NCBI GenBank assembly: GCA_963825865.1
Contig: CAWGVG010000022.1
Location: forward strand, 32,001-96,000
Source: an uncultured Nitrososphaeraceae archaeon
GTDB taxonomy: Archaea > Thermoproteota > Nitrososphaeria > Nitrososphaerales > Nitrososphaeraceae
Length of the DNA: 64,000 nt
Direction: 5' to 3'
Below the pieces are notes generated by a model. The model worked only from the letters and a program-made list of their open reading frames with translations, had not been told where the DNA came from and did no database searches. The translations under genes were made by a program, and so were the position numbers. Positions 1 to 64,000 of this stretch are shown piece by piece. Each line of letters opens with the position of its first letter. Within the stretch, counting starts at the first letter, position 1.

Positions 1-110
1 ATCAGACACAACTTAACACAATTGCAAAGTCACTCACAAAATCAGGAATCTTAAAACCTAAAATTAATAATAATAATGGCAATTAGGAATGATTGCCCAA
101 CTTATGGATC

Positions 111-770
111 TTATCTTATCGATCTAACCGCAGGGCTATTTATCACTATATTTGTCTTGGCAATTGTTAGCTCACTGTTTTTTCGAGCAGCCATTATTTC
201 ATTAACAGATTTTAATTCCCTTGCAACAACAGTAGATGTAGAAGAATTAGAATTCCACTTTACAAAGTTTAGCTGAACTAGTGGAGTGTAATTTTTATCT
301 CCAGGCAATGCACTTGCAACTGGAAGCTGGAATCCAAGGGATCCTTCTCCTCTAACGCCATTTATGAATTCATAACCTTGTTGACGAGTTGATTCCAGAG
401 ACAACGCTAAAGCTGGGGCAAAATTTACTTTAAATCCTGGATTTTTGGTTATCGAAGCAGCAGTTTGATTATCAGATGCATCGGTTGCAATAAAAAATGC
501 AATTTTACCATTTACATATCCTCTTGCTAGAAATAAAGATATAGAGTTTGGTGTATTTTTAGTATTTATAGTATTGTTGGTGGTAATAGTAGACGACGAT
601 GAAGATATATTATTATTTTGGACTTGAGCAATACTATTTTGTTGTATCATAGAGGGCATGATTATTAGTATAGTGATTAATAGAAACGTTGCAGCTGTCG
701 TTACAATTGACAATGCTACTGACCCTTTATTCTTTTTCTCTTTCATCTTGAATATAAGAGAGTAGCACAA
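111..770 (-). CDS. Secreted/membrane-anchored thaumarchaeal protein (DUF7482-like)
   Basis: N-terminal TM segment, S/T/N-rich linker, then GYVNGK..FFIATDASD and YTPLVQLNFVKW motifs. Confidence 0.6.
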   Translation of the reverse strand: MCYSLIFKMKEKKNKGSVALSIVTTAATFLLITILIIMPSMIQQNSIAQVQNNNISSSSSTITTNNTINTKNTPNSISLFLARGYVNGKIAFFIATDASDNQTAASITKNPGFKVNFAPALALSLESTRQQGYEFINGVRGEGSLGFQLPVASALPGDKNYTPLVQLNFVKWNSNSSTSTVVARELKSVNEIMAARKNSELTIAKTNIVINSPAVRSIR

Positions 771-1059
771 ATTTATAAATAATTAATGAGAATAAATACA
801 ACTCTACAAGTTTAACTCGTTATAGATTTGCATCGTACTTCATAGGTTATTTCCAAACTGTTTCTGACATTTGGCCTAGGATTACGTGTTAAAGTAGTAC
901 AATCTATTATCATTTCATTTGCCATCTTGGTTATTGTAGGGTATTCAGCTATTGATAGTCCAACAAGAAGAGTAAATTGTGTTATAGCTAGCTACTTTTC
1001 TCAAAAGGATTGCTCAAACTTTGATTGCTTATATTCTATTATGTACAACCGATTAATAT

Positions 1060-1567
1060 ATGAACAACAAGATATTGGTTTCAATAGCAATGCCTAATGA
1101 AAAGGATTTAGAAGTTATGAATGAATCTGTAAAAACATTGGGATCGTTCGGAGTGTCATATGAGGTAATGGTAATCTCTGCTCATCGAATCCCCGGAACA
1201 AATGATTGAATACGCCAAGAATGCAAAAGATAGAGGTATTGAAGTTATTATAGCGGCAGCAAGCGGTGCTGCACATTTACCTGGGATGATTGCTGCATTT
1301 ACAACATTACCTGTAATTGCTGTACCTTTAAGGTCGTCTCTTCTTGATGGATTGGATTCGGTTCTTTCTATACTACAGATGCCAAATGGGGTTCCTGTTG
1401 CTACAGTGTCAGTTAATGGCGCTAGGAATGCAGCGATCCTCGCTTGTCAAATCATAAGTTTGCACAATGAAAACATTAGACATCAATTTGATAAGTTAAA
1501 AACGAGTTTGGCCATAGAAGTCCAAGAACAAGCAGAGAAGGTTAAATCAAAATCGTCAATTGTATAA
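1060..1567 (+). CDS. purE: PurE-family protein (N5-CAIR mutase-like), divergent; one frameshift near 1190-1200
   Basis: N-part from ATG 1060 reads [20 protein letters not shown]...VISAHRIP and joins ORF 1202-1567 with [32 protein letters not shown]. Confidence 0.85.
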
Positions 1568-1793
1568 TACAATATTGTTTGGTGCATTAGATCCCAAGTC
1601 GCAGTAACATTTCTTTGGATTTTTTTTGATATACTCACCCTACACTAATCGAGGAAATCATCCCTTTTGAGATTTTGTAATTAACTTCATATATCCGAGC
1701 AATCTGTTTTATGATATATGCAATTTTTCATTTTTTATATAGATTAAACTTAAAAAGTTTAGTCAAACATATACTTTAGGAAATGAATATCAA

Positions 1794-2573
1794 ATGATTC
1801 CAGATGACGGCAAACCGATCTTATGGAAAGAGCTGAGTTGGAAGGATGTAGACAAATTTACAAAGACCATGAAGATGGCTATTATTCCAACAGCAGCATG
1901 TGAACAGCATGGTCCACATTTACCATTAGCGGTTGATACAATTGATTGTTATGAGGTGGCAAAGAGAGTTTCTGCAAAAACTGGAGTTCCAGTAGTCCCC
2001 GCCATTGTTGTATGGTTGCTCTCAGAGTCATGGTGCCTTTCAGGAACATTGTCAATCAGGCCCGAAACTATGATCATGACAATCTGTGAAATTGCAGAAT
2101 GGCTTTACAGGAGCAAGATTCGAAAATGATATGGCCGGTCCAATATATTAGCTAGGGAGAACCTGCGTTACGATTTTCCAGACCTTCAAGTAAGAATACG
2201 AAACTGGTGGGCAGCAAACAATGTCTAAACTTGTGGAAAATTGTCCCGTTTTTCCTTCATACATACATGCAACATTGCTGAAACAAGATGCGTATTAGCA
2301 ACAAGACCGGATTTAATAGACATGAAACAAGCAGTTGATGAGGACGACTATGAAACATTCTTTGAATACAGAATGGATCAATATTCAAAATCTGGGGTAG
2401 TAGGCAGAGGTGCAACTAAAGCAACGTCTGAACTGGGAGAAAAACTCTTGGGCATGGTCGTAAAAGAGCTCGTTTCTATTATCCAAAAAGCTCTTAACGA
2501 GGTAAAACCAAAACAGCGGCACCGCAACAACAATAGCAAGAGCAGTAACGTCACAAAAAAAAGTGAGCAATGA
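1794..2573 (+). CDS. Creatininase-family amidohydrolase, several frameshifts, possibly degraded
   Basis: EQHGPHLPLAVD metal motif, frameshifted GCSQSHGAF.GT, HA(N)IAET, SGVVG..ATKATSELGEK; the NGHxxN segment is not found near 2125-2140. Confidence 0.8.
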
Positions 2574-2576
2574 AAG

Positions 2577-2780
2577 ATGTCAGAAAAGACGCGGGCTTAT
2601 ATAATAACTAACATAGGCGCATTGGTAGCCATGATTGTTGTAGTAATCAATATGTTTACTTTTAGAGAAATGTGGATATTATTTACTACAGTAGCAGTTA
2701 TGATTGTCTTAGTGGCATATGCAGTACAAGAGAAACGTAAACTTAAAAGGAAACAAACACAAAACCTAGGGTCGCCATAG
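2577..2780 (+). CDS. Small two-TM membrane protein
   Basis: 67 aa, two hydrophobic segments, basic tail, starts 3 nt after the previous stop. Confidence 0.6.
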   Translation: MSEKTRAYIITNIGALVAMIVVVINMFTFREMWILFTTVAVMIVLVAYAVQEKRKLKRKQTQNLGSP

Positions 2781-3122
2781 CGATAGAATTAAAATCAAGG
2801 CCCTAGCAAAATTGTTGTTGCTGCTAAGATCAAATGAGAAAGCGATATTTGATTAAAAACGGAATGGAGATAATGAAAGAAGTGAGAACAGCAAGATAAA
2901 TTCTAGGAATCACTAACAGATTAAAAATAAAAATTATTTATCATTTTTTCATTTTCATTTAATTTTTAACACAATTTTTTTATGTAAACAATCTCTTTCT
3001 AACATATCATAAAAAATAAAAATTTACATATATCATTATTAATTAGTTTTAGAATTTATATTAATTTACTCAAATTTTATGACATTTATTTATATCTAAG
3101 TTTAGTATGTTGAAATTATACT

Positions 3123-4712
3123 ATGGTCGAAGTAAAAGAAGAATATGCTGAGAAACCTGTTCCACAAAATGCAAGGTTGGGATTTTTAAAACCCGCTATG
3201 GTATGGGCAGGCTTTGCTCACGCATACATTTGCATCTTTATTGGAAGTCAAATAATGGGTGGTTTAGGTGCACCGATAGGATATGCCGCTATTATATCTG
3301 GACAAATATTTTTGTTCGTATATTCCGGCTTAATCGCACACAGAGGTGCTAAATTAGGATTAAATTTCTCAATGATGTGTAAAGCAGCGTTTGGAAAATA
3401 CGGATATATCGTTCCTGTGCTTTTGATATCAGGATTGGTTGCTGGCTGGTTCATCTTCCAAGGATGGTTGGCTGGAGATCTGACCGTGGGTCTTTATGGC
3501 GGCAAGTCTTTTAACGCAGGAGTAGGAAATGGCGTTCTTCCAGGCATTTTAGGTACTACAAGTTTTTGGGCTGGCATATGGTGCGTAGCATTCGGATTTT
3601 TAGCAGTCTCCGGTATGAGGGCCATGGCGTGGTTTGGTAAATTTGCCGTCTTCACGGTAGCGGCTTTAGAAGTATGGATGATATATTCAATATTGACAGT
3701 CGTCGCCTCACACACAGGGGGAAATCCGTTAGTTTCACCAATAGTAGGTAAACCTTGGACATTTGCACTTGGTTTTACGGCATCAGTTGGAACATTTATC
3801 GTTAGCAGTACTATGACAGGTGACTTTGTCAGGTGGACAAAAAATGCAAAGCAAGCATGGGCAGTGACAGGAATTGCTTTTCCAGTCTGCAATTTGGTAA
3901 CGTTAATGATAGGTGCAATCTATACAGCAGTAGCAGGAAAACTTGACTTTTTCTTTGGGTTAAGTGCAGTAGCTCTTGGATTACCAATCATGATTATGCA
4001 GTTGGCAAGCAATGGTTCAGTTTGCGATGGATGTTTGTACAATGCTGGTCAAGGATTCAAGAACATAACATATTACATCTCAAAGGGAAGAATCAATTAC
4101 TCATGGAAGAAGGTAACAATGATTGTGATGTTTGCAGGCGCTGCTATTGCTGTATCAAACTTGATTACCAATATAGTTCCATGGTTACTAACTATAGGAA
4201 CCCTAGTGCCCCTAGTAGGTGGGGTTTTGATAGGTCATTTTTGGATTGTTGCACGAAAGAACACTCTAGACGAACATCTCGTTGCGGCTGATAGAAAAGT
4301 AAATACTCCAGCACTAATTGGCTTGGGAGTTGGACTAGTAATAGCAGTAGTAATTCAATTCACTGCTCCAGACCTGCCAGCTGTTATTGGTGGATTGATA
4401 GGAGGTATTGGAGTATATCCAATTGTCGCAAAAACTACTGGCTACTTCATGAATGGAAGGCTTACTGCAAAAGGACTTGGAGGCAGCATTAGTTATGGGA
4501 CTGCTGGAGCCATGGATAATACAGATACACCAACTTCGCCAGATGCCGGAGCACCTAGTGCACAGACAAAGGACACCTATAATAAAAACACCAGTAGTAG
4601 TGGAAATAGCTTAGGGAGTGGGGGTACTGATCAGATAAGCGCAAAAATAGACAAACTGGTCGGGTTTTTGGCACCATGGTTCGGTTCATCATCGCGTACA
4701 GGAGGATCATAA
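3123..4712 (+). CDS. NCS1-family (cytosine/purine/allantoin-type) permease
   Basis: 529 aa, about 12 TM segments, EYAEKPVP..R start, GLNFSMMCKAAFGKYG, GDFVRW; low-complexity C-tail. Confidence 0.85.
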   Translation: MVEVKEEYAEKPVPQNARLGFLKPAMVWAGFAHAYICIFIGSQIMGGLGAPIGYAAIISGQIFLFVYSGLIAHRGAKLGLNFSMMCKAAFGKYGYIVPVLLISGLVAGWFIFQGWLAGDLTVGLYGGKSFNAGVGNGVLPGILGTTSFWAGIWCVAFGFLAVSGMRAMAWFGKFAVFTVAALEVWMIYSILTVVASHTGGNPLVSPIVGKPWTFALGFTASVGTFIVSSTMTGDFVRWTKNAKQAWAVTGIAFPVCNLVTLMIGAIYTAVAGKLDFFFGLSAVALGLPIMIMQLASNGSVCDGCLYNAGQGFKNITYYISKGRINYSWKKVTMIVMFAGAAIAVSNLITNIVPWLLTIGTLVPLVGGVLIGHFWIVARKNTLDEHLVAADRKVNTPALIGLGVGLVIAVVIQFTAPDLPAVIGGLIGGIGVYPIVAKTTGYFMNGRLTAKGLGGSISYGTAGAMDNTDTPTSPDAGAPSAQTKDTYNKNTSSSGNSLGSGGTDQISAKIDKLVGFLAPWFGSSSRTGGS

Positions 4713-4716
4713 AGAA

Positions 4717-5606
4717 ATGAATCGCAAAAAAAATCTTCCACAGTCCGCAATACCAAATAAAGACTTTGTTTCGGCAGCAAGGGACGAAGTACTCGATAGA
4801 GTTGAAAAAGACTATGAAGAATTCAAAAAAACACACACTTTCGAGTTTCCAACTTGGCTACATGGTCCTCCAAAAGGTAAACTGTTCAAAGTAGAAGTAG
4901 AAGATTGTCCACGCTTTGGTGATAAGGCTTTTGTTGAATTTGACTCAGCTAGGACAGCATTTTTGAGCATTGATATGCAAGTGGATTTTTGCGGTCCAAA
5001 AGGATATGTTGACGTTATGGGATATGATCTTGGATTAACTTCAGCTCCTATAAAGCCAATCATGCATGTTTTAGACACAATAAGAAATGAAACTGACATT
5101 AAAGTAATACACACTAGGGAAGGACACTTGCCAGATCTTTCGGATGCACCATACAACAAAGTCCTTCGAAGCAAAATCATTGGAGACGGTGTAGGAATTG
5201 GCAATATTCCGACAAGGCGGACTAGGACGATTGCTAGTAAGAGGAGAAAAGAATTGGGACATAATTGATGAATCTGTATCCAATTCCTGGAGAATACGTA
5301 GTAGATAAAGCAGGAAAGGGAGGATTTGGCCAGAGCAATTTACCATTGATTTTGAAGAATCTGGGAATAACTCACCTAGTTATTACTGGAATTACTACCG
5401 ATGTGTGTGTACATACTATAATGAGAGAAGCAAATGATCATGGCTATTGGTGTACTCTACTAAAAGACGGTACTGGCGCCACAGATTATGGCAACTACCA
5501 AGCTGCAATAAAGCAAATCAAAATGCAAGGAGGAGTATTTGGTTGGGTATCTGACTCGAATAAGTTCGTTAATGCAGTCAAATCTGCTTTTAAAGGTGCC
5601 GACTAA
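4717..5606 (+). CDS. biuH: Isochorismatase-family cysteine hydrolase with biuret hydrolase signature; two frameshifts (~5214, ~5272)
   Basis: IDMQVDFC, GYVDVMGYD, HTREGHLPDLSD, (frameshifted) GRLLVRGEKNWDII, DKAGKG, GITTDVCVHT, GATD, KMQGGVFG. Confidence 0.8.
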
Positions 5607-7029
5607 TGAGTAGCCTAATTACACTAACAAGCATCAAGACAATGTCTGATAGAATAAGGCACGGAGATTTGTCTCCATCGGAGCTAGTTGAAGCCTGCTT
5701 AGAAAGAATCAAGAAATTTGACTCATCTCTAGATTCTTTCATTACTATTCTTGAAGAACGTGCGCGTCAAGATGCAAAAATAGCTGAAAAACAAATCAAG
5801 GAAGGACTCTGTATTGGTCCTTTGCATGGTATTCCATTTTCAATTAAGGATGTCATCTATGCAGAAGGAGTTAAATGTACTGCAGGTTCAAAAATAATGT
5901 CTGATTACGTTTCAAAAATTAACGCAACCTCTGTTGCAAAAATGAAAAAGGCAGGTGCAATTCTAATTGGCACTAATAATACCCATGAATTTGCTTGTGG
6001 GATAACTAACGTAAATCCGCACTATGGTTCTTCTAAAAATCCCTGGAACATATCAAAAATATCTGGAGGTTCAAGTGGAGGTTCAGCTGTTTCAGTAGCA
6101 GCAGGCATGGTACCTGTATCCTTGGCTACTGACACAAGCGGTTCTATTAGAGTTCCATCTTCACTTTGTGGTGTTGTCGGTCTAAAGCCAACATATGGTA
6201 GAGTCAGCAAATATGGGATTGTTGATTTGGCACCTTCGCTAGATTCATGTTGGGTGTATAACAAGAAGTGCATGGGATGCAGCTGCAGTATTGCATATTA
6301 TTGCTGGTCAGGATCCCCTTGATCCAACTACTGAAGATAAAAAAGTACCTGATTACGTTAAAGTTATCGAAGATGAATCTACCCCCATGAAGAAAATATC
6401 TGTTGGAATACCCAAAGAGGTACTTTTTCGATTATTTGTGGCTAGAAGTAGAAGAGGTGTTCCTTGATTTCGTTGATACTATAAGATCCATGGACATTTC
6501 TGTTTCTGATGTACACATTAGTGGAGCCGACAAAATCTATGAATCGTGGAGACCACTAAGACTTGGGGAATCAGCAGAGATTCACTTGAAATGGTTGCAG
6601 ACAAGATCAAAAGACTATGGTGAAGATGTACGAAGAATGTTGATACAAGGAACTGAAGTATCTGCAGTTGATTACATACGAGCTCACAAATATAGAAAGG
6701 AACTAAGAAATGAATTTGTGAAAGTATTAAAGAAGGTTGATGTGCTTATTATGCCAACTATTCCTCTCACTGCTCCGGGGTTTGACGAGCAAACAGTGGC
6801 TATTGGTAGCAGAACATTACAAATCTATCAAGCCTTAAGTAGAAATACTATTGCATTTGATAATACGGGACTACCTGCGGTTAACATTCCAGTTGGATTT
6901 GGGAAGGACAATATGCCAGTTGGAGCACAAATAATAGGGCCGCCATTTGAAGAAGAAAATATTCTGTCTCTAGCATATGCATACGAACATGCAAATGACA
7001 GTCTTATGAAATTCATGCCACCACTTTAA
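5606..7029 (+). CDS. Amidase-signature enzyme (GatA/AtzE/AtzF superfamily); frameshifts ~6245 and ~6400
   Basis: GPLHGIPFSIKD, GGSSGGSA, TDTSGSIRVPSSLCGVVGLKPTYG, C-terminal GLPAVNIPVG; start overlaps the biuH stop (TAATG). Confidence 0.88.
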
Positions 7030-7326
7030 CCTAAAGCATTTCAACTCAAATAAGAAATATCATTATTTTCGATCTGGCTTTAGGTAGAATATAAACTAGC
7101 TGGATAGGAAGCATCTTTTCTTTCCATTATTTTTGGTTCCACTTTTAATTTTATATGATAATATACTACAAATCCCGTAAATTACTGCTGTTTTAAACGA
7201 TTCATATAATTTTATTAATAACTTAAAGTTTCTCTACTTTTCATAGATAATAATAACAAATATTGTTATTATAGATTCGTTTATATGTATTCTAGGAGAT
7301 ATGCGTCATGTTAGAGATATTTCCAG

Positions 7327-8206
7327 TTGAAGATAGCCCGAATTCTGCAATATGGACAAGAGACTTTTGCGATTGTCAATGAAAATGGAAAGGCGATCAC
7401 GAGGAACGAAATAATCGATGAGACAGACTTGAATTTACCGTCTGATATAGAAGAGTTTATTTTCTCAGAATATGTCCACCAGGTAAAGGATCTTCATTTA
7501 AGCAGACAGTCCTTTATCCATGAGGTAAATGAGTTCCGTCTTCTACCACCTATAAGGAAATCTTTCAAAATAATATGTTTAGCATTCAACTACACTGATC
7601 AAGGAACATGGGTGCGATTCGGTAAGGATCCTCCTAAAGAACCTGTCATTTATTTAAAACCGAGGACGACTCTAATCGGTCCAACAGATGATATAATATG
7701 CCAAAATTTTGTACAGGAACTGGATTATGAGGGGGAGTTGGCACTTGCAATAGGTAAAAAATGTAGTAAAGTAGATGAAGATGATGCCCTCAACTATGTT
7801 GCCGGGTATTTTGTATTAAATGATGTTTCTGCTCGTGATGTGCAATTCATTGACAAGCAATATAGTAGAGCAAAGGGCTTTGATACATTTGGGCCATGTG
7901 GACCATGGCTAACAACTACTGATGAGATCTCTGATCCTTGTAATCTTCATATAACAACGAAGGTGAATGGTGAAACTAGACAAGATTCATCCACAAAGAA
8001 TCTTGTCTTAAAGATAGAAAAAATCATATGGAGCTTAAGCAAGATAATGACACTTGAGTCTGGTGATATAATATCGACCTGGCACACCAAGTGGCACTGC
8101 ACTATCTATGTCATCAAATACAAAATATCTAAAACATAATGATATAGTAGAAGTTGAAATAGAAAAACTTGGAAAAATCACAAACAGAGTCGTATTTGTG
8201 AATTAG
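7327..8206 (+). CDS. Fumarylacetoacetate hydrolase family protein; frameshift ~8078
   Basis: KIICLAFNY, LDYEGEL, NDVSARD, AKGFDTFGPCGP; C-terminus continues in another frame to TAG 8206. Confidence 0.88.
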
Positions 8207-8248
8207 AATACTTATTTTATTATTTTACATCGTCTAACCTGTGTTTAC

Positions 8249-8375
8249 TCTACAAATAGTGTTGTAACTGCAAGAGAATTAAAATCCGTTGATGAAATAA
8301 TGGATGATCAAAAAGAACCATGAGATAGCAATTACAAAGACAAATATTCTCATAAATAGTCCTGCAGTTCGATAG
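8249..8375 (+). pseudogene. 3' relic paralogous to the C-terminus of CDS 111-770
   Basis: Translates STNSVVTARELKSVDEIM...IAITKTNILINSPAVR* versus STSTVVARELKSVNEIM...LTIAKTNIVINSPAVR. Confidence 0.8.
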
Positions 8376-8493
8376 GAAAACAGCTCTTACTTTTTTTATT
8401 GAATTTAATGTTTTTAATATTGTGCATTTATTTTTTACAAAATCATTTAATGGTATTGTACACCAAATCTTGTCTAACTAAAAATAGTGACAT

Positions 8494-9622
8494 CTACATT
8501 CTGATAGTTAGCGCATTATGTATAATTTGGAAGGTTGCTGGCAAGATTCCAATAGGCTCACCGTCGATCGTAACAGTTACGTCCCTTCTTTTTTTCTCTT
8601 CTTCTTTTGGCTTTATTAAAACCTTCTTAGCTTGTATATATAACACATCATCCTCCTTATCATAGGTACCTTTTTTTATGTTAATGAAGTCACTCATCAT
8701 CTCTAGACTATTGGAATCCTTCAGAATAACTATATCCAATAATCCATCAGAGACATCAGCGTTTGGTGCTGCTTTAAATCCACCACCTAGGAATTTACCA
8801 TTGGCAATTATACACATTGTTACCTTAGTAAGAATAATCTCTCTTCCATCATCGATTGAAATTTCACATATACTGCTCTCATAAGTGGATACTGTAGTAA
8901 TCAAACTTGAAACAGTAGAGACTAGTCGACTGTTAATCTTATTTCTTATTTTCTTTGATTTATCAATTATCTCTGCTGCTATGCCTATTTCAGCAGCATT
9001 GAGAAATATTCGTATTGGTAACGATAAGCGAGTTTCTGGATCGGTTGCTGCTGACGGAGATTACATCAATCTTCTTTTGTTTACCACACACAAATGTTTG
9101 ACAACATTCCTCAATTCCATCAGGCATATTTAAGGACTTGACAAGCACATTTCTTGTTCCTCTTGGTAACACTCCCATTATGGCATCAAGTGTTAATAGG
9201 TTTTATCATCATTGAATCAACGACAGCATGTGCATCAGCATTGTTGTTATTGTTGTTATTTTTATTTTCTATGTTTCCGACATATGATGATCTGAATAGG
9301 TATCTTTTCAACACAAAAGAAGCCATTTGCAACTTCATTTATCGTTCCATCTTCCTCCTATTGCTACAATTTTTTTGAATCCTTCCTTTAAGAATTTTCT
9401 TGTCAGGATTCTTCCATCTCCAGATTTTTTGGTAAACGCTACTTTAGGATTTTTACCAAATGTTTTTTTTATTTTATTAAAGAGATTTTCCCAGTCCTTA
9501 CCAGTCGAACCACTCGAGGATTTTGGATTTACTATCAATACGGTATCAGTAGTATCTTTTATATCAGCGGTTATGCCAGCCAAAGAATCCGTGCTTTGGT
9601 GAATGGAAGTGTGTGCTTTCAT
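8494..9622 (-). CDS. Diacylglycerol/lipid kinase family (YegS/BmrU-like), multiple frameshifts
   Basis: LIVNPKSSSG, IVAIGG, GVLPRGTRN, NGKFLGGGF..AP.A.VSDGLLD, IDGEP. Confidence 0.8.
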
Positions 9623-9894
9623 TTTTATTATCAAACGAGATATGTAATAATAACACTTACGTCACATTAACTATCTTTTATTATATTATTTTATAGTTTA
9701 TTGTTATATATATAGTGCATGTTGCCAATAAATGAAGTCAAAGGTAGGCAGCATTAGTGAAGAATTTAGAAACTATACTGGAATACATGAACATGACTTT
9801 AGAAAATAACAAAACAACAATACCAGAGCAAGAGAAATGTGCTACATATCGGATAGTATAGTATTATAGAATCTAATGATATTTTTATTCCTAT

Positions 9895-10240
9895 TGGTTC
9901 TATATTCCTTATTAAACATTGTAACTCATCATGACTACCTCTACCTTGATTCCAAATGGTTTCAGTTCATATGACATTGATTCGCTTAGACCACATGCAA
10001 ATTTGCTAATTATGTATGAATACAAAACAGGAAAACCTATGCGGCCTCCTACTATTGTACCTGATTTCCTCTTCCTCATGACAGGAAAAACTTGCGGTGT
10101 TACACGTATTACTCCAAAAAAGTTATCTCTTGTATTGATATATCCTCAAGAGATAAAAAACAAAAGTCCATATCCTGCGTTGTTTACCAATACATCGATC
10201 CTCTCTTTTTCTGCTATTATTTTGCCGATTGCATAGGATA
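9895..10240 (-). pseudogene. Degraded short-chain dehydrogenase fragment
   Basis: Minus strand encodes IDVLVNNAGYGL and KPFGIKV, with stops and deletions. Confidence 0.65.
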
Positions 10241-10580
10241 CGATGATGACCGATCAACCTATACAATGTCAATTCAATGTCACCGAGATAGCAGATCAGG
10301 CACAGTATGATGACATTAACCTACCGTGATTAGAGTTAAAGCAACCGGTGTAATTATTATTAGAGAGGACTGGTGTAGCATTATAATGCAAGTCTGCAAT
10401 CGTCTCCGCTGTTCATGGCAAATGGGAAGTCAAAGAAGTAACCGACCCCACATCCATCTACTAGTTCTTAGACTTCACTTGAAGGTGCTAATAGCTTCTT
10501 TTTCAAAAAATGAGTGTGGTAATACTATCTATCCGATCAATATCAAAGCATTATAAAAGGTTAAATTATGAAGAATATAC

Positions 10581-10636
10581 ATATGATAAATCATATCCAT
10601 ATAGTATTTCTAAACTGCACTTATGATAAATCATAT
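10581..10636. promoter_or_regulatory. Two copies of the palindrome (A/T)TATGAT-AA-ATCATAT, 40 bp apart; candidate operator pair
   Basis: atatgataaatcatat at 10581 and ttatgataaatcatat at 10621. Confidence 0.4.
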
Positions 10637-10982
10637 AATGTGCTGACATAAGTAAAAGAATAACTTCTGGTAACTTTGACATATGTGGAAAGAAAAAATT
10701 AGATCAAACATCCATATAATAGGTATGGTCGTGGGATTAGCTCTGGTTAGCAGTCTATTTGTAATTCCGCTGCATGAACACTGGTAGATTGTTCAGGACA
10801 CTACTTTTTTCACAAAATTGAAGATCATATTTCATGATATTTTGATAATATGAAATCGACAATAATAAATCAATCAACAAAAGGATGTGAGTTCTCATGT
10901 TTTCAGACTGTTGAATACTAATACTACAACAGCAACAATCTAATTTCTGTGGCCGCTCAAGAACAATTACTAAAGACAAAGT

Positions 10983-11626
10983 ATGAGTCCATTAGAATTT
11001 GCCAGGTGAGGTTATTCTAGTCTCGGCATCCGGTGTACTATCGCCTGGACCATTATTTTTTATCAACATCATCTATGGGAGCAAACAAGGGATTACTGAC
11101 AGGAATTAAAATTGCATTCGGACATACAATGGTAGAATTCCCATTAGTCATAGCATTAGCTTTGGGTTTATTTACATTTTCATACGTTTTTCTAAATAAT
11201 GAAAATCTAAAAATAATTAGCATCATTGGAGGTATTGCAATAATTGTCTTTGCCTTTACCCAAATAATTAGTATCACAAAAGTTAAGGATGATAAGCAAA
11301 ATGCATATGTCGGAATTAGCAACAAAAAAGGACCAATTTTATTAGGAGTTATATTTAGCGCTTTAAATCCCTTTTTTCTAATATGGTGGCTCACAATAGG
11401 CTTAAAGCTGATTTCCGATTCAATTCATTTCTTCGGTTTTGTCATTGGAATTCTTTTTTTGTTTTCGTTTCACATATGGATGGACTATGCTTGGTTAGTA
11501 ATAACATCGTATCTGATATATAGAGGCGTCTCGGTATTAAAAACTAAATTCTATTCTGCATTACTTATTTCAACAAGTACCATTCTTGCTTTCTATGGAG
11601 TCTATATCATTCTAAAGATATTTTGA
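10983..11626 (+). CDS. LysE-family translocator, N-terminal frameshifts
   Basis: SASGVLSPGPLFF in an alternative frame, GHTMVEFP, SALNPFFLIWW. Confidence 0.8.
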
Positions 11627-12190
11627 TGGCCGTCTGCAAAAGAAGACAACAGGGCAGGCGTTCTATCAGCAAAAATATGAGTTCTTGGGCTGCAATGTCA
11701 TGTCACTCAATAGTATTCTCTTCTTTGGCAAATATACTATCAATCATTTCTAGAAAGTTGTAAGGATAGTTTCCATTGTCTCTGCCTCGCATCCTCACAT
11801 CGCCGCTGATAAAGTCAGGGTTTTTCTTTGTGACGTACAGTATACCAGTTGCACGTTTTACTAGTATAATTATGGGATAATATCCACTGTTATCCCTAGA
11901 ATAAGCACAAGCTAGAAGATATCAAGACAAAAGGGGAGTGCTGCTTTAATCACATAATTTGCTCGCCAACAAAGGAGCGATTGGAAAAACCAATTTTCGA
12001 CTACCATGAATTGTTGTATGAGGCTTTGCTTTCACCAGACTTTTGCAATCCTCTGAATCATAGTCAAGGATAAACACCTGTGGATAAAGAAGACGACAGG
12101 ATTAGGAGTTTCCGAATTCTTTCTCAGGTTTATGGCATGGCTCTGTTTGAGAAACTATAATTATTGCAAGAAAGGAATATGAATTAAATC

Positions 12191-13858
12191 ATGAAGGCAT
12201 CAGACCTCTTTGTAAAATGCTTAGAATCTGAAGGTGTTGAATTTATTTTCGGCTTACCAGGAGAAGAAACTAATGATTTTATGATCTCTATGTTGGATTC
12301 GAAGATCAGATTCATTTTAGTAAGGCATGAACAAGGAGCTGCTTTTATGGCCGATATCTACGGCAGGCTAACTCAAAAGGTTGGAGTATGTCTTGCTACC
12401 TTGGGACCAGGTGCGACAAACCTTACTACTGGAGTTGCAAATGCAAATATGGACAGATCTCCATTATTAGCAATTACTGGACAAACAAATTCAGATCTTT
12501 TACATAAAGAATCTCATCAGAACATGGATGCTGTAACCATGTTCAAATCCATAACAAAATGGAGATGGTCCATTCGTAGTGCTGACAGCATTCCAGAGAT
12601 TGTTAGAAGAGCGTTCAAAATTTCCTTGGAAGAAAAAGGAGGAGCAGTACATCTTGAATTGCCACAAGATATAGCTAAAAAGAAATCTGATATCAAGCCA
12701 ATAAGAACACAAGAGTTCTTTAGAGCTATACCCAATAAACATTTGATCAAGGATACAGTAAAAATGATTTTGAATGCAAAAACGCCTTTAATATTAGTCG
12801 GCAATGGCTGTATAAGAGGAAATGCCAGTTTACTCTTGAGGAAGTTCGTGGAAAGAACAGGAATATGTTCAATGAATACATTCATGGCAAAGGGAATTAT
12901 ATCAGATAAATCAGAAAGGCATTTGCAAACAATTGGAATCAAAGAAGCAGATCATGCTTTGATTGCAATGAAGGAAGCTGATTTAGTTATTGCAGTAGGA
13001 TATGATCTTGTAGAATATAGTCCTAAGAACTGGAATGGGGATTTGAAGAAAAAAATTATTCACATTGATTTTACGTCTGCTGAAGTTGATACGTACTATA
13101 CTCCAACAATTGAAATTGCTGCAGATATTGGACATACCATAGATGCTATTCTGGATGAACTAGACAAACAGAAAAGTGAAAATCCTCATATGCAGGGATT
13201 TCCACATAACGAAATCCCAGAACTGTTTAAGAAAATTAAAAAGGAGGTAGTTTGGAGAAGTGTTGAAAAATTCAAAGATGACTTTTCATATCCAATAAAG
13301 CCTGAAAAATTAGTGCTTGATGTAAGAAATACACTTGACGAAAGTGACATTGTCATATCAGATGTGGGAGCTCATAAATTGTGGATAGCAAAGGTATACA
13401 ATACATACACTCCAAATACATGCATAATTCCTAATGGTTTTTGCTCAATGGGATTTGCACTTCCAGGTGCTATTGCAGCTCAGCTTGTAAAACCCAGGCA
13501 GAAAGTTGTTGCAATGTGTGGGGATGGTGGATTTTTGATGAATATTCAGGAATTGGAAACTGCGGTTCGGTTGCAATTACCAATTATAATCATTGTATGG
13601 TGTGATTCTGATTTTGGCATGATCTCTTTAAAACAAATAGATGAATTTGGAAAAAGTGCATTCACTAAATTTAATAACCCGGATTTTGTTAAACTTGCAG
13701 AAAGTTTTGGAGCATTCGGTTACAATGTTAAGTCTACTAAAGACTTTCCAAAAATATTGCAAAAAGCAAAGGATTCGAAAGATCTTCCAGTCATAATATC
13801 AATTGGTGTGGATTATTCTAGAAACCGCATTTTGGTAGATAATACCTTTAAAGTCTAG
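12191..13858 (+). CDS. Acetolactate synthase large subunit-like TPP enzyme
   Basis: FGLPGEE, RHEQGAAFMAD, TLGPGATN, SMGFALPGAIAA, GDGGFLMN. Confidence 0.92.
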   Translation: MKASDLFVKCLESEGVEFIFGLPGEETNDFMISMLDSKIRFILVRHEQGAAFMADIYGRLTQKVGVCLATLGPGATNLTTGVANANMDRSPLLAITGQTNSDLLHKESHQNMDAVTMFKSITKWRWSIRSADSIPEIVRRAFKISLEEKGGAVHLELPQDIAKKKSDIKPIRTQEFFRAIPNKHLIKDTVKMILNAKTPLILVGNGCIRGNASLLLRKFVERTGICSMNTFMAKGIISDKSERHLQTIGIKEADHALIAMKEADLVIAVGYDLVEYSPKNWNGDLKKKIIHIDFTSAEVDTYYTPTIEIAADIGHTIDAILDELDKQKSENPHMQGFPHNEIPELFKKIKKEVVWRSVEKFKDDFSYPIKPEKLVLDVRNTLDESDIVISDVGAHKLWIAKVYNTYTPNTCIIPNGFCSMGFALPGAIAAQLVKPRQKVVAMCGDGGFLMNIQELETAVRLQLPIIIIVWCDSDFGMISLKQIDEFGKSAFTKFNNPDFVKLAESFGAFGYNVKSTKDFPKILQKAKDSKDLPVIISIGVDYSRNRILVDNTFKV

Positions 13859-14483
13859 TTTTTGCCAATTTTTACTAATATTCGTTTCTTTTGATATTAT
13901 CTTTCTATTAATAGTGGTCTCTTCACAAGAGCATAGCGTGTAAAAGTTTGCAGGAAGAGTCTGATCAATAGGTCTTGCTTCACACTATAGGAAATAGATA
14001 TAGCAGCAAATCAAAGAATATAAGGAATTCAAAAATCTACTCACTCAACTTTCAACACACCATCAACAGTCATTTCCTTCAATTAAATATAAAAAGCGAT
14101 ATCTTTTTTTAACAAATTTCAACATGGCTCCATCAATGAAGATTGAAGTTACTGCGGATTTATCAAATAGGATTTACTGCTAACTTATTTCGTATAACTA
14201 TCGACCAGATCAGTGTAGGAGTAGTTATTCATGTACCTATTGATGTTGTTTTTGTCAGGGCTAATGTATCATGGTATATTGCGCGGAATCTTATTGAGGC
14301 TGACGCTGCTGAGGATATGAGAAGAGTATGTATGTATGTTTGTGTTTGTATATAGAAATTCGCTATAAAAAATATCTTGAAATAGACTTCCTCCATGACT
14401 ATTAATTAGTTAATCATAACTCTTCTTCCCTTGACTGCATATGATTATTAGCTCATAATGTAACTTTATGACTTAGTAGATAT

Positions 14484-14825
14484 ATGTATATGATGCCCGA
14501 CGAAAATAATATAATTGTTGTGGACGTTATAGTTGCCAATTGCCAGATTAGAGCTTTAAGGCCAGTCTTTGACTCTAAAAACGCTATGCCTAATTCAGAT
14601 GCTGAAAAACTTGTGTGGCTGAATACTACGGATTCAGACCGACTGAACAGGCGTGTTCTAGGAAGTCTTAGCGGCAACGCCTTGAAGAAAGCTCAGAAGC
14701 TTGTAAGTCAGAACAGCGGGACTAACATCAGCGGAGAGTACGGAATCGCTGCTTGTTTCCGAAGAAGATTTCAGAAGGATAATCTAATACTAATACCCAT
14801 AGACATCGGCTATAGATTATTATGA
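14484..14825 (+). CDS. Hypothetical protein, possibly a fragment
   Basis: 113 aa ORF with no recognised motif. Confidence 0.3.
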   Translation: MYMMPDENNIIVVDVIVANCQIRALRPVFDSKNAMPNSDAEKLVWLNTTDSDRLNRRVLGSLSGNALKKAQKLVSQNSGTNISGEYGIAACFRRRFQKDNLILIPIDIGYRLL

Positions 14826-15144
14826 ACTTTGCCTGCTGTTTTCAGTATAAAGTTTCTTTATCGTGTTGTAGACGACGATAAAGAAAAAGGTGTCATTGAA
14901 ATTATCGAGCAAATTCTAAATTGGGAAAGATCTTTATCTGGCCAATTACACGTGCTATTGATATTGAGTCTGGTGTGTAGAAGGTAAACAGGCGATTTAA
15001 GCTGCTTTAGTTATTGTAAATTTAACTTTATTAAATAACTGCTTGAGTTATGTTGATGATGCCGTAAGCTACTTCAATTCCCTATATATAGCCTAACTAC
15101 ATTTATTTATTACCTATAATAGCTGTGTGTAGGAGACAAAGATA

Positions 15145-15907
15145 ATGTCTGACTCCAATATCTACTATAAGAATTACAATAACAATCATTATTATCCTTC
15201 TTCTTCATCATCATTTTCAAGCTGCGAAAAAGAAGGACTATACAAGGCTATACTTTCTAGGCGGGACGTTCGCTCTCATTTTATTAATGATAAGAACATT
15301 CCTAACGATGTTCTACTAAGAATTCTAAATGCTGCCTCATCATGCGCCATCAGTAGGCTTCTCACAACCTTGGAATTTTATTTTAATCAAGGATAGGTCA
15401 ATAAGACAACAAGTTAAAGAATCTTTTTTGACGGAATATAAAAAATCAATTTCAATGCTTGACAACGATAAAACCAGACAGGAAAAATATCTATCATTGA
15501 AACTTGAAGGCATAATGGAATCTGCGATCAATATTTGTGTTACATATGATCACACTAAGTTTGGCCCATTTATTTTGGGGAGAACATCCATAGCTGAAAC
15601 TGGTGTATATAGTGTCTGTTGTGCTATCCAAAATCTATGGCTTGCTGCAAGAGCCGAAGGTATAGGAGTAGGATGGGTAAGCATTCTTTCAAATGAAGAT
15701 TTGCAAAAAATTCTATTGATACCTGAACATGTTAGACCTATAGCATATTTATGTCTGGGTTACGTTGAAGAATTTGCAGCAAAACCAGACCTAGAAAAGG
15801 CAGGATGGCTTCATAGAATAGAGTTAAGCGAAGTTATCTGCTATGAGCAATGGGGATGCGAGCAGAGGTGCGATTTCTCCATCAGATTCATGGTCAGAGT
15901 TTTGTAG
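15145..15907 (+). CDS. bluB: 5,6-dimethylbenzimidazole synthase; frameshift ~15335
   Basis: RRDVRSHF, APSVGFSQPWNF, YLSLKLEGI, SVCCAIQNLWLAARAEGIGVGWVS. Confidence 0.92.
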
Positions 15908-16044
15908 TATTATCGAGTAGAGATTAAAAATGCTAAATATAATAGTAAAGAAGCAGTTGAAGAATCATTTACATTCCATCCTGAAGTTATTGCTCGAAGC
16001 AGCAAAAAATTGAAAAGCCTTTATTTTTTTATGGCGTTATCCTC

Positions 16045-16335
16045 TTAACTGATAGGAGTTCGTGAATACTTAATTTTAAGAAATAGAAGCACTACATTGA
16101 ATGACACACTTACGGTATTGCCAGTCGCAATAATAATGTCATTTTTTCCTATTCCATATATAATCCAGAGTGTCAGCCCGACTATTAAGGCCAAGATAAG
16201 CCAGATAGATAAATCATCTGTTTTCTTTGTTTTGATCCCTTTAATTATTTGAGGTACTGTACTTGAAAGTGTAAATAATGTAGCACATATTCCAATGCCA
16301 TATAACAAAAAATCAAACATTATAGTAACATTCAA
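16045..16335 (-). CDS. SemiSWEET/PQ-loop transporter
   Basis: PQIIK..KTKKTDDLS, LWIIYG, three TM segments. Confidence 0.85.
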   Translation of the reverse strand: MNVTIMFDFLLYGIGICATLFTLSSTVPQIIKGIKTKKTDDLSIWLILALIVGLTLWIIYGIGKNDIIIATGNTVSVSFNVVLLFLKIKYSRTPIS

Positions 16336-16819
16336 CTTCTATCGTTTATATTAGATTGTCAGTCTTAACATACAATCAGTTAATTTTAATTAAAATTCTT
16401 TTTCAGAAGCACCAGCATAACGGAAATCATCAAACCAGCTAGCCATATGAGATTTCACATACTTCCTATCTAGAAATGATACGCAGATTGAATGTGATTT
16501 ACTGTTCTAATGTTCATTGCAGATTCCATAATGACATATAAAATATAAAGGCAACATATATGGTGATTTGTAAGATACAACTCATACCGTATTTGAGCCT
16601 GTTGTCTAGGGGTTTTATTGCTATTTTATACGTTTAGTTATTGGCTGCATAGTTGCGCTATTTGTAAGTCTTCCAAAGATATCACTGCTGAAATTATGTG
16701 CCTTGGTAGATAAGTACTAAGTAGCAGCGGTATTAACATTTTCTCTTGTTGAAGAGGCTTTCAATCTTTAAATTGCATATCTCCTCCTTTAACTTCCATG
16801 GGAAGAAAGGCGACTAGAA

Positions 16820-18814
16820 GTGAGTAACTCTCGTTCATTGACAACAGCTGAACTTATCAATAATTTCCCATTTACATCCCAACGTGAGAATCAACTAAGA
16901 GTACCTGAATGAAATTTGTAATGCTTTCAATTCAGACTACAAATACATCATATTAGAAGCTCCTACTGGCTTTGGTAAGAGCCCTGTGGCTATAGCAGTT
17001 GCTATGACTTTGGGCTCAAGCTACATATGTACTTCTACCAAGGATCTGCAGAGTCAATACTCAAGGGATTTTCCATATCTTAAAGTAGCGAAGGGAAAAA
17101 ACAACTTTGCTTGTTTAGTAAAGGAAGATTTTATTAAAAATGGCATTTATAGATGTGGAATTTGTATTTCAGATAATTTGAATGAATGCATCCATACAAC
17201 AGTAGAATATGGTCCCTGTATGACTAATGAATCCTTCAAAAATAGTGGCTGCAAATACAGGTCCTTTCTAAAAGATTATAAAATAAGCAATAAGGGAACA
17301 AAAGATGAACAAGTATTCATCGATAACGATAACAAAAACTACTATCAAAAGGAATACTCGCAATGGTTGCACCTAAGGAATCTAAAAGAAAAAAATCCGT
17401 GGAAACCATGCGAATACTTTAACCAGTTGAACATGGCCTTAACCTCCAGTCATTCTATATTCAATTACTCCATTTTCTTAGCACTTTTGCCAAGCAAGAA
17501 AAGTCTACCAGAAAGAGAATTGTTGGTATTGGACGAAGGGCACCTATTAGAGACAGAGATTGTAAAGTTCAGAGGACTAACTATATCTAAAAGAAGATGG
17601 AAGCGATATATTTACGATTTAAAGATTATTGATTATGGCTATGATGATATAGAAAACTGGATTGACTTTCTTGTAGAAGTTGAGACAAAAATGCTTACCT
17701 TGACTGGCAATAATTCTTTGGTAGAATTGTTGTCTATAGAACGAGAAGTCAAATACAACTATCACTACTATCAAGAACGAGCCTCAAAATCAAATGACAG
17801 GAACAAGAAGGTAGTCTCTGCATTTGAGTTATTTGAAAGCGATGATGAAATTGCACAGAAGTATGCTGACGTAGATGTATCAAGAAAATCAGTAGCAAAT
17901 ATTGGGGATGAGCTTGCTGTTGATGCGATTAGGGATACAGAGAAACTCACAAGAGCAATAAACAATATTCTCTCAAACTCCGCCGATTGGATAGTATCAG
18001 AGATAAAGAAAGAAAATTATGAAGTAGTTAAAGTTGAATTAAAACCGTTAGATATATCAGCATATTGTAAAACTGTATTTGAAAAATGCTCAAAAACATT
18101 GATTATGAGTGCAACAATCCTAAATGCTAAAGCATTTTGCAGAAGTGTTGGTCTAATTGGAGAAGATAATAAGGTGAAATTCGTACAAGTTCAATCTGAT
18201 TTTCCATTAGAACACAGACCTATTTATCCTCTTAATATTGCATATCTTAACTATAGCAACTTAGAATCTACAGAAATAAAATCCAATGTTGCAAGGACTA
18301 TTGACAATCTAATGACATTGCATAAAAATGACAAAGGAATAATCCATACTACATCTTATGACCAATTGAATTTTATTAAAGAAAATATATCACAGATAAA
18401 TGCACGAAGGTTGTTAGTAACTGATCCAGAGATACAAAGAGATGAGGTCATAGCTCAACACACTAACAGCAGACAAAACCAACTGTTCTTATCTCACCAT
18501 CATTACATACAGGTCTTGATTTAAAAGATGACCTGTCGAGGTTTCAGATAATAACCAAGGTACCTTATCCCAATAAAAACGATAGATGGATTGATGCAAA
18601 AAGAAAATCTGATGCAGAATGGTATTATTGGCAGACAGCATTAAAATTGGTACAAGCTTATGGTAGATCAGTAAGATCAAAGGAAGATAAGGCTAGAACA
18701 TACGTATTAGATTCTGCTTTTAATTCTTTTGTAAAGAAGAACATTGACATTTTACCGGAATGGTTTATTTTAGCAATTCATGGTATTAGAGTTAATAAAA
18801 GTAATAATAAATAA
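16820..18814 (+). CDS. DinG/XPD-family helicase; frameshifts ~16905 and ~18470
   Basis: EAPTGFGKS, KGKNNFAC, LDEGH, MSAT, GLDLKDDLSRFQIITKVPYP, QAYGRSVRSKED. Confidence 0.85.
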
Positions 18815-19243
18815 TCAGTCAATAGGTGTAGATAAGACTAAAAGTGTTGAAGATCGACAGAATACTTAACGCTGACACATACTTATCGCTAGGGTTCCAT
18901 TCTAGAGATAAGCTCAACACTTTGCTTCCTAAACTTTTTCTACAGAAGAAAAGAACCTGCAACTCGGTATTGCCTCTTCTGTTTGTTCTGGGAAAAGCAT
19001 GTAACATTCCTAATTCTTCCTTCCGATGCTGATATATATCCAAATCATATAGATCTTTATTCTTCTTAGGTGAGCCTTGCGCATTTTTGGACTGATGTAT
19101 TAGGCGCCTTGTAGAAGAAGATATATTTTTACCTAACTGCCAATATAAAAATAAAAATCTATACAAGTTACTTTAATAATAATATACGTAATTCAAAGTA
19201 TTTGAGAACGAATTGCATTATTGGGTAGGTTCTTTTTGTCAAG

Positions 19244-19906
19244 TTGTTGATGGATATAAACCTCTATTCCCCAGATGGAGTTATCGCCGTATCTGATATT
19301 ATAACACTAATTGCAGATATTGGAAATCAAATACCAGATAAATCCTGGATGCTTTACCTGCTTGAGGTCTTCAATATACAAAATATAGCAGTTGAATTGA
19401 ACCTCATATGCCAGTTTGATAACCAAAGTTACTTTGAGGCCATATTCCAAGGAATTAACCGATATAGATTTAAAAGTGTTTTACCAACGCTAGGTCATTC
19501 TTACCTACGCCAAATTGTTATGGATGCTCAGAGCAAATATATCAAATATATTCTAAGCGATCAGAATACAACACAATCAGAAACTTTCGATTTACCATTA
19601 GCGAACATGAAGTTTGATTTTATAGTAATAAACCATTTTACTGGAATAGAATGGTGGAATAAGATTGGTAACATTCCATATCCTCTAAGACATATGGTTG
19701 AAATATCACAATTAATGTTTGGTTTAAGTGATCATATAGATTCAGAGTCTATAACCTATCTGCCACATAATGCGTTGCTACCTAATAAGGATGGCTCCGG
19801 TATTAGATACCCTATTTCGTTTCAGAATATCAGAATCAAGGATGGGTGTATTTGCTATACAGTACAATCAGGTGATTGTTATACCGGAATGCGCTATAAT
19901 TGTTAG
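19244..19906 (+). CDS. Hypothetical protein
   Basis: 220 aa uninterrupted ORF in AT-rich DNA; no motif recognised. Confidence 0.5.
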   Translation: MLMDINLYSPDGVIAVSDIITLIADIGNQIPDKSWMLYLLEVFNIQNIAVELNLICQFDNQSYFEAIFQGINRYRFKSVLPTLGHSYLRQIVMDAQSKYIKYILSDQNTTQSETFDLPLANMKFDFIVINHFTGIEWWNKIGNIPYPLRHMVEISQLMFGLSDHIDSESITYLPHNALLPNKDGSGIRYPISFQNIRIKDGCICYTVQSGDCYTGMRYNC

Positions 19907-20136
19907 ATTTAAGCAGAAGTACCAGATAGTAGTATAGAGGCAAACTAGTTCCTGCAAAGCCGACAGTACGACATAAATATATCAAATGCGGAGAGCCTCT
20001 CGGCCATAATCGATTTAAATTTAAGTCTATAGCAATATTTGTTTATCAAACGCTAGTTGCAGTAGCTTCCCGATTAACAAATATTTTAATCCACTATTTC
20101 ATACGTGGATTATAAAGTGTGTGTATTTCGTTTGAA

Positions 20137-20565
20137 TTAATAGAGATCAGAGTCATCTGTTAATTTTTTTGCTGATTGGGGATCCTTATCTGTGTAGTAG
20201 CTAACCATACCTAATTTGAGCACCTTTAGCGATAGTAGTGCACATTTGATCCTTGCAGGTCCAAGATTCATCAGCCCGATATTTTCTAAAACATCTTTCT
20301 TTGTGAGATCTTTTACTACAGTCAAGGGTTTGTCCATTACCATCTCGGTAAGCATAGAAGCACTTGCCTGGCTAATTGCACATCCTCTACCTTCAAATTT
20401 TATCTCCTTAATTTTGTCCTTTTCGACTTTTAAATGAATGTCAATTTCATCGCCGCAGAGAGGATTACTGTCGTGAATACTTACATCTGCATTTGATAAT
20501 TTGCCCTTATTTCGAGGATTTCTATAATGATCCAGAATAATTTCACGGTATATATCGTCACTCAA
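20137..20565 (-). CDS. sufU: SufU/IscU-type Fe-S scaffold
   Basis: ILDHYRNPRN, NPLCGD, GCAISQASAS, RIKCA. Confidence 0.93.
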   Translation of the reverse strand: MSDDIYREIILDHYRNPRNKGKLSNADVSIHDSNPLCGDEIDIHLKVEKDKIKEIKFEGRGCAISQASASMLTEMVMDKPLTVVKDLTKKDVLENIGLMNLGPARIKCALLSLKVLKLGMVSYYTDKDPQSAKKLTDDSDLY

Positions 20566-21807
20566 ATCCTAAACAGCCTCCTTGCTTCCTCGAGTGCATT
20601 TATGAGTATATCAACTTCTTCTTTGGTATTATAGATATAAAAACTTGTGCGGGACGTCGCTACCACATTTAATCTCTCCATTAATACTTGTGCGCAGTGG
20701 TGGCCAGATCTGATTGCAATTCCATGATCGTTCATTATAGTAGCAAGGTCATGTGGATGAATATCACCAATATTAAATGATACTATTCCACCTCTATGAT
20801 TCGAATTGGACGGACCGTAAACAGTTACGCCCTTTACGCCCGTAATAGTTTTGATGGCATAATTCGTAATATCGATTTCATGCTCTCTTATATTGTTCAT
20901 ACCAATTTCGTTAAGATAATCAATAGCAGACTCCAAATCCAATTACATCTGCAATGTTAGGGGTACCACCTTCAAACTTGTATGGAAGGTCATTATATCT
21001 TGTTTCATATTTGTGAACTTCCTTTATCATATCCCCTCCCCCTATGAATGGTGCCATTTTGTCAAGTATCTCCCTTTTTACATATAGCACCCCCACACCT
21101 GTTGGTCCTAGCATTTTGTGAGCAGAAAATGCCATGAAATCACAGTCCATGTTCTGAACATCTACTGGCATGTGAGGAACAGATTGAGCTCCGTCCACCA
21201 TTACTTTAACACCTTTATCATGTGCCATTTTGATAATTTTGTTTATAGGTACTATTGTTCCAGGTACATTTGACATCTGGCTTACAGAAATTAGTTTAAC
21301 TTTATTGCTTTCAATATACCTTTTGTAATCTTCCATTTTTAGGTATCCACTATCGTCAACACCAACGTACAGTAGTTTACCTCTTTTTTCCTGAGTAAGA
21401 ATTTGCCAGGGAACTATGTTGCTATGGTGTTCAATTTCTGTGATTACCACGTAGTCATCTTTCTTGACATTTGCACGGCCCCATGAGTATGATATTAAGT
21501 TAATTGCTTCGGTTGCATTGCGGGTAAAAATTATTTCGTCAGTCGAATTAGCATTGATGAATTTGGCAATCTTTTCTCTTGTTCTTTCATAGGCAATGGT
21601 TGCTTCTTCTGCCATCTGATGAACCGCTCTGTGAATATTTGAGTTGTAATCCATGTAATAATCACGAATTGCATTAATTACAGACATTGGCTTTTGAGTA
21701 GTAGCAGCATTATCAAGGTAGACAAGCGTTTTGTTTCTATTAATCTTACGTTTTAATATGGGAAAATCTTCTCGAATTTTGGAAACATTGAGAGCAATTT
21801 TCTGCAT
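20562..21807 (-). CDS. sufS: Cysteine desulfurase; frameshift ~20930
   Basis: YLDNAATTQKP, EHHSN, FSAHKMLGPTG, RSGHHCA. Confidence 0.95.
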
Positions 21808-21820
21808 TATGATTAATAAT

Positions 21821-22141
21821 TCACTCCATTAAGATATAAACCCAGTTGTCTTGTATCTTTACGCTGTAAGTTTTTAAAGGCTCTTCTGCAGGGAGATTTT
21901 GGGGAATACCATCTTCTAGTTTGAAAACAGACATATGTAGAGGACAGGTAACAGTTTTTTCATTCTCATTCATAAATCCTGTTGACAGGTCAGCATAAGC
22001 ATGAGTGCATATTCTGTTTGTCGCATAAATTTTGCCTCCTACTTTGGCTATCAAAATATTTTTATTCGCCATAATCAAAATCTAAGAGATCGGCCAATTT
22101 TTAACGAATCTTTCCTTACAGGCCTTTATCCATTCTGTCAC
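21821..22141 (-). CDS. Rieske-type ferredoxin; N-terminal frameshift
   Basis: CTH...CPLH motifs; GTG start 22141 (VTEWIKAC). Confidence 0.88.
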
Positions 22142-22168
22142 TATCAGTATGATTCGTTACTCAACCAT

Positions 22169-23596
22169 CTATCTATATTTATAGTGTTTTTCGAAAATAT
22201 CTTGTGTTTCCCGGTATCTAGACTTTTCTACTTCAAGATTTGTTCCATTGCTTCGTCAGTCTTAAGCATAAGAGGTTTTCCAGACCATTTATTTTCAATT
22301 AGATAATTAACCCATGCCCTAATAGTGGGCCCCATTTTTCTAGATAGTGGCTCGAGGAATCCATTTACAATTTCTCGTTTTGCTAATTCTCTACTTAATC
22401 CTCTGACATTAGATAAAAGATCTGTGCCTCATCGATCTGTGCAACTGATGCAGAATGTGTTGCTTTTACTTCATTGGTCTCAATTTCCAGTCCTGGAATT
22501 GCATCTGATTTAGCACCTTTATCAAGTAAAATTGCATGACCTGCAAAATAAGACTCTGTTGCTTTAGCGTTTTTGCCAATCTTAATCATGCCTTTGAATA
22601 ATGACTTTGAAGTGTCTTTCATTACAGATTTGACCAGTACCCGTCCTCTTGAATTCGGACCATAATGAATGAGATTAGAAGTAACATCAAATGATTGATT
22701 CCAATTCCAAATATAATTTCAAAATCCTCTGCAGAAGAACCTGGGTCCTTTCATTATGCTATCAATCTTATATCTTGACAATTGCGTACCAAACATCCCA
22801 AGATACCACGACATTTTACCATCTCTCTCAATAAAGCCCTTCTTATTGGAGAAATTGACGGTATCTCCACCCATCGCTTGCAACGTTACCATATCAATAT
22901 GAGCATTTGGACCAACATGACATTCCATCAACTCAAAGTATGCCTGTTGAACATCTTTCCTATTCTACTCTTGGAGGAGCATAAATCTCTTGGACAACAG
23001 TTGCTTTAGAGCCCATATCGCCGACAATTATGTTCCGTGATATTGAAGAGGTCCCATCGTCTGCAAAGAACTAATAATTCTAATTGGATCCTCGATTATG
23101 ACATTTTTTGGAATATAAACAAAAACTCCGGAATGAAAAGCAGAGGCTTCTAATGCAAGGAACTTATCTTCAGCTATATTGTAGCTGATTGGTGAGTAGT
23201 TGTTTCTTGATAAGATCATCGTATTTCATTAGGCTTCTCTTAAGATCAGAAATGATAACTCCCTGATTCAAAATTTTATCAGGAACGAAATTTGATTAAC
23301 CGAAGAGCCAATTTGGACGATGCTAGTTCCTCATGCTCTAGTTCATTAAGCCTGTGTTGAAGCTCTTCGTGGGCTTAGGCATGTGAGAAGTCTTTTCGAC
23401 AGGAATGGGAAGATATATCTGCTCGGTGTCGAATACGATTTACATCAGAGTATTTTGTATAAAGTGGAGACACTTCTGAAGGAAGAGATCAATATTTGGA
23501 CAATGCCTTTTGTCGTATTGCAGCAAGCCACTGGGATCCTTATTTTCTTTGATTATGATTCAATATGTTGTCTGAAATAGAAGATAAACTTACCAA
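22169..23596 (-). CDS. sufD: SufD, heavily frameshifted
   Basis: FKGMIKI, IPGLEIETNEVKATHSASV, EDKFLALE fragments across frames. Confidence 0.85.
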
Positions 23597-23672
23597 AGTT
23601 TAAACACTTCTCTTCTTAAAAAATTTAAAGGAATATAGAATGATCCCTTTTTTGTATGGATATTCTCTACGT

Positions 23673-25072
23673 CTATCCTACTGATCCTTCCATTTCCATT
23701 TTTACAAGTTTGTTCAGCTCTACTGCGTATTCCATCGGTAATTCCTTTGCAAACGGCTCCATGAACCCACCAACGATCAAAGATAGTGCATCAGATTCGG
23801 AAAATCCTCTACTCATCAGATAAAAGATTTGGTCCTCTCCTATTTTCCCTACAGTTGCTTCGTGAGAGATAGTGGCGTCTTCTTCATTTACCTCTACGTA
23901 TGGATATGTATCAGTCCTTGAGTTTTCATCTAACAGTAGCGCATCACATCTAACATTCGACTTTACACCTGTAGCCCCCTTTGCAACATGAAGCAATCCT
24001 CTATATGTTGTTCTACCTGAATCCTTACTAACTGATTTGCTTGTAATTCGCGAAGTTGTATTTGGTGCAAGATGTACTGCCTTGGCCCCTGCATCTTGAT
24101 GTTGACCAGACCAGAAAATGCAACTGATACGACCTCTGCGTGAGCATTCCTTCCCAGCATATAAACACCAGGGTATTTCATAGTTAGTTTGCTTCCAAAA
24201 TTTCCATCAATCCATTCAACTGAAGCATTCTCATACGCATATGCTCTCTTCGTTACTAAATTATACACATCTTTGCTCCAATTTTGGATCGTGGTATATC
24301 TGATCTTGGCACCTTTCTTTGCGATTAATTCAACAACTGCAGAATGTAGTGATTCAGTTGTATAGACTGGTGCAGTACATCCTTCAATATAGTGAACTTC
24401 AGAACCCTCATCTGCAATTATTAAGGTTCTTTCAAATTGGCCGATATTTTCAGCGTTAATTCTAAAATATGCTTGCAGAGGAAGATCAACCTTTACATTT
24501 GGTGGAACATATATGAATGAGCCACCAGACCAAACAGCACTATTCAAGGCTGCAAATTTGTTGTCTTCTGGTGGAATAACCTTTCCGAAATGCTTTCTCA
24601 GAAGTTCCGGATGTTTTTTTACTGCAGTATCTGTGTCAGTAAATATTACACCTTTTTGTTCTAAATCTTCTCTTAAATTGTGATAGACAACTTCCGATTC
24701 GTATTGGGCGCCAACGCCTGCAAGGAATTTTCTTTCTGCTTCTGGAATTCCTAGTTTTTCAAATGTATTTCTTACAGAGTCCGGAACATCATCCCAGCTC
24801 TTGCCTTGCTTCTCAGAAGCCTTGGCGTAGTAGTATATATTCTGAAAGTCAATTTTTGACAAATCGCCGCCCCAATCAGGCATAGGCTTGCTCATAAAAA
24901 CATCATAGGATCTCAGTCTAAAGTCCCTCATCCAGTCGGGCTCACCTTTCATCTTGCTAATCTCTTCAACGGTGCCTCTAGATAGGCCTTTTTTACTTAA
25001 ATAAACATATAATTCTGTAGAGTCCTTAAAGTCGTACTTGCTATAATCCATATTCAGCTTCTCAGTTGTCAT
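23673..25072 (-). CDS. sufB: SufB; frameshifts ~23990-24110
   Basis: [42 protein letters not shown]. Confidence 0.96.
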
Positions 25073-25404
25073 ACTATATATAACGGCGTTATGTATTATA
25101 TATATTTTTGTGTACATTATTTCATATCCATAACAAAGTTATAAGTATCTCGTTAGCTATACTTTATATGTCCCTTTTAGGTGTAATAAGCATGCGATCA
25201 GGCTAACATCTATTGCCAAATATGAGCAAATGAACAGATAGGCTTCAAGATAAAATCAAAAGAGAATCTGTGGATGTAGCAACTCATGGGATTAGAACTC
25301 CAATAGTGCCGATTTTGAACTTAAGCGAGTCTGTTTATAGATCGTGATTTGGCCAATCTGAGCTACAGGTTTTCGGCCTTACTCCAAACGGCTTTGTTTA
25401 CATT

Positions 25405-26541
25405 TTAACGTGTGTGATTATATATAGAAGAGTGTGTCCCACCATAAATTATCTCCTTTATCATTTCAGAATTTAGAAAATCATGAGGAAAACCCAATTC
25501 TATCTTGCTTATTTCATTTAACCTTTGCAATTGCTCATCTGATAATTCATATTTTAGACACGCCAAATTATCCTTTATCTGTGATTCTTTCCTTGAGCCA
25601 ATGATTGGTATTATTTTGCTCTCTCGTGGTAGATTTTGCTGTCTAATCCAATTCAAAGCAACCTGTGCTGGCGTACATCCAATCTCTTTAGCCGTCTTGC
25701 TAACTTCTTCGACAATCAATAAATTTCTCTCATTTAGGAGCGCATTTACTAAATCAGGGGACGTAGACTTGAACATATTTAGCCTACTATTGCCTTCTGC
25801 CACTGCCACAGTTGATGATAACATATTTTGTTGCTGACGTGGTTGTTGTTGTTGTTCTTTGTTCTTGTTATACTTACCTGTAAGAAGACCGTTACCTAAT
25901 GGTGACCACGCTGTCACTCCAATATCCAATGCACTAGCCATTGGCAACAATTCGCGTTCTGGGGTTCTTTCAATTAAACTATATTCAATCTGTAAGCCAG
26001 TAAATTCAGTCCAACCTCTAAGATTTGCAAGAGTATTAGCTTGTGAAACTACCCAAGCTGGAGCGTCAGAGATACCAGCATAGAGAATTTTCCCTGCCTT
26101 TATCATATCATCTAAAGCACGCATCATCTCTTCAACTGGTGTCGTTTGGTCCCATGCATGCACCCAGTAAAGATCTACATAATCCGTATTCAATCTTTGT
26201 AGGCTTGCCTCTAAAGATTGCATCATACTCTTGCGATGATTTCCACCAGCATTAGGATCTCCTCTTCTTGTATTTGATGTATATTTAGTTGCTAAAACAA
26301 ATCGATCTCTGTCAGATGCGATAAATTCACCAATGTATTTTTCGCTTGTACCTTCAGTATATTTGTTAGCAGTATCAATAAAATTACCACCTGCATCTAC
26401 ATACGCATTAAAGATTTTACGACATTCGTCTTTGGATGCACCCCATCCCCACTCTTCGCCAAACGTCATTGCTCCAAGACAGATTTCTGAAACTCGGAGT
26501 CCACTCCTTCCTAATAGATAATACTTCATGAGAAATTTCAC
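25405..26541 (-). CDS. Aldo/keto reductase
   Basis: LGRSGLRVSEICLGAMTFG, FIDTANKY, LATKY, DLYWVH, AWSPL. Confidence 0.93.
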   Translation of the reverse strand: MKFLMKYYLLGRSGLRVSEICLGAMTFGEEWGWGASKDECRKIFNAYVDAGGNFIDTANKYTEGTSEKYIGEFIASDRDRFVLATKYTSNTRRGDPNAGGNHRKSMMQSLEASLQRLNTDYVDLYWVHAWDQTTPVEEMMRALDDMIKAGKILYAGISDAPAWVVSQANTLANLRGWTEFTGLQIEYSLIERTPERELLPMASALDIGVTAWSPLGNGLLTGKYNKNKEQQQQPRQQQNMLSSTVAVAEGNSRLNMFKSTSPDLVNALLNERNLLIVEEVSKTAKEIGCTPAQVALNWIRQQNLPRESKIIPIIGSRKESQIKDNLACLKYELSDEQLQRLNEISKIELGFPHDFLNSEMIKEIIYGGTHSSIYNHTR

Positions 26542-27534
26542 ATGTCGTTATAAATAAAAAGTCTTCCTATCAGAAATATCTCAATTAGTCGATATTTTTT
26601 TTGCTGAAATACAGACCAGTTGATTAATCTATCTATCCATCTCTAATTATCTTTTCCTTACCTACCCTAGTGTTATCTTTATTCTATGCTGATAGCCATA
26701 TGTCAGCGTATTTCAAAAGTGGCGTTTGGCCAAAGACACTGTGAAAATATAAAATGTGTAATGCACTTTAGTAATTCACTAGTGACACAGATATCAAGGA
26801 AAAGAACTTTTGCAAAAGATGTAAGATAGTATTGTAAATCACTAGCATTTCTAGATAAGATTTCTTAGATGTCTCTGTGGGGGAAGGGTACTTTTAACAT
26901 ATGACTGTGACCATCCCATGTGACTGAGTTACATGCTGTAAATAATTTCAATCTCACGGAGACACATACAAAAAAACTACAATCATACTTTTCGTAATTC
27001 TGTAAACAGGATCTGACTTTGTGCGTATTAATTTTCTATTGAGTTCAGTTTGAAATAAGTGGCAACAGAGGAAAGCAGGTAGTAACAAGGAGGTAGCAGG
27101 ACTAACAAATTGGTAACATGTGGTAGCAACTTTATCATTCTTTTTGCATTTTTTCAACCACATTGTAGGTTTACCTGAAAAGATGCTAAAGATATACCTA
27201 TTCGTATCGAATCTTGAAGTTGAACCACAAAAAGTAATTTGTGAGTTTTTTTGTTTGTTTGTACTTTTGAGTCTGCTGAATCATGCGTCAGTATTGAGGT
27301 TGAGGGTACGTGTTATTCAACGTGATTATACTTCCAATATTTGATTAGTTTTTAGCTCCTCTATCCTTAATTGAACTATTTATCGCTTCTAGAGAAAAAT
27401 CTGCATTCTTATAAATAAATGGAAAACAACTCAGATGTTCCTATAAGAATTTAAAATACAAGATGTATTCTCCTGTTTCTAAAATGAAAAATGATTTTCT
27501 ATCTTTTAAATAATTAAAAAACTTTTTATCTCCA

Positions 27535-27936
27535 CTATGGCAAAGTCACATTAAACAACTTCTTTAGTTGGGAGATGTGGTCTGGATTTATATTTGCCCT
27601 AGGCACTCTTTTTATAATCAGTTCCCATGCGTCATAAAAATCCATGCCGAAATACTTTACTAGAACACCAAGTGCAATAGCATTACTGCGAGAGATTCCA
27701 GCTACACAGCATATAACAACCCTGCCGTGTTTTTGAATCAGCTCCCATGCAAGATCAATCTTCTTGTCATAGTCTTCTAGAGAATTAGAGCCATCATCAT
27801 ATAAATCTCGTACATCAGCTACAGGCCATCTGTCATTTGTTATTCCCACAGTTTGATAATCAACGTCTTTTAATTCATGATAACTAAATTCACGTATGCC
27901 TTCTGTGGCTAGCTTATTTTCAATTATCTTGAACAT
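27535..27936 (-). CDS. Dual-specificity (PTP-like) phosphatase
   Basis: CX5R loop CVAGISRS. Confidence 0.85.
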   Translation of the reverse strand: MFKIIENKLATEGIREFSYHELKDVDYQTVGITNDRWPVADVRDLYDDGSNSLEDYDKKIDLAWELIQKHGRVVICCVAGISRSNAIALGVLVKYFGMDFYDAWELIIKRVPRANINPDHISQLKKLFNVTLP

Positions 27937-28010
27937 AGTCAGTCTAACTAGTTATTAATGTCAATAACTGTTTTTGTTTGATAATAAATAAGTAGAGATA
28001 ATTGATGGTA

Positions 28011-28190
28011 GATAAGTTGGCTTCTAACATTGCTATACGTAGGAACATGGCTGGTGTTCATTATCGGAGTGATTATGTTGATTCATTGAAATTAGGTGAG
28101 CAGATTGCAATAAGCATCTTGGAAGATCAGACTTAAGTATAATGAGAATTATAAATTTTCATTTACTGCGTTCAATGTAATGCCAAAGAC
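28011..28190 (+). pseudogene. C-terminal relic of a vanadium-dependent haloperoxidase
   Basis: DKLASNIAIRRNMAGVHYRSDYVDSLKLGEQIAISILEDQ matches the NKLA.NI..GR..AGVH.RSD motif. Confidence 0.75.
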
Positions 28191-28271
28191 GATAGGAAAA
28201 CTATATAAAAAGGGTTCAATAATTATTTGTCTTTTTTCGTTATCATCTATATACCTTCACATATATGCTTT

Positions 28272-28495
28272 TCATCGTTGTTGAGCCATTTTATTATTAT
28301 CGTCATTATCCTCTTTAAAATGAGGAGCAATCGCCTCTGCGACAAGCTTAACTAATTTATCTCTGTTGGGACTTGAGTTTGTCAGGACAATCTCAGTGAA
28401 TCCTAAATTTACATACTTTTGTAATTTTTCCATAGCTTCTTGACCATTTGATACTACAAGTAGCATATTTTCTAATGTATCATCACCAATAACTT
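28272..28495 (-). pseudogene. C-terminal relic of an F420-dependent LLM oxidoreductase
   Basis: VGDDTLENMLLVVS...KYVNLGFTEIVLTNSSP; no N-terminal part. Confidence 0.5.
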
Positions 28496-28530
28496 GTCAT
28501 TATTGTCACTCCGATAACTTATATATCTAA

Positions 28531-28780
28531 CTATCTGTGGCAAAAAGAGATCGAGCCAAGTAATTCATTAAGAAAATGGTTTGGCCACGACCTGAAGAAA
28601 TGGAACGAATTCAAACATCGATATTATAAAGAATTAGATAAGAAAAAAGATTCAATTGGTATCGTTTTCAGGAATGCGAGAGAAGAAAGATCAGTAATCT
28701 TGCTTTATAGTGCAAAAGATGAGAAATTCAACAATGCAGTAGCTTTAAAGGAATATCTTGAAGAGAAGATGAAAAAGTAG
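28531..28780 (+). pseudogene. DUF488/YeaO-family C-terminal fragment
   Basis: LWQKEIEPSNSLRKWFGHD..KWNEFKHRYYKEL...LLYSAKDEKFNNAVALKEYL. Confidence 0.75.
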
Positions 28781-28964
28781 AACATAACCTTAGATTCCAA
28801 CATATAGCCAATCTGTAAGTTATAGATTCTATCTGTAAATTCTCATTCAGCGAGTCTATAAGTCTTCCAGGTTGATGAAAAAGACGACTATCCTGAAGCA
28901 AGTGAAGCCTTCCAAACTTGACCGAAAAGTCTTTAACATTGTTAACGAGTTATTGGTACCAAAA

Positions 28965-29160
28965 ATGACATTAACCTTGAACTGCAAAGATGCAGGAGAA
29001 TCCTGTTTGCACGCATACAATGTATGGAGAAACTGAAGAAGAACTATTGCAAAACGCCAAGAAACATGGTATGGAAGTACATGGCTATACAGAACAATCA
29101 TGGAATGAAGAAGTTGCAAAGAATGGTGAGCATTTCCGCAAGCTAATAAAGAAAAACTAG
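28965..29160 (+). CDS. DUF1059-like small metal-binding protein, frameshifted
   Basis: Close paralog of 56278-56472 (MTLTLNCKDAG...GETEEELLQNAKKHG). Confidence 0.7.
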
Positions 29161-29403
29161 CTAAATCCTTTTTCTTTTTGTTTGTTTGTTTCTGTCTTTT
29201 CACTAAATAATTATCTTATAAAATTGAACTCACTTTGGATCGAGGTTAATATTATATCTAATATTATATCTTTCTACTTAGTTGTCTGTCACATGCATAT
29301 AAAAAGAAACATGAGGTTTGGGTTACAGCACCCAAGCTTTAGTTTCGATTACAGCATACAGATACCTCTCAGGTTGTTGATTCCTTAAAGAGCAGGTACT
29401 AGT

Positions 29404-30090
29404 TAGTTATTTACCAACTTCCTAAATGAACCGTCTTTCAGCTGTGATGATTCCTGCCTCCACCAACGGTCTTTCTCCTAATGCTTTTTCTATTGCTTTG
29501 TTGCTCAATTGAATCGCTTGGTCAGTCCTCATATCTGCACTATATTCTCTCTGGATTACATCAAGGGCAATATCTGAATACTGGCCTATTGCAAAGCCAG
29601 CTCCTCTAAAGAATGTTCCACTTGGGTCTACTTGGTATAGCTGAATCCCTGTTTGGTCTATTCCAGCAATTATTATCGATGCTGCCTGCGGCCTTATCGC
29701 ATATATTGTATAGTTATGCAAGTAAGAACTGAGATGTTTTGCAAGCGAGCTTATGTCTATTGGGCTTTCATAGGTAAGCCTGTGCTTCTGAGCTCCCAAT
29801 CTTATCTCGTCAATTAACTGCAATATATCACCTATGTATCCTGAGCCAGTAGCACCTATATGTCCATCAATTGCAAATATCTTCTCAGCAGGTTCCACTA
29901 AGGGTTTGGTAGGCTTGATGTGGCTAGATATCAATGCAAAGGTTGGTGTTTTTATTCCTATAGTAGTTGAACCTCTACTAACAGCTTCTAAAGCACTATC
30001 TACTAGTACCAGCCTACCTTCAGGGCCGTAGTAGTAAGGGTATCTAGTGTTGTTACCAATACCTCCAGCGCCACCACCCATTTCCGCCAT
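29404..30090 (-). CDS. Divergent proteasome alpha subunit; probable frameshift at the extreme C-terminus
   Basis: GPEGRL, EAVSRGSTTIGIK, EKIFAIDGHIG..GSG, LYQVDPSG, AIG. Confidence 0.88.
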
Positions 30091-30092
30091 TT

Positions 30093-30676
30093 CTAATGAG
30101 TCACCTCCTCTTTAACTACTAACAAGTTTGGCATCACCAGTACATCGATACCATTTCCTGATCCTGGGTCTCGTTCCATTGCTGCTGCTACAGCCTTAGT
30201 GGCGATTTCTTTTGCCTGTTCATTGGTTATATCCTTGTTGTATACACTTTCAAGCACTCCATATGCTATGGGAGAACCCGAGCCAGAAGATGCAAAGTCT
30301 TCACTAGTTATTGCGCCCTCATATCCGCTGCAAATACATGTCCACCTTCTCGGTCCACACCAGCCACTAACAATTCTACGAAGTATGGCTGGTAATTCTT
30401 AAGACCAGAATATGCAAGGTTTGCAATTAGCCTTGCTGATTCCTTTACTGTGAGTGGAAACCCCCTACGCACTCCATTAGCCTCCTTTCAGCTTTTGCAA
30501 CTTTAATCATATACTCCGCATCTGATAGACTGCCCAGCTATCGCTACTGCAAGAGTATCATCTATCTTTGCTATTTTCTGCGTTATCTTTGAACCTATGA
30601 AAAAGCCTTTGCTTGCTCTCTTATCTGATCCAAGTACAACGCCTTCTTTTGTTTTAATGCCAACTATTGTTGTCAT
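30093..30676 (-). CDS. Proteasome beta subunit (absent from the ORF track; several frameshifts)
   Basis: MTTIVGIKTKEGVVLGSDKRASKGFFIGSKITQKI (Thr1/Asp17/Lys33 spacing), SSGSGSPIAYGVLE, ERDPGSGNGIDV. Confidence 0.88.
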
Positions 30677-30899
30677 TCTCTATTTTTCCCTAACTCCTGT
30701 AATACCATAGGAAAGATAAGCATTAATTGACTAGGATTTGCAGAAGTAAGTCACACATATACACATGTAGTAGTGGTGAAATCGCTATTGTGAAGGCCTC
30801 GACATTGGCTATGCTTGGCTCCAAAAGTAATCATGACAAAGGATGACCATCTTTGCTGAGTGTATGTGTCTGCATATATGATAATCATTGCAAACTGTT

Positions 30900-31285
30900 A
30901 GTCACAAACTTTCTCCTGCAGGAATTAATGCCAAATTAATCAAGAAGATTGACTGCGTATTCTCGTTCAGCGATTCTAGGAGTTTCATATCTGTAAGCTT
31001 CAGCATATCAACATCTGGGCTGGCGTTTTTCCGTAGTTCTTTGCTACCGCCAGGATATTTGGGTGGTTAAGCTTCTTACCTATGGGCTGCGGTCTGTAAG
31101 CTTCCAGCTAAATCCTGTTCTTCTCGCAGAAACGTAATAAATCCTCCGGCTATAGAAATGGTTGAAATTCTACCGTTCACTGCAGGCACAACATCAGAGT
31201 TCCAAAGGATCTCTTCCAGCTGGTCTATCGGGTAATCACTCACCCCAATCGCCCTGGCTTTACCCTCATGCAATATCTGAACTTA
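30900..31285 (-). pseudogene. Aldo/keto reductase relic
   Basis: EGKARAIGVSDY, VVPAVN.VEFQPFL across frames. Confidence 0.65.
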
Positions 31286-31501
31286 GCCTGTCATGTCTCT
31301 AGACCAAGCTAACTTGCTAGACCTAGCCTTGCAATGACCAGTGGGATCCACATAGGCCAAACTCAAGAATCAGCAAGAATATGCGTGTATAGTTTGGCTT
31401 TGTATTCCTCTATTCATTTAGCACACAAAGCAATTTAATTTGTAAAGTATAACTGTGACAAATCCTGTCGCACCTTGCCCAGAATCTCTGTTACCTTGTC
31501 A

Positions 31502-31720
31502 TTACTGGTTGTTTTTAAATGACATAGTCGGAGTCATCTTCATCAAGGTGTCTATTGTCTTTATCATCCCTTTGGCCAGGTCTTCTGCAGAGTAGGTTCT
31601 ACTCAACAAATTAAGATATGTCTCTCCAACATTTAAGATATCGTTCTCAGTTAAACCAAGTTGGAAAAGTTTCGTTAGCATGTTACCTACGAAGGGACCA
31701 GCCCCAAGAATCTGCAACAT
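31502..31720 (-). pseudogene. Fragment of an unknown protein
   Basis: Coding-like 72 aa stretch within a decayed region. Confidence 0.3.
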
Positions 31721-32626
31721 ATTTTCTCGCTTCTCCTTGAGTATCTCTTGCCGAGCCTACAGTGATTATTACATTTTCCAATTTATACTTTGAATCATAT
31801 GTCATAGTTGATGCAATAGGAAAATTATGTCAGATAATAATGATAAACAAGAAGAACACGATGAAATGATTCCATTTTTTAGCATCAGCTTCTAGAGACT
31901 TTGATAAAGATCTGATTATTAAACCTGATTTTAACATTCTAGTAGGTTGTACTTTTGGCTCTAAGAGCACTACAAGTCCATGAGTAAAGATTCTTCCTGC
32001 AGTTATCTTTATGAGCTGCCAGACCCATTTTATCTAATTCGTTTGTAAAATGCTGGTTCATGAGTGTTGTTCTTAATTTGAGTCGTCCTGTTTCGTTCTC
32101 TTTATCCAGGCTTTTTATATCGATGCCTATTATTTCTATCTTCTTACGCCAAGAAGAAGTTGATATTGACGCCTATAAGAATAATTCATATTGCGCGACC
32201 TATCTATCCCAATTTGTTACATAGGTAATTTTTAATAATGATCCAAGAAGACGAAAGATGTCCAGTATGTAATCAATGCTTTCCAAATGTTCCTGATCAC
32301 ATCAGCAATGTGCACGGAATTGATATAAACCTGGCAAAGTGGATATTACGATTGCAAGCTAGGATAGAATCCTTGGAAACACATGAGAAAAAATGACATG
32401 TCATATCATCGATTGCCAGATATGTTGAACAATATATGCAATATATATACATGTAAATATATGCATGCCTTATATTGTTTGTATATATATACATTTATAT
32501 ATATATTGAACATACTGCTAGAATTCGTATTGGAAGAGGACCAAATGCAACCAACTTTTGATAATTCATCTATATGTTATTCCAGCATCCCTTCAGTTCA
32601 TTTATTTCTTAAAAATCTTTAGATGG

Positions 32627-32782
32627 TTGGAATGTCTTGGAATCGATTTGGAATGGAAAAAAATATTGGAATGATTTAATGATTACCTCATGTACCTATT
32701 TACTCTTTTCCAAATGCTTTCCAAACAGTTTTCCAAGCTTTTCCAAGGCTTTTTGTTGGAAAAATAATTATTCCAGTTGGAA
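32627..32782. repeat. Phased TTGGAA/TTCCAA hexamer array
   Basis: TTGGAA at 32627, 32637, 32648, 32666, 32756, 32777; TTCCAA at 32708, 32719, 32731, 32741. Confidence 0.75.
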
Positions 32783-34195
32783 AAAATAAAATGTTTACTG
32801 CTAGTATTACTTTAGTTTACATACGGAGTAAAAGTAATACAGAATGACATGTATACTTTAGTAAACTAAATAAAAAATGTAGAGATTATCTATTAATCCC
32901 AATTACTTATGTCTTTATTAGTTCGTCAACCTTTGTCTGGAAGATTCCAATCTTTTGTTCCAGTCAATTCATTTACGATTTTATCCCTATTTTGTTTTTT
33001 CTTTGTCATTTATGTTTTGTTTCACCTCAAGTATTCAATGAATTACCAGTTAGCGACCAGAAGAAATTTCTGTTTCAGCTTTGGAATACAATTATAAAGA
33101 ATTATGAAATGATTCATGGTGCACAACTTTCAAATTCATTTATTCTCTTAATGCTCAATGAAGCCAAGGATGCCAAAGTCCCAGAACTTGGGACTGTGGG
33201 TCTCAGAGAAGAGAGCAGATTATCAAATTTCTAGATACGAAAATTAAAACCATCGAAGAAGATCCTGATGCGAGATGGATTACTACATGGAATCATTACA
33301 TAAGCCGTATAAAATATTTTTTTAGATGGCTCTATAATGCATATAGTAAGAAAAATTCGGAAAGTTTTTCTGCTGCTTCGCACATAATGACCGAATACAA
33401 CAGTAACAACCTTCTATGTATTGTCAAAGGGCGCCGGTACCCCCTTTTGTTGCACTTAGGATTAATTAGAAAGTAACAAAAACTGAACATGTACACCGCC
33501 TCATTCCTCTTTTAACCAAAGAGAGATAGGAAAACCTCTTTTCTGCTGAATGATTGCAACAGTATATAACAAATCTTCTAAAGAGGAAAGAGAAATATTA
33601 TTCAAGTATTCAAAAGGCCATTATCTTCTTGGACAGATTTTCCTTTATCAACAATTTATTCATAATGTAATCTTAGGAAAACCTAAGGATCTTGTAAACT
33701 CTCTCTCTTGATTAGTATTATAATTTCATCTTCTATTGTGTCTTTGTGTGGTACTTGTGGCAATAGTCTCCTGATGGTAACTTCGGTTGTGATGATAATG
33801 GAAAGAGATGAGGAGGACAATCAGGCTACAGTTTGACAGTCATTTTACCATCTGCATCCATTCGGTAAGCCAGTGAATATACGGATAACAACGGCAAATG
33901 GATATACAGACTTTATGATTATGCTTGATTTTTATCGCCAAGGTTGTTGCTTGAGTAGTGATTCTTGATTGCAACAGAAGAACAGATATCAAACATGAGT
34001 CTATCTTTTCCTTTATGTCTTTATATTTTAATGGAAACAAACAAATGCAAATTTCCTATGATATGGTAACGGATCATGAACCCGAAACATTTAACGTTGA
34101 TATTCTGATTGGCCATGAGTTGGGCATATCTGAATCTTATTGGCTCATACAAAGAAGTATGTGCACAGTCTATTGACAATAAATGGAGTGGCTTT

Positions 34196-34933
34196 TTACT
34201 CTACCACTCTTCTATTTCCCCTTTTTTTGCCACCCAGTTTTGCAATAGATAATTTTTGTAATTTGGGCATTCTTAAATCTGCTGGCATTTCCTTGTCTCC
34301 ATAATATGGTACTATGTTATGTTTAGATACTTGGCTTCTAAAGCGTATAGGAAGTCCATGCCATACTGGATTTTGGCCATATAATTTGTTCAAAGACTTT
34401 ATAGCCATATCTGTTGTTGCAGACATATCATTTGATGACTTCACTAGTGCTATTGTTGCACCTGCAAGTATATGCGCCGCATAAACCGTTTGTCCATCTG
34501 GACCTGGCTCTAATGATGGTTCGGTTCCATCTAGCAAATTATTGGTAATTCTTGTCGTCAAGACTTCATCTACATTAGCCCAAGTATTTACATCTGATAA
34601 AGCATGGCCACCCAAAGTTAGCAGAAGTGAATTAGCAATTGTTTCACCCACTATCTTTATAGTTTCACGCATTTGTTTATAAGGAACTGCAACATCGATA
34701 TGCCATTGGCCATCTAGGTTTTGAGAAACAAGGTAAAATCCGCTTTTATTTTCTATGTATTTATCAGCTATACTTTCAATCACATCAGCCCATTTATTTG
34801 CAATATTGACATCCAATTCCTTAGTATTGCATATAACATCTGCAACTAAAAATATCCTAAGACCATCTATTGGATGAACATCGCCTGATGGACCTGCTGT
34901 TATGAGCTTTCCTCCTCTAAGCGGAATTAACAA
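34196..34933 (-). CDS. Hypothetical protein
   Basis: 245 aa uninterrupted ORF of globular composition; start uncertain. Confidence 0.65.
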   Translation of the reverse strand: MLIPLRGGKLITAGPSGDVHPIDGLRIFLVADVICNTKELDVNIANKWADVIESIADKYIENKSGFYLVSQNLDGQWHIDVAVPYKQMRETIKIVGETIANSLLLTLGGHALSDVNTWANVDEVLTTRITNNLLDGTEPSLEPGPDGQTVYAAHILAGATIALVKSSNDMSATTDMAIKSLNKLYGQNPVWHGLPIRFRSQVSKHNIVPYYGDKEMPADLRMPKLQKLSIAKLGGKKRGNRRVVE

Positions 34934-35271
34934 GGCTGCCTAGACTAATAGAAAGATTAAATTATCTTATCTCTTTTATTCTCTCCTCTCCTAATTCATC
35001 TTTGTCTTCATAATCAGATTCAGGCTGTATGTGAGGGATATCGAGCGAAGACAAACCCGCATATTGTCATGGTTTCTGCACCATACAAACCATTTGATGT
35101 ATTAGAACAAATAGAGATCCAAATTCTATATTCAAAAAATTATCATATCATTATTCAGTCGGATTAGGTAAGGACGTCAAGAACTATATATCAAATATTG
35201 AAATTGATATATTCCACACACCTTAAGTTATTTAGATCTTTTTTAGGATAGCAGTGTTGTAAACCTGGTTA

Positions 35272-35514
35272 ATGATTTATGAGTGTCAAGGAGGTCATAT
35301 AAGTTTCAGCAAGGATGACCTGAATACATGTGGAATGAGAGGATGTAATAAATCAACTGTCATAATAAGTCCAATCGATATCAAATGGTTTTATAAAATT
35401 AGCGAAAAAGGACTATCTATTGATAAAAAAGATCTTCATAAGATAATTGAAGATCCAAATATGCCAAGAGATGTTAAAAAAGAAATAATAAAGATTTTCC
35501 CACATTTGTCATAA
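35272..35514 (+). CDS. Small Cys/His-containing hypothetical protein
   Basis: C-x3-H...C-x4-C at the N-terminus. Confidence 0.6.
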   Translation: MIYECQGGHISFSKDDLNTCGMRGCNKSTVIISPIDIKWFYKISEKGLSIDKKDLHKIIEDPNMPRDVKKEIIKIFPHLS

Positions 35515-36466
35515 TGGCGTATGGATTTTTGGTAAAGTGTATCTTACATTCACTCCAGGAATTGTCCACGTATATTGTTCTTGTAATTTTTTGCTACTAT
35601 ATCTGTGCTATTATATCTAATTCCTTATTTTATAGCTCTATATGAATTGATTAAGGACTTTAAAAAGGCATGGCTATAGCAAGAGAGAAGTGAATTCAAA
35701 TTAGTCATGAATTCAGAATTCTCAACTTAAGGCTTGCCTATCGTGTTTTATAATAAGTATTTTATGATATATGAGTACAAAAAACTGCCTTTGCTATTTG
35801 TTAAGTCATTGTGCCAAGACTCTTTTTGCAGACATTACAAAATTGCTTTTCCTTAATATCTATATCAAATATTGAATTACTAAAGTGCATCACACATCTT
35901 ATATCTTTACAGTGATTCAAGCCAAAGACACACACAGCAAGGAGAAAACAGAATAAAAGATGTAGCAACGAAGATTGGCTTTTCTCACTTCAAAAGAGTG
36001 CTTGAGACACCACTAAACATAGTTTATGAGGCCAAACCATAGTTAGATTATGGATAGAATGTAATAAAAAGAGGAAAAATAATTCCTCTTCTTTATTTTT
36101 TTACATTCTTTTTTTTATTCAATAGCCTTTAAAGAAAGCAAAAGATTATGCTAGATTCAGGGGTAAAATGATAGAATAGCAAACATAGATAGAAATGAAA
36201 TTCCATATGTATTGCATTTCATAAAACAAGCATATGAAAAAGGCTAAAAGAGCCTAATCTCTATCCCGTATCCTTTAACCTCTAAAAAACTTGGTTTGCT
36301 GTTATTGCCGTCGTTATTTCGCCAGTTTTCTGTTCTTGTTTTTCTTCAGTTACTTTATCAGACTTTTCATCTTTATTGTAATCAGGCTCCTTAGATTCCT
36401 TGTTGTTGTTACTTAACTAGGTATCTTTTTAATAATAGGACAAGTAACAGAATATGAGAAACTACC

Positions 36467-37427
36467 TTGAAGATGGGTATTGTTTTACCTATAGCAGGAG
36501 AGCAGGCTACAAGAGAAAATATAATTCAAATAGCAAAACAAGCTGAGAAAGAGGAGTTTGATTCTTTATGGGTTTGGGAAAGACTTGTGGTGCCATTAAA
36601 GTCACAAACACAATATCCATTAACTCCTGATGGATATGTAGGTATGGCCTTCCAACTGAGTTTCACAATGCTTTTAATAACTTGGAGACACTTAGTTTTG
36701 TAGCTGCAAATACAGAAAAGATTGCATTAGGGACATGTGTTATAGATATGCTATTCCATACTCCTGTAATATTAGCAAGAAGATTTGCAACGCTTGATAT
36801 TCTTTCGCGAGGAAGAGCTATATGTGGACTTGGCATTGGGTGGTTAAAAGATGAATATCAAGTTTCCAATATACCGTTTAAAGAAGAGGTAAAAGAGCAG
36901 ACGAAGATATTCAAGTGTTAAAAAAGATAATGACAGACGATGTTGTAGAATTTAAGGGGGAATTTTATAACATACCTGCTTCTAAAATAGGACCTAAGCC
37001 ACTTCAGAAGCCACATCCTCCTATTTACATGGGAGCATTTAGTCCAAAAGCATTTAGAAGAATTGTAAATTATTCAGATGGGTGGATAGGTATGGTTGTT
37101 GAAACTCTTGAAAATTTTGAGAATACAATGAATACGATAAAGGATATGGCTGTTAAAGAAGCAAACAAAGATGCGAATAGATTCAAAATAGTTCTTTTGA
37201 CATATCCAAAGGTGGAGGAGGATTCAAGTTCATCTAAAAAAGAAGAAGAAGGTCAAAGGCCTGCTCCATTGACTGGCACCATAGATCAAATAGGTGGTGA
37301 TCTCAAAAGAATTAAGGATATGGGAGTAGAACATATCATATTCGGCTATGATTTTTTGCCCATAGCTAGAGATGATATCAGCAATATGATTGGTATTACA
37401 AAACAGCTTTCTAAATTTTGTAGGTAA
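36467..37427 (+). CDS. F420-dependent LLM-class oxidoreductase; two frameshifts
   Basis: FDSLWVWER, LSFVAANTEKIALGT, LARRFATLDILSRGR, PKPLQKPHPPI. Confidence 0.88.
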
Positions 37428-37475
37428 AGTACAGAAACTATAAAAATAAGAAAAATGAATTTTTCGTTATTACCC

Positions 37476-37815
37476 TCATTGTTTCCAATTAGCTACCAAC
37501 TCATTAAGCTGCATATCCGATTGAGCAATATCCAAACCATGTCCTTTCTTCAGATGTTCACGAAACTTTACAGCCCATGGTTCACTGGACGTAGCTAATA
37601 CTTTAAATGAATGTTCAGGATCGTCTGTCTCATAACTGGCAACTGCGAAATCTCCCTGTGGCAAATGTTGGACCCAAACCTGTTCACGTGATATTCCTGC
37701 TCGCCTTGAAAACTGCATCATGCTCTTTATTGTTAACGATATTTTCATCATTCCATTTTCTCATTAGTTCTAATCCTCCAGGAAGTATAGGAACCGTAAA
37801 ACAATAATTGGCCAT
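37476..37815 (-). CDS. Small hypothetical protein, frameshifted
   Basis: MANYCFTVPILPGG joins GISREQVWVQHLPQGDFAV. Confidence 0.6.
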
Positions 37816-37949
37816 ATTTTATTGAATATTGTCGTGTATTTAAACAAATATCTTCCAGAAAAATTAACTTTGAGAACTTTTTCAAAAAACCTGATTTGTT
37901 GTTATAGTTATAACTATGCCAAACGAGCTTGTACCCCATCCTGGATCTA

Positions 37950-38220
37950 ATCCCATCACTCCTTGAATAAGAGGAGGATTTGTTGCTACATAGTCAAGAT
38001 AATATTCTATAATGTCATACTCGTTTGCAATTGCAGCATCTATATCAGCAGGATCGAATACATTGCCAATACCTCCCAGATACTTTAGGTTGTATTCCCG
38101 CCCAAAAATTGTTACAAAGGAAAAGGGCGGTATCTGATCGTCTATGCATATGCTTACCCTATTATCTCGCTGAATATTGTTTGCTTTGACTGATGTGTCA
38201 CCAGTGGTAAAAATGATATC
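37950..38220 (-). pseudogene. PPOX-class F420-dependent enzyme relic
   Basis: IIFTTGDTSVKANNIQRDNRVSICIDDQIPPFSFV; 5' end missing. Confidence 0.7.
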
Positions 38221-38283
38221 CCCTACCTTACCTCAAATTAAAAATGGTAGCTGCTCCTGTATTGGAGGCATCCACCAATTGAA

Positions 38284-38839
38284 TTATTCAGTATTCTTTG
38301 ACCCCTGCATTATTTCGTAAAGGAACCATTTGCGACGCTCTGTCTTGTCCAAAATGTCCTGGAGCAGGTTGCTAGTAGGAGAGTCTCGGTTCTCATCGCA
38401 TACATTTATTGCATCGCGTATCATCTTCGCTATATGGCCGTTGTCTTCCATCAAGATCCGAATCATTTCTCCAGGAAGTACCAAGCTTGCTGTTGTCATC
38501 TTCTATGGTTTGGAGCTGACCTATGTGACTTATACTTCGTATTGTTATACCGCCTACTCTTCGCACACGTTCTGCCATTATGTCGATTGACTCCAGTATT
38601 GCTTCTGCGTGCTCATCGAACAGTTCGTGATAGTCTCTGAAATGTGAACCATAGAGATGCCAGTGGAAGTTCTTTGTCTTGACATAAAGCGCAAAAGCAT
38701 CTCCAATAAGTGGATTGACTGCATTAGTTATAGCTTTAGTCTCCTGTTGAGAAAGATCAGTCTTTGTAGCAAGTTGAGTAGGTACAGGATGCGATTCAAT
38801 TTTGGTTTTTGTTGATTGCATTTCTTTGTACTCCTTCAA
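38284..38839 (-). CDS. dps: Dps/ferritin-like DNA protection protein; frameshift ~38490
   Basis: LYVKTKNFHWH, HELFDE, D.MAER, TERRKWFL. Confidence 0.9.
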
Positions 38840-39149
38840 AACCTCACTGGGTTAGGTGTCTATTGCTTAATACACTTTCTACCATCTAGCCAAACTTTTG
38901 TCAGATATCTGTTCTAATGATAATACACCATAGTAAATCTCTAAAAAGGTCATGAATTTCTTTCTCACCTAATGCTACCGAAATAGACTTCATCTTTAGA
39001 TAAAGTTTTGTTCTAGCTGCTGGAACTGCTTTTTTACACTCTCTGCCGCTTCTTCTAATTTGCGCATTTCAGTATCCATTTGGACTCTTCTATCTCTTAC
39101 CAGTCTGTCTACAGCTTCCCTTGTATACCTTAGCCTGTAGATTTTGGGC

Positions 39150-39354
39150 CTCACATTCTGACTTCAACAACTTTTTCCTTTCCTATTTCTTTCATCAAAG
39201 ACTTCCTTTTGCTGCTGACAAACCGTTGAGTGCTGCCTGGAAATCCAGCATAGACTGCCATTTGTATTATAACTTCAATAACTTCTGTCCACGAGCAGCC
39301 GACATTAAGTGCTCCATTAATGTGCACCTTCAATTGTGGTAACGCATTGCCCAT
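39150..39354 (-). pseudogene. Carboxymuconolactone decarboxylase-family C-terminal fragment
   Basis: PQLKVHINGALNVGC..EVIEVIIQMAVYAGFP. Confidence 0.75.
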
Positions 39355-39590
39355 TGCTTAATTTCAAAAGGAGATCTAAAAATGACTACTAAACGAAAAC
39401 CTATTCTCAAGAATCAGATATGATTGTGGCTGCAGTTACTTTTTGAAAATGCTACAGAGGAATGGAACTGTAAGTTCAATAGATGAACGTGGATCCCACT
39501 TTGGGATATGCCAAAAACACCACGATAAGTTATGGGATGATATGGTAAAGTATGGTTATGCATTTGGTGAAAGGCGAGCAGACAGTAGAC

Positions 39591-39652
39591 GCAAGAAAGT
39601 GTAACCTATGTAGGTAATCTAAAGTGTAATCTATCACTGAAAAGGTACAACA
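39591..39652 (+). mobile_element. Orphan right end of an IS481-like element
   Basis: gcaagaaagtgtaacctatgtaggtaat is identical to the sequence from 48113; both copies end in gtacaaca. Confidence 0.7.
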
Positions 39653-39735
39653 CTTTAGTCCTGAGGGATTTGAGCTTTGCTGGTAGAAACGTTTCACCTA
39701 CTTTATGTTCGAGCTGAAGAAAGAGCTCAAAGACT

Positions 39736-40971
39736 TTATTTGATAATGTATTGTCTACCTTTCCAGTTAACAGCATTTTTCTTAGTAGCATCAAGAATTG
39801 ACGATACGAATGCAAAAAAGATGATCACACCAGCTAAAGGAGAACCTAGAGTATACAACATGTTTTGAAAAAGGGCGTACTTTGATTGTATGGCACACGT
39901 AGAAAATAAGAGAGCAATGGTTGCCATATCAATTAATAGCAAAAAGTCGTTTACAGAGACAGAATAACTATCAATGAAGAAAAGAGTAGTATTAAACAAC
40001 AAAAATGGTAACAGAATAAAAGGCAGCAATAACAGAAGGAATGAAGAAATAGTCATCAACAAAGCACTAGTTCTTTCCCTTTGATATAGTGGAATCATTA
40101 ATCTACGAAGCCCATCTAACAGAGTATTAAGATCTCTTGCCCATATTGCTTCGACATATCTTTCTCCACGAACTACTTTCAATTTGAATTTCTCTTCTTT
40201 TACTTTTCTTCCTAAGGCACCATCTTCTACGATTTCGGATTTTACTGCTTTATGAGTACCAACTGCTTCATAGGTTTTTCTAGTTATTATAAAAAAACTT
40301 CCAAAGAGATATCCTGTCTTACTTTTTGGATTATTTGCACGTAATGCCGAATACTTTGCATATGAAAGAGTCCAAAGTAGGGGCAATGTTATCTTCATCA
40401 AAATATCCTCTTCTGATAATATCCTGGGTATTGCAGTAAGAGCATCAAGATTTTGTTTTATCAAGTATGTTACTGCTAAAGACATTGTAGAGCTTGAATG
40501 TACTGTATCTGCATCTGTGAACAGGAATATCTCTCCTGTTGAGTTTAGGTAGCCTTGATAACACGCCCAATTCTTTCCAATCCAACCTTCTTCTTGTTTA
40601 GATTCTGCATTAATTGCTACCACTTTAGAATTTAAGATATGATACCTTTGAATTATTTCATCTGTTCCATCAGATGAGGAATCGTTAATAGCAACTATTT
40701 CAAAATTAGGATAGCTTTGATTGAGTAAACTATCAAGACATTTTGCAATATATTTTTCTTCGTTTCGCGCAGGAAGAATTACACTTACTTTGGGAAATTC
40801 ATCCCTAATAATAGCATCTTGTTGTTGATTTATAGATTCTAATTTTGGCAATCGTTTGAAAGATATTATCGTATAAATTAGGAGGTACAACCATGCAGAG
40901 AAAATAGCAAACATTAATACACTTAATATAATGATAACTAAAGTTCCTAAATCGTAAGCATACGCATTCAT
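39736..40971 (-). CDS. GT2-family membrane glycosyltransferase
   Basis: VSVILPARNEE, DSSSDGT, GWIGKNWAC, FTDAD, IVED. Confidence 0.9.
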   Translation of the reverse strand: MNAYAYDLGTLVIIILSVLMFAIFSAWLYLLIYTIISFKRLPKLESINQQQDAIIRDEFPKVSVILPARNEEKYIAKCLDSLLNQSYPNFEIVAINDSSSDGTDEIIQRYHILNSKVVAINAESKQEEGWIGKNWACYQGYLNSTGEIFLFTDADTVHSSSTMSLAVTYLIKQNLDALTAIPRILSEEDILMKITLPLLWTLSYAKYSALRANNPKSKTGYLFGSFFIITRKTYEAVGTHKAVKSEIVEDGALGRKVKEEKFKLKVVRGERYVEAIWARDLNTLLDGLRRLMIPLYQRERTSALLMTISSFLLLLLPFILLPFLLFNTTLFFIDSYSVSVNDFLLLIDMATIALLFSTCAIQSKYALFQNMLYTLGSPLAGVIIFFAFVSSILDATKKNAVNWKGRQYIIK

Positions 40972-41025
40972 TTCGTAAAAGGGTTACACTGGTCGTATAT
41001 AAATAAGGAGAGCAGAGAGCAGATA

Positions 41026-41470
41026 GGCTTTGTAGAAACCATCGATTATTATAGTAAGATTAGTTAATCTGTCGGTATTGTAGGCAATACATCTAAATGA
41101 TAATTCCCTGTTTTGTGTTCTCACTAGTCTTAAAGTAACATATTCTCCAAACAGTCTCTTTATGACAGATATTATCGTTTCATCCTTGTTAGGTTGATTG
41201 TATAATAATTTGGTATACTCTCGCTTCATCTGCTTTCTATATCTACCACGCGTCCTCCATATCGGAACATGCGCATATCTAGGAGGAATAACGCAGTATG
41301 CTTTTAGATCCTCTCTCACTAAAATATGATTCTCTTCACTGTCATAACCTTTGTCAGCTACTGCTACAGATAGTGGCTTGATTTCTGATGTTCTTGTTAT
41401 AATTGATTTAAAATCTATATTGTCATGTTTTGTAGGAGCTCTCCTTATCTTGATAGTACTTGCCATCGAA
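41026..41470 (-). mobile_element. IS5-family transposase, 3' part only
   Basis: VADKGYDSE, Y.Q.NKDET..SVIKRLFG; probable end ggtttctacaaagcc at ~41026. Confidence 0.8.
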
Positions 41471-41636
41471 AGAAGCAGAAGGCTCTTCCGTCCACATTTT
41501 GCGTATGATTTGTATTGCCTCTTCCAGCCTGAGCAATCTCTCTTGGTTAGATGGATAACTTTTATTCGACAGGCACGATATTGTCGGCAGCTCATAGTTT
41601 TAGAACAATTATTAGGAATAATGCCTATATTTAACT

Positions 41637-42056
41637 ATGAGTCAAGGAAGCAATAATAAAGTAACCGATCCTTCTGTTCGAAAAATCTTCGAAGGTAAGA
41701 ACTTTGTTTTTATATCGTCAATTATGAGAGACGGCTCTCCTCAGGTTACACCAACATGGGTAGATATTGAAAATGGCAATATTCTTGTTAATACCGCAAT
41801 AGGTAGAATAAAACATAAGAACATTTCGCGAGATCCTCGAGTAGCGCTGGCAATAGCTGACCAAAATAATCCATATGATATGGTTACTGTAAGAGGAAGA
41901 ACAATAGAGCAAGTAACTGGAGATGCCGCTGAAGAACACATAGATAAGATGGCAAAAAAGTATATTGGTAAAGATAAATATCCTTTTAGGTCACCAGGAG
42001 AAAAGAGAGTCATATTAAAGATAAAGCCTGAAAAGGTATTTCATATGAAGCAGTAA
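41637..42056 (+). CDS. PPOX-class F420-dependent oxidoreductase
   Basis: DGSPQVTPTW, KHKNISRDPRVAL, YDMVTVRG. Confidence 0.9.
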   Translation: MSQGSNNKVTDPSVRKIFEGKNFVFISSIMRDGSPQVTPTWVDIENGNILVNTAIGRIKHKNISRDPRVALAIADQNNPYDMVTVRGRTIEQVTGDAAEEHIDKMAKKYIGKDKYPFRSPGEKRVILKIKPEKVFHMKQ

Positions 42057-42124
42057 GCAGTAACAATAAAGATTAATTTATTTAGAAGATCAGTAGAACG
42101 AAAGATGTTTTCTTCTCATTAAGA

Positions 42125-43314
42125 ATGAATTTGAAAGTAAAGAAGAAAAACAACCAGAACAATATAAAATTTGGTTGTTACATATACCAAGATGGTTTAA
42201 GATATAAAGATGTATTACGTATTACATTAGAATGCGAAAGATTAGGATATGATTCAATATGGTTAAAGGATAACTTTATTCCTTGGATTCAGGATTATCT
42301 GATATCGCGATTAAATAATAACAATAATAACGTCAAAGGTAGAAGCCTTTCAAAGCATCAATATCCACAACATCAACTTAATCAACTGCAGCAATATCAA
42401 GAACCACATGAAAGAAGGGTAATGCTTGAATGTTGGACTGTGCTCTCTTCACTTGTAGCCTTAACTAGAAAAATAAAACTTGGCGCGATATTAGTCAATC
42501 CATATCGTAACCCCGCAATTGTAGCAAAAATGGCTACTACTTTAGATAACATAAGTAATGGAAGATTGGAACTTGGACTAAGTGCTGGTTGGTATCAAAA
42601 AGAAGCAAAAGCATACGGAGTGGCATTTCCATCAGGTTCTACTAGAGTTGAGATGTTAAAAGAAAGCATTATAATAATAAGGAAAATGTTGCACTCCAGT
42701 AACAACAATAAAAACAATAATAATGCCAAACTTTCTTTTAAAGGAAAATATTACAATATATCAAATGCAGAATGCAATCCAAAACCAATCCAAAAACCAT
42801 ATTTACCGATCTGGATTGGCGGAGGAGGAAAAAAGACTCTTGATATAGTAGCAAAATATGCCGATGGTTGGAATTATGGGCTTTGCTCTTTTGAGGAGTA
42901 TTTACAGAAAACATCTTTTCTAAAGCATTATTACAATATTGATAATAATAATAATAAAATAATAAAGTGACCGTCAGAAATTATAAAGATATAATCAGAG
43001 GGTGGCATGGTATTTTACTTCTGGGTAAAGATGAAGAGGAATTGAAGAAAAGAAAAAACAAATTATTAGATAAAAAAGGAAAATGGAAAGGTTCGAATCT
43101 TATTATAAGTGGAACACCTAATACAATATTAAATGAAATAACCAGATACTTGAATATCGGTGTAACATATTTTACGATATACTTTCCAGATTTACCAGAT
43201 ACAAGGTCTTTACAATTATTTGCAGAGCATATTATTCCTAATGTTAGGAGTCTTGACATGCGGTTTTGCTCTAAACTGATGATGGTGGCTAACCTTGGAA
43301 TAATATTGGCTTAG
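42125..43314 (+). CDS. LLM-class flavin/F420 oxidoreductase, split at an Asn-rich tract
   Basis: GYDSIW, YRNPAIVAKMATTLD..SNGRLELG..AGW, PKPIQKP..PIWIGGGG. Confidence 0.85.
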
Positions 43315-43555
43315 TAAAATACAAGATAATTAGATATGTGTATAACTAACTCCTATGTTAGTTTGTTTCAACGAATCTTCGATGTGTTATATGGAGCATC
43401 AGTTTAATCTTGTCGGTTTCTACAAATGTATCTTTTTAGATATCATTGTATATATGCACAATCGTTTCAATCCTTTATCTCAGTCAGTATCTAACATAGC
43501 TCCATTAACAGCGACCAGTCTAGCTGTTGGCCAGTTCGTAAGCCCCATTGTTTTA

Positions 43556-43830
43556 CTATGAACAGGGACTCTTCGAAGCGTCTATCTTTTTGGATTCACC
43601 ATATATTTCGTAGTAAACCAATTCATGAATCGGCAGACGGTTCTTTCTCTTACCTTTCAACCTACTTGCAGGATATCCAAAGCCTATTATGACAGAAGGA
43701 CTCAGCTGGTTTGGAATTGCAAAGTCCTTTCTAAGTTTTTCTTCCCTTATTCCTGTAAACAGGCCTGACCCTATGCCATGATTCCAAGCGGCCAGTTGCA
43801 TATTTTGTAGCACCCTTCCTGCATCAATTA
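43556..43830 (-). pseudogene. Nitroreductase C-terminal fragment
   Basis: IDAGRVLQNMQLAAWNHGIGS, IGFGYP, KNRLP. Confidence 0.75.
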
Positions 43831-43984
43831 AATGAAAAGTTTCCATGTATGTATACATACATATGTTATTCCGATACAAGCATCGGTCCCTGTCAGTTAC
43901 GCCATCATACTTACACCATTTAAGTAATTCAATTGACAGTTCCTCAAGTTTCATTGTCGAGTTCGAGTTTATCTGTTCGGCTGA

Positions 43985-44066
43985 TCTGATTGCAAGAGTT
44001 GAGGACGAGCTTGTCGCCGGCAAACTGGACAGCGAATTCCCGCTCTATGTTTGGCAGACCGGCTGG
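43985..44066 (+). pseudogene. Sliver of a class II fumarase gene
   Basis: LIARVEDELVAGKLDSEFPLYVWQTG resembles FumC GKLD.HFPL.VWQTGSG; locally GC-rich. Confidence 0.6.
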
Positions 44067-44150
44067 AGTTGATATGTGGTAACAGATAGATAATGAAGAT
44101 CCAAATATGCGAGATCTGTTTTATAATGTAGAGGACATAAAAAACAGCAT

Positions 44151-45053
44151 ATGGCTACTACTACTGATGAAGTAATGCAACACGAATTTGTAAACGTTAA
44201 TGGAATTAGAATGCATTATGTAACAATGGGAAACGGTCCATTAATCGTGTTTTTGCATGGATTCCCTGAGTTTTGGTATTCCTGGAGACACCAAATTCCT
44301 TTCTTTTCAAAGCACTTTAAAGTAGTTGTACCGGATATGCGTGGATATGGTGAAACTGAAAGACCTACGAAAATAGATGAATATAGAATAGAAAAGCTAG
44401 TTACAGATATTGTAGAACTAATTCATTCTCTAGGACAAGAAACGGCAACAATAGTAGGGCACGATTGGGGAGGTGCAATAGCTTGGTCTATTGCAATGAT
44501 GGCATCTGGAATAGTAGAAAAGTTAATTATTATGGATGCGCCTCACCCTGCAGTATTTCAAAAGAATGCATTTAGAAACTATGAGCAAATGCAAAAGAGT
44601 TGGTACATGTTCTTCTTTCTTTTACAAAATGTGCCTGAGAGTATGCTAAGCCGCAATAATTTTGAATTGCTCAAATATGTATTTGAAATATCAATAAAAA
44701 GAAAAGAGAAGTTTACTCAGAAGGATGTCGAAGGCTATGTCTCTTCTTGGAGCAAGGAAGGAGGGATAACTGGAGGAATAAATTACTATAGATCTAACCT
44801 AAATGCAGAATTTTGGGGAAGTCTTGATCAAAGCATTCCATTTCCAAAGATAAAATCTCCTACATTGCAAATATGGGGAGAAGAAGATATATTTTTAGGA
44901 AAGGAGCTAACAGAAGGAACAAATGAATTTGTTGATGCACCATTCTCATTGAAGATTATACATAACTGCGGTCATTGGATACAGCAAGAAGCACCAGAAG
45001 AGGTCAATCAGATTATAGATGAATTTCTTGATTATAATTTAAATAAAAATTAG
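44151..45053 (+). CDS. Alpha/beta hydrolase (epoxide hydrolase-like)
   Basis: HGFPE, PDMRGYG, GHDWG, SWY, INYYR, GHW. Confidence 0.92.
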   Translation: MATTTDEVMQHEFVNVNGIRMHYVTMGNGPLIVFLHGFPEFWYSWRHQIPFFSKHFKVVVPDMRGYGETERPTKIDEYRIEKLVTDIVELIHSLGQETATIVGHDWGGAIAWSIAMMASGIVEKLIIMDAPHPAVFQKNAFRNYEQMQKSWYMFFFLLQNVPESMLSRNNFELLKYVFEISIKRKEKFTQKDVEGYVSSWSKEGGITGGINYYRSNLNAEFWGSLDQSIPFPKIKSPTLQIWGEEDIFLGKELTEGTNEFVDAPFSLKIIHNCGHWIQQEAPEEVNQIIDEFLDYNLNKN

Positions 45054-45069
45054 CGTAAATATCTGCATC

Positions 45070-45352
45070 ATACTTAAGTTACAAAAAGAGCGGGTTTGAA
45101 GTTGACGCTTTCACTGATCCCGCGAAAGCATTAGCAAATTTTAAAGATGGTATTTATGACCTGTTGCTTCTCGATGTTAAAATGCCAAAGATGAAGGGAT
45201 TTGAACTATGTCAACGCATCAATAAGATAGACAATAAAATAAAGGTCTGTTTTATGTCAGCATTTGAATCATATGCTGAAGAATTTGAAACGGCATTTCC
45301 CAACCAAAGTGAAAACTGTTTCACAGGTGGTGTTTTGTCCTTATTATTATAA
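45070..45352 (+). pseudogene. Receiver-domain fragment
   Basis: GFEVDAFTDP..AL, LLDVKMPKMKGFEL; N-terminal acidic pair and C-terminal KP are absent. Confidence 0.65.
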
Positions 45353-45640
45353 GGATAATCGCTCTACCAAGAATTCTGCAGATCTCTTCAAAGCTTTTAC
45401 AATGTTGCTATACTTAGTAAAGATTGTCAGAAGGAGTATGAAAAATGCATGGTTGGATTAAATGCAATTACAAGGGAAGCATGGAATACAGAAGATAAAG
45501 ACTGCTATAGGAAAAGGAACGTTTGAGATCGGCCATAGACAGCATAGCAACAGATCGAAACATATCAGCAGCAGTTTTTACAAATCAAAAATATGTTTGA
45601 CTACCAATAAAATAAACGGTTTCAGTTAGAAGAATTAAGA

Positions 45641-46240
45641 ATGGTGGTTTCTGTGGGGGACATGAATGATCTTAGTACTAAGACTTCAGAAGGTTATTAT
45701 TATAATGAATCTAAAATGATACTCGGTTCCTTTGACCCAAAATACTATGATGAAATTATAACAAAACTAAATCTTCAGACAAGAGAAGAATATGAACGTG
45801 CTTCGCAATACCCGCAGAAACAAAACCAACAAGAACTGCATAGTCAAAAAAAGAGGAGGAGGAGAATACTTCTAGTTGATGATGAGCCTGACATCTGTAT
45901 AGTTTACCAAATAGTGTTACAAGATGCAGGCTATGAATGTAAATCATATACCGATTCAGTCAAAGCTCTACAAGAATTCAGAGTTAATTATTATGATTTG
46001 ATTCTACTTGATATCAAAATGCCTGTACTAAATGGATTTGAGCTATGTAAAAAGATAAGGGAAGTTGATAGGACTGTACATATCATTTTTATAACAGCTT
46101 CAGAGGCATATTATGAGAAGTTTAGAGGTCAGCACTTTTTGGAGCTAGGTAAGATTAACCATATTCAAAAGCCAATTGGAAATGAAGAGCTAGTACAGAT
46201 AGTAAATATGATAATAGCGAATTCAATAACTATAGACTAA
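45641..46240 (+). CDS. Response regulator receiver protein with N-terminal extension
   Basis: ILLVDDEPD, LLDIKMP, FITA, KP. Confidence 0.88.
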   Translation: MVVSVGDMNDLSTKTSEGYYYNESKMILGSFDPKYYDEIITKLNLQTREEYERASQYPQKQNQQELHSQKKRRRRILLVDDEPDICIVYQIVLQDAGYECKSYTDSVKALQEFRVNYYDLILLDIKMPVLNGFELCKKIREVDRTVHIIFITASEAYYEKFRGQHFLELGKINHIQKPIGNEELVQIVNMIIANSITID

Positions 46241-46290
46241 ATTTAAACACATACTTGGTTGGCAGCATCTATTATTGACTATAGGACATT

Positions 46291-46482
46291 TTAGTAACAC
46301 ATAGTACAAATGAATCCTTTGAGTTTCTCTCTCATGTTTACCATATCCTTTTTTGTCTTACCATGCTTTTTGATATCATGCTCTGCAGCGCTTCTTATAA
46401 CTTCTTCTTCAGTCTCTCCTGTCACAATATAATCACAGTAGTCGTAGCACCCAACTTCACGACATGACAATAACTTTTTCAT
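46291..46482 (-). CDS. DUF1059-like small metal-binding protein
   Basis: CREVG...C...GETEEEV...H...HG. Confidence 0.75.
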   Translation of the reverse strand: MKKLLSCREVGCYDYCDYIVTGETEEEVIRSAAEHDIKKHGKTKKDMVNMREKLKGFICTMCY

Positions 46483-46881
46483 ACTTCGTATATAGCATCT
46501 AAGAATAAGTTACTATTATAGTCAAGTAAAGCTTAGTTATGATTTATACAAATGGTTTATGATTGATTAATTGATTAAACAATGGATATTAGATATTAGA
46601 GCTATCCTAAAAATGCTGGAAACTCATCCTACTTATTTTACATTTCCTAATTTGTCAGAAAATACATTGACGAAAGGCTGCCCGAAGAATATGAGAAATG
46701 TCTTGTTGGTTTGACAGCAATATTAAGAGAGGCATGTAATGCTCCACAGCAGTCAGATGAAAAGAGAGAAAAAATACAAGCTTTATCGCGCGCGATTGTC
46801 TAATAAATGAATGAATCTAAAACCAAAAATTGTAATTATTGTTTTTTGATTTTGTTATCTGAAAGGTTTGAAGTAAAATAA

Positions 46882-47349
46882 CTATTTCACTACCATTACA
46901 GGACAATGTGCATAAGTTACGACATTTATAGCAACACTTCCAAGTAGTAATTTCTTAAAACCTGATCTTCCTCTTGTTCCAACAACGATCAGATCAACGT
47001 CTTTATCTTCAGCATAATCTACTATACCTCCTGCTGTATTTGTAGAAGCAATAATTTCTGTTTTTATCTGAATATTCTTTTCATTTGCTTTGAGTTTAAC
47101 TTTATCCAAATATTTCTGAGCTTCTTTGTTCATGTCTATTGTATAGTAAGCTGCTGTTGTCATTTCTCCAGTTGATCCAAATAAATCAGCGTCAGCTGGG
47201 TGTATAACATGCAAAGCATAAAGAAGTTCTGCATTATATTGTTCAGATATAGATACAGCATAATCTGCTGCATCCATTGACGCATCAGAGCCATCTATTG
47301 CAATTAATATTTTGGAGAATATTGTCTTTTGACTAGCAGCAGTTGACAT
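46882..47349 (-). CDS. Universal stress protein
   Basis: KILIAIDGS, DLIVVGTRGRSG...LLGSVA, CPVMVVK. Confidence 0.93.
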   Translation of the reverse strand: MSTAASQKTIFSKILIAIDGSDASMDAADYAVSISEQYNAELLYALHVIHPADADLFGSTGEMTTAAYYTIDMNKEAQKYLDKVKLKANEKNIQIKTEIIASTNTAGGIVDYAEDKDVDLIVVGTRGRSGFKKLLLGSVAINVVTYAHCPVMVVK

Positions 47350-47498
47350 ATATGTATGTACTTTTAGTTAAAAAAGAAGATCTATTAAAATTCATGTCTT
47401 AGAGTCATCATAGGTTCAGATCCTATCTCTTGTTGACATGCCATGAATATACTATATATATTATTAAAGAACTATTACTTCAATACCTTTGATCATAC

Positions 47499-48380
47499 AT
47501 GTATATGTCTGCTGATCAGAGACTAACCAAATTTACAAAAGAAGGTAAGGATTGGGAAAGGAAAGCTACCAGTATACCTGGCATATTCTTACTTAGGTTA
47601 CCTGGGCTAAGGTCAACTGCTCCTTCCTTTATACTTGGACCATTTTACGTACGCTGTTCTAGCACAAGAAATTACATGATAAGCTGTATAGATGACTGTT
47701 CAAGAAAAGTTGCTAGCAAGTGGTCTGAAAGAAAGAGGAGCATTGATGTTTTGAATGTACTAGAGGAGTGGATTATGGATAACGGAAAGCCCAGGAAAGT
47801 TATGCATGACAACGGTAAGCAGTTTACATCTAAACTATTCAAACACTTTCTATATAAGAATAACATAAAGGATAAACCAATTCCAAATTCATATCCACAG
47901 TTACAAGGAAAGATAGAAGCATATAACAAGATTGTAAAGAATGAGTTCTTGACAGTTGAAGAAATAACAAGTATTGATGATGGAAAACTAAGGTATGATA
48001 TGTTTGTCAAAGCATATAATGAAACTAGGGAACATGGTGGAATAAATGGTCTTACTCCTTCTGAAAGGTTTGTACAAAGGTTAATTAAATCTAAGACATA
48101 TACAAAAAGGAAGCAAGAAAGTGTAACCTATGTAGGTAATCAAAATTGTTACCCATCTGTGTAAGTACAACACTTAGCTATTAAAATAAATCCTGTTGAT
48201 TCGACTGGTTCTGTTACCAAGAAAAGAGGAGTTGTAATTAGGTCTAGTTATGAGCTAGCGCAAATTAATAAACTGCTTTCAAATCCAAAACTTCCTCAGT
48301 TAGCAAAAAGTATGGACGAAGTAAATCCTGAAGTAAAACGACTTACGGCTACAAAGGAATCAGATATTTTTGAGATCTAA
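47499..48380 (+). pseudogene. Hypothetical gene interrupted by an IS fragment
   Basis: 5' half ...LPGLRSTAPS (to ~47627) resumes as LAIKINPVD...DIFEI* after 48172. Confidence 0.75.
47630..48172 (+). mobile_element. IS481-like transposase (rve core), left end deleted
   Basis: IDDCSR, HDNGKQF, YPQLQGKIE, YN..REH..ING.TP; ends ...tacaaca. Confidence 0.85.
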
Positions 48381-48420
48381 TACTACTGGTAATAATTATA
48401 ATGATGACCAAGAAGTTAAT

Positions 48421-49012
48421 ATGGCTAAGCCATCAGACGTTCTTAGACGCCTTGAAAAGATGGCCAAAAATGAATTTGTTCCATCTATAGGCCCTGTCAA
48501 AGGTAGAATCATAACAGAAATTATCAAAAAATATAATCCAAAAAACATTCTTGAGGTTGGCACTTTGTATGGTTACTCTGCTATACTGATGGCTGCTGCT
48601 GCTGATATGCGTCATGCAGAGGGAAAAGTAGCAACTATAGAAATAGACCGATCAGTTGCAGATATCGCAAGAAAAAATATAGATGATGCTGGCCTTTCAG
48701 AGATAATAAATGTTATAGTTGGTAATGCTTTAGAGAGTAATTCCCAAGCTTGATTTGAAATTTGACTTGTTATTTTTAGATGCAGCCAAAGATGAATATT
48801 TGACATACCTGAAGTTAGCTGAAGACAAGGCTCTGAATAAAGGTGCTGTAATTGTTGCAGATAACGTAGAAGTCTCCAAAAATGAAATGCTAGATTATTT
48901 GGAGTATGTAAGGAGTTCTGGTGGAATATACAAAAGTGAAACTATCGAAACTACATTGGAGTTTACTCCAAATGTACGAGATGCAATAGAAGTAAGTATT
49001 AAGGTTACTTGA
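48421..49012 (+). CDS. Class I SAM-dependent O-methyltransferase; frameshift ~48735
   Basis: ILEVGTLYGYS, FDLLFLDAAKDEY, IVADN. Confidence 0.88.
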
Positions 49013-49059
49013 TGATGAAATAATATCTTCAGCATTTGTCCATGATACTAATAAGAGGT

Positions 49060-49710
49060 CTAAGGGCCGCTCCAGTCAAAAGGAATATACTTACTCGACC
49101 TGCCATTCCACTCCCATTTAAAGCCCATTGCATCCACCTCATCAGTTACAGCTTTTCCCCATGTTGCAACTGCTCCAGGTCCTACCTCGCTTCCAGGTGG
49201 GTTAAGTGTTATAACCCGTTTGCCAGTCGGAGTCATAGGTCCACTTAAGGCTTCAGCCTTCGCAACCACCTTTCCCGGTATCTCTGCGCTCCAATGACCA
49301 AGATCGTCTGCGACTTCGAATTTGATAGGAGCAAACTCTAGTCCACGGACCTCTCCTATCAGCTTGGCAAATTCGGCCATAAAGCCACCAGCCTTTCCGG
49401 TGAAAATCATCTGCAGAGCTTCTCGCTGTTGTTGATTGGCTAGCTCATCAAAGAATAAGCCAAGATTTATTTTTGTCTTTCCGTCACCTGCCCAGATATT
49501 ACCCGTAAAACTTCCCAGCCCTAATACGTTTAAACCATCTAGAGCTGTTTCACCATATTGTCCCTTATGTATATGGTATACAAGTACTGCATCGCAATCA
49601 CCAAAAGTCGGAGTCTGGGCGAACTCGCATGGACATGGTATGTTGCAGTTGCAGACGTCAAACCAACCTCCCGAAACCATCCACTTCGGTATATTAGTAG
49701 TAGTCGCCAT
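49060..49710 (-). CDS. DUF1326-domain protein
   Basis: CNC..PCPC..PT.G.C, DE.A...QREAL..IF.G..GG. Confidence 0.85.
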   Translation of the reverse strand: MATTTNIPKWMVSGGWFDVCNCNIPCPCEFAQTPTFGDCDAVLVYHIHKGQYGETALDGLNVLGLGSFTGNIWAGDGKTKINLGLFFDELANQQQREALQMIFTGKAGGFMAEFAKLIGEVRGLEFAPIKFEVADDLGHWSAEIPGKVVAKAEALSGPMTPTGKRVITLNPPGSEVGPGAVATWGKAVTDEVDAMGFKWEWNGRSSKYIPFDWSGP

Positions 49711-50744
49711 ATCGCTAAGTACCAGGATAACTATTTTAGCATTACATGTATTTTGATTTGGGTCTTTAAAAATGACCCCGGACCATATCTACCAAAACAA
49801 CCGACAAAGACCCTCAATATCTCTTCCTCAGGTAGGAGGCATGACTCTATCTACTACCATCTAGGGGCTCTTTTGCTTCAGGAAAAGTAACCATTTATCT
49901 ACTTTCTCGCCAATTGTTTTTGTCATTGAACATTTTCTCTTCTCTCCTTCCTCTTCTTGCATAGTCATTCATTCTATATCGGTTCATCAGCTGGCGGCTT
50001 TGCGCTTGAAGCGGCGTCTTTGGTGTTTCATTTTGATGACTAACCATGTTTCTGTCTACTACCATCCATATGCGATTGAATTAATAGAGCTATTTTCTTA
50101 TCTATGAATAATACTTGCAATATAGGATCAAACCATTTCTCCGTTTCTATGTTATTTATCCATTAGGCGTTTATCAGCCCAGTTTCAAAGTGATTTTATT
50201 TTACGAAAGATTTTGTAAGTAAATATGGATCTTGACAATTTGTTGGCTTCATGAATCTGTGTGCTAAAAATTGGATAGAAGTTCTTATGCTCGTTGACTG
50301 CCTAGGGAAAAGGGAGATCATTTGAAGGAGCGTTACCCGGAGCATTGCCTGAAGGAGAAATAACGGGTTTACTGCAAGATGGTGTTTGTCACATTTCCTA
50401 TCAGAGCACCACCACTAGGGGCGCTAGTATTAGAACTTGTACCGGGTTTGGTGAAGGTGCCTGTCGAGGCGGCACAGGAGCTTGCGTTCATGGTTGAGCT
50501 GATGCAGATGACGATGGCACAGAAGAAGCTCTAGCATTTGTTAAGATAGGAGTTGCGGCCATATTATTCTGTGCATTCTACTACATAGGTGCTCCCAAAT
50601 AATAGAGTTATTTCTATTGCAATACGGCGACACTTTCCAGACATGTCTGGGTAACTGAAACTGGACATTACGTGTTTTGACTTTCCTTTCCTCGTTTTGT
50701 CCTCACCTTTTCCATCTTGTTTGCAATTCTTTCTTACTCACACG

Positions 50745-50850
50745 ATTGCTGTCTCCTTTCAATATCTTGCACTCTTGCTGTCAAAACCATAAGCTGATCT
50801 GATAGCCGTGCTATGGCATCATCTTTAATCTTGTCACGATTTCTCAATGA
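50745..50850 (-). pseudogene. Possible C-terminal coiled-coil tail of a thaumarchaeal tyrosine integrase
   Basis: LRNRDKIKDDAIARLSDQLMVLTARVQDIERRQ; recognised by recall only, no catalytic residues seen. Confidence 0.35.
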
Positions 50851-51482
50851 TCTTCTGATAAATGCTGAATCTCAAGGAAATAGATCATTAAGCTTAAGTG
50901 TCTTAATACAATAAGACTTGACTCTTTAGTCCTTCATGGGTGACAAAATTGAGTCGAATTTGTTCTGAATCGGCAGCTGCCTTTCATGTACTGATAAAGA
51001 CCTGAATTATTTTATTTATCACTTTTTATCTTCACTGACAAGGTTACTGCTGCGTTTGCAGATTCTTGAATATGATCCCTAGATTCGGTTACAGACATTA
51101 TAAGTTTCATGTTTTCTGATTTTCTTCTAGTCACGTTCACATACGCTTCAAATCCTATCAACTTCTACTACTAGCAGAAGCAGGAAATTTAGGGCAGCGA
51201 TCTATCTATCTATTTATCTTTAAGACAACTTGAGACAAAAGGCCTATAATGCAGGTCTGGAAAAAAGCAACTCTCAAGCAGATTACCTAAAATCACAAGC
51301 AAACAACAAGCCATAAACTCGTTTTCAATGATAATCATCTTTCTATCATATACAGATAGAATATCTTCGCCATTTGATGTCAAGTCTCATCAATATGACT
51401 GAAACTGAGAGAATAGAGGATTCGGAAGTTCTACACTTTGCTTTCTCTGAATGAACGTTCAAGAAAATAAAATGTTAGAAAC

Positions 51483-51683
51483 TCAAGCCATTTGTCGTGG
51501 TGCTAACTGCGATGGTGGTTGAGTATTCAGAGCATTTGGAACGTTTGGATTTACATTTGGGGCTGCCGTACCACTACTTGTGTTAGGGCATGCTTGAGCT
51601 GATTGAATAGCAACACTACCTATCACTACAAACGCGCTTGCAAACACTAACGCTAGAGCAGCTATTAGAACTGTTTTATTCAT
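51483..51683 (-). CDS. Small secreted protein
   Basis: Signal peptide ending AQA-C, Pro/Asn-rich tail. Confidence 0.6.
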   Translation of the reverse strand: MNKTVLIAALALVFASAFVVIGSVAIQSAQACPNTSSGTAAPNVNPNVPNALNTQPPSQLAPRQMA

Positions 51684-51839
51684 TAGAAAATATCCTCGAT
51701 TATATTATATAAAGGATTTGGTGGTAAATAGGAAACTAATAAAGCCAAGCTAATATTGTTTTTGACTTTTATCGAGCCCAAATATCATGTCAAATTTGAT
51801 TCACATACTCTTGTGAATATGCAAATACCCATTGAGGGA

Positions 51840-52019
51840 TTAGTTTTGCTGTGATGATGATTCCAACATTTTTGCTTTATTAAAACACTCTTGGGCAGCC
51901 TTTTCTACGCCTAACCTAGAAAGACAATTACCTTTCTTTTTCCATGTATACGCGTCATTTGGATCTATCTCCAAGCAGTTATCATAACATTCTATAGCTT
52001 GTTTGTATTCGCCTAGCAT
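51840..52019 (-). pseudogene. TPR fragment
   Basis: MLGEYKQAIECYDNCLEIDPNDAYTWKKKGNCLSRLG. Confidence 0.7.
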
Positions 52020-52140
52020 GTTAAGTTATTGTCTTTTTCGTTCATAATATCATGCCACTTATCTGTCCTAACAAGACTTTGAAGGCATTATATACTATTC
52101 AATTTTGGAAAGTTTTACAGAGCTATGATTAAGATGCTTA

Positions 52141-52230
52141 TACTGATTTTGTTAGCTGAAGTAACGCCTCGCCGTAACGTGGTCTTATGAGTTCAAATAT
52201 GCTGCTTGACGCATCTGACGGCGCATTTGA
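52141..52230 (-). repeat. Left arm of a ~90-bp imperfect inverted repeat
   Basis: Reverse complement aligns ungapped to 56172-56261 (hand count 70/90 identical). Confidence 0.8.
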
Positions 52231-52257
52231 GCTAAAGCAATGTGTAGTTAGGTTTAA

Positions 52258-52563
52258 TCATGGAATAGAAATACCTACAGCCTTTAATTGATTGATTACG
52301 TAGCTCACCTCAGCTGCAGTAACTCTTGTTATCGTAGAATTCTTTCTATGCTGCAGCATTGCATTTACAAGTTGAGATATCATTTCTGCATCATAAAAAG
52401 CGTTAGATTCAGACAGTAATTCTGCCACTTTAGGTACATCGGTATTGCTAGTTATCTTTCCACTAGTTATTAGCCCGCCAAACTTCTGAACTGATTCATA
52501 TACTCCAATATTATATGCTATGAAAGCAATCTTTTCAGGAGGTAGAATATCAATAGACTCCAT
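52258..52563 (-). CDS. Hypothetical protein
   Basis: Clean 101 aa ORF with ATG start. Confidence 0.65.
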   Translation of the reverse strand: MESIDILPPEKIAFIAYNIGVYESVQKFGGLITSGKITSNTDVPKVAELLSESNAFYDAEMISQLVNAMLQHRKNSTITRVTAAEVSYVINQLKAVGISIP

Positions 52564-52671
52564 AATACATCTAACTGATAATAGTCTGTATCATCTATAC
52601 TTTATCCCGTTTTTCCCATAGTATAATCAATAAATACAAACTACATATTTTATACAAACTTACATGATATA

Positions 52672-52970
52672 ATGCCTTCCAAACTTCCTGATAGTGTTAA
52701 GTTACTAGTGGTACAACAATGGCTAACTGGTGCACAAAGGGATAAAATCGCAGCTGATAATGGCCTTAGCGTTGGAGCTGTAACAAAAAGTCAACGAATG
52801 GAGACATGCATTAGGTTTTTCTGCAGCAGACGAATTAAGGGAGCTGGCTGTTACATTAAAGAAAATTGGTATATCTGCTGCTCAATGTGCTCTAGGTTTC
52901 AGAACTGCAATGACGATGAATAGGTTAGGAGTAAAAGAGGATAACTTTGAACCATTTATGTCATCATTGT
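52672..52970 (+). pseudogene. 5' fragment of an HTH-starting multi-copy Nitrososphaeraceae-type protein
   Basis: VVQQWLTG..RDKIAADNGLSVGAVT, then a shifted frame ADELRELAVTLKKIGISAAQCALGFR; truncated. Confidence 0.55.
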
Positions 52971-52984
52971 CGCTGTTACCAAGA

Positions 52985-53310
52985 TTCCATTTCTTTATAA
53001 GCTGATTATTCGCAATTGTGAAAGAATCTTGCGACATGATATAGTCAGACTGATGGTTGAGTCTAAGGAAATAATACTTTCTATTAGGTGCGCCCAGATG
53101 GCTCTTTTCTTCATATGTTTTAAAAGCCTCCCTCTTCTAGCGCTTGTATGTGGCGCAATATGGATTGTTGGCCTATTCCTATCTCCTTTGCTAACTGGTT
53201 AAACTACATCGGTTCCTCTGAGAAGAGCTGAGAGTATTTTTCGCCGGGTTACGTTACCAAGAACATCTAAAATAAAATTAGGGTTTATTTTTTTGTTATT
53301 TTATCTGCAA
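52985..53310 (-). pseudogene. ArsR-like HTH regulator relic
   Basis: ILDVLGNVTRRKIL...EPM*FNQLAKEIGIGQQSILRH...APNRKYY with an in-frame stop. Confidence 0.65.
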
Positions 53311-53479
53311 TCATTACAAATGCGAAGTTAACTATGTTAAGTAACATTCAAAAGATAAATGAACGGGTTGAGTTTTAACTATTTGGGAGTGATTAGGTAA
53401 TATTATTAAATTCATAAGAAAAAGAATAAAAAATCCATTAACAACAGCAGCGGATGACAGCAGGAATAATGGTGGTAGT

Positions 53480-53749
53480 TTGAATTCTAAAGTAAAACAG
53501 ATTATTATTTTAGGCATAATCCTATCAGTAATCGGTATTGCTGGTGCGATTTATTACGGATTGCAATTTGTAAAAGAAGAAGTAAATGCAGGCGGGACGT
53601 TTCCCTATACTACGCCATCTCAAGTCAAAAACATATCACCTATAGACTTGGAAATAGTATTTGTCTTTGTCATGTTGGTAGGATTTGGAATAGTCACCTA
53701 TGGATTCGTTGAAAGAGTAGATAAACCATTTGATTCATATCCAACATAA
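53480..53749 (+). CDS. Small two-TM membrane protein
   Basis: Two hydrophobic segments. Confidence 0.6.
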   Translation: MNSKVKQIIILGIILSVIGIAGAIYYGLQFVKEEVNAGGTFPYTTPSQVKNISPIDLEIVFVFVMLVGFGIVTYGFVERVDKPFDSYPT

Positions 53750-54206
53750 ATATGCATTTCGTAATCACTTGTAGTTGCTGCGAGCACCAGAAACATAGAA
53801 TGACTAACCTTTTCTCATTGGTGATGATTTCTACTGAGCCACCTTAAATGTAGTTGTACCAGCAAGCTCTAATTCTTGTCATACGATATTTATCAATTAA
53901 ATTCTCTGCCAGTCTTAGAACTGATGAATAATTATCAATCTGTTTATATCTTCTTCTGTATCTTTTGCAGTTGCTAGCTTTGATATTTTTATACAATTCC
54001 TTTACATCTTTACTCCCATTTTTCCATACTGATTAAGCTATTTGTACCGCAATGCTCGGAGGTAATTTTTGCATAGCCTCTTCATTGAATTTTATATGGT
54101 AAAACATTTCTGTAAAGGTTCATAGCTTAATGACATAGAATGCAGACGAAATTAACAAATTGAAAAGAGCTGTAATGCGAGCTGCACAGATTCTTGTTCT
54201 TTCTAT

Positions 54207-54542
54207 CTAAATCGCCTCTTCATTTTCTGCACCTGATTCGATGTCAATTGCACGTGCAATTGGCCAGATAAAGATCTTTCCCATTTTTAGAATTTGCTCT
54301 TATGATATTGATTGTATCCTTTTCTTTATCGTCAGGTACGACCACTTCAAGTTTGTATTTGTCACCAAATTCGGGCGTGTACATTTCTGTTCCTTTAGAG
54401 GCGTGGAGTTTCTCTGCAATAGTCTTACCTCTGCCTTTGACTTTTAAATAGTAATGCCGCCAACGTTAATCTTTTTCAAAGCATCACTAATGCGTTTGAC
54501 GTCGTTTTGAGGAATTATTACAGCTATTTAGACAAGTAGCAT
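54207..54542 (-). pseudogene. P-II family nitrogen regulator pseudogene
   Basis: DALKKINVGGIT..KVKGRGK...YTPEF...LEVVVPD...GKIFI; in-frame TAA at codon 5 plus frameshifts. Confidence 0.78.
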
Positions 54543-55033
54543 ATCTTTTAATCTTTTATATTAAAAAATAGTGGTTTATTTGTAATAAAAATGAAAAACT
54601 ACTTATATTTACTTAGATGATACCAATTGATTGTTCATCGGTTGCTCCGGATGCTTCTTTTCTATCTTTATCTAATTAATTTTGTGATGATTGTCTCAAT
54701 CTAAAGATGCAACCTCTTAGCATTGAGCTGGGCTATTAACAGTCAGAAAGACAAGTCCAGTATAACAAGGATTGAAACTTTACTGACCCAGTATTAATGC
54801 AGAGTAAAAAAAGGTAGAAAGAGCTAACCCTGTATTATCGTGACAGATACGCATTGATCTAATAGTTGCGCAATAAGATTATCAGAAAGTCGATCTATTC
54901 GAATTGTCTTGAATCGTCAGGAATAAAATAATGTCTCATTTAATCACATAAAAATTGATAGATAGAAGATTTTTTCTAAATTAAGTATTTTAATATTTTT
55001 ATGTCGGGCGTAGAATCTCTAATATATAGTAGT

Positions 55034-55592
55034 ATGTATCCACAGAAGTCTCCTGGCTGGCTTAGGGCTGTACAAATAGGTTTAGGAATTCTAACTATCG
55101 CTCTATCTATATTCGCTCTGGCATTTCCAGGCGCACCTATATTTCAGATTATTTGGTTACTTGCATAGTATTATTCTTTGTTGGAATAGAAGAAATTATC
55201 GTTGGGATATTTTCACCTAGAAAGTCCAGATGGTCAATCTATAGGACTTGGGATACTTGTTCTTATTTTTGCAGGTATAGCAATGTCTTTCCCTGTTGCA
55301 GCAGCTATAACTATAATTATATTCATTGGTATTGCTTTTCTGATTAATGGTATTGCTAGAATAATAGAAGGGTTCTCAGGTAAGCATTCTGGTATATCAC
55401 GAGCATTTCTGATCGGAGTAGGAATCTCTGGCTGTAGTACTTTCCGTTGCTGTGCTGGTATCTCCATTTTTTGGTGCAAGACTAGCAGGAACCATAATTG
55501 GAATAGGTCTTCTTGTAACTGGAATCCAAATGATTTTCGCAGGAATTCAAGGAAGACGTGCACAAACCGCCGGCAGCGATATTACCAGATGA
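55034..55592 (+). CDS. HdeD/DUF308-family membrane protein, frameshifted
   Basis: KSPGWLRAVQIGLG, repeated Gly-rich TM pairs, GIARII.G. Confidence 0.75.
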
Positions 55593-55769
55593 ATAAATTT
55601 TAATAGCTCAGAACAGCATTACGAGTAGACCAGTTCTTGCCAGAAATGTATATTATATCATTTATATCTTTTTTACCAACTGAACTATTTTTTGAATAAG
55701 TCCTAAAGTGGAGCCAGTATGATAGCATGTAGATAATATCAAAGTACATCTGAATTTGGGCAGAGCTCC

Positions 55770-56155
55770 TACTATAGAATTTCTTCCTAGCCCAATTGAT
55801 GGAGACAGCCCCTGGCAACTATACGGGTTGCTGCTGAACGAATGCAATGAGGCAGGCTAGAAAACTAGAGCAGACTTTAGGCATTGAAATCTGCAGACTC
55901 GATATAGAAACAGGTGCAGAATGGGTAGTTTACGACCCAATAGCTAAGCTTATCTGTGAATACAATGGTCAGATAACAGTAGACGGGTTAGCAAAGATTA
56001 ATGCTTCAAAGCCTTCTCGTAGAGGTGAAATAGATTACTTTGACCCAAGGTTTGCTGCAGAATATATCACTATTAGCTCTGTTAGAGTCTGTATGAAAAA
56101 ACTGCACAATGGTTCATTTATTCATCGTCAAATAATGCGTCAAATGAGTCAATAA
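55770..56155 (+). pseudogene. Hypothetical protein fragment running into a repeat array
   Basis: RLDIETGAEWVVYDPIA...FDPRFAAEYI; the tail is translated repeat DNA. Confidence 0.45.
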
Positions 56156-56261
56156 GCAGTCAAATAGCTCGTCAAATACGCCGTCAGATCAGTCAAATAG
56201 CATATTTGAACTCAAAAGACCGTATAACGACATGGTGTTACGCCAGATAACAAATCCAATA
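56126..56261 (+). repeat. Right inverted-repeat arm plus about seven GTCAAAT-like units at 9-12 bp spacing
   Basis: cgtcaaataatgcgtcaaatgagtcaataagcagtcaaatagctcgtcaaatacgccgtcagatcagtcaaatag. Confidence 0.8.
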
Positions 56262-56277
56262 CCAGAATGCCAAAAAA

Positions 56278-56472
56278 ATGACATTGAGCCTAAACTGCAA
56301 AGATGCAGGAGATCCTGTTTGCACCCATACAATGTACGGAGAGACTGAAGAAGAACTGTTGCAAAATGCCAAAAAACATGGTATTGAGGTCCATGGATAT
56401 ACAGAAGAGTCATGGAATGAAGAGGTTTCTAAGAACAAAGATCATTTGAGTAAACTTATAAAAAGAACATAA
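56278..56472 (+). CDS. DUF1059-like small metal-binding protein
   Basis: CKDAGDPVC...GETEEELLQNAKKHG..VHG; followed by a T-rich terminator-like tract. Confidence 0.8.
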   Translation: MTLSLNCKDAGDPVCTHTMYGETEEELLQNAKKHGIEVHGYTEESWNEEVSKNKDHLSKLIKRT

Positions 56473-56749
56473 AATTTCCTCACCCTCTTCTTTTTTATTC
56501 AAAGTGATTATCATAATGCCTTATCATCAATATTGGCTAACTTACCATAGAGTTCAGTTATAGCGAATCTGTTTTCTAATAATCGGTGAAGACGTTAACC
56601 TCTTGCCACTCGTAATTACCCATAAGAGACAAATGCAAGTATCCAAAAAATGTTACTGATCTCCTGACGATATAGATTCTCATTTGGAATCGATTGATTA
56701 TTGCAATGTTTATTTATTTCTGTAACTTTCCAGAATAAGCCTAATAATA

Positions 56750-57238
56750 ATGAAAAAAGGATTGCAGAAGAAAAGACGAGTAATAACTGCTATTGTCGGT
56801 ATATCTATAATTTCGATTGTCATATATTTAATTGTCATTCTACAATTACAAAATATTAGAAGTCAATCGTTTATAGAATCGTTTGAAAGCCTAGTTTCCA
56901 AAGCGCATATGCTTACACAAAGCTACCAAAGAGAGGTTGGAAAATGGCAGGCAAAACTCTATGACAACAAAACTATGATTTCAATTACAAATGATTATTT
57001 GCCAAAGTATAAACTCTTAGTTAATGAATCTAAAACACTTAGTCCTCCTACCAAACAACATCAAAACGCTGTAGAGTTATATACAAAGAGCATTGAGGCG
57101 GAATTAGAGAGCAATATCGATTTTCTCAATTACTTATCCACGGGTAATTTGGCGAAAAATGAAACCTCTTCCAGATTATTATCAGATGCTTTAAGATATG
57201 AAACTGATTCATTTGCTGCTTTTAAATCAGCCAGATAA
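56750..57238 (+). CDS. Membrane-anchored hypothetical protein
   Basis: Basic N-terminus, single TM segment, helical ectodomain. Confidence 0.7.
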   Translation: MKKGLQKKRRVITAIVGISIISIVIYLIVILQLQNIRSQSFIESFESLVSKAHMLTQSYQREVGKWQAKLYDNKTMISITNDYLPKYKLLVNESKTLSPPTKQHQNAVELYTKSIEAELESNIDFLNYLSTGNLAKNETSSRLLSDALRYETDSFAAFKSAR

Positions 57239-57708
57239 TAAAGTCGAGTTATCTTCGTTCTTTGTATTGCCTATTGTCTGGATTACAACAACAAATCGTT
57301 GCCTGCAGAATTTTCGATAGCACTGAAACATCAAATTCCCATAATAAGATGGATCACAGTTAGGAAGGTAATCAGACATTAGCATAACGGATTTCATATC
57401 GTGTAGGTTTGTCATATTACTATAGCAAATGCGATAGTTGAACTGTAATAACTATTGATTACAGGTGATACTCCAAAAATATGGGTGATAGATTCATCAA
57501 AGATGGCAGATTCAAACCTGAAAGGTAAATATGAAAGGTAAATAGATAATGAATCGAATGTGGGCTTATCAGTGTGTGAGTAAATAGATACAATAACTGC
57601 AACAATTCATATGTGTAAGAGTATTCCTCATAATCAGAGTAGATACAATACCTATCAATATAATATAGTTTATATTAATTATAATGGCGCCTCGATACAC
57701 AGAATACC

Positions 57709-59130
57709 TTGACTTTGAAGCGAATATCAACTGGTGTTCCAGGTTTAGATTCTCTTATCGAAGGTGGAATCCCAAAAGGAAATACTGCAATGATCGTAGG
57801 AAATCCTGGAACTGGTAAAACAATATTATGCTCACATTTTGTTTATGAAGGTTTAACCACTAAAGACGAAAATGCATTATACATTTCATTTAGTGAGTCC
57901 AAAACACAATTTTATGCCAATACGGAAAGGTTTGGAATGGATTTTGAGAAATTCGAAAGACAAAATAAGTTTACATTTTTGGGTCTTGCTTCATTCACAA
58001 AGGATGGAATACAAGATACACTTGAAGAGATCTTAGCTACTATTAGAAATACCAAAGCCAAAAGAGTAGTATTAGATTCATTTTCAGCAATATCCTTGGC
58101 ATTTGAAGACAAGAGCGAAGCGAGGACCACAGTTCAAGTGCTTTTAGGTAAAATAATGAGATCAGAAGAAGTAACCACAGTGCTGATTATAGAAATTCCG
58201 TACGGGAGTAATAACATAGGTTCTGGGATAGAAGAATCTGTTGCAGATGGTATTATACAACTTGAGCAGGTAGAAGACAATGCTTCACCAATAATTCTCC
58301 GAATCTTAAAAATGAGATGTACTGCAATTAATAGAGAACCTCATATTTGTAGAATAGGCAAGAATGGAATGAAATTATATCCCAAACAAAGATTAAGATT
58401 GACCTATCGAGCAGTAGAGGAACGAATAACTAGCGGAATACCTGGATTTGATGAAAGAATTGGTAATGGACTTATTAGAGGCACAACTACTGCTATTATA
58501 GGAGCGGCTGGTACTGCAAAATCGACTTTTTCATTTCAATTTATTTCTGAAGGCATAAGAAAAGATGAGCCTGGAATATATTGTACATTAGAACAGCCTG
58601 CAGACGAGATAAGAGTAATGGGTAAAGGTTATGGATACAACATGGCAGAACTCGAAAAAAAAGGATTATCAATATTTGTAAAAAATGCAGAGGATGAGAA
58701 CCCAGATGAATTCATTGCAAACTTGGCAGATGAAATTAAAAGGACAAAAGCAAAACGTCTTGTGATAGACAGTCTCTCTTCTTTTAAACACAAGTATAAT
58801 AACGAGCTGCATACAATTACTAAACGTATTCTAAGCCTAATACAGGAATATCAAATTACAACAGTACTTACCATTCTTACAACTCAGAAAAGCGGGTTTG
58901 AGATAACTGAGGAGGATTTATTTTCTCTTTTACAAAACATAATAGTTCTTAGATTTGTGGAGGTTCAGGGAAGGATGAAAAGAGTCTTGCTGGTATTAAA
59001 GACCAGAGGATCGCAACATGACAACTCTATACTAGAATTTAATATATCAAAGGACAATGGAGGAGTTGAAATAACTGGTCCTATAGATGAGGAGTACATC
59101 GGAATATTAACAGGAATAGCTTATAAATGA
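57709..59130 (+). CDS. KaiC-like double RecA-domain ATPase
   Basis: STGVPGLD..I.GG, GNPGTGKT, second domain GAAGTAKS, LVIDS, LKMR and LKTRGS. Confidence 0.9.
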   Translation: MTLKRISTGVPGLDSLIEGGIPKGNTAMIVGNPGTGKTILCSHFVYEGLTTKDENALYISFSESKTQFYANTERFGMDFEKFERQNKFTFLGLASFTKDGIQDTLEEILATIRNTKAKRVVLDSFSAISLAFEDKSEARTTVQVLLGKIMRSEEVTTVLIIEIPYGSNNIGSGIEESVADGIIQLEQVEDNASPIILRILKMRCTAINREPHICRIGKNGMKLYPKQRLRLTYRAVEERITSGIPGFDERIGNGLIRGTTTAIIGAAGTAKSTFSFQFISEGIRKDEPGIYCTLEQPADEIRVMGKGYGYNMAELEKKGLSIFVKNAEDENPDEFIANLADEIKRTKAKRLVIDSLSSFKHKYNNELHTITKRILSLIQEYQITTVLTILTTQKSGFEITEEDLFSLLQNIIVLRFVEVQGRMKRVLLVLKTRGSQHDNSILEFNISKDNGGVEITGPIDEEYIGILTGIAYK

Positions 59131-59204
59131 CAATAAAAAGGGAAAAGATATGAAAAAACAGCTTTTAATTTTAGTCAAAAAGAAGAAAAATTTGACTAAA
59201 GATT

Positions 59205-59549
59205 ATGAGGAAACAAAGTTTGGCCATCCAAAGTAAATTCAGGGAGGCCTATGAGCAAGCAGTTGTGGAGGGACTATCCGTTCTGGGAAAGCAAATTTCA
59301 TTAGTTATATCTTCTTATGTTGAAGAGAAGTATTCAATTCGTATAAGTGATACTGCAGATAATCCAAAAGCTCTCTCCGATGCACTATATGCTACAATAG
59401 ATGGAGGCACAAGAATTGTACAAAGGCGAATTCTTCGCTCACTTTATAACAGGATTGGAATTGAACTTCCTTTTACCATGACAATAAATTTTGAAGATAA
59501 AATTCTTAAGATAAAAAAAGAATATGAAAAAAAGTACATTTCCTCATAA
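59205..59549 (+). CDS. Small helical KaiC-associated protein (DUF3227-like)
   Basis: AVVEGLSVLG...P.ALSDAL...G.RIVQRRIL..LY pattern; directly downstream of the KaiC-like gene. Confidence 0.6.
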   Translation: MRKQSLAIQSKFREAYEQAVVEGLSVLGKQISLVISSYVEEKYSIRISDTADNPKALSDALYATIDGGTRIVQRRILRSLYNRIGIELPFTMTINFEDKILKIKKEYEKKYISS

Positions 59550-59625
59550 ATAGAAATATTATATAATTAATTGATGTCAATGTGATATTATTATATTATT
59601 AGTTTGAAATTTGAAATGCCAAAGT

Positions 59626-61415
59626 TCAACTCTTTCCATCTAACTTGTTCGCAGGCTCTGTTTTTTTACCCAAAGGTAGACGAAATGTAAATGTTGCTCC
59701 TCCTATTTGTTGTTTGTTGTTTTCAGCCCATATCTTTCCACCATGTGCTTCGATAATGCTTTTGCATATAAATAGTCCTAATCCCGTTCCTTGAAAAGAT
59801 TTGGTAGCAAATTTTGAAAATAGTCTCGGCATGATCTCTGGATCTATTCCTGAACCTGTATCCTGGATACTAACAATGACTTCTTGGTTATCTTTGTCTT
59901 TAGTAGTAGTAATAGATATGATCCCTTCTGTAGTAAATTTATTGGCATTATTTAACAAATTGGAAATAACTTGGGTGAGCCTCGTTCGATTCTGCTTCAA
60001 CTATAATGTTATCTCCTCTAGGTTCATATATTAATTTTATTTTATCTCTCTTTGAGTCTTTAACAATATCTAATAGCAGATCATCCATAGCAGTTAAGAT
60101 TATATTATTTATGTTTAGTTCTTCTTTGTTTAAATTTAATGTATTGCTTTCTATTTTAGTAATGTCTAGAATGAATTTTGACACTTGCTCTAATCTTCTT
60201 GCGTTGCGAAGTATAGTCTTTATGCCATTTCTTTTATTATCATTATCATCATTATTATCATTTTCTTTTTCTCTCTTTCCTCCTTCCGTTACTTGTTCTT
60301 CTTCTTCTAGTTGTGCTTCAAGCAATTCTGCATACCCTAAGATTGGCATAATTGGTGTTCGCAGCTCATGTGCCGCTATGTTAATAAACTCCTGTTGTAT
60401 TTTATCACGATTCTTCAACTGCTCGTTAGCTTGTGCAAGTTGCTTATTTGATTCTGCTAGATTGTCCTTTACTACGATTATGGATTCTAGAATTTCCCTT
60501 TCATTCCAAAGGGCCTCAAGAAGTGAACCAAAGTTCTTTACAAGAAATTTATTATCAGAATACACTGCAAGAGCTTCAACTCCCTCCTCACCTATAGTTA
60601 ATACTTTAGAGTTATCGGTGAGCAAAATGCTTCCTTGAATTCCCGAAATACTTTTAATTTGACCATAACTTTTGACGGCAGAAATTAATTGTTTTGTAGA
60701 TGCGTCGTCGTTTCTCCCTTCTTCAGAGTAAAGAATCATTACATTCACGCCTTTGCTTTCTGCCTGTTTTATACTATCAAGCAGTCCAATTTCAGCAAGA
60801 TTTTCAAAGTACCTAATTGAACTAACCGCAATGAGAACCTCTGATCTAGCATGTTGAATTTCAGATATAAGTAGAGATTCAGCACGCTTACGATCACGAA
60901 TAACATCTATACTGAAGGGTTCAACTTCTCCTTCAATTTCTCTAATCTTTTCTTGTGCTGATATTGTTTTATTCCAAAAAGTATCAAATACGTATTGCTG
61001 TTGTTCTACAATTTCCTTAATGTTGTTATGAATAATTTGTGGAATATTTTTTTTTGCTTCTTTAGAAGTTTTAGTAGAAATAGAAAGATGTGTTGTTTCA
61101 TTTAAGATGAAATTTCCTTTGAGTCCGTCTAAATGCCGAAGCTCGGCCATTTCCATTAATTCCTTGCAATAAGGGATATTTTGTTTAGTAATTTCGGTAA
61201 CATATCTTAATTTTATCCCTCTACCTTTGGCATCACTAAGGATTCTTTTTAAACGCCCCATCTCCTATGGTCTCAGATAGCACTGCATAATTACCACAAA
61301 TATCTATTTCATCTTTTGATTTAGATACTAATCGCAAAATAGCATCAGTTGCATTTTGGACACCATACAATATCCTAGTCTTTTTACTATCTGTATTGGT
61401 AGATGAGTTCGTCAA
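59626..61415 (-). CDS. Soluble sensor histidine kinase; frameshifts ~61262 and ~59995
   Basis: AAHELRTP, QVISNLLNNA.KF, DTGSGI, GTGLGL. Confidence 0.9.
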
Positions 61416-61566
61416 CTAATGATATCATTGGTAAGTTATTATCCGTATAAAACATTATGATAAAATTTTTTTCACATATGATGCAATCAAAGGATAAAAG
61501 GCAAGAATCCAATACATTATTTAAATTTGCTATCTCATCACTTGAGAATCTCAGGTTAATGCAATA

Positions 61567-61794
61567 CTACATATATTGGAGATTTACCTTTGGAAAACAA
61601 TTTGAGTGGTTGTGACGATACAGACATGGATTCCACGGATTCCTTCTCTTTACTACTCTATTCAAAATAGTTATAATGTCACGGGGACATATTCTTGCCT
61701 CTTCAGCTATTTGACGATAAGTCTTACCTTGATTGTATAATTCTAAAACCAGCTTTTCTTTTTCCTGTCTAGTTAATGCCATCAAATACTTCAT
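61567..61794 (-). pseudogene. HTH-starting multi-copy protein, 5' fragment
   Basis: LTRQEKEKLVLELYNQGKTYRQIAEEARICPRDI, then frameshift and truncation. Confidence 0.55.
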
Positions 61795-62119
61795 ATTTAC
61801 GATAAATATAACAAGAGCGAGACTTAGATATTGCTATCATCTGTTATCAATTTATTATCATTGTTATCATGACAGTATCGCTAGTATCACCGCAAAGACA
61901 TGACTGAAGTTTTGTCAAACCGTGTTTGAATATATTACTGTTACCACATTTTTGAAATGACATATATGCAAGTATCGAACGGAAAACTGCTAATTTGCTA
62001 AGGTTGCATTGTGTTTGTTAAAATTTCATATTTGAAGTGGCTTATATCATAATTTTTGTATCATATACAGAAATGTGTATGTTGCAGACCTCTACCATTA
62101 CTGCTGTTATTATTAATAC

Positions 62120-62497
62120 TTAGTTAGATTTTGTCATTATTTCATTTAGATGTTTCAATAGCTCCTGGTTTCCCATTGGCTTTCGCATAAAGCAATTTGT
62201 ATCTAACTCATTAAATATATCTGCATATGCTCCATGGTACATTTCACCAGCTGTCAGAAAACATACTTTAACTTTATCGTCTATTTTTTTTATTTCCCTA
62301 TATAGTTGAAAGCCATTCATATTTGGCATTTTAATATCTAAGATTAACAGATCATACAATCCTTTTCTGAAATTCTCCAATGCTGACAGACCACTATTAA
62401 AGGCATCAACTTCAAAACTATTCCCTTCTAAAGCCAACTTTATAGATAAATTAACGTCTGGTTCATCATCAACTATCAAAATTTTTTTTCTTTTCAT
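62120..62497 (-). CDS. Single-domain response regulator
   Basis: ILIVDDEPD, LDIKMP, FLTA, KP. Confidence 0.92.
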   Translation of the reverse strand: MKRKKILIVDDEPDVNLSIKLALEGNSFEVDAFNSGLSALENFRKGLYDLLILDIKMPNMNGFQLYREIKKIDDKVKVCFLTAGEMYHGAYADIFNELDTNCFMRKPMGNQELLKHLNEIMTKSN

Positions 62498-62529
62498 TGT
62501 AGTTGATTGGTTTCATTTTTAACGTTGTA

Positions 62530-64000
62530 CTAGTCATGCCAAGCTGCTGCTGTCTGCTGTTTACTTGTTGATGGTAAAGTAAATGAAAAGGTAGCACCTC
62601 TTTCACCATACATATTGTTATTTTCAGCCCATATCTTGCCACCATGGGCTTCTACAATGCTTTTGCAAATATACAACCCTAATCCTGTACCCTGATAAGA
62701 TTTTGATGCAAACTTTTCAAATAACCTAGGCATTATCCCAGGGTCTATACCGATACCTGTGTCCTTGATACTAACAAGAGCCTGACCATCAACCTTTTCA
62801 GCATTAATATTTATAATTCCTGTTTTCCTCTTCGTTGATCTTTGTTTTGGTAAATTTAACAGCATTATTTAGAATATTGGAAACAACTTGAGCTATTCTT
62901 GTTTTATCCGCTTCTATGAAGATATCGTGAGGCTGATATGCTAATTTTATAAGGTCTCCTTGTTGGCTCTTCTTAACAATGTTTGTTATTATATCGTCTA
63001 TAGTATTTGCTATTACATCATTTAAGTTGAAAAACTCCTTCTTCAAGTTTAGTGACTCGCTTTCAATTTTTGTAACATCTAAAATGTCCTCAGCAAGTCT
63101 ATGCAATCTCCTTGCATTCCTCATTATAACATCTAGTAATTCATCTTGTTCTGCTGCTGATTCTTCTATCTCTGCTATTATTAGAACGAAGAAGTTCTCC
63201 AGTTAAGCCAAGTATTGGCTGGATAGGTGTTCGTAATTCATGGGCTGCTATATCGATAAATTCTTTTTGCATTCTATCATGTGTTTTTAGCTGTTCATAC
63301 ATCTTGCTTAATTTTTGATGTAGTTCTGTCTGTTTCCAAAGACTGTCAAATATAGAAGCATATGCTAAAGCAATTGGTTTGCTATTAGAATATGGAGCTA
63401 ATCCTGCTGCATCATACGAATTATCTTTTAAATCGTCCTTTGTCTCGATAATTAGAGATTCTTTTCTATCAACTACTAGAATTCCAACTGTACTTTCTAA
63501 ACTCTTGTCGACGCTTCCAATATCTAGCTGAGGCAATACCAAATTTACTTCGTTTACTAATTGTATTACCTCATTTTGATCAGCAGGAATTAATATTCTA
63601 ACTCTTACACCACGTTCTACTGCGTCTTTGAATAAGTGCATTATACCTAATCTTGTTTGACGACGAAATGCGTGGATTGAGGAAAATATTCTCAATACCT
63701 CCTCTTCTGCTGATTTTACTAAATCATAAGCTCGTTTTATCGAATCTGTAGGATTTTGCAATAATTTCTATGCTAGTCGATTCAATGCCTTCTTCAATAT
63801 TCCTATTCTACCTTTAGCATCAATTCCATTTTTCCATAATTCTTCAAATATATAATAAAAATGGTTGACATATACTAGGTTCATTACTAAGTAATAGACT
63901 TTGAACATTTTTACCACCTTCCATCTTTTCTATAGTAGTCTGCTATTTCTTTATCTGAAACACCAAAACTCATAGGTGGCAGATTTTTAACATGTCTTAT
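62530..64000 (-). CDS. Sensor histidine kinase, 5' end outside the window, multiple frameshifts
   Basis: AAHELRTP, NILNNAVKF, DTGIGI, GTGLGL. Confidence 0.88.

Follow-up and report, generated by a model that had tools for sequence, protein, structure and literature searches.

The 64,000-nucleotide stretch of contig CAWGVG010000022.1 analysed here (the window), from an uncultured Nitrososphaeraceae archaeon, was found to carry a conserved group of co-oriented genes, the core of which is a three-gene unit of an NCS1 permease, a long-form BiuH-type hydrolase and an amidase-signature enzyme. With moderate confidence we regard this group as one more copy of the 'biuH cluster' of ammonia-oxidising archaea (AOA), serving the import of biuret or a close ureide and its hydrolysis to ammonia. 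An initial annotation had proposed that a cyclic or acylated ureide is taken up, opened or deacylated and degraded through biuret to ammonia; this interpretation was partly supported.

Gene layout and integrity of the cluster

All six genes of the initial annotation were confirmed on the + strand, in the same orientation and with their coordinates (Table 1). A purE-family gene directly upstream, which is a member of the conserved set, was missing from that list. The tight coupling described for permease, hydrolase and amidase was also seen, with a 4-nt gap at 4713-4716 and a TAATG overlap at 5604-5608. The genes on either side are flanking separate units: the second purE copy, the creatininase-family gene, behind which a small membrane protein gene starts after 3 nt, and the FAH-family gene, which is a separate transcription unit beyond a 297-nt AT-rich spacer.

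Table 1. Features of the cluster in the window (all coordinates in window positions)
Feature	Coordinates	Strand	Remarks
purE2	1060..1567	+	second, diverged N5-CAIR mutase family gene; one frameshift near 1194
creatininase-family metal amidohydrolase	1794..2573 (pieces 1794-2129, 2241-2573)	+	PF02633 93.1 + 41.4 bits
small membrane protein, 67 aa, two-helix	2577..2780	+	ORF
NCS1-family permease	3123..4712	+	intact, 529 aa; PF02133 77.5 bits
long-form BiuH-like cysteine hydrolase, isochorismatase-type	4717..5606 (pieces 4717-5268, 5265-5606)	+	
amidase-signature enzyme ('gatA-like')	5606..7029 (pieces 5606-6322, 6291-6467, 6403-7029)	+	PF01425 240.1 + 78.5 bits
FAH-family protein	7327..8206 (main piece 7327-8139; tail to 8206, other frame)	+	PF01557 183.2 bits

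The cluster was found to be real and conserved. A contig titled Nitrososphaeraceae (L028) showed the identical gene order, with 86% DNA identity and 71-96% protein identity, and a synteny survey of 49 AOA loci recovered the amidase in 35, FAH in 30, a purE-like gene in 29, the NCS1 permease in 16 and the creatininase in 9. In 16 AOA loci the permease lay immediately 5′ of the hydrolase, and the median distance over all 21 permease-carrying loci was 7 bases. Contigs from a soil RNA run (X13) crossed both junctions of the core, at 4475-4744 (permease/hydrolase, 0 differences) and at 5417-5767 (hydrolase/amidase, 1 difference), with the reservation that RNA libraries can hold DNA. The same assembly contains an archaeal amoA (383 bits), which upholds the assignment of the host to the AOA.

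At least seven frame breaks were counted across six genes of the window, and on this count the cluster could be read as decaying, the frameshifts being real and the genes pseudogenes in this strain. That reading is scarcely credible to us. Contigs assembled from the short reads of four further soil runs, three of DNA and one of RNA, showed whole frames wherever they covered a break, which bears out the view that the frameshifts are not real. In the hydrolase gene the window holds one extra base at 5211, corrected in all four runs, and another at 5271, corrected in three of the four (X3 retains the window's base); after dropping both, an enzyme of 295 aa was obtained. Between 2125 and 2270 the X1 and X3 contigs carry about 33 more bases than the window, and the middle part of the creatininase-family gene was lost in the window through these missing assembly bases. 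The amidase gene holds two assembly frameshifts, at about 6245 and within 6394-6428, the X1, X4 and X13 contigs being 2 bases shorter, and the FAH gene holds one near 8080, where the X1 and X4 contigs are 1 base shorter. When intact orthologues were used as tblastn queries (L027 for FAH, L053 for purE), both genes were recovered in frames 1 and 2. Since ureC and other, unrelated amidase genes were likewise split, the assembly is indel-rich throughout; just 21 ORFs of at least 180 aa were present in the remaining 56 kb of the window. The 71-96% amino-acid identity to intact orthologues also holds across the breaks, which again argues against decay.

Residues and phylogenetic placement of the hydrolase

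The hydrolase had been described as following the biuret hydrolase (BiuH) rather than the triuret hydrolase (TrtA) pattern, and the residues largely agreed with this. The GYVDVMGYD, GITTDVC, GATD and MQGGVFG motifs were found in the translations and map to published BiuH residues. In the alignment, the D36, K142 and C175 triad was seen in the window sequence and throughout the AOA rows (47 of 47), as were F41, Y47, Y53, E84, K145 and D173; T200, Q215 and V218 were shared by the window and every AOA row ungapped at these positions (1-2 rows are gapped). Six positions discriminate BiuH from TrtA (Y47, Y53, S147, D173, T200 and V218; PMC7948467), and five of them were in the BiuH state in the window. 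At the sixth, S147, the window has G and the AOA rows have A (40/47) or G (7/47), which is the TrtA state. A TrtA-like control showed F, N, A, E, Y and I at the six positions, as published. All residues known for biuret binding in BiuH were found to be retained, including Q215 and the positioning residues Y47, Y53 and V218, which argues for a biuret-sized amide as the substrate.

The best NCBIfam model for both hydrolase pieces was that of BiuH, NF050097 (107.6 + 139.5 bits), and PF00857 matched the C-terminal piece with 84.5 bits and intact orthologues with 103-113 bits. The equivalog cut-off of NF050097, 370 bits, was missed by the window pieces and also by the intact orthologues (G015 276.9, G001 277.3, L028 280.8 and L082 286.7 bits). 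When compared with solved structures, the G015 orthologue, 84-88% identical to the window hydrolase, scored 240.8 bits with BiuH of Rhizobium leguminosarum, 227.3 bits with that of Herbaspirillum and 161.7 bits with TrtA.

To the BiuH enzymes of R. leguminosarum/R. johnstonii (PDB 6azo, 5bk6) and Herbaspirillum (6xjm), the window enzyme is alike in fold family, in D36-K142-C175, F41, K145 and Q215, in the state of Y47, Y53, D173, T200 and V218, and in sequence (about 57% identity over 208 residues). On the other hand, it belongs to a sister clade, carries about 50 extra N-terminal residues, has G/A in place of S147 and falls under the equivalog cut-off. With TrtA of Herbaspirillum sp. BH-1 (6xix) it shares the superfamily and the triad, whereas F35, N41, E160, Y187 and I205 of TrtA correspond to Y, Y, D, T and V in the window.

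A tree of 83 rows was built by a quick search and carries no support values other than SH-aLRT; it contains long branches and leaves out the original GuuH. The hydrolase was placed in a long-form clade of 66 rows (support 100), distinguished by the roughly 50 extra N-terminal residues, which has classical BiuH as its sister group (support 96) and is set off from it by a stem of 1.82 changes per column. Long-form and classical BiuH together exclude TrtA-like enzymes and the pMET-2 guanylurea hydrolase. The expected placement with BiuH was hence recovered in part: the enzyme's clade branches beside classical BiuH and away from TrtA-like proteins, but the enzyme is not nested in the characterised BiuH clade, and no assayed enzyme of the long-form clade was found in the literature. 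The clade was very common in soil metagenomes, where 7815 of 8000 candidates scored at E <= 1e-20, and identity to the G015 orthologue was at least 79% for all 120 soil-metagenome matches listed.

Partner genes and candidate substrates

The amidase translation contains the PFSIKD, GGSSGGS and TDTSGSIRVP motifs, and its orthologues are intact at 473-487 aa. Allophanate hydrolase (AtzF) was among the functions considered for it in the initial annotation, and this one was not sustained: the AtzF models TIGR02713 and NF006043 gave 234.5-247.7 bits, far under cut-offs of 487-511, and were covered only up to positions 418 of 563 and 451 of 600, so that the C-terminal domain of AtzF is absent. The AtzE models were missed as well (NF006631, 362.1-370.7 vs 461 bits; TIGR02715, 348-350 vs 425.75 bits), and no AtzG/GatC-like small ORF was found beside the amidase, there being no + strand ORF of at least 50 aa in 7030-7326. 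GatA (TIGR00132) was missed with 354.5-360 vs 481.1 bits, and the genome contains a better GatA-like gene outside the cluster (C33, 259 + 62 bits). The amidase is equally near GatA and AtzE, both closer to it than AtzF, with no curated cut-off passed. Its likeness to AtzF and AtzE consists in the amidase-signature domain with Lys, cis-Ser and Ser motifs and in an AtzF-like position behind a BiuH-type enzyme; unlike AtzF it lacks the C-terminal domain, and unlike AtzE it has no adjoining AtzG/GatC-like ORF. The hydrolase of the window is thus partnered by an NCS1 permease and by an amidase that resembles GatA and AtzE, whereas classical BiuH is accompanied by AtzF and a BMP-type ABC importer.

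The permease is a CodB-like member of the NCS1 family with a low-complexity C-terminal tail. An assignment as CodB orthologue was rejected, the cytosine permease model NF008241 giving 126-127 bits against a cut-off of 326, while the NCS1 Pfam family was matched with 77.5 bits.

In the pathway favoured here, the permease would import biuret or some small ureide much like it, and the hydrolase, with the triad and BiuH relatedness documented above, would take off a terminal amide to yield allophanate and NH3. Allophanate may then be hydrolysed by the coupled amidase, or it may decarboxylate to urea for the urease encoded in the genome (ureC in two pieces, 297 and 540 bits). The NH3 would pass to ammonia monooxygenase or to assimilation. 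A cyclic or acylated precursor, as supposed in the initial annotation, would be hypothetical; an AtzD-type ring-opening enzyme gave no match in the 82%-complete genome, in a search that was weak since control genomes likewise gave none.

A plain biuret route has no role for purE2, FAH or the creatininase-family protein. The clustered purE is a second, diverged copy. Its piece 1202-1567 scored 139.9 bits with PF00731 and 140.6 bits with TIGR01162, and the intact cluster orthologue in L053 passed the latter (185.1 vs 149.6 bits). The housekeeping purE lies at another site of the genome (C60, 222 bits); purE2 is 55% identical to it and stands apart from it in a purE tree (support 93). G000 and G015 likewise each have a better-scoring purE copy outside the cluster. 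The FAH protein belongs to the HpcE/acylpyruvase-like subgroup, with HpaG as its top PDB match (192.8 bits), and its intact orthologue passed no equivalog cut-off. By tblastn, 8 of 80 related loci were found to keep the 67-aa membrane protein (36-82% identity) behind the creatininase-family gene. The conserved linkage of purE2, FAH and the creatininase-family gene suggests related ureides, N-carboxylated or ring-shaped, as the substrates of their products.

It is possible, though we consider it rather unlikely, that the natural substrate is not biuret at all but another purine- or pyrimidine-derived ureide (carboxybiuret, triuret, oxalurate or a ureido-imidazole) processed by these accessory genes. 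By chemical analogy, the creatininase-family enzyme might open a ring amide, purE2 might shift or remove a carboxyl group borne on N or on a ring, and 2,4-dioxo compounds of the oxalyl type, for instance oxalurate, might be cleaved by FAH. Such a substrate would be consistent with a dedicated second purE, whose linkage to the cluster was seen in several orientations and in 29 of the 49 AOA loci; with FAH immediately 3′ of the hydrolase in several loci; with the oxalurate-route genes allF, allG and allH in 9, 6 and 7 AOA loci, respectively; and with transporters of nucleobase types (NCS1 and BMP-ABC, and in bacteria NCS2 with PucR). Triuret and carboxybiuret are also left possible in the available part of PMC12625717. 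However, the retention of every biuret-binding residue of BiuH speaks against it, as does the bacterial gene context described below, which indicates allophanate and urea. Moreover, allFGH are absent from the window and AllG gave no match in the 82%-complete genome.

The creatininase-family gene and the NCS1 permease adjoin an isochorismatase-family hydrolase, and N-carbamoylsarcosine amidase is a member of that superfamily. The three genes could accordingly be read as a creatinine route in which the hydrolase acts as N-carbamoylsarcosine amidase, which we regard as very improbable. The intact creatininase orthologue (L028:748-1557) scored 213.7 bits with PF02633, but only 137 bits with TIGR04448 (cut-off 235), and similarity to solved creatininases reached only about 74 bits. 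The metal ligands E, H, D and H and the catalytic His align, whereas the E122 position is W in L028. The hydrolase gave 240 bits to BiuH vs 44 to an N-carbamoylsarcosine-amidase-related structure, and the creatininase occurred in just 9 of the 49 AOA loci.

Bacterial relatives, known clusters and implications

For bacterial members of the long-form clade, which come from anaerobes, the adjoining genes encode a urea-carboxylase carboxyltransferase in split form (TIGR02712, 409 + 467 bits), a biotin carrier and the beta subunit of a Na+ pump; at the L064 locus these are followed by a urea transporter gene. The carboxyltransferase and pump genes suggest allophanate as the product of the long-form hydrolase. 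A wider and distinctly speculative proposal, to which we give little weight, is that the long-form clade marks an undescribed biuret/allophanate pathway family with two outcomes. In AOA, the PurE paralogue, the FAH enzyme and an AOA-specific GatA/AtzE-like amidase might process N-carboxylated ureides (allophanate, carboxybiuret, oxalurate), so that ammonia oxidation would be fuelled by fertiliser impurities and by products of purine oxidation. Among anaerobic bacteria, allophanate might enter a new biotin-dependent, Na+-pumping allophanate decarboxylase (the split carboxyltransferase, the biotin carrier and a pump of the OadB/MadB type); the urea transporter would export the urea, and energy would be conserved from biuret.

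Clusters of this kind have been reported before. In the available part of PMC12625717 (mSystems 2025), Nitrososphaeraceae MAGs are described in which AOA biuH stands beside a 'gatA-like' amidase, FAH, purE, codB and creatininase; the extended N-terminus of AOA BiuH is noted, and the same pathway, from biuret, triuret or carboxybiuret to ammonia, is proposed from genomes without biochemistry. The gene set and proposed role in the window are alike, and the window represents another genome with this arrangement. An additional organic-nitrogen energy source for AOA through the cluster, as also put forward in the initial annotation, is hence already published as a genomic prediction (PMC12625717). 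Relative to the available part of that report, the second-copy status of purE, the transcript evidence and the bacterial sister clusters are additions.

What is new here should ease tests of the prediction: intact genes were located in independent assemblies, RNA contigs span the junctions of the core trio, and the abundance of the clade in soil metagenomes was established. To these are added the status of purE as a second copy and the bacterial neighbours that suggest an allophanate product. Biuret-type compounds arise from urea-fertiliser impurities, triazine breakdown and purine oxidation. If AOA oxidise the ammonia from such compounds, an idea already in print, the substrates of soil nitrification would widen past ammonia, urea and cyanate.

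Gene order, reading frames and transcripts of the cluster

Seven genes, all on the + strand, were found across 1060-8206 of the window, which confirmed the co-oriented gene set described in the initial annotation. As claimed there, the permease gene ends 4 nt before the hydrolase gene begins, and the hydrolase and amidase genes share TAATG at their stop and start codons. AT-rich spacers separated purE from the creatininase-family gene (226 nt), the small protein from the permease (342 nt) and the amidase from the FAH gene (297 nt); from these spacers four units may be read, with permease-hydrolase-amidase as the putative core operon. The remaining window contained ordinary genes (TPP enzyme, SufBD, SufS, KaiC, histidine kinase and GT2), and no further ureide-related genes were found in it.

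Coordinates of the cluster genes and of the features compared with them
Feature	Location	Strand	Remark
purE-family gene	window ~1060-1567	+	cluster member 1 of 7
creatininase-family gene	window 1794-2573	+	member 2 of 7
67-aa membrane protein	window 2577-2780	+	member 3 of 7; conserved at L028:1579-1764 and L033:7877-8071
NCS1 permease	window 3123-4712	+	member 4 of 7
isochorismatase-type cysteine hydrolase	window 4717-5606	+	best model BiuH
amidase-signature enzyme	window 5606-7029	+	member 6 of 7
FAH-family gene	window 7327-8206	+	member 7 of 7
purE copies	window 1060-1567; G000:C60:101425-101859; L021:2971-3510 vs L106		compared
split genes in the window's assembly (G000)	C14:158008-159769 (ureC); C15:69826-71123		examples of single-base indels
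bacterial sister clusters	L064, L069-L072, L074-L076, L078, L082, L085		e.g. L082:1324-6496; L064:9977-16156
apparent second long-form BiuH copy in G015	C111:3473-3934; C250:2-175		both truncated by contig ends (197 and 60 bits)

Logan contigs from three soil or rhizosphere DNA runs of different studies (X1, X3 and X4) and one soil metatranscriptome (X13) were aligned to 1700-8300. Base 5211 was absent in the contigs of all four runs and base 5271 in those of three of the four, and omission of both gave an open hydrolase frame of 295 aa. About 33 additional bases were present within 2125-2270 in X1 and X3 contigs, the X4 contigs were 2 bases shorter in the amidase (6001-6982 on 980 letters) and 1 base shorter in the FAH gene (7310-8126 on 816 letters), and X1 contigs were 3 bases shorter over 5511-8275. 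X1 may be the source sample of the assembly; the other three come from other studies. The suspicion that intact genes lie behind the frameshifts was thus borne out by contigs of other runs, and the frameshifts in the cluster are errors of the window's assembly. The same assembly likewise splits ureC and two further amidase genes, and just 21 ORFs of at least 180 aa were found in the other 56 kb of the window. The assembly (4.98 Mb) is indel-rich, which probably explains its completeness of 81.8%, and any frameshift in it should be presumed an assembly error until checked. DNA comparison with L028 and L027, two loci from other genomes, gave 84-86% identity with 35-37 gap openings, a divergence too high to locate assembly errors.

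Contigs of the X13 RNA library mapped within 3134-6949, and the permease/hydrolase and hydrolase/amidase junctions were each spanned by single contigs at 99-100% identity. This hints at co-transcription of the three genes in soil, bearing in mind that contigs cannot show one transcript and that RNA libraries may contain DNA. The nil or near nil X13 depth at 1700-2141, 2805-3025, 7225-7445 and 7888-8300 says nothing on transcription limits; part of the stretch was also present in five other RNA runs.

The claimed ammonia-oxidising archaeal (AOA) host was upheld, as archaeal amoA was present in the assembly (383 bits) and the nearest cluster, L028, lies on a contig titled Nitrososphaeraceae archaeon. 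That cluster has the same order of purE, creatininase, NCS1, BiuH and amidase genes, with 86% DNA identity over 5.5 kb and a hydrolase 96% identical to that of the window.

Family placement and distribution of the hydrolase

The hydrolase had been assigned to biuret hydrolase (BiuH) rather than triuret hydrolase (TrtA). Its intact orthologue in G015, a relative's genome (84-88% identity), scored 240.8 bits against the solved BiuH of R. leguminosarum and 227.3 against that of Herbaspirillum, compared with 161.7 for TrtA and 78 for RutB; identity to solved BiuH was 57%. PMC7948467 names the BiuH residues D36, F41, K142, K145, C175 and Q215, together with six positions at which the BiuH and TrtA consensus differ. 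With R. johnstonii BiuH (520 bits to PDB 6azo) as the alignment anchor, the window's enzyme carried the BiuH residue at every named position but S147, where it has G; all 47 AOA rows showed the same pattern, position 147 being A or G. The published TrtA residues were seen in a TrtA-like control from R. johnstonii (282 bits to TrtA), whereas the guanylurea hydrolase of pMET-2 differed from BiuH at K145, T200, Q215 and Y53. The latter served as the guanylurea hydrolase reference, the original GuuH (PMC8208167) being left out of the tree, and was taken to be the 25th CDS, beside a nucleoside deaminase, following the description in PMC9800807.

When 83 rows were put through a quick maximum-likelihood search, the AOA hydrolases came out as one group (support 96), nested in a long-form clade (66 rows, support 100, stem 1.82) whose other members include Bathyarchaeia, haloarchaea, Bacillota, Chloroflexota, Actinomycetota and others. 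Sister to this long-form clade was classical BiuH (support 96), with TrtA-like proteins and the guanylurea hydrolase outside. Long-form proteins have about 85 residues ahead of D36, against 35 in BiuH, and reached 277-287 bits on the NCBI BiuH model, whose cut-off is 370. The assignment therefore stood as far as residues (S147 excepted), scores against solved structures and separation from TrtA-like proteins and the pMET-2 enzyme are concerned, but not as membership of BiuH itself: by sequence criteria the hydrolase appears BiuH-like, in a sister subfamily apart from characterised BiuH.

With the G015 hydrolase as query, 80 loci were collected from species-representative genomes, 49 of them assigned to Nitrososphaerota by record title, and the tree was concordant for the 45 included as rows. 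Since many contigs are short, partner tallies in these 49 are minimum counts: amidase at least 35, FAH 30, purE-like 29, NCS1 16, BMP-type ABC parts 13, creatininase 9, allF 9, allH 7 and allG 6. Two titles are doubtful: L026 (WJXE01000281.1), labelled Nitrosopumilales, has a hydrolase 99% identical to Nitrososphaeraceae contigs, and L064 (JAGVAS010000054.1), labelled Desulfovibrio, has a Chloroflexota-like cluster. Among 40 relatives searched whole, a high-scoring hydrolase was found only in G001 and G015, and the protein is abundant in metagenomes. G015 has an apparent second long-form copy (see table); one MAG with two biuH genes is also mentioned in PMC12625717.

The amidase and accessory genes

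The Lys, cis-Ser and Ser motifs were all present in the amidase, whose intact orthologues are 473-487 aa. These orthologues stayed below the cut-offs of the AtzE family models (362-371 vs 461 bits), GatA (355-360 vs 481) and the AtzF models (235-248 vs 487-511). The closest solved relatives were GatA (280 bits) and AtzE (230 bits), and no AtzF structure was among the matches at E <=1e-40. The proposed allophanate-hydrolase type was thus not borne out by family scores, GatA and AtzE being nearer; it is the position of the gene that suggests such a role. A better GatA candidate was present elsewhere in the assembly, AtzF was not found in the assembly, and no small partner ORF was seen adjoining the amidase. 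Searches of the 81.8%-complete genome detected neither AllG nor AtzD/TrzD; the latter search shows little, as it was also silent in all control genomes. Identity to the AOA proteins was 26-31% for amidases and 27-35% for NCS1 permeases encoded beside non-AOA BiuH genes, values that do not demonstrate that the AOA subfamilies are shared.

The creatininase-family protein is far from true creatininases: its 137 bits fall short of the 235-bit cut-off, and solved structures match it at about 74 bits. A small two-helix membrane protein (62-67 aa) always followed its gene (8 loci) and gave no family match. The FAH protein belongs to a HpcE/acylpyruvase-like group and passed no equivalog cut-off. Higher-scoring purE genes were found outside the cluster in both the window's assembly and G015, and the cluster purE (purE2) is by sequence a second, diverged copy; the G015 pair is 55% identical, with the GAAHLPG loop retained in the cluster copy. 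A purE tree split 3 housekeeping copies from 27 cluster copies (support 93). Linkage of purE2 to the hydrolase was seen in 29 of the 49 AOA loci, in several orientations. G001 has the hydrolase without the amidase cluster and one good purE. A ureido-imidazole substrate is conceivable from general chemistry, and a clostridial 'xanthinase' pathway is reportedly the topic of a 2023 paper in Cell Chem Biol.

Bacterial sister clusters and the predicted route

Outside the window, the long-form hydrolase was followed by two genes matching the urea carboxylase model in 10 of 31 non-AOA loci. They correspond to its carboxyltransferase part (model positions 449-769 and 781-1101; 467 and 409 bits in L082); PxpB/PxpC, considered as an identity for the pair, was a far poorer match. 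In 5 loci these were followed by genes for either a biotin carrier or an OadG-like protein and for a Na+-pump decarboxylase beta subunit (TIGR01109, 207 bits, above its cut-off). A urea transporter follows in L064, and NCS2 permeases and PucR regulators lay upstream. The hosts are anaerobic or soil bacteria (Chloroflexota, Actinomycetota, Bacillota, Acidobacteriota and the MAG titled Desulfovibrio). Carboxyltransferase, biotin carrier and beta subunit may together form a candidate Na+-translocating allophanate decarboxylase. The literature search found no paper naming such an enzyme, and nothing on allophanate/urea-1-carboxylate decarboxylase, biuret fermentation or anaerobic biuret. These clusters would independently indicate allophanate, hence biuret, for the long-form clade.

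The ureide-to-ammonia idea of the initial annotation was partly supported and is not new, being already published as a prediction in PMC12625717 (mSystems, October 2025), the only paper on biuret use by nitrifiers found in the literature searched. That paper describes 19 AOA MAGs with biuH distinct from trtA and guuH, the proteins having an extended N-terminus, and credits Robinson et al. 2018 with high-confidence biuH in Nitrososphaera. In 68% of biuH-encoding MAGs the gene adjoins an uncharacterised 'gatA-like' amidohydrolase, distinct from gatA, atzE and hpxY, for which a role as allophanate hydrolase is proposed and biochemical tests are called for; FAH, purE, codB, creatininase, bmpA-nupABC and allFGHK are collocated with biuH.

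Most likely, biuret or a near analogue would be imported and cleaved by BiuH-type hydrolysis to allophanate, and the remaining nitrogen would be freed either by the coupled amidase or through urea. In the second case allophanate would lose CO2 to give urea, which would be hydrolysed by the urease present in the genome.

What the first reader, a model, noticed from the sequence alone, without database searches (positions are those of the whole stretch)
29404..30676. Non-canonical proteasome beta-alpha operon: beta without a Gly-Thr processing site, alpha without the gate motif
Seen: a beta gene missed by the ORF track begins M-T-T-I-V-G with exact Thr1/Asp17/Lys33 spacing plus SGSG and RDxxSG. 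It stops 2 nt before an alpha gene whose GGAGGTGA ribosome-binding site lies inside beta. Established: archaeal beta subunits are normally activated by autocleavage at Gly-Thr of a propeptide; alpha gates use the Tyr8/Asp9/Pro17/Tyr26 cluster; housekeeping alpha and beta genes are usually unlinked. Here alpha reads GGGAGGIGNNTRYPYYYGPEGRLVLVDSA, so Y8, D9 and Y26 equivalents are replaced while R10, P17 and the EKI lysine remain. Inference: a second, self-contained 20S-like protease with different gating, activated by Met removal, located in an accessory region. Caveat: an out-of-frame ATG ~32 nt upstream could encode a short leader if a base is missing, but residue -1 would still be Met.
Basis: partly seen in the sequence, partly recalled or inferred. 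Interest (0 to 1): 0.75.

Follow-up and report, generated by a model that had tools for sequence, protein, structure and literature searches.

The report
Second, operon-encoded proteasome in soil archaea
This soil ammonia-oxidising archaeon carries, besides its normal proteasome genes, a conserved two-gene cassette for an unusual second proteasome whose catalytic subunit needs no self-cleavage and whose gate subunit has lost the usual gate motif; the apparent breaks in the gene are assembly errors.

Summary
On the minus strand a proteasome beta gene (30676-30093) starts Met-Thr-Thr and ends 2 nt before an alpha gene (30090-29403). The three beta frameshifts, and a fourth indel in the alpha tail, are assembly errors. 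Contigs from three other studies carry the correcting indels, and essential genes elsewhere in this assembly are broken in the same way.

The genome, a Nitrososphaeraceae member by the titles of its nearest relatives, also has a canonical alpha, an active beta with a Gly|Thr propeptide and an inactive beta. The operon is therefore a second set. It is patchy: 112 of 201 sampled genomes of the family, the Nitrosotalea-type genera, and none of the sampled marine genera.

Its sister operon in Methanomethylicaceae has the same propeptide-less beta, but its alpha keeps the Tyr-Asp-Arg and Tyr26 gate residues. The gate loss is thus specific to the ammonia oxidisers.

A new result is a conserved element, GTGAC-N18-GTCAAT, upstream of beta in 69 of 70 ammonia-oxidiser loci and 8 of 8 Methanomethylicaceae loci. 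It also precedes neighbouring HtrA-like protease genes, and a homologous winged-helix regulator is often adjacent.

Best reading: a regulated accessory 20S-type protease for protein quality control. Assembly, gating and induction remain untested. I found no description of it in print.

The parts
30721..30754 (-). Conserved upstream element GTGAC-N18-GTCAATTAATG. It is an imperfect inverted repeat whose 3' half abuts an AT-rich TATA-like box. Presumed operator plus promoter of the operon.
   Evidence: Alignment of 17 upstream regions. Present within 27-51 nt of the beta ATG in 69 of 70 ammonia-oxidiser loci and 32-35 nt upstream in 8 of 8 Methanomethylicaceae-type loci. It is the only strong weight-matrix hit in the own genome, 39.6 bits against 18.2 for the next. 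The function is inferred.
30093..30676 (-). Proteasome beta-type gene without a propeptide (Met-Thr-Thr start). In this assembly it is broken by three indel errors: an extra base at 30529, and a missing base after 30471 and after 30317.
   Evidence: three PF00227 pieces; contigs of 2-3 other studies carry the correcting indels; with those indels the frame is one open 194-codon ORF, 93.8% identical to the L012 orthologue; catalytic residues invariant. TIGR03634 scores 207 bits against a cut-off of 224.
30101..30108 (-). GGAGGTGA, a Shine-Dalgarno-like sequence for alpha, inside the 3' end of beta and 10 nt before the alpha ATG.
   Evidence: Read directly from the sequence. Its use as a ribosome-binding site is inferred.
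29403..30090 (-). Divergent proteasome alpha-type gene. It has a variable Gly/Ser/Asn-rich N-tail, lacks the YDR and Tyr26 gate residues and keeps Lys66. The ORF as written ends early at 29422 because of one extra base at 29439.
   Evidence: PF00227 at E 5.6e-40, no PF10584. (156-172 bits, below both alpha cut-offs of 219 and 287). (residue mapping). (tail corrected to a 228-aa protein, 98.2% identical to P0001).

Best explanation
The locus is an intact-in-nature, translationally coupled beta->alpha operon. It encodes a second, accessory 20S-type proteasome pair in a soil ammonia-oxidising archaeon of the Nitrososphaeraceae. The beta subunit is a normal threonine protease in every catalytic residue, but it is made without a propeptide. 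Removal of the initiator Met would expose Thr1, so activity would depend on assembly and not on autolysis. The alpha subunit keeps the alpha fold, the H0 region and the Lys66 docking pocket. It has replaced the Tyr8-Asp9 and Tyr26 residues that hold the gate open with a variable flexible tail followed by an aromatic R-Y-P-Y-Y-Y segment, so gating should differ from the housekeeping particle. Expression is probably controlled at the conserved GTGAC-N18-GTCAAT site overlapping the promoter, by a winged-helix regulator that is adjacent in many genomes. The same site precedes HtrA-like protease genes, which places the pair in a protein quality-control or stress regulon. Shown here: gene structure, conservation, paralogy, distribution, the cis element, and that the frameshifts are artefacts. 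Inferred: Met removal, formation of a separate alpha7beta7beta7alpha7 particle, altered gating, the regulator-operator pairing and stress induction.
For: Frameshifts are artefacts. Contigs of X2, X4 and X9 (three studies) carry +G after 30317. X2 and X9 carry +G after 30471 and -1 at 30529. All three carry -1 at 29439. Applying these four changes gives open frames of 194 and 228 codons. The RNA polymerase B gene lies in three frames with stops, class-I aminoacyl-tRNA synthetase genes are split, and both housekeeping beta genes are split. Second set. Conservation: 72 of 80 loci have an open beta frame starting MTTI[VI]G just upstream of alpha, and the other 8 have under 600 nt upstream. The beta-alpha gap is -1..+5 nt in 30 of 35 pairs. 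Mean column identity is 85% for beta and 69% for alpha. Cross-lineage identity (G120, Nitrosocosmicus-like by its alpha N-tail, versus G074, Nitrosotalea-like) is 80% for operon beta and 70-76% for operon alpha. The housekeeping genes give 59% and 66% for the two betas and 74-75% for alpha. Alpha forms its own clade (SH-aLRT 100, stem 0.44) apart from the ammonia oxidisers' housekeeping alpha. Its sister is P0131 (support 93). The relatives of P0131 are named Methanomethylicaceae or Verstraetearchaeota by their sources. Those genomes have five PF00227 genes including the same operon. Their beta is 59% identical, and their regulator is homologous at E 2e-24. Cis element. Of 17 further hits in the loci, 14 lie upstream of an HtrA-like gene and 1 upstream of an FMN reductase gene. 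[quoted passage not shown] PAN is absent from Thaumarchaeota (PMC3493965, passage seen).
Against: There is no direct evidence of expression, assembly or activity. The alpha model is of modest quality (mean pLDDT 65.8, residues 1-39 below 50), so nothing structural can be said about the gate. In this genome the regulator homologues lie on another contig (C15), not beside the operon. No second strong operator was found in it. The best HtrA orthologue (C18) has no such site, and the FMN reductase gene (C23) has only a deviant one, GTCAC-N19-GTCAT. The short pattern alone is not enriched genome-wide: 10 hits against about 12 expected. The operon is missing from 89 of 201 sampled genomes of the family, including 0 of 25 in genus g4, so it is dispensable. 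The HtrA link was seen only in Nitrososphaera- and Nitrosopolaris-type loci.
Confidence: 0.7

Rival explanations
1. The two proteins are alternative isoforms that enter mixed particles with the housekeeping alpha, beta1 and beta2. They would tune specificity or gating and would not build a separate particle. Recalled precedents are Haloferax alpha1/alpha2, the Sulfolobus beta pair and immunoproteasome subunits.
For: Ammonia oxidisers already run a multi-subunit core, with an active and an inactive beta everywhere and a second canonical-like alpha in marine genera. Beta scores close to the archaeal beta equivalog (207 against 224 bits), so its ring contacts may be compatible.
Against: Tight translational coupling of one beta with one alpha is conserved across two archaeal classes. 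Both partners show a high and parallel level of conservation. This fits a co-evolving pair. Alpha is only 37% identical to the housekeeping alpha.
Confidence: 0.2
2. The window copy is a decaying pseudogene: the beta frameshifts are real, and the locus is a remnant in a degrading accessory region.
For: Three frame breaks in 584 nt. The flanks hold only short ORFs and gene fragments, such as an aldo/keto-reductase piece at 31076-31273.
Against: Independent contigs of three studies restore all frames. Essential genes of the same assembly are equally broken. Apart from the indels, beta is 93.8% identical to an intact orthologue and has no stop or missense at catalytic residues.
Confidence: 0.03
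3. These are simply the organism's housekeeping proteasome genes, unusual only in being linked.
For: Source databases name the alpha 'proteasome alpha subunit'.
Against: A canonical alpha and two canonical betas exist elsewhere in this genome, and in every ammonia-oxidiser genome examined. The operon is not found in most sampled genomes of the class.
Confidence: 0.01

Closest known systems
Archaeal 20S proteasome (Thermoplasma acidophilum, Archaeoglobus fulgidus; PDB 1pma, 1j2q, 6he5)
   Same: Both genes fall in PF00227. The best solved relatives of beta are Archaeoglobus beta chains (E 2.4e-40), and those of alpha are archaeal alpha chains (E 2e-37). All catalytic residues of beta and Lys66 and Pro17 of alpha are kept.
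   Different: Beta has no propeptide and no Gly-1. Alpha lacks Tyr8, Asp9 and Tyr26 and the PF10584 signature, and has a 2-residue deletion before the EKI motif. Both score below the NCBIfam equivalog cut-offs. The genes are linked and preceded by a dedicated cis element.
The beta-alpha operon of Methanomethylicaceae (Verstraetearchaeota), found here
   Same: Same order: regulator, beta, alpha. Same propeptide-less (M/L)TT start in 8 of 8 loci. Same GTGAC-N18-GTCAAT element. Beta is 59% identical and the regulator is homologous. It is also an extra set beside a canonical trio.
   Different: Its alpha keeps Y-D/G-R, Pro17 and Tyr26 and mostly carries PF10584 (41 of 45 listed relatives). It just reaches the NF003075 cut-off (220.8 against 219).
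HslV (bacterial ClpQ)
   Same: It starts Met-Thr-Thr, and Thr1 is exposed by Met removal without a propeptide (recalled knowledge).
   Different: TIGR03692 scores only 19-23 bits against a cut-off of 157.75. HslV has no alpha partner.
Actinobacterial prcB-prcA proteasome operon
   Same: Beta-then-alpha gene order in one operon (recalled knowledge).
   Different: Scores against the bacterial beta model (75.8-79.6 bits) are no higher than for the housekeeping archaeal beta (84.3), and all are far below the 191.9 cut-off. There is no sign of special kinship.

Membership tests
Archaeal proteasome beta subunit (PF00227 / TIGR03634, MEROPS T1) | Ntn-hydrolase proteasome fold | tested here: met
   PF00227 on all three pieces. 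AF2 model of the L012 orthologue: pLDDT 84, with the beta-sandwich and helices.
Archaeal proteasome beta subunit (PF00227 / TIGR03634, MEROPS T1) | Catalytic Thr1, Asp17, Lys33, Gly47, Ser129, Asp166, Ser169 | tested here: met
   T2, D18, K34, G48, the S131-S133 GSGS region, D170 and S173 are invariant in 31 sequences.
Archaeal proteasome beta subunit (PF00227 / TIGR03634, MEROPS T1) | Score at or above the curated equivalog cut-off (224 bits) | tested here: not met
   207.0 and 205.4 bits. The housekeeping beta of a relative scores 226.8.
Archaeal proteasome beta subunit (PF00227 / TIGR03634, MEROPS T1) | Propeptide removed by autolysis at Gly-1|Thr1 | tested here: not met
   Met directly precedes Thr1. 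An in-frame stop lies two codons upstream in the window. Upstream residues are not conserved in the 72 loci.
Archaeal proteasome beta subunit (PF00227 / TIGR03634, MEROPS T1) | Assembles into beta7 rings between alpha7 rings | not testable with these tools
   Needs co-expression and native analysis.
Archaeal proteasome alpha subunit (PF00227+PF10584 / TIGR03633, NF003075) | Proteasome fold with an N-terminal extension and no N-terminal Thr nucleophile | tested here: met
   PF00227 over residues 37-208. About 40 residues precede the GSTTIG strand.
Archaeal proteasome alpha subunit (PF00227+PF10584 / TIGR03633, NF003075) | N-terminal signature PF10584 (Y-D-R ... P-D-G ... Y) | tested here: not met
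   No PF10584 hit. The only hit in the genome is the C60 alpha. None of the 120 listed homologues carries it.
Archaeal proteasome alpha subunit (PF00227+PF10584 / TIGR03633, NF003075) | Score at or above the curated cut-offs (287.35 and 219 bits) | tested here: not met
   156-163 and 165-172 bits. The housekeeping alpha scores 293 and 321.
Archaeal proteasome alpha subunit (PF00227+PF10584 / TIGR03633, NF003075) | Lys66 pocket for HbYX tails of activators | tested here: met
   K70 is invariant and aligns with Thermoplasma Lys66. Binding itself was not tested.
HslV | Equivalog score (TIGR03692, 157.75 bits) | tested here: not met
   19.2-22.9 bits.

The most novel reading that the evidence does not exclude
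The cassette encodes an inducible 'stress 20S'. A dedicated winged-helix regulator switches on, at one deeply conserved operator, a propeptide-less beta and (in ammonia oxidisers) a gate-less alpha, together with an HtrA-type protease. Without the Tyr8/Asp9/Tyr26 latch the alpha ring would be a constitutively accessible pore, or one gated in a new way, that degrades damaged or unfolded proteins without an unfoldase. The lineage lacks PAN. It would be an archaeal counterpart of ATP-independent 20S degradation of oxidised proteins, and a self-contained and easily lost or transferred proteasome module.
Probability: 0.3. Interest if true: 0.75.

Novelty: new variant of a known kind. Interest (0 to 1): 0.6.

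Why it matters
Archaeal proteasomes are the textbook simple model: one alpha, one beta, unlinked genes, a propeptide of unknown function and the YDR gate. Here a whole second core-particle gene pair is kept under strong selection in abundant soil nitrifiers and in Methanomethylicia. Nature has done two classic mutagenesis experiments in it: propeptide deletion in both lineages, and gate-residue replacement in the ammonia oxidisers only. This gives a natural paired comparison for asking what the propeptide and the gate cluster are for. It also gives a defined regulator-operator-target set for archaeal proteostasis control, which is directly testable in cultured Nitrososphaera, Nitrosocosmicus or Nitrosotalea. 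It is also a caution: the broken beta gene and the low ORF density of this window come from assembly indels.

Tried and rejected
Complex prediction of alpha with beta (collected) gave no verdict (score 0.02, mark 0.32, controls not run). It counts neither for nor against binding.

The alpha structure model was too uncertain at the N-terminus to read the gate. I ran no fold searches, because the sequence matches to solved chains were already decisive.

The ESM Atlas returned only generic proteasome-alpha clusters.

Synteny: flank proteins of ten relatives' loci, used as queries, found no counterpart next to the operon in the window, so only the operon itself is syntenic here.

A special link to bacterial proteasome operons was considered and dropped.

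The motif GTGAC-N15-20-GTCAAT alone is at chance frequency in the genome. Only the phylogenetically conserved instance, and the weight-matrix score, single out the beta promoter.

Run X1 had the highest word share but laid only one 39-nt piece, so it says nothing.

Literature. Nine searches found no description of this operon. I saw passages only of PMC5666114, PMC3493965, PMC2948915, bioRxiv 10.1101/2025.02.13.638070 and PMC12650242. For PMC8665760 I saw passages and section 3.1. Supplements are closed. The cluster-map files of PMC8665760 and the proteome tables of Nitrososphaera viennensis studies could bear on novelty and expression, and I could not see them. The Kerou et al. proteomics paper is recalled only and was not seen.

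Unpublished genomes. The tally of 11 of 151 includes G132. The tally of 112 of 201 includes G181 and G223. Without them the tallies are 10 of 150 and 110 of 199.

Full report
What is in the window. The feature lies on the minus strand. A beta-type proteasome gene starts at 30676 with M-T-T-I-V-G-I-K and runs to a TAG at 30095-30093. Two bases later an alpha-type gene starts at 30090. An in-frame stop sits two codons before the beta ATG. As written, beta is split over three frames (57, 54 and 78 codons). Each piece matches Pfam PF00227. Alpha is an open 222-codon ORF with PF00227 (E 5.6e-40) but without the alpha N-terminal signature PF10584.

The frameshifts are assembly errors. I laid contigs of four public runs from four studies on 29300-30800. 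X2, X4 and X9 carry an extra G after 30317. X2 and X9 carry an extra G after 30471 and lack the base at 30529; X4 does not cover those two places. All three lack one base at 29439. X1 gave only a 39-nt piece. Applying these four changes in a script gives a single 194-codon beta frame, 93.8% identical to the intact L012 orthologue. It also gives a 228-codon alpha, 98.2% identical to the database protein P0001 over its full length. So the alpha tail in the window (...AERRFI*) is wrong as well. The true end is ...AKDGSFRKLVNN. The same assembly (4.98 Mb, 62 contigs, completeness 81.8%) has its RNA polymerase B gene in three frames with internal stops. Its class-I aminoacyl-tRNA synthetase genes are in pieces, and both housekeeping beta genes are split. 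No indel was seen in the beta leader in X2 or X9, so no hidden propeptide is created by a missing base.

It is a second set. The genome has a canonical alpha on C60 (…[21 protein letters not shown]…, the only PF10584 hit). It has an active beta on C14 with a propeptide ending …IKKG|TTT, and a beta on C3 with G|ATAVG, in which Thr1 is replaced by Ala. The same trio is present in all five related genomes examined. The operon pair is an addition in two of them. NCBIfam tells the sets apart. The housekeeping alpha scores 293 and 321 bits, above both cut-offs, and the housekeeping beta scores 226.8 against 224. The operon alpha scores 156-172 (fails both), and the operon beta 205-207 (just fails).

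Conservation and distribution. A scan of one genome per species found 115 related stretches. The best 80 (72-91% identical) are titled Nitrososphaeraceae, Nitrososphaera, Nitrosopolaris, Nitrosocosmicus, Nitrosotalea and some Nitrosopumilaceae/Nitrosopumilales. In 72 of these 80 loci an open beta frame starting MTTI[VI]G lies directly upstream. The other 8 have under 600 nt upstream. The beta-alpha gap is -1 to +5 nt in 30 of 35 pairs measured. Mean column identity is 85% for beta and 69% for alpha. Between G120 (Nitrosocosmicus-like by its alpha N-tail) and G074 (Nitrosotalea-like), the operon beta is 80% identical and the operon alpha 70-76%. The housekeeping genes give 59% and 66% for the two betas and 74-75% for alpha.

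The operon is nevertheless patchy. In a class-wide sample only 11 of 151 genomes have a true orthologue (E below 1e-100). These are the own family and two genera of the Nitrosopumilaceae family in the tool's coding. One of those genera is Nitrosotalea-like, with 7 of 7 genomes positive. All others top out near E 1e-40 on their housekeeping alpha. In the own family 112 of 201 genomes have it (69 of 114 high-quality ones), in 12 of 18 genera. One genus has 0 of 25. These tallies include unpublished genomes G132, G181 and G223.

Origin. In a tree of 107 alpha-type sequences rooted on betas, the operon alphas form one clade (SH-aLRT 100) on a long stem (0.44). The clade is separate from the ammonia oxidisers' housekeeping alpha and sister to P0131 (support 93). 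Sources name the relatives of P0131 Methanomethylicaceae, Verstraetearchaeota or Methanosuratincola. In a phylum-wide sample its orthologues were found in 20 of 25 genomes of one family. Those genomes have five PF00227 genes: a canonical trio plus an operon. That operon reads regulator, then beta, then alpha. Beta starts (M/L)TT with no Gly-Thr in 8 of 8 loci and is 59% identical to the ammonia-oxidiser beta. Alpha there keeps Y-D/G-R, Pro17 and Tyr26. The propeptide-less beta and the operon are therefore old. The gate loss is a derived trait of the ammonia-oxidiser branch.

The alpha N-terminus. Alignment to solved Thermoplasma alpha chains maps alpha residue n to Thermoplasma residue n-6. 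Positions 8 and 9 are variable (N/G/S/T/A). Arg10, Pro17, Gly19 and Lys66 are invariant. Position 26 is Ser in at least 90% of sequences. The stretch between Arg10 and Pro17 reads Y-P-Y/S-Y/F-Y. Ahead of it lies a Gly/Ser/Asn-rich tail of about 4-20 residues that always starts M-A/S-E/D. The role of the Tyr8/Asp9/Pro17/Tyr26 cluster in stabilising the open gate is recalled knowledge. PMC3493965 (passage) states that conserved Pro17 and Gly19 indicate a common activation mechanism, and that Thaumarchaeota lack PAN. The AF2 model of alpha is weak (pLDDT 65.8, N-terminus below 50). The beta model is good (pLDDT 84).

A conserved cis element and a probable regulon. Aligning the upstream regions showed an invariant GTGAC, 18 bases, then GTCAAT(T)AAT. 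It occurs within 27-51 nt of the beta start in 69 of 70 ammonia-oxidiser loci with enough upstream sequence (66 with an 18-nt spacer and 3 with 19). It occurs 32-35 nt upstream in 8 of 8 Methanomethylicaceae-type loci. In the window it lies at 30754-30721, and it is the only strong weight-matrix hit in the whole genome (39.6 bits, next 18.2). Its 3' half runs into an AT-rich box at the distance expected for a TATA box of a leaderless or short-leader transcript. That reading is an inference.

The 72 loci hold 17 further matches. Of these, 14 lie directly upstream of an HtrA-like trypsin-PDZ protease gene, one lies upstream of an NADPH-dependent FMN reductase gene, and two are unassigned. A winged-helix (MarR/ArsR-like) protein is encoded next to the operon in 32 of 80 ammonia-oxidiser loci. 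A similar gene lies upstream in the three Methanomethylicaceae loci whose ORFs I listed, and the one compared (L114) is homologous at 30% identity, E 2e-24. In this genome its homologues lie on contig C15.

How it most likely works. Beta is translated with Thr at position 2. Methionine aminopeptidase normally removes Met before Thr (recalled knowledge), which would expose the nucleophile. [quoted passage not shown] Translational coupling would deliver equimolar alpha. With Lys66 kept, HbYX-bearing partners such as Cdc48 could still dock. Without the Tyr8/Asp9/Tyr26 latch the pore must be open, plugged by the flexible tail, or gated in a new way. The shared operator with HtrA-like proteases and the linked regulator point to conditional expression in protein quality control. 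Which stress induces it is unknown.

Novelty. Source databases already call these genes proteasome subunits. Nine literature searches and the passages listed under Tried and rejected did not show me the second operon, the loss of the propeptide and gate, the Methanomethylicaceae counterpart, or the operator. The 2021 survey of proteasome homologues (section 3.1 read) treats archaeal alpha and beta as single clusters and describes only more distant families.

Noticed in passing
whole genome; e.g. G000:C44:25097-26220, C8:89619-91317, C14:36022-36664, C3:130553-131171: Essential genes are split over frames with internal stops: RNA polymerase B, class-I aminoacyl-tRNA synthetases and both housekeeping proteasome betas. 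The assembly carries frequent indel errors, about 4 in the 1.27 kb checked against other contigs. These probably explain the 81.8% completeness and much of the low ORF density.
   Followed up: partly
window 26500-34000 and 49700-55000: Long stretches lack any ORF over 110 codons and hold gene fragments: an aldo/keto-reductase piece at 31076-31273 and a luciferase-like monooxygenase piece at 36915-37427. At 4.98 Mb the genome is larger than most sampled genomes of its family (about 0.8-4.9 Mb). I did not resolve whether this is error, decay or real non-coding DNA.
   Followed up: partly
G000:C3:130553-131171 (-) and loci L101-L104, L107: All ammonia-oxidiser genomes examined have a housekeeping beta paralogue with ...PG|ATAVG, in which Thr1 is replaced by Ala. 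It is presumably a non-catalytic beta.
   Followed up: partly
L105 (G008:C1:1409871-1410416) and many marine genomes: Marine Nitrosopumilaceae-type genomes lack the operon. Instead they carry a second canonical-like alpha (…GYDMTPTMYSPDGRIYQVEYA…), 60% identical to their first alpha.
   Followed up: partly
G000:C14:153182-153358 (L007:1498-1935) and L112:1204-1980, L113:1153-1977: Further divergent proteasome-family proteins start Met-Thr. One is a 258-aa MTTALLIKSKEG... protein in relative G120, and its truncated counterpart in this genome lies beside a 215-aa ORF (L007:1910-2557) that I did not annotate. Another is a 274-aa MTICIGAIS... protein. They may belong to the distant homologue families surveyed in PMC8665760.
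   Followed up: no
window 30674-30709 (-): An 11-codon upstream ORF (MVLQELGKNRE) ends in a TGA that overlaps the beta ATG (ATGA). The roughly 20-nt insert that holds it is present only in this lineage's closest relatives and absent from most loci.
   Followed up: partly
G000:C23, about 50 nt upstream of the FMN reductase gene at 42393 (-): An operator-like sequence, GTCAC-N19-GTCATTAAT, shares the ACTAGGTTTAT core with HtrA-gene operators of relatives. It deviates in one half-site and in spacing. It may be a second target in this genome or an error-damaged site.
   Followed up: partly
window 27535-27936 (-), 28990-29160 (+): A small dual-specificity phosphatase-like ORF (PF00782, E 3e-11) and a DUF1059 ORF lie downstream of alpha. 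They are not conserved next to the operon in relatives.
   Followed up: no
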